This document shows positions 1-21,115 of a DNA stretch of 21,115 bases, in pieces. The translations under genes were made by a program, and so were the position numbers. Below the pieces are notes generated by a model that made no database searches, had not been told where the DNA came from, and saw nothing but the letters and a program-made list of their open reading frames with translations. This DNA comes from an uncultured Mollicutes bacterium (GTDB taxonomy: Bacteria > Bacillota_I > Bacilli_A > RF39 > UBA660). The stretch is from assembly GCA_946500425.1 (NCBI GenBank), contig CAMMVQ010000021.1:1-21115 (forward strand), in the 5' to 3' direction. How positions within the stretch are numbered: the stretch's first letter is position 1; every line of letters starts with the position of its first letter.

Positions 1-1090
1 ACCAATACCAATATAATTAAACATAGCTTGCCCCTTACCATAACCAGCTCCAGTAACATAAAAAACGTTATAATAATAAGAGGTTCCAGTCCAATATGAT
101 GTAGATAAAGCCCACGGCTGAGCGTCTTCACATGAATATTCAGCTGATGGTCGTTCCCCAGCCATAGGATTTATAGAATTTTGAAGATTAGAATCAATTG
201 CAGAGCACCCTAAACTAATTAGCTCATTATATGTCATTAATCTTAAATCAGCACTTGTTTTTCCAAGTGTCGTCTTTAAGTAATTTTCATAGTTTTCTAC
301 ATGTTCATATAGTAAAGAATTACTATCATATACATCTGCTGGATAACTTGTTCCATATTGTGCTTTTGGTTTTAAGGCACTTTCAGCCCAATAATTGTCT
401 TGAGAAAATGCTATAGAACCATTTGAGTTCTTGCTTTGTAAATTACTATTTAAATCCAAGTTATACTTAGCAAATGCCGTTACTGTATCACCGTTATCTT
501 TTATAGTATAAAAGCATTCACTTTCTAAACAAAACTCTTCTCCAACTGTATATACTTTTTCTGGTTCTAACGTTGTAGTTGGCCTATTATTAGTATCTTG
601 CTCATACGTTATTGTTATCGTAAATGAAGCATTTGCACTCGTATTTGTTGATGTTTCATCCCATGTTACTTTTATCTTCATTTTCTTCTCTTGATTAGAA
701 CCTAACACTTCATCTTGGGATATTCCACTATACATTACTTTTATATCGGGATTATCTAATCCTTGAGTCTCTATTCCGGTTAGTACCGCGTTTAACTCTC
801 CTTCATTTTTTATCGTCACGTCAAACTCTGCATAACTTGTTGGATACTCCAAATGAGGTACACTTATTTCTAGTTCTTTTCCCTCTTTTACTATGTTTGC
901 AGTAGCATTACTACTTCCTTTTTCACTTATACCATTCATCTTACTAAAGATAATGTTAAAATCACTACTTCCCCGTTGAAGCTGTTCCACCTATGTTTAA
1001 ACTTTCACTAAACACTGCATATCCTACCATTAATGATAATACTAATGCTAATAGGCCTACTATTACTTTCTTTTGTCTTGTTAACTTCAT
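1..1090 (-). pseudogene. Secreted/cell-surface protein gene interrupted by a frameshift at a G4 run. The C-terminus lies beyond the window edge. The signal-peptide ORF is 965..1090 and the main frame is open 1..990.
   Basis: Own minus-strand translation. ATG at 1090 gives MKLTRQKKVIVGLLALVLSLMVGYAVFSESLNIGGTASTGK, with stop at 965-967. A second frame has no stop from 990 down to position 1 (..GSSDFNIIFSKMNGISEKGSSNATANIVKEGKELEISVPHLEYPTSYAEFDVTIKNEG..). Removing one G from GGGG (plus-strand CCCC 971-974) joins them as ..GTASTGSSDFN... The N-terminus (basic residues, hydrophobic core, GYAVFSES) resembles TasA/camelysin SipW-type signal peptides. The gene is missing from the supplied track because it runs off the edge. 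Confidence 0.55.
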
Positions 1091-1215
1091 CTATTATCAA
1101 CGCTCCTTATTATCTTTAGTCTTTCGTTTTAACATTATAATATGTATTTCAATATTTTTTAACGCACTTATATTACCCTGTGGAATACTATTATTTTTCA
1201 TCATTTTACATGTTG

Positions 1216-1242
1216 ATAATATCATATTACCCCCCCCGTCAA
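1216..1242 (-). promoter_or_regulatory. Candidate sigma-A promoter for the secreted-protein gene, with a G8 homopolymer inside the spacer
   Basis: The minus strand reads cTTGACGGGGGGGTAATATGATATTATcaaca. The -35 is TTGACG (1242..1237), followed by a 15-nt spacer made of G7 plus taatatga, then an extended -10 TGaTATTAT (1224..1216). It lies about 125 nt upstream of the ATG at 1090. Confidence 0.4.
1230..1237. repeat. C8/G8 homopolymer tract
   Basis: Plus strand reads ..atattaCCCCCCCCgtcaag... This is the longest G:C homopolymer I noticed in this very AT-rich window. Confidence 0.95.
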
Positions 1243-1289
1243 GTTTTTCGATTAACTGTGGAAAACAAATGTAAAATTTATTTTTCCCA

Positions 1290-1318
1290 TTGATATTTAT
1301 TTTATTTTTGGATATAAT
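1290..1318 (+). promoter_or_regulatory. Near-consensus sigma-A promoter
   Basis: TTGATA (1290-1295), a 17-nt spacer tttattttatttttgga, then TATAAT (1313-1318). No protein-coding ORF follows it. Confidence 0.6.
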
Positions 1319-1324
1319 TTAATT

Positions 1325-1413
1325 GTGTGAAGGCAACTACTAGTTGTTTTCCAAAAAATTTAGATACTTTGAAAAGCAGAGCTAGTTACAACAACTAACT
1401 CTGTTTTTCTTTT
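1325..1413 (+). ncRNA. Candidate small non-coding transcript of about 90 nt, defined by a promoter and an intrinsic terminator. Possible antisense or antitoxin RNA.
   Basis: It lies between the consensus promoter (1290-1318) and the terminator hairpin (1377-1403) with its T-run. It has no ATG-initiated ORF. Its 3' end overlaps the 3' end of the convergent 29-aa peptide ORF. Confidence 0.4.
1372..1413. terminator. Bidirectional rho-independent terminator
   Basis: gaaaag CAGAGCTAGTT acaac AACTAACTCTG TTTTTCTTTT. The stem is 11 bp with one mismatch (1377-1387 paired with 1393-1403). An A-run lies on the left and a T-run on the right. Confidence 0.6.
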
Positions 1414-1501
1414 AATAATTAGCAATAACCATTAAAGCTATTACTAGCACTAAAAGGATAATTATTTTGATGTTAAACTTTATTTCAAATCTAAATCTCA
1501 T
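1412..1501 (-). CDS. Small hydrophobic peptide of 29 aa, a candidate type I toxin-like membrane peptide
   Basis: Own translation gives MRFRFEIKFNIKIIILLVLVIALMVIANY. The start is ATG at 1501, preceded by gaagGGAtGGTGAtagtt. The stop TAA at 1412-1414 abuts the shared terminator. It is below the ORF-track size cutoff. Confidence 0.35.
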   Translation of the reverse strand: MRFRFEIKFNIKIIILLVLVIALMVIANY

Positions 1502-1679
1502 AACTATCACCATCCCTTCTTATTCAAAAGAAATGGAAAACAAAGCTAGTTTTAAAAGTTGCCCTCAGTTTAATTATTAGTTATATCTTTTTATGTCACT
1601 CGTAAAAAAAGAAAAAATAAAAATTTCTTTACTACCATCTCAAAGTTACACACGTAAAAAACCAAACATAATGCACAAT

Positions 1680-1704
1680 AAAAACACGACTAATTCGTGT
1701 TTTT
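1680..1704 (-). terminator. Weak intrinsic terminator overlapping the recG stop codon
   Basis: The minus strand reads aaaaACACGAattagTCGTGTtttt. The stem is 6 bp, extendable by A:T pairs, with a 5-nt loop containing the TAG stop. Confidence 0.35.
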
Positions 1705-3618
1705 ACAATATTCATTCACGTCATCTCTTACTTTTAATATTAAGTCATAATCTTTTTTTATGTCAGATAACTTAAATGATAGTTCGCCACTTTGCCTAAC
1801 CCCAAAAATATCTCCTTGACCACGAAGTTTAAAATCAGCTTCACTTATTTTGTAGCCATCATTAGTCTCTTCCATTATCTTTAATCTTTGAACATCTTTA
1901 TCACTTATAAGATAGCAATAAGATTGTAAGTCATTTCTTCCCACCCTTCCTCTTAGCTGGTGTAAGGTAGAAAGTCCAAACCTATCAGCATCAAAAATAA
2001 CCATTATGGTAGAGTTTTTAACATCTACACCAACCTCAACCACCGTGGTAGATATTAAAATATTTATTTTATTTTCCAGGTACTCTTGCATAACTTTATC
2101 TTTTTCTTCGTTAGAAAGCTTCCCATGTAATATTCCCACCTTATAGTTCTTAAAAGCCAAATCAAACTTACGTTTTAAATCATTTACGTTGGTATAGTCT
2201 TCTTCATTTTCATCAATCATAGGTGCAATTACGTACGCTTGATTACCATTTTTTAAAGCTTCATAAATAGCACTTAAAACGTCTTTTAACTGTTCTGTTT
2301 TCTTTACATAAGTAATAACCTTCTTTCTTCCCTTTGGCATGGTTTTAATGCTTGAAACGTCCATGTCTCCATAAAGCGTTAGCGCGTAAGTTCTAGGAAT
2401 TGGCGTTGCACTCATCAAAAGAACGTCCGGACTTTTTGCCTTATCTTTTAAAGCAAGCCTTTGTGAAACTCCAAAACGATGCTGCTCATCAGTTATTACT
2501 AATCCTAAATTATTCCAAAGTACGTTTTTGCTAATTAAAGCATGGGTTCCAATTAAAAAATCAATTTGACCACTTTCTAATTTTTCATAAACCTTTTTCT
2601 TTTCTTTAGTACTCATTTTACCTGTCAATATTCCAACTCTAAAGTCTGTGCGAGAAAATAGTTTAATGGCGTTTTGATAATGTTGAAACGCAAGTATCTC
2701 GGTAGGCGCCATTAAAGCTGATTGAAATCCAGCAGTAAAAGCAGCGTAAGCAACTATAAAAGCCACGATTGTTTTTCCGGAACCCACGTCTCCTTGAAGA
2801 AGCCTATTCATTCTTACGTCAGACCTTAAATCGTCTAACATGTCATTAATAACCTTTTTTTGGTCAGAAGTAAGTTCAAAAGGAAGTGAACGTATTAATT
2901 CTTCAACTTTTTTCTCATCAAAATCTTTTACGTAAGATAAGTCATGTTTTTTATTCTTGGTTTTTAGCTCCTTTACCTTTTTCATGTAACCATAAATTTC
3001 TTCGTACTTTAGCGTTTTTAAGGCGGTTTTTAGCACTTTTACATTATCTGGAAAGTGAATTATTCTTACGGCTCTATCCTCATCAATAAAACCGTATTTA
3101 ACTTTTAATTCTTCTGGAATTAAATTCTCTTTTTTATAACTTACTAAAGCATTTTTTATAAATAAATTCATTTGTTTAGAAGTTATGTGCTTAGACGAAT
3201 GATAAACCGGAATTATTTGCGGTTTATCGGGAAGACTAGATAACAAGATGTCGCTAGCAACAAGGGTTTGTGTTTTTGGGTTATACTTTCCAATTACGGT
3301 TACTTCTTTGCCAGGATAAACATTATTTTTCATAAAAGCCCGGTTAAATATAATCACCTTAATCAAATGGTTTTGAGCGATAAACGAAAAAGACAAACGG
3401 TTCATGTTTCTTTTAAAAAAACTGATTACTGGGCTTGTTTGAACAACACCATCAATCACCATGTCATCATAAAACCTTTCATCATTAATGTTCTTCCTTG
3501 AAAGTATCTCAAAACGATACGGATAATTTCTAACAAGGTCATCTACCGACAAAATTCCCATCTCCTTTAGATGTTCCAAACTCTTGTCTCCAATTAATTT
3601 TACGTCACTTAGTTCCAT
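1690..3618 (-). CDS. recG: ATP-dependent DNA helicase RecG
   Basis: The protein has Walker A GDVGSGKT, a DEQHRFGV (DEAH-type) box, a QLRGRVGR motif and an N-terminal wedge/OB region. The track ORF starts at 3675. I prefer the ATG at 3618 (MELSDVK), which sits 7 nt after AAGGAAG. Confidence 0.93.
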   Translation of the reverse strand: MELSDVKLIGDKSLEHLKEMGILSVDDLVRNYPYRFEILSRKNINDERFYDDMVIDGVVQTSPVISFFKRNMNRLSFSFIAQNHLIKVIIFNRAFMKNNVYPGKEVTVIGKYNPKTQTLVASDILLSSLPDKPQIIPVYHSSKHITSKQMNLFIKNALVSYKKENLIPEELKVKYGFIDEDRAVRIIHFPDNVKVLKTALKTLKYEEIYGYMKKVKELKTKNKKHDLSYVKDFDEKKVEELIRSLPFELTSDQKKVINDMLDDLRSDVRMNRLLQGDVGSGKTIVAFIVAYAAFTAGFQSALMAPTEILAFQHYQNAIKLFSRTDFRVGILTGKMSTKEKKKVYEKLESGQIDFLIGTHALISKNVLWNNLGLVITDEQHRFGVSQRLALKDKAKSPDVLLMSATPIPRTYALTLYGDMDVSSIKTMPKGRKKVITYVKKTEQLKDVLSAIYEALKNGNQAYVIAPMIDENEEDYTNVNDLKRKFDLAFKNYKVGILHGKLSNEEKDKVMQEYLENKINILISTTVVEVGVDVKNSTIMVIFDADRFGLSTLHQLRGRVGRNDLQSYCYLISDKDVQRLKIMEETNDGYKISEADFKLRGQGDIFGVRQSGELSFKLSDIKKDYDLILKVRDDVNEYCKNTN

Positions 3619-3721
3619 TAACATTCTTCCTTTACTATCAAGATTATAACAAACAATTGTTTGCAAATCAACCAATCAAGTTTTTTAAATGAAATTTTTT
3701 TAAAAAATATTAAAAAAAGAG

Positions 3722-3750
3722 TTGACTTTTAGCCTCTTTTCGATTAGTAT
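3722..3750 (+). promoter_or_regulatory. Candidate sigma-A promoter
   Basis: TTGACT (3722-3727), a 17-nt spacer, then TAGTAT (3745-3750). It is preceded by an A/T-tract resembling an UP element (3681-3720). The -10 matches consensus at only 4 of 6 positions. Confidence 0.35.
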
Positions 3751-3756
3751 AAATGT

Positions 3757-3856
3757 CACCAGCAGGAAGAATACTGCTGGTGCTAGTATCACAACTAGCC
3801 AACCCCTTTTTATTCTTTTTGAGATTGCATGGGAAACCGTGCAATCTTATTTTTTT
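3757..3856 (+). ncRNA. Candidate structured small RNA or leader of about 100 nt with three hairpins, the last an intrinsic terminator
   Basis: Hairpin 1 is CACCAGCAG gaagaata CTGCTGGTG (3757-3782). Hairpin 2 is GCTAGT atcaca ACTAGC (3782-3799). Hairpin 3 is the terminator. I could not match it to any known RNA family by eye. Confidence 0.35.
3821..3856 (+). terminator. Strong rho-independent terminator
   Basis: GAGATTGCATGG GAAA CCGTGCAATCTT, a stem of about 12-13 bp with a GNRA tetraloop, followed by aTTTTTTT (3850-3856). The minus-strand reading has no T-run. Confidence 0.7.
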
Positions 3857-3857
3857 G

Positions 3858-3887
3858 GAATTTTTTTACTATTTATGGTTAATACTA
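3858..3887 (+). promoter_or_regulatory. Possible forespore (sigma-G/F type) promoter for the ger operon
   Basis: GAATT (3858-3862), an 18-nt spacer, then AATACTA (3881-3887). The sigma-G consensus as I recall it is GHATR-17/18-CATnHTA. The match is partial and the context is AT-rich. Confidence 0.2.
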
Positions 3888-3906
3888 TTTTAAAAAGAGG
3901 GATAAT

Positions 3907-5346
3907 ATGACAAGTTCTAACAAACGAGAAAAAATTGTAAATACACTTAAAGAAAAAACTAATAACGCACCTGATATTAAGTATAAAGATTTTATAATAA
4001 ATAAACAAAACGTAACTTTTATATACTCGATGAGTGTGAGCAGTTCAACTAGTATAAATGATTTTATCCTAAGACGACTAGATGAGGAAAAAGGAAAAAT
4101 AAAAGATGAAAACATATACGAGTACATCAAAAATTTCATTCCTAACAATAACATTATTCCCTTTGATAAAAAAGAAGACATCTCTTATTACGTTATGAGT
4201 GGTTTTACCGTAGCAGTATTTGATGACGGAAGACTTTTGGCGTTTGAAAACCGTGCTAGTATTTATGGTTCGATTAGCAAAAGTGAAAACGAGCGAGGGC
4301 TTAAAGGACCTAGTGACGCATTTTCAGAAAACTATCAATTTAACATGGGAATGATAAGAAGAAGGGTAAAAACCGAGGACTTATGGATTGATGAAAAAAC
4401 CATTGGAACAAAAAGTAAAACCAAGGTTGCAATGTTTTATATAAAAGGTTTAACCAGTGAAGAAACAATAAGAAACATAAATGAAAAGTTAGACAAAATA
4501 AACATAGATTACGTGGGTAATACCAATTATATTTTAGAAGCAATGAGTAATACTAATAGATTCATCCTTCCTACTAACTTATCTACGGAAAGGCCGGATT
4601 TCGCGGCCCAGATGTTAATGCAAGGAAGAATTGTTTTAATCGTTGAAAACTCTAACGAAGCAATCATATTACCTTGTCTTTTCTTAGATTTCTTTAAGAA
4701 TCCAGAAGATTATTACGAAAAGGGACTTAACGTTATAATAAGTAGAACCGTAAGGTTTGTTGCGTTTTTTCTTACCGTATTTACCCCGGCCTTATACATA
4801 TCACTTATGGCTTTTAACTGGGAATCACTGCCAAGTGGACTTTTGATTAGTTTTTCCGTTCAAAGAGAAGGAGTTCCGTTTTCTTCAATCTTTGAAATTT
4901 TAGTAATGAGTTTGATGTTTCAAATTTTAAGGGAAAGTGACCTTAGGTTTCCTGGTAAAGGAGGTAGCTCAATTTCAATCGTTGGGGCTTTAGTATTAGG
5001 TCAAGCGGCCGTTGAAGCCGGTGTTGTCTCTCCAATTACGATAATAATAGTTGGTATAGCTTCAGTTTCATCACTTGCCTTTAGTTCGATTGACCTCATT
5101 AATGCGTGCCGGTGGTGGCAATTATTTTTAATAATAATGGCATGGATGTTTGGTTTTGTCGGAGTACTATTCGGAAGCTTAATAATACTAGCCACCCTAG
5201 TTAGCCAGTCTTCTTGTGGAGTTCCTTACTTTTCACCATTTGAACCATTTAGTTTAAAAGAACAACCAAACGTAATAATTCCAACCAAAAAAGAAAAATT
5301 TCATCCTAAAAATATTTTTAAAAAAGATGGGAGGAAAGAAAAATGA
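3907..5346 (+). CDS. Spore germination protein, GerA-family A subunit
   Basis: 479 aa. Family-typical stretch ERPDFAAQMLMQGRIVLIVENSNEAIILPCLFLDFFKNPEDYYEK, followed by C-terminal transmembrane segments. RBS AAGAGGG lies upstream. Confidence 0.9.
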   Translation: MTSSNKREKIVNTLKEKTNNAPDIKYKDFIINKQNVTFIYSMSVSSSTSINDFILRRLDEEKGKIKDENIYEYIKNFIPNNNIIPFDKKEDISYYVMSGFTVAVFDDGRLLAFENRASIYGSISKSENERGLKGPSDAFSENYQFNMGMIRRRVKTEDLWIDEKTIGTKSKTKVAMFYIKGLTSEETIRNINEKLDKINIDYVGNTNYILEAMSNTNRFILPTNLSTERPDFAAQMLMQGRIVLIVENSNEAIILPCLFLDFFKNPEDYYEKGLNVIISRTVRFVAFFLTVFTPALYISLMAFNWESLPSGLLISFSVQREGVPFSSIFEILVMSLMFQILRESDLRFPGKGGSSISIVGALVLGQAAVEAGVVSPITIIIVGIASVSSLAFSSIDLINACRWWQLFLIIMAWMFGFVGVLFGSLIILATLVSQSSCGVPYFSPFEPFSLKEQPNVIIPTKKEKFHPKNIFKKDGRKEK

Positions 5347-6548
5347 AACTAATCAAAATTTTAGTATTATTGCTAACCCTTATTAGTCTAACTGGTTGTT
5401 ATAACTATAAAGAGTTAAATGATTCAGCCATAGTATCTGCCATGTCCATAGATTTAGATGAAGATAATCCAGAAAAATATAAAGTTGGGGTTCAAATTAT
5501 GAACGCTAAGAAAAAAGAAAATAATAACGTTAGTGAAATAGCTTTTTTTGAAGCTTCTGGATTGTCAATTTATGACGCTTTAGGTTCAATTGTTCTTTCC
5601 TCCCCCAAACAACTATATCTAGGGCACATGGAAGTGGTAGTTCTTGGAGAAAAAATTTTAAAGCAAAAAAGTCCGCTTGACTTTTTAGACTTTTTCATGA
5701 GGGATTCAAGTGCGGAGAAAGATGCTGTTGTGGTTGTTTCAAGAGAAAAAAACGCAAGTGACATATTAAAAATATTAACCCCACTTGAAACAATAACATC
5801 TCAAAACCTAAAAGCAAGTTTATTTAACTCAGCAGATTTTAGTGGGACAACTAACATCGTAACGTTAGATGAATTAATCTCACATTTAATGGATGACAGC
5901 AAAGAAGCCATCTTACCGTCGGTTGAACTTACCGGGAAAGTAAATAAAGGGGAAAACATTGACAATTTATCAGACAGTGACCCGGATGTAAGAATAAGGT
6001 TTAGCAATCTTGCATTGCTAAAAGATGATAAATTAATTGGTTACTTAAGCAACAACGAAAGCTTTGGTTATAACGTAATTACCGCGGAAGCAGGAAATAC
6101 TTACATAAAATTTAAGTGCGACAACGAAAATTATGCTACTTTAGAACTTGTTTCTTTAAAAACTAACGAAGAAATATCATTTAAAAATAAAAAACCATTT
6201 GTAAACATTAACAACGAAACCAAAACAAACATAGTTGAATATAACTGTGATTTAGACCTCATAAAAGACGATAAGATAATTGATGAAATACAAAAGAAGG
6301 CAGAAAAAAGAATTGAATACTTAATGAATGATTTTTTGGATAAAGCATACGAAGAATACAAAACTGACGTACTACATTACGGCTCTACTTTTTATAAGGA
6401 AAAAAGAAACGAAATGAAAAAGTATGGTTACACAACAAAAAGTATCAAGGACGACATAAAGTTTAAAGTCACTTCAAAAGTTAAAGTAGACGCGGCAGGA
6501 TTAACCGTTAAATCAATTAATAACAAGGAGGATAAACGTGAAAGATAA
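5343..6548 (+). CDS. Spore germination lipoprotein, Ger(x)C-family C subunit
   Basis: 401 aa. Lipobox LISLTGC followed by YNYKELNDSAIVSAMSID, typical of GerAC-type proteins. An ATGA overlap with the A subunit suggests translational coupling. Confidence 0.85.
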   Translation: MKLIKILVLLLTLISLTGCYNYKELNDSAIVSAMSIDLDEDNPEKYKVGVQIMNAKKKENNNVSEIAFFEASGLSIYDALGSIVLSSPKQLYLGHMEVVVLGEKILKQKSPLDFLDFFMRDSSAEKDAVVVVSREKNASDILKILTPLETITSQNLKASLFNSADFSGTTNIVTLDELISHLMDDSKEAILPSVELTGKVNKGENIDNLSDSDPDVRIRFSNLALLKDDKLIGYLSNNESFGYNVITAEAGNTYIKFKCDNENYATLELVSLKTNEEISFKNKKPFVNINNETKTNIVEYNCDLDLIKDDKIIDEIQKKAEKRIEYLMNDFLDKAYEEYKTDVLHYGSTFYKEKRNEMKKYGYTTKSIKDDIKFKVTSKVKVDAAGLTVKSINNKEDKRER

Positions 6549-7629
6549 AGTTTCAAGCATTCAGGTTGCCATGCTTTTTGCGCTCGTGGTAAGTAGCATG
6601 TACCTTGGTCTTGGTGATATTATTCTTCTTGACATATCAAAAAATGACGCCTTAATATCCATGATAATTGGTATTATATTGGGATTAGTACCATTACTAA
6701 TGTATTTAAAAATAAACGATTGTTTTCCTGAATTAAACATATATAAAAAAAATAAAAAATTATTCGGAAACTTAGTTGGAAAATTATTAAACTTCTTATT
6801 TGTAATATTGTCCTTTATAATGATTGTCATTGCTTTTAGGTCCTTAATAACCTTTATAAATAGCAAATACCTAAGCGATACTCCTTACTATTTAATTGGA
6901 TTATTAGTCTTAGTAACATCAATTATATTATCAACTGGAAAATTAGAAAAACTAACTAGGGTAACACAAATAATATTTATAATAGCATTTATCTTAATTA
7001 TTTGTGTGGAACTATTTCTATCTGGTTACATAGAAATAGATAACTTGCTTCCTATCCTTACAACGAGTAAAGGAAATATATTATATGGAGCATTATACTA
7101 TGCTTCACTTACTTCTCTTACCTCTTTTTTCTTTTTGTCAATAAATAAATCAAAGATAAAAGATCATGAAAAATTTTCTAAAAACATGATAATATTTTAC
7201 TTAATAGCAACCGTATCATTAACTATCGTTATGTTTTACATAATAAGCTGTTTCGGATATGAATTAGCTTCAATATTTGAATATCCAGAGTACGTGATAC
7301 TTAAAAAAATAATTATCTCAAACTCGGATTTTCACATTGAAAACATTTTGTCCTTCAGGTGGATTTTCTACATTATTTCTCTTTCTAACATAGGTATATA
7401 CTCAATTAAAAAATGGTTAGAAGAAAGTAAGTTTACTAATAAAACGCAAATCACAATAGTAATTATAATATCATTGCTAGCTCTTTTCTTATCAAAAAAC
7501 ATATTTCCAAACGACCCAAACTCAATTATAGTATTTAAAAATTATTATTTAATCATTGTTGCGGTACCTATATTTATTATTCTATTAATTATCTATATAA
7601 GAAGCTTATTCATAACAAAAAGAACCTGA
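6538..7629 (+). CDS. Spore germination protein, GerAB-type (APC permease-like) B subunit
   Basis: 363 aa polytopic membrane protein with about 10 hydrophobic segments and an N-terminal KVSSIQVAMLFALVV motif. GTG start at 6538 follows AAGGAGG. Confidence 0.85.
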   Translation: MKDKVSSIQVAMLFALVVSSMYLGLGDIILLDISKNDALISMIIGIILGLVPLLMYLKINDCFPELNIYKKNKKLFGNLVGKLLNFLFVILSFIMIVIAFRSLITFINSKYLSDTPYYLIGLLVLVTSIILSTGKLEKLTRVTQIIFIIAFILIICVELFLSGYIEIDNLLPILTTSKGNILYGALYYASLTSLTSFFFLSINKSKIKDHEKFSKNMIIFYLIATVSLTIVMFYIISCFGYELASIFEYPEYVILKKIIISNSDFHIENILSFRWIFYIISLSNIGIYSIKKWLEESKFTNKTQITIVIIISLLALFLSKNIFPNDPNSIIVFKNYYLIIVAVPIFIILLIIYIRSLFITKRT

Positions 7630-7643
7630 CAAAGGTTCTTTTT
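7617..7643. terminator. Bidirectional terminator between convergent genes
   Basis: aaaAGAACCT gacaa AGGTTCTtttt. The stem (7621-7627 paired with 7633-7639) is flanked by an A-run and a T-run. It overlaps the stop codons of both the ger B-subunit gene and the SOD gene. Confidence 0.6.
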
Positions 7644-8088
7644 ACATGTTATACTTTTGTACTTTTCCGCACCCTATTTTCCTTCCAAAGCTACTTGCAT
7701 TTTCATTAGTTACTGGCTCGTGTATTATAACTAATTTGTTTTCAATTTCATACGCTTTAAACCTAGTAGTATAAAACTTCATGTAAGCATATCCGTTATT
7801 AGAAAATAAAACTGGCATATCTCCTGCGTGATAAGGATGATTTTCCCCGGTTGGATTATAGTGGCCCAAAACGTTATCAAAGGTGCCAGTCTTTGATATA
7901 TCACAATTCTGGCCGTCATGGACATGGATTGGAAAAAGTTGATAATTCTTATATCCTGGAAGACCAGATACTTCTACTTCAACCATGGTTCCGTCTTTAA
8001 AGGGTTTAAAATAAGCTATTCCCTTTAAATTTGGAGATGATATATCACCAGTTATGTTAGCAACCCAATAAGCGTTATTATCATTCAT
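7642..8088 (-). CDS. sodC: Cu/Zn superoxide dismutase family protein with no signal peptide
   Basis: 148 aa. All classical ligand positions are visible: HVH, GHYNP (bridging His), HPYHAGD and IIHE. The N-terminus MNDNNAYWVANITGD is not hydrophobic. Confidence 0.85.
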   Translation of the reverse strand: MNDNNAYWVANITGDISSPNLKGIAYFKPFKDGTMVEVEVSGLPGYKNYQLFPIHVHDGQNCDISKTGTFDNVLGHYNPTGENHPYHAGDMPVLFSNNGYAYMKFYTTRFKAYEIENKLVIIHEPVTNENASSFGRKIGCGKVQKYNM

Positions 8089-8152
8089 AACATTATCACC
8101 TGTTTAATTATATGATTTTATTAAAATATAATTTCAAATTTATAAACATTTA

Positions 8153-8181
8153 TTTACAAATAAAATAGGTTAATATATAAT
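8153..8181 (+). promoter_or_regulatory. Candidate sigma-A promoter
   Basis: TTTACA (8153-8158), a 17-nt spacer, then TATAAT (8176-8181). It lies upstream of RBS AGAGGTGG and the GTG start at 8206. Confidence 0.4.
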
Positions 8182-8205
8182 TATTTATATAAGAGGTGGT
8201 TATTT

Positions 8206-8640
8206 GTGGTACGAAAAAGAAACGTAGAAAAAGAATTTATCGAAAAAAGTAGCAGGATGTTAAAATACGTTTGTGCTTTGGTAGGAATCGTTTTGTTTTT
8301 TATATATGGTATTAATGGCGGTTTTGCTTCTTTATTATTTGATTTAAGAGAATCTAAAACCGTGGTTGGTTACTGTGTTGCGATAATAATATTACTAGCG
8401 CTTTTGGTTATTTGCAATTTATCTGACGCTCCCAGTAACCAAACAAAAAGGCAAAAAGATATAAGTAGTTATGTTACCGTTGGAATAATCATAGTAATAA
8501 TTATTTTTGGAATTTTATTATTATTTACCTTACTAGATTTCTTTCTTCCGGTTATTGTTTTAGTAGCATTCTTATTAATAGTATACTTCTTAATATCAAA
8601 GCTTATTGCGGTTTTAGTAAACAAGTATGGAATAAAGTAA
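8206..8640 (+). CDS. Hypothetical integral membrane protein with about 4 transmembrane segments
   Basis: 144-aa ORF with a GTG start and a good RBS. It has four long hydrophobic stretches and no recognisable family motif. Confidence 0.5.
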   Translation: MVRKRNVEKEFIEKSSRMLKYVCALVGIVLFFIYGINGGFASLLFDLRESKTVVGYCVAIIILLALLVICNLSDAPSNQTKRQKDISSYVTVGIIIVIIIFGILLLFTLLDFFLPVIVLVAFLLIVYFLISKLIAVLVNKYGIK

Positions 8641-8642
8641 TA

Positions 8643-8682
8643 CTTGTTTTTTTATTTAAAAACAAGCATTTTACTATGCTTG
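8643..8682. terminator. Two overlapping terminator hairpins between convergent genes
   Basis: Plus strand: CTTGTTTTT ttattt AAAAACAAG (8643-8666), followed by cATTTT. Minus strand: CAAGCAT agtaaa ATGCTTG (8682..8663), followed by TTTTT. Confidence 0.5.
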
Positions 8683-8695
8683 CTTAAGTACCTTG

Positions 8696-9274
8696 TTACT
8701 TCATGTATTTCATTCCACTTTTCCAAGCTGTCCCAACTTTTTCACCTATCTTATAATAACCGTTTTGAAACTGATCAAAGACAAATGCATTTAACTTGGT
8801 AGAATCAACTTTGCCTTTTTCGTCTAACACGTCCTCGTTTGCAAGTACGTTTAGTATTTCTCCTACCACTCTAAAGCCGTCTTCATCTTTTTGAATCTTA
8901 TCTACCTTACATTCTAAAGTAATAGGATACTCTTCAATTACCGGTGCATCAACAATATCACTTTTTCTTGCGTGCATACCAGTTCTTTCAAACTTATCAG
9001 GCATTTTATTAGCGCTTGCCGTTCCAAAAAAGTCAGACTCTTCTAAATGAGGTATGTCCGCTACACTTATTGTAAAAGCACCACGCTCTTTGATATTTTG
9101 CGAGGTCTTATGTGATTCAGTTATGTTTAATGCTACTTTGTTATTATCACAAATACCTCCCCAGGCCATGTTCATAACGTCAACCGTTCCATCAGATGAA
9201 TAAGTTGCAATCATTAAAACTGGCATTGGAAATAAATATGGTTTAACACCCAAACTTACCTTTTTCAAAAACAT
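8696..9274 (-). CDS. Flavin reductase family protein (FMN-binding split-barrel)
   Basis: 192 aa. YLFPMPVLMIATYSSDGTVDVMNMAWGG is typical of the flavin reductase-like/flavoredoxin domain. Confidence 0.75.
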   Translation of the reverse strand: MFLKKVSLGVKPYLFPMPVLMIATYSSDGTVDVMNMAWGGICDNNKVALNITESHKTSQNIKERGAFTISVADIPHLEESDFFGTASANKMPDKFERTGMHARKSDIVDAPVIEEYPITLECKVDKIQKDEDGFRVVGEILNVLANEDVLDEKGKVDSTKLNAFVFDQFQNGYYKIGEKVGTAWKSGMKYMK

Positions 9275-9339
9275 CAGTCCTTTCTATTATGTTTACAATT
9301 TAATTATAACAAAGACTTTATTAAATATAAATTATATTT

Positions 9340-10146
9340 TTATATAAATTCTACTATCTCTTTTAAATCTTTTCTTTTGTTATGTAATGGATTACCTTTA
9401 TAATCATCTGCTTTATATCCAATTGGAATTAAGCAAATTGGTTCAATGTTATCTTCTAAGTTAAACTCTTTTTTTAATTCTTTCTTATCAAACATTTCAA
9501 TCCATATATTATCTACACCAACGTTAGTTGCTTCTAACATCATGTGGGTTGCAACAATTGATGCATCCATTTCGTAAGTTGAATAATTATCCTTTTGCCA
9601 TGCAATATTTTTATCACTACACACAATTAAAACCGTTGGTGCGTTATACCTACAAGGACTTACCTTATCTATTTTTTCTAATGCTTCATTTGAACTTGCA
9701 ACGTATATTTTTTGTGGCTGCATGTTTTTAGCAGTTGGTGCAAGTCTTCCTGCTTCTAGTATTTTATATATTTTTTCTTTTTCTACTTTCTTACCTTTAA
9801 ATTTTCTGGTTGCCGTTCTATTTCTAATAACACTTTCAAAATTTTGGTTATCCATAGAAACTTCCGTATACTGTTCTACTTTCATATGAAGATTATATTT
9901 ATCCCTTAATTTTGCTATTTGCTTCATCATTGGTGATTTATGATGTAAATCTAATGCTTCTTTACTTTCCCAAAGATCAATTAATAAAACCGTCTCAGGG
10001 TCATTTTCAGGGAAGAAATATTCATACTTTAAATTGCCTTCTTCATTTCTAACTTGATTTACTATTCCACTAGAAATCATTTCTTTTGCAAATTCTTTAG
10101 CACTACCATTTTTACCGGTATAATAAATGTTTATTGTTAAACTCAT
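9340..10146 (-). CDS. Fusion protein: N-terminal ABM (antibiotic biosynthesis monooxygenase-like) domain plus C-terminal nitroreductase domain
   Basis: 268 aa. The N-terminal roughly 95 aa (TINIYY..LLIDLWESKEALDLHHKSPMM) looks ABM-like. The C-terminal part (RNRTATRKF..ILEAGRLAPTAKNMQPQKIYV) is a nitroreductase signature. Confidence 0.75.
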   Translation of the reverse strand: MSLTINIYYTGKNGSAKEFAKEMISSGIVNQVRNEEGNLKYEYFFPENDPETVLLIDLWESKEALDLHHKSPMMKQIAKLRDKYNLHMKVEQYTEVSMDNQNFESVIRNRTATRKFKGKKVEKEKIYKILEAGRLAPTAKNMQPQKIYVASSNEALEKIDKVSPCRYNAPTVLIVCSDKNIAWQKDNYSTYEMDASIVATHMMLEATNVGVDNIWIEMFDKKELKKEFNLEDNIEPICLIPIGYKADDYKGNPLHNKRKDLKEIVEFI

Positions 10147-10165
10147 AATATCCTCCTTATATAAT

Positions 10166-10837
10166 CTATTTTTCTAAAGATAGTTTATAGCTATTATCTA
10201 TTAATTTGTGGATTTCTTCTGTTTTAACACTATTATCAAGTTTTATTGTTATCCAGCTTTTCTTATTCATGTGATAACCACTAAATATCTTCTTATTATC
10301 TATGATTTCTGTTATTTTATCTTTTTGATATCTTAAAACCATAATATCTGTTATTTTATCTGAGGTGATACCTAATTTGCTTTCAGATAAAACAGCGAAT
10401 ACTCCATACCACTTATTATTCTCTTTATTTCTTACTATGGCATTGTTTGAAAATTTCTTCCATAAATACTCCAAATCATCATTATATTTTTCTTTAACAT
10501 ACTTAATTACTTCTTTCGCTTGACTACTTTTAAATACGTTTGGTGTGGTACATTTATCAATTATGTCATTTAAAATATTTTCATACGCTCCTTTTATTTT
10601 ACTTGTAAAATCACCTAATGAGTTTTTTACGTCTACAAGCACGTATTCTTCGTCGGTTTGAGTATCAATTACTTTTGACTGTTTTGTTTGATTAGAAATT
10701 TTTATAACAACTTTAAACGTATCATCACATATAAGTTTTTCATAAGTATAATAATCATCTTTTATTTGAAATCCATACTCTATTAACGAATCATAATTAA
10801 TTTTTTTATCTTTAAATATATTATTTAAATTACGCAT
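10166..10837 (-). CDS. MmcQ/YjbR family DNA-binding protein with an extra N-terminal domain
   Basis: 223 aa. The C-terminal half (KWYGVFAVL..IMVLRY..GYHMNKKSWITIKLD) matches the YjbR/MmcQ pattern. Confidence 0.65.
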   Translation of the reverse strand: MRNLNNIFKDKKINYDSLIEYGFQIKDDYYTYEKLICDDTFKVVIKISNQTKQSKVIDTQTDEEYVLVDVKNSLGDFTSKIKGAYENILNDIIDKCTTPNVFKSSQAKEVIKYVKEKYNDDLEYLWKKFSNNAIVRNKENNKWYGVFAVLSESKLGITSDKITDIMVLRYQKDKITEIIDNKKIFSGYHMNKKSWITIKLDNSVKTEEIHKLIDNSYKLSLEK

Positions 10838-10862
10838 TTTTAACTCCTTAACGCCCTTAATT

Positions 10863-11114
10863 TTAATACTTATTAACCATGTGTGCCGTAATAATTGTAT
10901 AACTATATGAATTAATAGTAATTGTCATATTATCAATCTCACAATAATAGTTTTTTCCCTTTTTATAAATATTACAATTTTCATCTAAAACTTTATCTTT
11001 GCAATATTTGACCACATCATTAGTATCTAATTTAAGGTTTTTCTTAATTCTATCAATACCCATTTTAGTAGTATGAAGTTTATCTACGTTAGATAACAAT
11101 ATTTGTTTATTCAT
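10863..11114 (-). CDS. DUF3781-like small protein
   Basis: 83 aa. LHTTKMGIDRIKKNL near the N-terminus resembles the DUF3781 signature. An ATGA overlap links it to the upstream ORF. Confidence 0.55.
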   Translation of the reverse strand: MNKQILLSNVDKLHTTKMGIDRIKKNLKLDTNDVVKYCKDKVLDENCNIYKKGKNYYCEIDNMTITINSYSYTIITAHMVNKY

Positions 11115-11608
11115 ATATTATCAGTTCCATCCTTTTTTATCGGCAATTTATCTGCCCATGTTTCTAATGCTTTTAAACTTTTTTCATTTTCGATTTCTAA
11201 TTCTACTAATGATTTAAACTCAATATTGGGACTATCTTTTAATATTTTTAAATTATAATATAATCCATTTTCTACAACTTTAAAACCTTCGGGTAATTTG
11301 TTAAATAAATATTTGTCTTTAAAAATGATTATTGTTGACTCATAATCGACAATATCAATTACTTTTTTCAGCTTTTCTTTTACCTCATCATTAATCTCTA
11401 TCAATTTTTCTTCTATTAAATTATGAATTATATTAGCAATTAAAAATGGTTTAAATAATTTTGCACTATCACAAATTTCTGTGTAATAGCCTTTTTTGTT
11501 TAGTATAGATATTGTATTTGCTAATTTTTTATCTACTATAAAGTAATTTTTCATTTTTTCTATTTTAAATGTTGTAGCATTTATACATGTAAAAATATCA
11601 TTTTTCAT
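11111..11608 (-). CDS. Hypothetical protein
   Basis: The track ORF is 11111..11653. I prefer the ATG at 11608 (MKNDIFT), which follows GGAGGCAAAAAA. No family was recognised. Confidence 0.55.
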   Translation of the reverse strand: MKNDIFTCINATTFKIEKMKNYFIVDKKLANTISILNKKGYYTEICDSAKLFKPFLIANIIHNLIEEKLIEINDEVKEKLKKVIDIVDYESTIIIFKDKYLFNKLPEGFKVVENGLYYNLKILKDSPNIEFKSLVELEIENEKSLKALETWADKLPIKKDGTDNI

Positions 11609-11708
11609 TTTTTTGCCTCCATAAATTACTATTTGCCATTCTGTCCATACCAAAATTATACCATATAAAAAACATTTTATAATGTGGCCCCAAATAGGTA
11701 TACATCTA

Positions 11709-11736
11709 AAAAATTACCATAATGTAGGTAATTTTT
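11709..11736 (-). terminator. Intrinsic terminator overlapping the hydrolase stop codon
   Basis: The minus strand reads AAATTACC tacattat GGTAATTT followed by T residues. The stem is 11727-11734 paired with 11711-11718. Confidence 0.45.
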
Positions 11737-12736
11737 ATTTTAGATATTCCTTAAAAAACGCTTCAATCTTATCAAACGGAATAATATCTTTTTTATCATA
11801 AAGATCCGTATGAACGGCATCCGGTATAATCATTAACTCTTTGTTATTAGTATACTTACTATTTTCGGTCATGTTCTTATAAGCATCACGTGAAAAGTAA
11901 CAAGAATGTGCTTTTTCTCCATGAATCATCAACACCGCACTTCTTATTTCGTTTGAATACGTTAATATTGGCTGGTTAATAAACGACATTGTCCCAATAA
12001 CGTTCCATCCTTCGTTTGAATTTAAACTTCTTTCATGATATCCTCTTTTAGTTTTGTAATAATCATGGTAATCTTTTACGAAAAAGGGGGCATCAGTAGG
12101 TAGTGGGTCCACTACTCCTCCTGCTCTTTTATAAGTTCCGTTTTTATAATCTATCGTTCTTTGGTTATTTAAATTTACTTTGTTATTATATCTTGCTTCT
12201 TCGTTATCATCATTGTCAAAGTATCCGTTTGCATTTACCCTTGACATATCATACATTGTTGATGTAACCGTTGCTTTAATACGGGTATCTATTGCAGCGG
12301 TATTTAAAGCCATACCTCCCCAACCACAAATACCAATTATTCCTATTTTATTTGCATCAACCTCATCTAAGTTAGATAAATAATCAACTGCCGCCTGAAA
12401 ATCCTCCGTGTTTATATCAGGTGATGCCATGTATCTTGGTATGCCAGATGACTCACCAGTAAAAGAAGGATCAAAAGCTATGCATAAAAAACCTCTTTCA
12501 GCCATTTCTTGTGCGTATAAACCAGACGCCTGCTCTTTTACCGCACCAAAAGGTCCAGATACCGCGATTGCGGGTAATTTACCAGTATTATCTTTTGGCT
12601 CATAAAGGTCTGCCGCAAGTGTTATTCCATATCTGTTATGAAAAGTTACCTTTCTATGATTTACCTTATTGCTTTTTGAAAAGGTTTTATCCCAATTATT
12701 TGCTAAAACTAATTTTTCATCTTTCATTTTATTCAT
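11735..12736 (-). CDS. Alpha/beta hydrolase family protein
   Basis: 333 aa. It has a nucleophile-elbow-like IGIIGICGWGG and a late HTDLY histidine. The overall layout resembles dienelactone hydrolase/YcjY-like hydrolases. Confidence 0.75.
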   Translation of the reverse strand: MNKMKDEKLVLANNWDKTFSKSNKVNHRKVTFHNRYGITLAADLYEPKDNTGKLPAIAVSGPFGAVKEQASGLYAQEMAERGFLCIAFDPSFTGESSGIPRYMASPDINTEDFQAAVDYLSNLDEVDANKIGIIGICGWGGMALNTAAIDTRIKATVTSTMYDMSRVNANGYFDNDDNEEARYNNKVNLNNQRTIDYKNGTYKRAGGVVDPLPTDAPFFVKDYHDYYKTKRGYHERSLNSNEGWNVIGTMSFINQPILTYSNEIRSAVLMIHGEKAHSCYFSRDAYKNMTENSKYTNNKELMIIPDAVHTDLYDKKDIIPFDKIEAFFKEYLK

Positions 12737-12788
12737 TCCTTTCTATTTTAATTATAAATGATAGAGTTAACTCTAAGTCAAGCTTTTT

Positions 12789-13613
12789 TTAAATAACATA
12801 AATAATTATTTTTGATAATGCTTTAATAATAAATATTAATGGGAATATAAGAGAAATAAAGTAGATAAAATATTTAATAAAATTCTTTCCATTAAATGTT
12901 TTATAAAATAATTTTCTTATTTTATCCATAATGCCAAACCTCGTAATTATAAACGTAAATAATATAACTCCAAATATGTTTAAAATTATATCATCAACGT
13001 CAAATAATCCAACGCTTGTTATTTCTTGTAATAACTCAATTAATATAACAATTGGTGTGATAATTAGAAGTTGTCTTAACACGTTATTATATTTTTTATT
13101 TTTAACCATCAATAAAAATGATAACGGAACAAGCATAATAAGGTTTCCACCAACATTAAACACAATGCTTCTTACTGAGCCTTTAGTAAAATATGATGTA
13201 ATAGTGTTAAACGGTACTAAAGAGCCCTCATAAATACTTGTTAATCTTTCTAAGTCAAATCCAAAGCTAGTCCTTCCAATAAAGAACGTTATACTTATTA
13301 ATAAAATAATATAAAGAACTATATAAATAATAACGTTATTTTTGTAAGTTTTATCCCCATCTTTAATTAATCCGTAAGAAAAATATAGTAAAAATAATGA
13401 AATCATTATAAGTACTGCCTCTATTTTATCAATGCTATACCTAAATATTGGAGTAGCAACAGATAAATAATACATAAAAAGACCAACGGTTAAAATAAGT
13501 ATTATATCCGTAAAAGTTTTTAACTTATTTTTAAATATCTCTTTTTTTATTATTTTATAAATAAGGTATATAGCTAAAATAAATATTAACATAAATAAAA
13601 TAACATTATCCAT
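12789..13613 (-). CDS. VanZ-like family integral membrane protein
   Basis: 274 aa polytopic protein. SLVPFN.., NVGGNLIMLVPLSFLL, ELLQEITSVGLFDVDDIILNIFG match the VanZ pattern. Confidence 0.7.
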   Translation of the reverse strand: MDNVILFMLIFILAIYLIYKIIKKEIFKNKLKTFTDIILILTVGLFMYYLSVATPIFRYSIDKIEAVLIMISLFLLYFSYGLIKDGDKTYKNNVIIYIVLYIILLISITFFIGRTSFGFDLERLTSIYEGSLVPFNTITSYFTKGSVRSIVFNVGGNLIMLVPLSFLLMVKNKKYNNVLRQLLIITPIVILIELLQEITSVGLFDVDDIILNIFGVILFTFIITRFGIMDKIRKLFYKTFNGKNFIKYFIYFISLIFPLIFIIKALSKIIIYVI

Positions 13614-13662
13614 TTTAAAACTCCTTTACTACTTAATTATATTTTAACATAACAAAAGACAT

Positions 13663-14151
13663 TTATCTTGTTATTTTAACCGTAATACTATTTTTTCCTA
13701 CCACGTTATCCAAGTTATCGGGATAATCTATTGAGCCTATCCTTGTATATGAATAAGATGTGTTAAATGTCTTATAAAAGATAACTAAGCAGTCAGCACC
13801 ATAAAGCATAATGTCTCCCTTCTTTATTTTGCCAACAATTTTTGAATCACTTGATAAATCCTCATCAAAATAATAATATTTTTCATTACCGTTTAACTCA
13901 TTCATCGTAATGGAAAGCGGCAATCTATTAACAAGTTCTCTTGACGTTTCATTATCTTCTAAAGTTACTGTAAAATCATTTCCATTTATATTTAAGTTTA
14001 TTTTAGAAGTAAAATCATTCATGTTATCATCCTTCCTTTCTAAAACCGATTCATTAGTTGTTTTATTAAACCTTTCTTTGTTATAAAAGAAAATAAAACA
14101 AGCTACTATCAACAAAATTATCAAAATCATTATAATTAATATTTTCTTCAT
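13663..14151 (-). CDS. Membrane-anchored cyclophilin-like fold protein
   Basis: 162 aa. It has an N-terminal transmembrane or signal segment. The stretch INGNDFTVTLEDNETSRELVNRLPL..GDIMLYGADCLVIFYKTF is typical of the small cyclophilin-like family common in Firmicutes. Confidence 0.6.
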   Translation of the reverse strand: MKKILIIMILIILLIVACFIFFYNKERFNKTTNESVLERKDDNMNDFTSKINLNINGNDFTVTLEDNETSRELVNRLPLSITMNELNGNEKYYYFDEDLSSDSKIVGKIKKGDIMLYGADCLVIFYKTFNTSYSYTRIGSIDYPDNLDNVVGKNSITVKITR

Positions 14152-14166
14152 TTAGTTTGCTCCTTT

Positions 14167-14199
14167 AAAAAATGATAGTATTACTAATGTAATACTATC
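14167..14199 (-). terminator. Rho-independent terminator immediately after the retron RT
   Basis: The minus strand reads GATAGTATTAC atta GTAATACTATC ATTTTTTaaaggag. It is a perfect 11-bp stem (14189-14199 paired with 14174-14184) followed by T6. The plus-strand reading has no T-run. Confidence 0.7.
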
Positions 14200-14208
14200 A
14201 CTTAGAGC

Positions 14209-15168
14209 CTACTTTAAGTCAAGTTTTTTTACTAACTTTGTAACATCTTTTTTATAATTATTAAACTCAGTATCTTTAGTTATGTTATAAACGTGATTTA
14301 TTCTTCCTAGTAAATTTAAAAGATAAGTTTTTTCATCGCTTTTATACGCAATATTTTTTAAATGGCTTTTAAGATTGTATTTTTTTATGTAATACATCTC
14401 TTGCCTTATTTTTCTTTTGTAATTTCGCCTTATATTAACTTTTTCGTTAACTACTATTCCGGTTACTTGCTGTCTTATTTTTTTGCTTACAACCTTTATC
14501 TTTTTCTTATTTAACCTAAAATTATATTCGTATAATAACTCATTAACATATTTAATTAAATCCTTAACGTCAAAATCACCCGAAAAAGTTAAATCATCAG
14601 AGTACCTTGTATAATTAATATTTCTTTTTTCACAATAAGAACCAACCTTTTCATCGAAACTTCTTAAAACTATGTTTGATATAAAACCACTTGTCGGGGC
14701 TCCTGCAGGAAGTTTATTATTATAAACACACAAATTAGTAAAAAGCATTCCCATTTTTTTAGGATATAAAGTTTCATTAAAACAAGAATCATAAACCATA
14801 TTAAAAGTAATATTGTCAAAAAAATTCTTTATGTCTAGTTTAACGATTACGTCTTTATTTACGTGAGGTTTTGCATTATCTAAAACGGATACTTTCTTCC
14901 TGTACGCATAAGAATAACCTGATAACTTTTTTTCTTCTAAAACGTTTTTTAATATACGCCTTTGAATGCTTTTCAACTCTCTACTTGGTTCGTATAAAAA
15001 TCTTAGGCCACCGGATTTTTTTCGAATTATAATTTCTTCATAATTAGCATCTATGTTGTTACTAATATTATAAAGTATTTTATTTATTTTCTTTATATCA
15101 GTAGTATTAACTAAATTAAAAGATGATAACAAGTCGTTATATTTATCATTACTTAAATATACAAACAT
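14209..15168 (-). CDS. Retron-type reverse transcriptase
   Basis: 319 aa. Visible motifs are RKKSGGLRFLYEP, LKSIQRRIL, YAYRKKVSVLDNAKPH (NAxxH), DIKNFFDNI, LPAGAPTSGFISN, YTRYSDDLTFSG (YxDD) and the retron-typical RQQVTGIVVN (VTG). RBS GGAG lies 8 nt before the ATG. The protein has an RT domain only, with no fused effector. Confidence 0.9.
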   Translation of the reverse strand: MFVYLSNDKYNDLLSSFNLVNTTDIKKINKILYNISNNIDANYEEIIIRKKSGGLRFLYEPSRELKSIQRRILKNVLEEKKLSGYSYAYRKKVSVLDNAKPHVNKDVIVKLDIKNFFDNITFNMVYDSCFNETLYPKKMGMLFTNLCVYNNKLPAGAPTSGFISNIVLRSFDEKVGSYCEKRNINYTRYSDDLTFSGDFDVKDLIKYVNELLYEYNFRLNKKKIKVVSKKIRQQVTGIVVNEKVNIRRNYKRKIRQEMYYIKKYNLKSHLKNIAYKSDEKTYLLNLLGRINHVYNITKDTEFNNYKKDVTKLVKKLDLK

Positions 15169-15184
15169 ACTATCATCTCCTAAA

Positions 15185-15350
15185 TATAAGCAAGTACTAT
15201 AATATATTGTAACTAGCGAAATGTAGGAGTATTACGTGAAGCGTAAATTACTACATTGAGCGTTATCAATATAATGTATTTATTTAGTATTTCTTACTTT
15301 AGCGACTCGCTAAAAAGATTTTTATAAAATCAAAACGCTGCTTGCTTACA
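15185..15350 (-). ncRNA. Predicted retron msr-msd non-coding RNA
   Basis: It sits directly upstream of the RT and ends 17 nt before the ATG. The termini form the a2/a1 duplex: TGTAAGCAAG (15350..15341) pairs with CTTGCTTATA (15194..15185), 10 bp including one G:U. The 5' half holds msr-like hairpins GATTTT ata AAAATC and TTTAGC gagtc GCTAAA. The 3' half holds an msd-like long hairpin AATGTAG..TTACG cttca CGTAA..CTACATT (15257..15220). TATAAT at 15361..15356 lies just upstream. Confidence 0.65.
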
Positions 15351-15400
15351 AGAATATTATATAACAAAATATAAAAATTTACTATTTAATTCAATCTATT

Positions 15401-16514
15401 TTAATCCAATCTCTTTGTATTCTTTTTAATTTTATTATTATTAATAATACTTATAATATCACTATCTTCTATGGTTTTTGATGTTTTAAAAAATTCTTTT
15501 ATATCAAAAGTTATGCTTTCTACATCATAATTATCAGGATCAAATCCTAACTTTTTCATCTTATCTATTATTACGTGTTTGCCAGAATGCACACCAATTA
15601 CCATACTATCAACGTATATTCCATATCTTTTAGGATCCATTATCTCATACGTTTTTTTATTTTTTAAGACACCTGCCTGGTGAATTCCAGCCTCATGTTT
15701 AAAAGCGTTAGCACCAACTATTGGCTTATTGTGTTGTACGGATGATCCGGTTATAGAAGAAACTAGCAAGCTCGCCTCATAAATCATTTTAGTATTAATG
15801 TTTGTTTTAGCATTATAATATTCTTTTTTAGTATCTAGGTTTGCAACCACTTCTTCCAAAGCAGTGTTACCAGCTCTTTCATCAATTCCGTTTATCGTGC
15901 ATTCTACTTGTGTTACTCCTGCTAAAATGACACTCATAGAATTTGCCGTTGCAAGTCCCAAATCATTATGACAATGAACTGATATATTTACCTTATTCAA
16001 ATTACTATTTTCCTTTAAGTAAATTATAAATGCTCTAAATTCATCTGGTGATGTATATCCTACCGTGTCCGGTATATTAATCGTTATTGCACCAGCTTTA
16101 ATTGCTTCATCAATTACTTTACAAGCATATACCTTATCAGTCCTTGTTGCATCTTCCAAAGAAAACTCTATATCATAACACTTTTCTTTAGCATAACTAA
16201 CAAATTCTTTAACCATTTCTAAAACTTCTTCTTTTGTTTTTCCTAGCTTATCATAAACGTGCGTATCACTTGTTCCTATAAAAACATGTATCCTTGGTTT
16301 TTTAGCATCCCAAGCCATGTTCTATATCACGTTTATTAAGCCTTGCAAGTGATGCAACAGATGCGTTATTAACTACCTTACTTATTTCTTTTATCGATTC
16401 AAAATCACTATAAAAGGTGCTTCTAAAGTTTATTTGTTTTACTTCATATTTATCATTTTTAAGTTCTAGTTCTATGTCGTCAATATATCTCATAACAATA
16501 TCAGCTCTAGTATA
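15401..16514 (-). pseudogene. 2-isopropylmalate/citramalate/homocitrate synthase-like (HMGL/LeuA family) pseudogene, 5'-truncated and frameshifted
   Basis: ORF 15401..16318 carries HCHNDLGLATANS, INGIDERAGN (canonical INGIGERAGN) and HEAGIHQ. ORF 16302..16493 carries the preceding ..DFESIKEI..ASVASLARLNKRDIE segment in another frame. Deleting one nt near 16319-16320 restores ..RDIEMAWDAKKPRIHVF... The catalytic N-terminal DTTLRDGEQ region is absent, and an in-frame stop lies at 16515-16517. Confidence 0.75.
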
Positions 16515-16519
16515 TCAAT

Positions 16520-17141
16520 CTAGTAAACCCCAATTATCATAAAAGCATAATAAGATATAGGAAGTTTTACTTTATTTATAAAGTCCATATCTCTTTTAAG
16601 TAATATATCTTCAGTAGTGAAGTTTAATTGTTCTGCTTGTGAGCTTTTTAATAATTTAGAATTAATCATTTCCATTTGATTTTCTATTATTTTAGATTCT
16701 TGTTTAAATTCTTCTTCAGTAAATAATTCATCAATATATGCTTTTCTAATTCTCTCTTTTTTATTATTTAATTTCTTTAATTCTTTTTCTAATTGTTCTT
16801 TAGGATTATCTACTTTTGATTTTAAAACCGGCAAAAAGAATTCATTAACGACATTATCGTATTCTAATATATCATAAAGTAAAGTTTTAATTTTTTCTTC
16901 GTTTTTCATAAATATCAAATTCTTTTATCAAAAAAGAGGAGACAAAAGTACTTACAAGTAATACCATATTATCTTTTTTTACAATAATTCTATGTGGTTC
17001 TTCTATACTGATATTGGTATTATTAATTTTAATAAGATGTCCCGGTAAAAAATTGATTTTTAAGTTTCCTGTACTAATTTTCATTTTAATTTTGTCTTTA
17101 ATTTCACAGGGAAAAGATAGTTTTGTTATGACTGTTTTCAT
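16520..17141 (-). pseudogene. Probable C-terminal remnant of a large serine recombinase (degenerate zinc-ribbon and coiled-coil region), frameshifted
   Basis: ORF 16520..16918 has the coiled-coil pattern ..LEKELKKLNNKKERIRKAYIDELFTEEEFKQESKIIENQMEMINSKL.., typical of large serine recombinase C-termini. ORF 16887..17141 (..PCEIKDKIKMKISTG..NISIEEPHRIIV..) fits a decayed zinc-ribbon segment. Deleting one A from the A5 run (plus T5 16902-16906) fuses the two ORFs (..DIYENEEKIKTLL..). No resolvase catalytic domain is present. Confidence 0.4.
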
Positions 17142-17166
17142 AAATATTCATCCCTCCTTTGAGCAT

Positions 17167-17199
17167 GAAAAAAGTCCATAGCATCAAATACTATGAACT
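17167..17199 (-). terminator. Rho-independent terminator about 125 nt downstream of the STAND gene
   Basis: The minus strand reads AGTTCATAG tatttgatg CTATGGACT TTTTTc. The 9-bp stem has one G:U pair, which would be a C:A mismatch on the plus strand. Confidence 0.6.
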
Positions 17200-17323
17200 T
17201 TTCTTTATATAGAAATCGCCAAATGTGCGACTTTCAACTTCAATGGAGCGAATCACATACAAGTTACGAACTATGTTCTCTTTCTAAAAGTTATTATAAA
17301 TCTAATTATATTTTTTATCAATA

Positions 17324-20300
17324 TTAATTGTAAAAATCGTCTAAATATTCCTTAATTTTTGTCTTCTTGATATCTTCTTTATACCAATCTATTATAGAGT
17401 TTATATAATCAATGTGAAAAATATAGTTTATATCACTTTTAATTAAAATTTTATTTTTTAAACTTTCTAAAAATTCAATTTTATTTTCGATCAATGGTAT
17501 TCTACTATTACTCCATGATTCAGAACGTGAGAAAAAATTAATAGTTTTAAATATTTCTATATCATTATTTAATTCTAACAAATACAATATTAATTCTTCT
17601 TTTGTTTTTTTATCTCTTTCGCATATTATATAAAAAACAGTTTTAATTTTTTCTTTATCCTTATTATTAAATTTAATATATTCTTTTAACCATTTATTTT
17701 GTATTTTTTTGATATTATCGTCAGAGTAATTGAATAAATTATGTAAATCAAAATAACCAAAATTTGAATCTAAGATTTCGTTATATATTTTTGTGATTAA
17801 AGCATTTGAATTATTATCATTCCATACATTTTTAATAATTTCATGTATATTACCATTATGATTAAATCCTTTATTTTTGAGAATTTGTCTAAAAAATATA
17901 TAATTGTTTTTAACTAGTAAAAATCCCATATATCCATTATGATCAACAAAACTATTTACAATTTTCAAGTATAATTGTTCTAATATATCCTTATTATTAA
18001 ATGCATTATATATTTTTTTTATTTCTTCAAAGTTATCTGTTAGATTGTTGGTATAACTTACTATTAGGCTAAATTCATCTAAATTAAGTATTTCTTTTGT
18101 ATAATTTTCAACTATAGAAGAATCATATATCGAATAATTTACAATTGTTGATAAATTTAGTGTATATTTATCTTCCATATCCTGCTGTTCTTTTAAAAAA
18201 CATTTAACGTTATTCAGGTATTTTTCATCTACTAATGAATTAAAAAAGAAGCTTAAAAAGAAATATTTTGAATTACTATTACTTTTAACTAATAAATTAA
18301 TGATTTCATCTTTATTATCTATTGAGAGTAAATAATTTGGGTATGAATTGAATGGACAATCATAATTTAAATAGTATGCAAAAACTTCTCTAAATATATC
18401 AACTTTATTTTTAATAATATATTTAAATAACAGTGTAATTGAATTTTTAATTTTCCAATCATCTACTTTAACTTTATCATTCTCTACTTTTTTTAAAATT
18501 TTAAAAAAATATTTATAATCCATTGATGATGCTTTTACTAAAAGTTCGTTTAACTCGTGATTTTCTTTATCATAATCATACTTTTCAAAAATTCTTAATG
18601 TGCTATATTCTTTATTTTTTTTATAATTGTTTATTGATTCTGTAACAGAAATATCTCTTTGTTTACACATCTTTTCAATAAAATCTAACACCTTACATTG
18701 AGAAATATTAGGTTTTTTCCATTTGCAGAATAGTTCCTTTTCTAATATTTGAAAATCATTTTTTATGATATCAACTTGTTCATCTTTATGAGGCCATATA
18801 GAATAATCCATTAATAAGCTTATATAATTATGGTCATCTATGTATATTTTTATAAATACATCAAATAAGAATTTTCTAAACTGAAATAAATTTTTACAAG
18901 GTTGTAAAGTGATTGTTATAAGATTTAATGTCCTAAAATTTTTACCTTGTTCACTTATATGAAATTCTGTTTCTAAACAATATTTTAATGATTTTATTAA
19001 TATTAGTTTTAATATACTATTATATTTATTCTTTTCGTTATATATATCAAACAATATTGAAATAATACTTGTTTCAAGTTTGAAATTTTGATTTTTATCT
19101 TTCATCAACCAAGAATCTTTTATACTTTTGCATATTTCATTATATAAATCGGGTCTTTTCATTAAATATGAAATTAGTAACTTAAATGCTATTTCGGAAT
19201 AATCAGAATTCTTGATGTCTGCTAATATCTCAAGTATTTCGTCATTAATATAAACATTATCATTATAGTGTATTTCTTGTGGAATACTTGCTTGTTTCTC
19301 TGATTTTATTTTACTATCTATAATAGTTAATGTTTTTGGAATATTTATGTTGTGAAATAGCTTAAAAAACAAATCATCATTTTTATAATCATCTTTTTCC
19401 CAAACAGTATTTATTTCACTTGTTACATACTCTAATTCATCAAAGCTGTAAAACAAATCATTTATCATATTAATAGCATTTATAAATTTTCTTATAAAGT
19501 TTGGATATATTTGTATTAACAAATCAGAAATTTTTATTTCTTTCATTTCTATTAAATATTTATATATTATATAATTTGCAAAATTTTGATCACTAATTTT
19601 TATTGCTTCATTATTATAAAATTCTATTAATTCTAAATATCTTAAATTTTTAAATTCTTCAATGTCATATATTTCAATGTTTTTTAATGTATCTTTTATT
19701 TCTTGATTTTCAATACTGAAAGGAGAAAAAAGAGAAATATAAAATAATATTTTTATTTGAAAAGTTGAAAGTTTATTTTCTTCTATAATTCTATCATAGT
19801 AACTTTTAAATACATCTAATATATTGTTTAAATATTTTATTTTCCCGTCTAATATTGATTGTGAAGCCATTACAGCAATTCTAGGATTACCATTTGAAAT
19901 TTTTAATATTTGTTGTTGTACTTTTTTGTTTTTAATATTAAAAGATTTTTCAAGTATTTTTATAATATCGCTATCTTCCATTTTATTCAATGTATAAACT
20001 TTTGGAATTATATTATTATTATTTAATTTACTTAAAATTTCATTCAAAAGGTAGTCTCTTATTGTAGCTACAACTTTTATGTTTTTATTTTTATTAGTAA
20101 TTATGCAATCAATAAAACTTTTAAGTTGATGTAAATTATTAATATCATCTATAAATATTAAATAATTTTTATTATTCTCTAATGCTGTTTTGATATCATC
20201 ATATATATCTTTCCCGTTTGGTCTAATACATAAGCAGCATAAGTCTTCTTTATTTTCCAAATACTTACATATTTCAATTGCAATTTTAGTTTTACCTATT

Positions 20301-20935
20301 CCAGCTTTACCTGTAAGTAATAATAGTGTTTCGGTATCATTAATGTTATTAATAATCTCTTTTTTTTCTTTTCTTTCAATATATTCTAAAGATAATGGAG
20401 AATTAACAGAAAATTTGTCATATCTTTTTATAAAATCTTCTATATCACTTATTTGATTAGTATCAATAGGTATTTGTAAATGATCATTTGCTATACTTTG
20501 ATAATTTTCACAAATATCGTGAGCCATTGAATCTATATCAATCAGTTCTATATTTATATCATTATATAACGTTTTTAATCTATTATAATCTCCAGGCTTT
20601 ATGTTCGTATTTGTATGAAAGCAAATAATTTCTTTAATCTTATCTGATGATATTCCTGTTTTATTTTTAGAATAAGCTTCTTTAATATCCTTTTCTAATT
20701 TAGATATAGATTGTTTTTCTACAGTTCCATACATAAGTAAAGAATATGTGCCATCTTCATTAATATTATATGAATCTGGGATTCCCTTAGTTGTTTTATT
20801 TGTTCCTTCTTTGCTACCTATATCGTGTATATTTTTATAATTTTTTTTCTTTATAATGTAATCGGCACAAAATCTTTGATATTCTCCAGGACCTAGTCCT
20901 AAAATACTTTGCTGTATTTTTAAAAATTTAGACAT
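17324..20935 (-). CDS. Large STAND/NB-ARC-like P-loop NTPase with an unassigned N-terminal domain and a long helical C-terminal region (Avs-like antiphage candidate)
   Basis: 1203 aa. Walker A is LLLLTGKAGIGKTK (GKAGIGKT maps to 20288..20311, checked against the DNA). Walker B is NYLIFIDD (20144..20161). These are followed by KVVATIRD and a GxP-like ISNGNPRIAV. The N-terminal roughly 160 aa has GEYQRFCADYII..KGIPDSY..SLLMYGTVEK. About 800 aa of Asn/Lys/Ile-rich helical sequence follows the NTPase. A strong RBS AGGAGG lies upstream. Confidence 0.75.
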   Translation of the reverse strand: MSKFLKIQQSILGLGPGEYQRFCADYIIKKKNYKNIHDIGSKEGTNKTTKGIPDSYNINEDGTYSLLMYGTVEKQSISKLEKDIKEAYSKNKTGISSDKIKEIICFHTNTNIKPGDYNRLKTLYNDINIELIDIDSMAHDICENYQSIANDHLQIPIDTNQISDIEDFIKRYDKFSVNSPLSLEYIERKEKKEIINNINDTETLLLLTGKAGIGKTKIAIEICKYLENKEDLCCLCIRPNGKDIYDDIKTALENNKNYLIFIDDINNLHQLKSFIDCIITNKNKNIKVVATIRDYLLNEILSKLNNNNIIPKVYTLNKMEDSDIIKILEKSFNIKNKKVQQQILKISNGNPRIAVMASQSILDGKIKYLNNILDVFKSYYDRIIEENKLSTFQIKILFYISLFSPFSIENQEIKDTLKNIEIYDIEEFKNLRYLELIEFYNNEAIKISDQNFANYIIYKYLIEMKEIKISDLLIQIYPNFIRKFINAINMINDLFYSFDELEYVTSEINTVWEKDDYKNDDLFFKLFHNINIPKTLTIIDSKIKSEKQASIPQEIHYNDNVYINDEILEILADIKNSDYSEIAFKLLISYLMKRPDLYNEICKSIKDSWLMKDKNQNFKLETSIISILFDIYNEKNKYNSILKLILIKSLKYCLETEFHISEQGKNFRTLNLITITLQPCKNLFQFRKFLFDVFIKIYIDDHNYISLLMDYSIWPHKDEQVDIIKNDFQILEKELFCKWKKPNISQCKVLDFIEKMCKQRDISVTESINNYKKNKEYSTLRIFEKYDYDKENHELNELLVKASSMDYKYFFKILKKVENDKVKVDDWKIKNSITLLFKYIIKNKVDIFREVFAYYLNYDCPFNSYPNYLLSIDNKDEIINLLVKSNSNSKYFFLSFFFNSLVDEKYLNNVKCFLKEQQDMEDKYTLNLSTIVNYSIYDSSIVENYTKEILNLDEFSLIVSYTNNLTDNFEEIKKIYNAFNNKDILEQLYLKIVNSFVDHNGYMGFLLVKNNYIFFRQILKNKGFNHNGNIHEIIKNVWNDNNSNALITKIYNEILDSNFGYFDLHNLFNYSDDNIKKIQNKWLKEYIKFNNKDKEKIKTVFYIICERDKKTKEELILYLLELNNDIEIFKTINFFSRSESWSNSRIPLIENKIEFLESLKNKILIKSDINYIFHIDYINSIIDWYKEDIKKTKIKEYLDDFYN

Positions 20936-20971
20936 ATTTAACCTCCTTTCTTTTCTTTTTAATGTATCTTT

Positions 20972-21115
20972 TTAAAAAATATTACTTAATAACATCCAAT
21001 TATCATTTTCCATATCTTCTGTATATTCTGTATTACATAAATATAATGAATCATTCTTATCGTAATCTCTAACAAATCCCCAATTTACATTATACTTTTT
21101 AGCATATTCTTTTAA
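20972..21115 (-). CDS. Hypothetical protein, C-terminal 47 aa only (5' end beyond window). It lies 36 nt upstream of the STAND gene.
   Basis: Own translation of the minus strand from the window edge gives LKEYAKKYNVNWGFVRDYDKNDSLYLCNTEYTEDMENDNWMLLSNIF, with stop TAA at 20972-20974. It shares strand and composition with the STAND gene, and I saw no terminator between them. Confidence 0.45.
   Translation of the reverse strand, partial: LKEYAKKYNVNWGFVRDYDKNDSLYLCNTEYTEDMENDNWMLLSNIF

Follow-up and report, generated by a model that had tools for sequence, protein, structure and literature searches.

An intact retron without a partner toxin gene beside its reverse transcriptase in an uncultured low-GC gut bacterium

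The retron cassette and its parts

We analysed a stretch of 21,115 nucleotides from an uncultured Mollicutes bacterium (contig CAMMVQ010000021.1, positions 1 to 21,115; hereafter the window), in which an msr-msd RNA gene lies directly upstream of the gene for a retron reverse transcriptase (RT). Together with a -10 box and a terminator these form a unit on the minus strand that spans window positions 14167-15361 (Table 1).

Table 1. Features of the retron cassette and its flanks in the window
Feature	Position	Strand	Basis or remark
Cyclophilin_like2 protein, membrane-anchored, 162 aa (flank, outside the retron)	13663..14151	(-)	PF18050, 3.6e-33
Intrinsic-terminator-like hairpin, 11 bp, loop AUUA, then A + U6	14167..14199	(-)	Folding
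Retron reverse transcriptase, 319 aa	14209..15168	(-)	NAKPH, YSDD, VTG; Pfam RVT_1; PADLOC RT_Ec107-like
GGAG ribosome-binding site of the RT	15177-15180	(-)	Sequence
a2, 3' arm of the terminal inverted repeat, UACUUGCUUAUA	15185..15196	(-)	Conserved AG precedes; fold and covariation
msd, long imperfect hairpin (71 nt), predicted msDNA template	15203..15273	(-)	MFE fold
msr hairpin 2, UUUAGCG-AGU-CGCUAAA	15298..15314	(-)	Conservation and covariation
msr hairpin 1, GAUUUU-AUA-AAAAUC	15317..15331	(-)	MFE and centroid fold
G predicted as branching and priming site, immediately 3' of a1	15338..15338	(-)	Invariant column
a1, 5' arm of the terminal inverted repeat, UGUAAGCAAGCA	15339..15350	(-)	Paired to a2 in the predicted MFE structure
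Retron promoter, -10 box TATAAT	15356..15361	(-)	5 nt upstream of a1; sequence
leuA/HMGL-type pseudogene, 5'-truncated and frameshifted (flank, outside the retron)	15401..16493	(-)	Comparison with L001
STAND NTPase	17324-20935	(-), same strand as RT	2.15 kb upstream; PF25199, weak match

The translated RT contains NAKPH (the NAxxH motif of region X), YSDD (the YxDD box) and RQQVTGIVVN (with the VTG of region Y), all at the place where the original prediction had put them; NAxxH and VTG are the retron-specific motifs as defined in PMC7736814 and PMC6868368. The top profile for the protein was the PADLOC model RT_Ec107-like (PDLC03739; 1.5e-115, 383.7 bits, profile positions 3-306 of 307), followed ∼50 bits below by RT_III-A (331.8 bits), with the III-A profiles at 1e-99 and weaker. 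The best 25 of the 53 PADLOC matches were all to retron RT models, and all matches among PDB sequences were to retron RTs, the best being Ec86 (6e-38). Weak NCBIfam matches to a group II RT and to Drt2 could suggest instead an RT of the Abi, DRT/UG or group II intron type, but they scored only 61.6 bits against a cut-off of 300 (group_II_RT_mat) and 48.5 bits against a cut-off of 390 (Drt2). Given also the PADLOC and PDB matches, the presence of NAxxH and VTG and the canonical msr-msd with its branching G upstream, a non-retron RT is effectively refuted and the enzyme is a retron RT, as had been predicted. RVT_1 was its sole Pfam match (3.2e-21, residues 48-237), in agreement with the claim that it carries no extra domain. 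Similarly, the best 120 homologues contain RVT_1 as their single domain and are 312-320 aa long, except for two fragments. The dN/dS ratio of the RT against its three closest relatives was 0.11-0.18, pairs involving the window included; the RT is under purifying selection and is therefore not decaying.

The msr-msd RNA gene (166 nt, 15185-15350) corresponds to the predicted structured region of roughly 165 nt with terminal inverted repeats. Its fold, at -37.4 kcal/mol (z = -2.9 versus shuffles; 1 of 200 shuffles as good), has the terminal a1/a2 stem together with two short hairpins and a long one, and it covaries across related loci. In an alignment of 31 loci, 93% of the cells of 22 pairs were paired and 20 of these pairs showed compensatory changes, a level reached by none of 500 shuffles, while slid controls were 32-47% paired. 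Thus, the RNA structure is more than chance. Compensatory double changes occurred in all eight aligned pairs of the a1/a2 helix, a count that is biased because complementarity was used to pick the RNA ends, a criterion that did not enter into the other two helices. These are msr hairpin 2, where 7 of 8 pairs have compensatory changes and 95% are paired, and the conserved inner stem of the msd (AAUGUA/UACAUU), with compensatory changes in 5 of 6 pairs. msr hairpin 2 is also the most conserved element of the RNA (G43, A44 and T46 invariant, neighbouring columns at least 90% conserved), and its GCG-AGU-CGC core is likely the site that the RT recognizes. At the position of msr hairpin 1, most aligned loci have a hairpin of variable sequence. 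The branching G (column G13 of alignment A1) is invariant across all 31 loci, with UA-G-YG as its conserved context; by analogy with retron biochemistry, the 2'-OH of G15338 would serve as the primer. In Rfam, neither a gathering scan of the window nor an E-value scan of the ncRNA region found a matching family (best, RsaOG, E = 1). On the plus strand, msr hairpin 2, which is palindromic and terminator-like, was the sole match of a simple terminator scanner.

The cassette has its own -10 box and a terminator, and the description of it as self-contained was borne out. A TATAAT-like hexamer occurs at the same short spacing from a1 in nearly all related loci; a consensus promoter scan called no full -35/-10 pair at the box in the window. 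Downstream, a perfect 11-bp hairpin (14174-14199) begins 9 nt past the RT stop and is followed, one base on, by T6 (14167-14172), matching the prediction of such a hairpin and T6 within 10 nt of the stop. This hairpin has a folding energy of -23.8 kcal/mol (z = -6.6), which none of 200 shuffles equalled, and it separates the RT stop from the ribosome-binding site of the cyclophilin-like gene. The hairpin was absent from the list of the simple terminator scanner, and folding was used instead. In the related loci L004, L005, L042 and L043, a hairpin and T-run of differing sequence follow the RT, and in the pair L061/L057, which differ by a swap of the cassette, the downstream terminator is in the common flank, outside the swapped segment. 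In blastn comparisons, the distant relatives L004 and L043 matched only window positions 14230-15377, and their homology starts at 15370/15377, just upstream of the -10 box.

Neighbouring genes and distribution of the cassette

No PADLOC defence-effector model matched any ORF adjoining the RT, the cyclophilin-like gene included, in line with the claim of no recognizable effector in cis. In particular, PADLOC detected in the flanking ORFs none of the effectors of retron types I, II and IV-XIII (ATPase/HNH, Toprim, NDT, 2TM, cold-shock, DUF3800, HEPN, protease, TIR, SWIM). PRTase-like and winged-helix domains, which accompany type III-A retrons, were found by Pfam and PADLOC neither in the window nor in the 10-kb flanks of L052, and no gene for them stands beside any of the ∼43 related RT loci.

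The upstream neighbour is a dead leuA-like gene, as had been proposed: compared to the intact 390-aa gene in L001 (it is intact, with 390 aa, in L003 as well), approximately 40 residues are missing from its start and the reading frame shifts near residue 81, and its homology to L001 ends at window position 16409. Beyond it lies an inserted, strain-specific island with a NikA-like gene, a type III methyltransferase and restriction enzyme, the STAND NTPase and fragments that, judged from their sequence, resemble serine recombinases (no profile match to them in Pfam and NCBIfam scans). The leuA-like gene is truncated because this island was inserted, and the pseudogene is therefore no sign of retron decay.

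The island also bears on the proposal that the STAND NTPase is the effector of the retron in trans. The gene is near the RT and on the same strand, and STAND NTPases are often defence effectors or sensors. However, it is present in the window strain only, as part of the very block that cut short the leuA-like gene, it has a GC content of 20% versus 25-30% in the surroundings, and no related protein is encoded near any other RT locus. We regard this proposal as highly improbable.

The downstream neighbour had likewise been put forward, with VanZ, as a new effector class, which would have to be read through from the RT. Type IV retrons have 2TM effectors, which the membrane anchor of the cyclophilin-like protein resembles; its gene follows the RT stop by only 57 nt on the same strand, and the window and L001-L003 all retain the pair. 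Yet these are the only loci where the two genes adjoin: in every relative below ∼89% identity, other genes come after the RT, such as those for Mur ligase, ZIP and YchF or rpoB-linked ones. The strong hairpin with U6 separates the cyclophilin-like gene from the RT, the homology to L004/L043 stops at ∼14230, short of this gene, and there is no PADLOC match. VanZ is an indel carried by the window and L002 only and missing in L001 and L003. Taken together, an effector role of these proteins is very unlikely. Two further ORFs, of 86 and 354 aa, overlap the end of the RT gene in L007 and L008 and looked like candidate effectors; they were set aside, being absent in the other group-B loci and without a PADLOC match. 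The shorter of the two has a weak similarity to PRK13678, a hypothetical protein that is conserved and of housekeeping type.

The neighbours of the ∼43 RT loci are heterogeneous and mostly housekeeping genes, falling into three synteny groups with differing housekeeping neighbours and ∼20 singleton contexts. Clustering of the ORFs of 51 loci, combined with Pfam and PADLOC scans, found no protein cluster beside the RT that is common across the synteny groups; the cyclophilin-like, VanZ and STAND genes lack general co-occurrence with the RT. To lack an effector in cis is normal for this lineage and does not reflect a deletion at this one locus; the cassette in the window is a real, intact retron without a partner toxin gene beside the RT.

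The cassette is found in some genomes and missing from close relatives. A 1190-bp segment of L061 (11672-12861) that comprises the cassette is replaced by a transglycosylase (SLT) gene in the near relative L057, within flanks that are 92-94% identical around the 1.19-kb swap, and the retron is therefore a swappable accessory unit. In the near relatives L057-L059 and L110, the site is empty or otherwise filled. The spot, downstream of metG, is variable, and some genomes have ToxN there. A vertically inherited, domesticated core gene was considered as well, and this idea was weakened by a MetRS-anchored metagenome scan, in which the RT was present in only 1 of 80 MetRS loci. Its initial grounds had been that the RT stands among housekeeping genes in three synteny groups and that RT identity tracks the group. 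In phage and plasmid collections, the best RT matches were 38-43% identical and no mobile vector for the sub-lineage was found.

One feature of the RNA could point to loss of function. C15340 in a1 faces A15195 in a2, one pair away from the branching G; no other sequence of the 31 has a broken pair in that column, the base is identical in four independent assemblies, and the mismatch might weaken priming. A decaying remnant, that is, a former type III-A-like retron which lost its PRTase/winged-helix effector and is non-functional in the window strain, would be consistent with this mismatch in the window alone, with III-A as the second-best profile of the RT, with the flanking pseudogene and with the suggestion of Mestre et al. 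that the associated PRTase was lost in the Ec107 branch (PMC7736814). Such a remnant is hard to reconcile with the selection on the RT, which holds for the window pairs too, with a full-length ORF that has all catalytic and retron-specific motifs, with ncRNA helices kept by compensatory changes and with an identical cassette in four assemblies, and the pseudogene is due to the neighbouring insertion. We therefore consider decay improbable. Of the original 'orphan or decaying retron', the decaying part fails on the dN/dS values and the intact motifs, while the orphan part, with an effector possibly acting in trans, survives; it is the published question of this lineage rather than a new one here.

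Stand-alone Ec107-like retrons and a predicted mode of action

The premise that every classified retron type has an effector does not hold, as stand-alone (msr-msd)-RT cassettes in one branch of RT clade 2 were already described by Mestre et al. in 2020 (PMC7736814). Their prototype is Retron-Ec107 (Eco5), a 1.3-kb msr-msd-ret unit (PMC7736814, PMC6868368). A 2026 SPIRE survey preprint reports clade2_Ec107like as 178/192 Bacillota and 91% host-associated, without accessory modules (10.64898/2026.05.14.725207). Since this published group is mostly from Bacillota, this kind of retron cannot be called unexplored in low-GC Firmicutes, contrary to what had been supposed, and the gut Bacillota host of the window fits the published distribution.

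The assignment of the cassette as Ec107-like is that of the RT profile score, and the RT and ncRNA of E. coli Ec107 are compared here by description only. Within this scope, the cassette shares with Ec107 and its clade 2 relatives the minimal msr-msd-RT arrangement of ∼1.2-1.3 kb, an RT of ∼319 aa with no fused domain, the lack of a recurrent accessory gene, and a location among ordinary chromosomal genes, outside prophage, where it acts as a replacement at an intergenic spot; RT_Ec107-like is also the top profile of its RT. It differs from Ec107 in having YSDD where YCDD is reported (PMC6868368), in its host, a low-GC gut bacterium of the Bacillus class that is uncultured and related closely to Candidatus Aphodocola, and in a predicted msDNA shorter than 107 nt.

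Type III-A retrons (RT, PRTase-like and winged-helix proteins) have the same ncRNA plan and, by the second-best PADLOC profiles, form the sister RT group, whereas the window and the ∼43 related loci are without their partner genes. DRT2 is a precedent for defence by an RT and its own ncRNA without a separate protein effector, and resembles the cassette in consisting of these two components. However, its RT is of an unrelated class (see the Drt2 score above), and it makes concatenated cDNA by rolling-circle synthesis, unlike the branched, 2'-OH-primed msDNA of retrons. The stand-alone retrons of clade 11, compared by description only, likewise consist of msr-msd and RT with no protein cluster associated (Mestre et al. 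2020, PMC7736814), but they belong to another RT clade and another host phylum (mostly Actinobacteria).

As a whole, the cassette is probably a functional stand-alone Ec107-like retron of RT clade 2, accessory, effector-less in cis and predicted to make msDNA. Its identity, anatomy, conservation, selection and lack of a cis partner were established by the sequence analysis; the synthesis of msDNA and the biological role we infer by analogy with other retrons. The module of ∼1.15 kb consists of the -10 box, the msr-msd ncRNA and the minimal RT. Going by retron biochemistry, transcription would begin at about a1, the RNA would be closed by the a1/a2 stem, and the RT would bind the conserved GCG-AGU-CGC hairpin and prime on the 2'-OH of G15338. 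Copying of the msd hairpin from just 5' of a2, near 15197, would then yield a branched msDNA with a predicted length of ∼75-90 nt. The module behaves as an accessory element, maintained by purifying selection, present or absent among near relatives and replaceable at the spot downstream of metG; in the window strain it abuts, by coincidence, the inserted type III restriction-modification and STAND NTPase island. We take the RT-msDNA complex to be the active product. Judging from the genomic context and from other retrons, its role is most likely accessory and phage-related, exerted via a factor encoded elsewhere or by the complex alone.

The cassette adds one member to the published stand-alone Ec107-like lineage, in the host group where this lineage is commonest. 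With boundaries mapped to ∼20 bp, an RNA backed by covariation and purifying selection acting on the RT, it offers a clean case for the study of effector-less retrons. The cyclophilin-like protein, VanZ and the STAND NTPase can be set aside as candidates, and close genomes that have or lack the cassette are available to compare. A more far-reaching idea, which we put forward tentatively and consider rather doubtful, is that the Ec107-like retrons of gut Bacillota are complete two-component systems, in which RT-msDNA would itself be the effector, or would act via a conserved host factor, with no dedicated toxin. Natural presence/absence pairs such as L061 and L057 would allow a direct test of this idea. 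If it is true, the mode of action of these retrons would be unlike the scheme of msDNA-antitoxin plus protein toxin of other retron types.

A stand-alone retron of the Ec107-like branch

The cassette had been predicted to be a self-contained retron, and the sequence observations behind this prediction proved right in every particular. The translated RT shows the motifs that mark retrons, NAKPH (NAxxH), YSDD and RQQVTGIVVN, the region upstream of it is structured, and an 11-bp hairpin with a U6 run follows the gene. In folding, the 166-nt upstream region (-37.4 kcal/mol, z = -2.9) formed a terminal stem of 10-12 bp and three hairpins, two of them short and one of 71 nt, which matches the canonical msr-msd plan, and the hairpin after the RT reached -23.8 kcal/mol (z = -6.6).

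Features of the retron cassette and of the rest of the window
Feature	Position	Strand	Remarks
U6 run	14167-14172	minus	1 base beyond the 11-bp hairpin
Perfect 11-bp hairpin	14174-14199	minus	begins 9 nt past the RT stop codon
Retron RT ORF, 319 aa	14209-15168	minus	RVT_1 is the only Pfam match
msr-msd region, 166 nt	15185-15350	minus	from folding
Second msr hairpin	15298-15314		core GCG-AGU-CGC
TATAAT box	15356-15361	minus	upstream of the ncRNA
Membrane-anchored Cyclophilin_like2 gene	3' of the RT hairpin and U6 run	minus	RBS and ATG
VanZ-like gene	12797-13661		
GerA/GerAC/spore-permease operon	3907-7629		germination receptor
661-aa protein	1690-3675	minus	
Inserted island	16409-21115	minus	adjoins the retron
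Short island ORFs	16520-17141		match no profile

The top PADLOC model for the RT was RT_Ec107-like, which aligned end to end (1.5e-115, 383.7 bits), followed by type III-A RT models at 331.8 bits and lower. Retron-Ec107 (Eco5), the prototype of the stand-alone branch of RT clade 2, is the classic cassette of msr, msd and ret only. Sequence matches in the PDB were retron RTs without exception (best Ec86, 6e-38), and the RT scored far under the cut-offs of the NCBIfam profiles for group II intron RT and Drt2. More than 5000 homologues had E < 1e-20; in the best 120 listed, RVT_1 was the sole domain and the length was 312-320 aa except for two fragments. A scan of species-representative genomes gave 51 RT loci, the nearest in Candidatus Aphodocola excrementigallinarum (RT 92% identity) and the others in MAGs of uncultured gut Bacilli, 'Tenericutes' and Clostridia, while the phage and plasmid collections held no close RT homologue (best matches 38-43% identical). 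Compared with its three closest relatives, the RT had a dN/dS of 0.11-0.18 (Nei-Gojobori), with similar values in more distant, partly saturated pairs. The RT is under purifying selection and is not decaying, contrary to one of the options first proposed. As a retron the cassette is both genuine and intact, and it adds a further member to an already described stand-alone lineage.

Conservation of the ncRNA

We located the terminal repeats, together with the G after a1 (the 5' arm of the terminal inverted repeat), in ~40 loci and aligned 31 of them. This G (window 15338) and the core of the second msr hairpin were invariant in the alignment, from which RNAalifold recovered the terminal stem and the second msr hairpin. 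Across the 31 loci, 93% of the cells of a 22-pair structure were paired and both-side changes occurred at 20 of the 22 pairs, counts that are biased for the terminal helix because the RNA ends were picked by complementarity. This choice did not extend to the msr hairpin or the msd stem, and both of these covary too. None of 500 covariation shuffles reached any measure of this structure, and pairing fell to 32-47% when partners were slid by 1-3 columns. The upstream RNA is real and conserved. In the window C15340 lies opposite A15195, which breaks an a1/a2 pair one pair from the predicted branching G. The window is alone among the 31 ncRNAs in having this column broken, and the same base was present at 15340 in four independent assemblies carrying the cassette (L052-L055). 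The C.A mismatch may lower msDNA priming in the window strain.

Neighbourhoods and candidate partners

We clustered the ORFs of all 51 loci and annotated the representatives, which gave three synteny groups. Group A runs NUDIX, MetRS, optional ToxN, SLT, optional HMGL and RT, followed either by the cyclophilin-like protein and an alpha/beta hydrolase or by Mur ligase, ThyA and DHFR; group B consists of a XerC-type recombinase, GATase, CTP synthase, RT and ZIP, and group C of MscS, AbgT, RT, YchF and Bax1-I. About 20 more contexts were singletons (neighbours include an rRNA methyltransferase and rpoB, a UvrD-type helicase, LytR, NlpC/P60 or GH43). No protein cluster adjoined the RT in more than one synteny group, in line with the predicted lack of a recognisable effector in cis, and the three partners that had been proposed all lost support. 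The cyclophilin-like gene was limited to the window and its relatives L001-L003. The VanZ-like gene, which only L002 shares with the window, is an indel: L001 and L003 lack it at the same place. The STAND NTPase was present in the window strain only, within the inserted island. At two loci (L007 8927-10244, also L008), an 86-aa and a 354-aa ORF overlap one another as well as the RT stop; the other loci of their synteny group lack them, and they are probably housekeeping genes, the shorter weakly resembling PRK13678 hypothetical proteins and the longer having no Pfam or PADLOC match.

The island continues in the longer contig L052 (1-8900), where one block comprises the nSTAND-type NTPase (1203 aa, 20% GC), a NikA-like gene and a type III restriction-modification pair (MTase_III 5e-124, REase_III 4e-14). 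By their sequence, the short ORFs of the island look like serine-recombinase remnants. Homology between the window and L001 breaks off within the leuA/HMGL gene, at 16409. The island insertion therefore accounts for the 'dead leuA-like gene' noted upstream of the retron, which has lost its 5' end and, relative to L001, is in addition frameshifted near residue 81.

Describing the host as a low-GC spore-former was reasonable, since the window (27% GC) encodes GerA, GerAC and spore-permease genes; the germination operon supports spore formation, though among named taxa the host is closest to uncultured gut Bacilli (Candidatus Aphodocola). Elsewhere in the window, the 661-aa protein gave weak helicase-type PADLOC matches (Cas3, DpdF and PbeA, 1e-9 to 1e-11) and is probably a generic superfamily-2 helicase.

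A swappable cassette in a described lineage

Between the window and two relatives at 70% identity (L004, L043), blastn homology was confined to 14230-15377, that is, to the -10 box, ncRNA and RT. These form a self-contained module without a cis effector. Within group A, MetRS was 87-94% and the RT 66-92% identical. Vertical inheritance, as first read from the housekeeping contexts, was weakened by a MetRS-anchored metagenome scan, in which only 1 of 80 MetRS loci (L061) contained the RT. Loci L057-L059 have MetRS, SLT, Mur ligase, ThyA and DHFR without the RT, and L110 also lacks it. The flanks of L061 and L057 are 92-94% identical, and between a common metG terminator and a common downstream terminator L061 carries a 1190-bp retron cassette (11672-12861) where L057 has an SLT-domain transglycosylase gene (11725-12899). 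This replacement recalls Ec107, which in E. coli takes the place of a 34-bp intergenic palindrome (PMC6868368). In some relatives a ToxN gene of a type III toxin-antitoxin system lies between metG and the retron (L004 7088-7603, PF13958 4e-47; also L002 and, as a fragment, L005), and the spot downstream of metG is therefore a small variable islet. Thus the retron is an accessory cassette that can be swapped, and the variable spot where it sits hosts the ToxN toxin in some genomes.

The original prediction assumed that every retron type is coupled to an effector and that retrons of low-GC spore-formers are poorly explored; both premises are outdated, as stand-alone and Bacillota Ec107-like retrons have been published. 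For RT clade 11 and one branch of clade 2, Mestre et al. (2020) described 'stand-alone (msr-msd)-RT cassettes', mostly in hosts without known retron-associated proteins in the genome, and left open both an effector in trans and a different function (PMC7736814). In a 2026 preprint, clade2_Ec107like was 178/192 Bacillota, 91% host-associated, without accessory modules and rated low in novelty (10.64898/2026.05.14.725207). By analogy with retron biochemistry, the RT would recognise the conserved msr hairpin, prime on the 2'-OH of G15338 and copy the msd into a branched msDNA of ~75-90 nt. The genomic context suggests that the role is probably accessory and phage-related, exerted through a trans factor or the RT-msDNA complex itself. 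The main interest of the cassette is that it offers a clearly bounded example of this unexplained retron lineage.

Follow-up and report, generated by a model that had tools for sequence, protein, structure and literature searches.

A candidate Avs-type STAND immune sensor encoded behind a Type III restriction gene in an uncultured Mollicutes bacterium

A 21,115-nt stretch of DNA from an uncultured Mollicutes bacterium (the window) encodes, from an ATG start, a protein of 1203 aa which we consider, with moderate confidence, to be a single-protein immune sensor of the Avs type, belonging to an uncharacterised family and working by analogy with Avs3 and Avs4. The best reading of the analyses described below is an autonomous Avs-type sensor-nuclease whose gene resides in defence islands and often comes last, after a restriction operon. 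By this analogy, the variable C-terminal α-solenoid would bind a ligand from the phage, for which a conserved phage protein is the most likely candidate, and ligand binding would free the STAND NTPase from autoinhibition. The ATP-bound protein may then oligomerise, which would join the N-terminal PD-(D/E)xK-fold domains into an active nuclease that degrades DNA, so that infection would be aborted.

Domain anatomy and family of the STAND protein

The protein consists of an N-terminal domain with a restriction-endonuclease fold, a STAND NTPase and a long C-terminal solenoid (Table 1). A preliminary description of the window had proposed such a three-part STAND protein with an Avs-like layout and about 800 aa of helical sequence at its C-terminus; AF2 models and Foldseek searches confirmed this layout and identified the helical region as an all-α solenoid of about 730 aa. 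The Walker A, Walker B, VVATIRD and GNPRIAV motifs quoted in that description are all present, and residues G212, G214, K215, D263, D264, T291, R293, N350 and R352 are invariant in 33 homologues down to 20% identity. The Pfam nSTAND_NTPase5 profile matched the window protein with an E-value of 6.5e-8 (32.9 bits, cut-off 34) and nSTAND3 gave no match to it, while across the family nSTAND3, nSTAND5 and NB-ARC were matched at E ≤ 1e-3 by 28/33, 27/33 and 15/33 members, respectively. Its Walker A and B and GxP motifs, winged-helix-like domain and structural likeness to STAND proteins place it in the STAND NTPase superfamily.

Table 1. Features of the STAND gene and its surroundings in the window
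Feature	Position	Strand	Basis
Complete STAND gene: PD-(D/E)xK-fold domain, STAND NTPase and α-solenoid (Avs-like)	17324..20935	-	ORF, conservation, AF2, Foldseek
N-terminal domain, residues 1-172, restriction-endonuclease (PD-(D/E)xK) fold, predicted effector	20420..20935	-	AF2, Foldseek, conservation
P-loop NTPase core, about residues 185-330	19946..20383	-	Pfam, motifs
Walker A GKAGIGKT, residues 209-216	20288-20311	-	Motif
Walker B YLIFIDD, residues 258-264	20144-20164	-	Motif
VVATIRD with sensor-1 R293, residues 288-294	20054-20074	-	Motif
Helical domain with GxP and winged-helix-like domain, about residues 331-470	19526..19945	-	AF2, Foldseek
GxP motif GNPRIAV, residues 349-355	19871-19891	-	Motif
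C-terminal α-solenoid, about residues 471-1203, predicted sensor	17327..19525	-	AF2, Foldseek
Conserved SWSxSxxP motif, S1144 and P1147 invariant	17486-17524	-	Conservation
Type III R-M Res gene (helicase-nuclease subunit), last 47 codons	20975..21115	-	tblastn
Spacer between res and STAND gene, 36 nt	20936..20971	-	Sequence
Right-hand boundary of mobile unit, where cassette similarity ends	17225..17243	.	blastn against L002-L009
AU-rich 17-bp hairpin followed by U run, possible intrinsic terminator, outside shared cassette	17168..17204	-	RNA fold

The AF2 model of residues 173-1203 (pLDDT 88.1), comprising the NTPase and the solenoid, found its best Foldseek match in EcAvs4 (8dgf, E 1.9e-9), followed by STAND-TPR (6mfv), EfAvs5 (9jap), SeAvs3 (8dgc), AVAST5 (9nc9), NLRC4 and NRC3; the global TM-scores, at about 0.2, were low, which is to be expected of flexible proteins with several domains. 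At the sequence level, none of the Avs profiles in PADLOC was matched at E ≤ 1, the only hits being mad8 (1e-4, in the P-loop region) and TRIP13, and a search of PDB sequences with the family profile at E ≤ 0.1 retrieved generic P-loop proteins and none of the solved Avs3, Avs4 or Avs5 chains. The C-terminal region had no Pfam family match by sequence; its structural matches included Ski3, CRM1, FANCI and Ycg1, and the AF2 model contains a single β-hairpin at about residues 657-676. Mean pairwise identity within the family falls from 42% in the N-terminal domain through 37% in the NTPase to 25% in the solenoid, as expected if the latter is a fast-evolving sensor.

Searches retrieved 147 full-length homologues at E ≤ 1e-3, and a profile of the N-terminal domain matched 1338 clusters at 50% identity, 640 of them at E ≤ 1e-30. 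Among the best 150 of these N-domain matches, the domain never lies further than about 30 residues from the N-terminus, and the majority of the proteins have 1190-1260 aa; the three-part architecture is fixed across the family. Its taxonomic spread is patchy, including Firmicutes, Bacteroidota, Leptospira plasmids, Acidobacteriota, Campylobacterota, Deinococcota and a gill symbiont. Members are named 'hypothetical', 'ATP-binding' or 'nSTAND3 domain-containing' throughout the databases, and we found no experiments on any of them in the literature.

The putative nuclease domain

The N-terminal domain was modelled with a pLDDT of 85.7 and a pTM of 0.80 (topology a-a-b-b-b-a-b-a-b-a), and the core αβββαβ fold of restriction endonucleases is present in the model (H16-31, E36-38, E55-58, E64-69, H76-88 and E100-107). 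Foldseek searches of the PDB retrieved Card1 (E 2.4e-3), PspGI, EcoO109I and EcAvs4 (8dgf_B, query TM-score 0.51), and a search of BFVD retrieved a phage 'restriction endonuclease' (E 2.1e-4, query TM-score 0.52). Essentially all meaningful matches have this fold, with modest E-values between 2e-4 and 1e-2. The Mrr/PD-(D/E)xK nuclease suggested in the preliminary description was therefore right as to the fold, and the sequence pattern quoted for it does occur in the protein, but the 'VEK' (E73-K74) put forward as catalytic is not conserved.

Conserved positions in the domain comprise G17, Q20, Y26, G40, G44, K47, G51, P53, D54, Y64, K79 and D83. The acidic 'PD' element is present as P53-D54, directly before strand 2 (55-58), and is invariant in the 33 homologues down to 20% identity, as are K79 and D83, while Q20 and K47 are nearly invariant across phyla down to about 20% identity. 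This pattern indicates a conserved functional site, putatively the active site. The canonical (D/E/Q)xK is missing from strand 3, which reads LLMYG and has M68-Y69-G70 at the expected site. Catalysis would then need K79 and D83, which lie one turn apart (i, i+4) on the helix that follows strand 3, in a spacing which we take, as a lead, to recall the GDxnERKx3D arrangement of XPF/Mus81/Hef.

The missing strand-3 motif also speaks for an alternative explanation, in which the N-terminal domain is no nuclease effector but has lost catalysis and serves to bind DNA, to oligomerise or to sense DNA, and the protein has another output such as NTP depletion or factor recruitment. Also in its favour, a glutamate at position 68 occurs only in some distant clades of the family alignment and E73-K74 is variable; the N-terminal domains showed no significant Pfam family, with Mrr_cat or any other nuclease matched in 1/31 members at best (Mrr_cat, E 0.19), and their profile had no relevant match among PDB sequences; and several of the fold matches, among them the RPB5 N-terminal domain and Zip2-Spo16, are non-catalytic. 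We nevertheless regard this alternative as unlikely, given the invariant and nearly invariant residues, the possible XPF-like spacing, the stronger conservation of this domain than of any other part of the protein and its location where Avs proteins carry their effector.

The Mod-Res-STAND cassette and other genomic contexts

The G+C content of the STAND gene (0.203, or 20%) lies below that of recG (0.326, or 33%) and of the window as a whole (0.274), in agreement with the earlier observation that the gene is AT-rich relative to recG. A retron RT is also encoded within the window, 2 kb from the STAND gene. The upstream ORF, noted previously at 36 nt as an unknown partner, is indeed found at that distance but proved to encode the C-terminal end of a Type III restriction subunit: it has 47 codons inside the window, with its stop codon at 20972-20974, and in tblastn searches its 47 aa aligned at 91% identity with the C-terminal end of a 732-aa DEAD/ResIII protein (L002:2236-4434). 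This homologue, whose C-terminus reads YPDFIV...IIETKG, matches REase_III in PADLOC (E 8.9e-16) and follows an MTase_III gene (E 1.7e-122). Mod and the remainder of Res would lie beyond the end of the window, as judged from the related loci L001-L009. The spacing between res and the STAND gene is identical in L002-L009; a GGAGG at 20942-20946 lies 6 nt before the STAND ATG, and since no terminator-like site was found between the two genes in a consensus scan, their co-transcription is likely.

The window shares 83-84% identity with L002-L009 (blastn) from position 21115 to 17225 or 17243 and nothing beyond, and the stretch common to L002 and L005 extends exactly from the start of Mod to about 80 nt past the STAND stop codon. 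Mod-Res-STAND moves as one cassette of about 7.7 kb among relatives of at least 78% identity. A terminator belonging to the gene itself had been proposed; RNA folding revealed a candidate about 120 nt downstream of the stop codon, while none was detected by the consensus scan. Because the upstream ORF is a Type III Res, the unit in this lineage is Mod-Res-STAND, and in this genome the acquired cassette ends with the STAND gene. The dedicated two-gene module suggested earlier was not borne out: tblastn searches of L001-L009 and the window located Res/Mod homologues only beside STANDs of at least 78% identity, the upstream-context survey found Mod/Res in 1/45 context clusters (12 loci) and not in the other 44, and all more distant lineages examined carry the STAND gene without Mod/Res. 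The link between the STAND gene and Mod/Res is not obligatory across the family.

In about 20/45 distinct contexts across the family (a raw count), the 4.5 kb upstream of the gene include recognised defence genes; these comprise Type I, II, IIG, IIL and III R-M, GmrSD-like, Avs2, PDC-M62, PDC-S53, TIR and patatin genes, and the remaining upstream contexts contained nothing relevant. Serine recombinases, integrases, plasmids and two IMG/VR contigs are found among the carriers and neighbours of family genes. Together with the AT-rich gene and the mobile cassette, these defence islands agree with the earlier view of an acquired module in a defence setting.

The recurrent position behind restriction genes raises the alternative that the STAND protein is not autonomous but coupled to the neighbouring R-M system, either guarding the restriction enzyme and firing once phage anti-restriction proteins inhibit it, as PrrC does for EcoprrI, or depending on R-M in some other way. 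This is consistent with the inheritance of Mod-Res-STAND as one block with a 36-nt, terminator-free spacer, and with the same-strand restriction gene that is nearest upstream within 100 nt in 6/45 context clusters (30/84 loci), at spacings of 36 nt for Type III, 66 and 14 nt for Type I, 20 and 94 nt for Type IIG and 3 nt for Type IIL. The STAND gene is always the downstream member of these pairs. However, the partners come from four mechanistically different types and unrelated families, which makes it unlikely that a single conserved protein could physically guard them all, and R-M genes are missing from the vicinity in over half of the contexts (for example in the Leptospira plasmids, in P0057 and in the P0023 clade, where the gene lies behind a small HTH gene). 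Moreover, since R-M systems are the commonest defence genes, adjacency to them is expected in defence islands. We therefore find coupling improbable. In this genome the protein probably forms a second layer of its own, independent of the Type III R-M system that precedes it.

A role outside defence, as a MalT- or AfsR-like transcriptional regulator or a housekeeping ATPase, appears very improbable: although the superfamily tree, according to PMC13581612, intermingles STAND clades that have defence roles with clades that have none, a Pfam search for the housekeeping or HTH-regulator family that could have overturned the earlier proposal found no HTH, other DNA-binding regulator domain or housekeeping family in 33 members, there is no conserved metabolic synteny, the variable neighbours are rich in defence and mobile-element genes, and the taxonomic distribution is patchy.

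Comparison with known systems

The arrangement behind restriction genes resembles PrrC-EcoprrI and other abortive-infection genes embedded in R-M loci, where an R-M operon likewise carries the gene of a suicide-type effector; in 6/45 contexts of the window family, the STAND gene comes last after a Type I, IIG, IIL or III operon. PrrC, in contrast, is an anticodon nuclease that binds a single, specific Type Ic enzyme, whereas the R-M partners of the window family are of four types and often absent.

A wider frame is provided by Lee et al. (Nature 2026; PMC13581612), who report 589 STAND clades, 198 of them defence-associated, with at least 90 sensor families and Avs1-24 named. They count a STAND as defence-associated when it has an immune-type effector domain and lies near defence genes; the window protein fits this definition and probably belongs to one of the nSTAND clades catalogued there. 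The families named and tested are mostly from Enterobacteriaceae, and the text describes none with this architecture in Firmicutes.

Avs5 (EfAvs5, 9jap; AVAST5 filament, 9nc9) has an NTPase in the same Pfam neighbourhood, its annotated nSTAND3 domain being matched by 28/33 members of the window family, and both structures are high Foldseek matches of the window protein. The two differ in their NTPase annotation, nSTAND3 in Avs5 and a match to nSTAND5 just under the cut-off in the window protein, and in the effector, which is a SIR2 domain (NAD+ depletion) in Avs5 and a nuclease fold here.

The closest likeness is to EcAvs4 (AVAST type 4, 8dgf) and SeAvs3 (8dgc). Avs4 senses the phage portal and Avs3 the terminase. 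The window protein differs from both in having no detectable sequence homology to either, in its length (1203 aa vs chains of 1534 and 2004 aa), in the absence of a strand-3 (D/E)xK, with K79 and D83 invariant on the next helix, and in a family found mostly in Firmicutes and gut bacteria rather than Enterobacteriaceae. It shares with them a single chain with a PD-(D/E)xK-fold N-terminus, a STAND NTPase and a long α-helical sensor region, as well as a defence-island lifestyle, and EcAvs4 had the highest query TM-score among the listed PDB matches of the N-terminal domain. The protein would represent a new family within a familiar kind of phage defence, not a kind of defence that is itself new.

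The STAND gene and its family

The STAND gene is a minus-strand open reading frame of 1203 codons, the length given in the preliminary description, and the four motifs quoted from its product are all present: GKAGIGKT (residues 209–216), (Y)LIFIDD (258–264), VVATIRD (288–294) and GNPRIAV (349–355). Alignment of 33 full-length homologues, with identities down to 20%, revealed that G212, G214, K215, D263, D264, T291, R293, N350 and R352 are invariant. A GGAGG sequence lies 6 nt ahead of the ATG, and the other reading frame reported 36 nt upstream is indeed there and leaves the window. The reported AT-richness was also confirmed, the G+C content of the gene being 20.3% compared with 32.6% for recG and 27.4% for the whole window.

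A search of 5.8 billion proteins retrieved 147 matches at E ≤ 1e-3, and the full-length matches listed are mostly 1190–1270 aa long. Their sources include Clostridia, Paenibacillus, Staphylococcus, Enterococcus, Streptococcus and the Bacillus cereus group, as well as Deinococcota, Arcobacter and a Bathymodiolus symbiont; among homologues with a named source organism, the closest belongs to an Oscillospiraceae MAG. A first scan of the genome collection, using an unspecific P-loop pattern, yielded 18 loci only; genome scanning added Bacteroidota, Acidobacteriota and Saprospiraceae. Using tblastn, we found the family on 13 Leptospira plasmids and one B. cereus megaplasmid and obtained no match in deposited phage genomes; two IMG/VR contigs carry a family gene. 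A profile of the N-terminal domain retrieved 1338 proteins from 1.84 billion cluster representatives, 640 of them at E ≤ 1e-30. Among the best 150 of these 1338, the domain always lies at the N-terminus or within about 30 residues of it and most proteins are 1190–1260 aa long, the shorter ones probably being fragments; given this placement and near-uniform length, the architecture of the family appears fixed. Members are named 'hypothetical protein', 'ATP-binding protein' or 'nSTAND3 domain-containing NTPase' without exception, and a literature search that included accession numbers found no paper on any of them.

Predicted domains of the protein

From sequence alone, the P-loop region is the sole recognisable part of the protein. 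Pfam matched the window protein to nSTAND_NTPase5 (E 6.5e-8; 32.9 bits, against a cut-off of 34 bits), with no match in residues 1–185 or 300–1203, and in the family the matches always fell in the NTPase region (nSTAND3 in 28, nSTAND5 in 27 and NB-ARC in 15 of the 33 members). No HTH was found in the window protein or in the 33 family members, and the idea of an HTH regulator was discarded. The model of residues 173–1203 (pLDDT 88.1) consists, in order, of a P-loop domain, a helical domain, a winged-helix-like domain and an alpha-solenoid of ~730 residues with one beta-hairpin. In Foldseek searches of the PDB the best match of this region was EcAvs4 (E 1.9e-9), together with the archaeal STAND-TPR protein 6mfv, EfAvs5, SeAvs3 and the AVAST5 filament; lower matches included ORC/Cdc6, NLRC4 and NRC3. 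Matches to solenoid proteins included Ski3, CRM1 and FANCI. Near the C-terminus of the otherwise variable solenoid there is a strongly conserved SWSxSxxP motif (family consensus LFPxxxSWSGSxIPxIE; S1144 and P1147 invariant), a candidate for an autoinhibitory contact or for a site of ligand binding.

For the N-terminal domain (residues 1–172), the PD-(D/E)xK fold that had been guessed is borne out by the predicted structure, obtained with the family alignment as input (pLDDT 85.7, pTM 0.80). Its topology, helix-helix-strand-strand-strand-helix-strand-helix-strand-helix, is the core of the PD-(D/E)xK restriction-endonuclease fold, and Foldseek hits in the PDB were almost solely of this fold, including Card1 (E 2.4e-3), PspGI, EcoO109I, R.BspD6I, HamA and Can2. 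The nuclease domain of EcAvs4 (8dgf_B; probability 0.99) gave the highest query TM-score, 0.51, and among viral models the hits were phage 'restriction endonucleases' (E 2.1e-4, TM 0.52). As these E-values are modest, it is the agreement among the hits and the topology that carry the assignment; sequence searches with the domain against Pfam (31 members) and the PDB gave nothing usable. It is the most conserved part of the protein, with a mean pairwise identity of 42%, followed by the NTPase (37%) and the solenoid (25%), a gradient of the kind expected for a conserved effector joined to a fast-evolving sensor.

Within this domain G40, G51, P53, D54, K79 and D83 are invariant, and G17, Q20, Y26, G44, K47 and Y64 nearly so. 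D54, at the start of strand 2, occupies the classical 'PD' position. Strand 3 reads LLMYG in the window protein, and a glutamate at position 68 is confined to some distant clades, which leaves the protein without the canonical (D/E)xK motif; the VEK sequence (E73-K74) earlier proposed as the catalytic (E/Q)xK is not conserved among the homologues and was discarded. K79 and D83 lie one turn apart on the helix after strand 3, and a Lys and Asp at i and i+4 in this place recall the GDxnERKx3D signature of XPF/Mus81/Hef, a resemblance that serves as a lead only. The departure from the canonical motif would suit a REase-fold domain with a non-catalytic role; the invariance of D54, K79 and D83 points the other way, and we consider such a role unlikely.

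Genomic contexts of the STAND gene

The upstream reading frame, initially taken for an unknown partner, contributes 47 codons to the window. Their product matches the C-terminal end of a 732-aa protein at 91% identity; that protein is encoded upstream of P0003, a homologue 80% identical to the STAND protein, and the same 36-nt spacer separates the two genes there. The 732-aa protein has DEAD/ResIII domains, a C-terminal YPDFIV...IIETKG and a PADLOC REase_III match (8.9e-16), and the gene preceding it matches MTase_III (1.7e-122); this evidence identifies the supposed unknown as the Res subunit of a restriction-modification system of Type III. In two independent contig families (loci L002 and L005) the shared DNA is exactly that between the Mod start codon and a point ~80 nt beyond the stop codon of the STAND gene, except for the Mod target-recognition region, which is swapped. 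The central part of the two Mod genes (~aa 220–393; L002:1008–1716) is wholly different, the cassettes being otherwise 82–86% identical, a pattern that fits an exchange of the target-recognition domain and, with it, of the methylation specificity. In the lineage of at least 78% identity, Mod-Res-STAND moves as one cassette of ~7.7 kb, neighboured by a small HTH gene or by a serine recombinase and an integrase.

The terminator ascribed to the STAND gene held in part: a consensus scan returned no site, and folding gave a hairpin with a U tail, located outside the DNA shared with the cassette of other contigs. A second, shorter hairpin lies inside the zone where that similarity ends and might mark the junction of the inserted cassette. 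Further downstream are two small ORFs, the second of which on inspection resembles a coiled-coil tail such as ends a large serine recombinase; a stretch within this region resembles DNA just upstream of the L002 resolvase gene, and tblastn with four serine-recombinase genes from the cassettes L002, L005 and L010 detected no recombinase gene in the window. Between the cassette and a retron-type reverse transcriptase, ~2 kb downstream of the STAND gene, there is an apparent leuA fragment, cut short at either end, which may be an insertion-site remnant. The intergenic region upstream of the reverse transcriptase shows long-range pairing that encloses hairpins and could be msr-msd RNA; its fold is no better than that of shuffled sequences (z −0.9), and Rfam had no match in the window, this region included. 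No retron effector gene was recognised adjoining the reverse transcriptase, whose neighbour encodes a cyclophilin-like2 protein. The right end of the window, which combines the Type III restriction-modification system with the STAND gene and the retron, constitutes a small defence island, and the spore-germination operon after recG points to a spore-forming Firmicute as the host.

Features of the window and their positions
Feature	Position	Strand	Details
STAND gene	17324–20935	minus	1203 aa
SWSxSxxP motif	17486–17524		residues 1138–1150
End of similarity to cassette of other contigs	17225–17243		
Hairpin AAGUCGC...GCGAUUU	17213–17233	minus	7 bp, GC-containing, no U tail
Hairpin with U tail	17168–17204		17 bp, AU-rich
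Stretch resembling L002	16888–16964		79 bp, 83.5% identical to L002:16365–16442
Two small ORFs	16520–17141	minus	84 and 132 aa; no Pfam or PADLOC match
leuA fragment	15401–16318	minus	2-isopropylmalate synthase (LeuA) profile positions 92–388 of 516; E 7.6e-120, below cut-off
Intergenic region	15169–15400		232 nt; UAAGCAAG (15187–15194) pairs with CUUGCUUA (15341–15348)
Retron-type reverse transcriptase	14209–15168	minus	319 aa; PADLOC RT_Ec107-like E 1.5e-115, RT_III-A 1.1e-99
recG	within 1690–7629		E 1e-231
Spore-germination operon	within 1690–7629	opposite to recG	GerXA-like, Ger(x)C, germination permease

A dedicated two-gene module, as first proposed, was discarded on co-occurrence across the family, Mod and Res being absent in the more distant lineages examined. 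In the clade of homologue P0023 (51% identical) only an 84-aa HTH gene lies upstream, in an element with a serine recombinase, TnpV and a NikA-like gene, and on the Leptospira plasmids the STAND gene stands alone. A tighter N-terminal alignment gave 80 further metagenome loci, a sample biased to Firmicute relatives whose N-terminal domains show 42–100% identity. Loci retaining 2.5 kb or more of DNA upstream numbered 84 and fell into 45 distinct upstream contexts. These include Type I HsdR of two unrelated families, Type IIG enzymes, an MmeI-type IIL enzyme (at a distance of 3 nt), EcoRV with a D12 methylase, DpnII and C5 methylases, GmrSD/Orf5-like genes, an Avs2 gene, PDC-S53, PDC-M62, a TIR protein, a patatin and an Ssp-like PAPS-reductase/DUF4007 pair. 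A recognised defence gene lies within 4.5 kb upstream in around 20 of the 45, the remaining contexts having unrelated or unannotated neighbours. The Avs2 neighbour (L103:40–3990; PADLOC E 1.1e-34) is itself a STAND defence gene, placing two different Avs-type genes side by side.

Together, these contexts provide strong guilt-by-association for defence and argue against a fixed partner. In 6 of the 45 context clusters, or 30 of the 84 loci (raw counts, without a background rate), the STAND gene has a restriction gene as its closest upstream neighbour, on the same strand and less than 100 nt away. In these clusters (L002, L020, L035, L073, L074 and L088) the STAND gene comes last, 3–94 nt behind Type III, IIL, IIG or I genes, and the recurrence of this position behind restriction operons of four types is notable in this sample, which is biased to gut Firmicutes. 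Such placement, and the joint movement of the Type III cassette, would be expected of a STAND protein functionally coupled to the restriction system, much as PrrC guards EcoprrI; set against the solitary genes of Leptospira and the many other neighbours, this coupling is improbable. Slightly less probable still is that the family is a specialised 'tail gene' of Type I/IIG/IIL/III operons, serving as a backup triggered by failure or inhibition of restriction, its nuclease domain being of a non-canonical PD...KxxxD type and its sensor fold without named relative. A STAND protein without a defence function is very unlikely.

Proposed mechanism and comparison with known STAND defence systems

The anatomy, conservation and context of the gene best support an autonomous Avs-type receptor. 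By analogy with Avs3 and Avs4, and with what has been described as a general rule in 90 or more STAND families (PMC13581612), the solenoid would sense a phage-derived ligand, the STAND module would oligomerise with ATP and the clustered N-terminal domains would cut DNA, aborting the infection.

The family is large, comprising at least 640 clusters at 50% identity. It is common among Firmicutes of the human gut, occurs on plasmids of Leptospira and Bacillus cereus and, apart from the P-loop, is missed by PADLOC and Pfam profiles. Its characterisation would extend the catalogue of bacterial pattern-recognition receptors by a Gram-positive Avs family, yield profiles for two unannotated domains and tell layered defence from real coupling in the repeated placement behind restriction operons.

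Membership in Avs1–5 received no support from the sequence tests run: PADLOC and NCBIfam searches with the full protein gave P-loop noise only, and the family profile found only generic P-loop matches among PDB sequences. In architecture the protein is like Avs4 and Avs3, and its NTPase shares the nSTAND3/nSTAND5 neighbourhood with that of Avs5. Lee et al. (2026; PMC13581612) described 589 STAND clades, 198 of them defence-associated, and the present family is probably among these STAND clades. We therefore regard it as an uncharacterised addition to a known kind of defence that does not suggest a new principle, and whose specialist interest lies in a putative, non-canonical active site on a nuclease fold, a sensor without named relative and the recurrence of the gene behind restriction operons.
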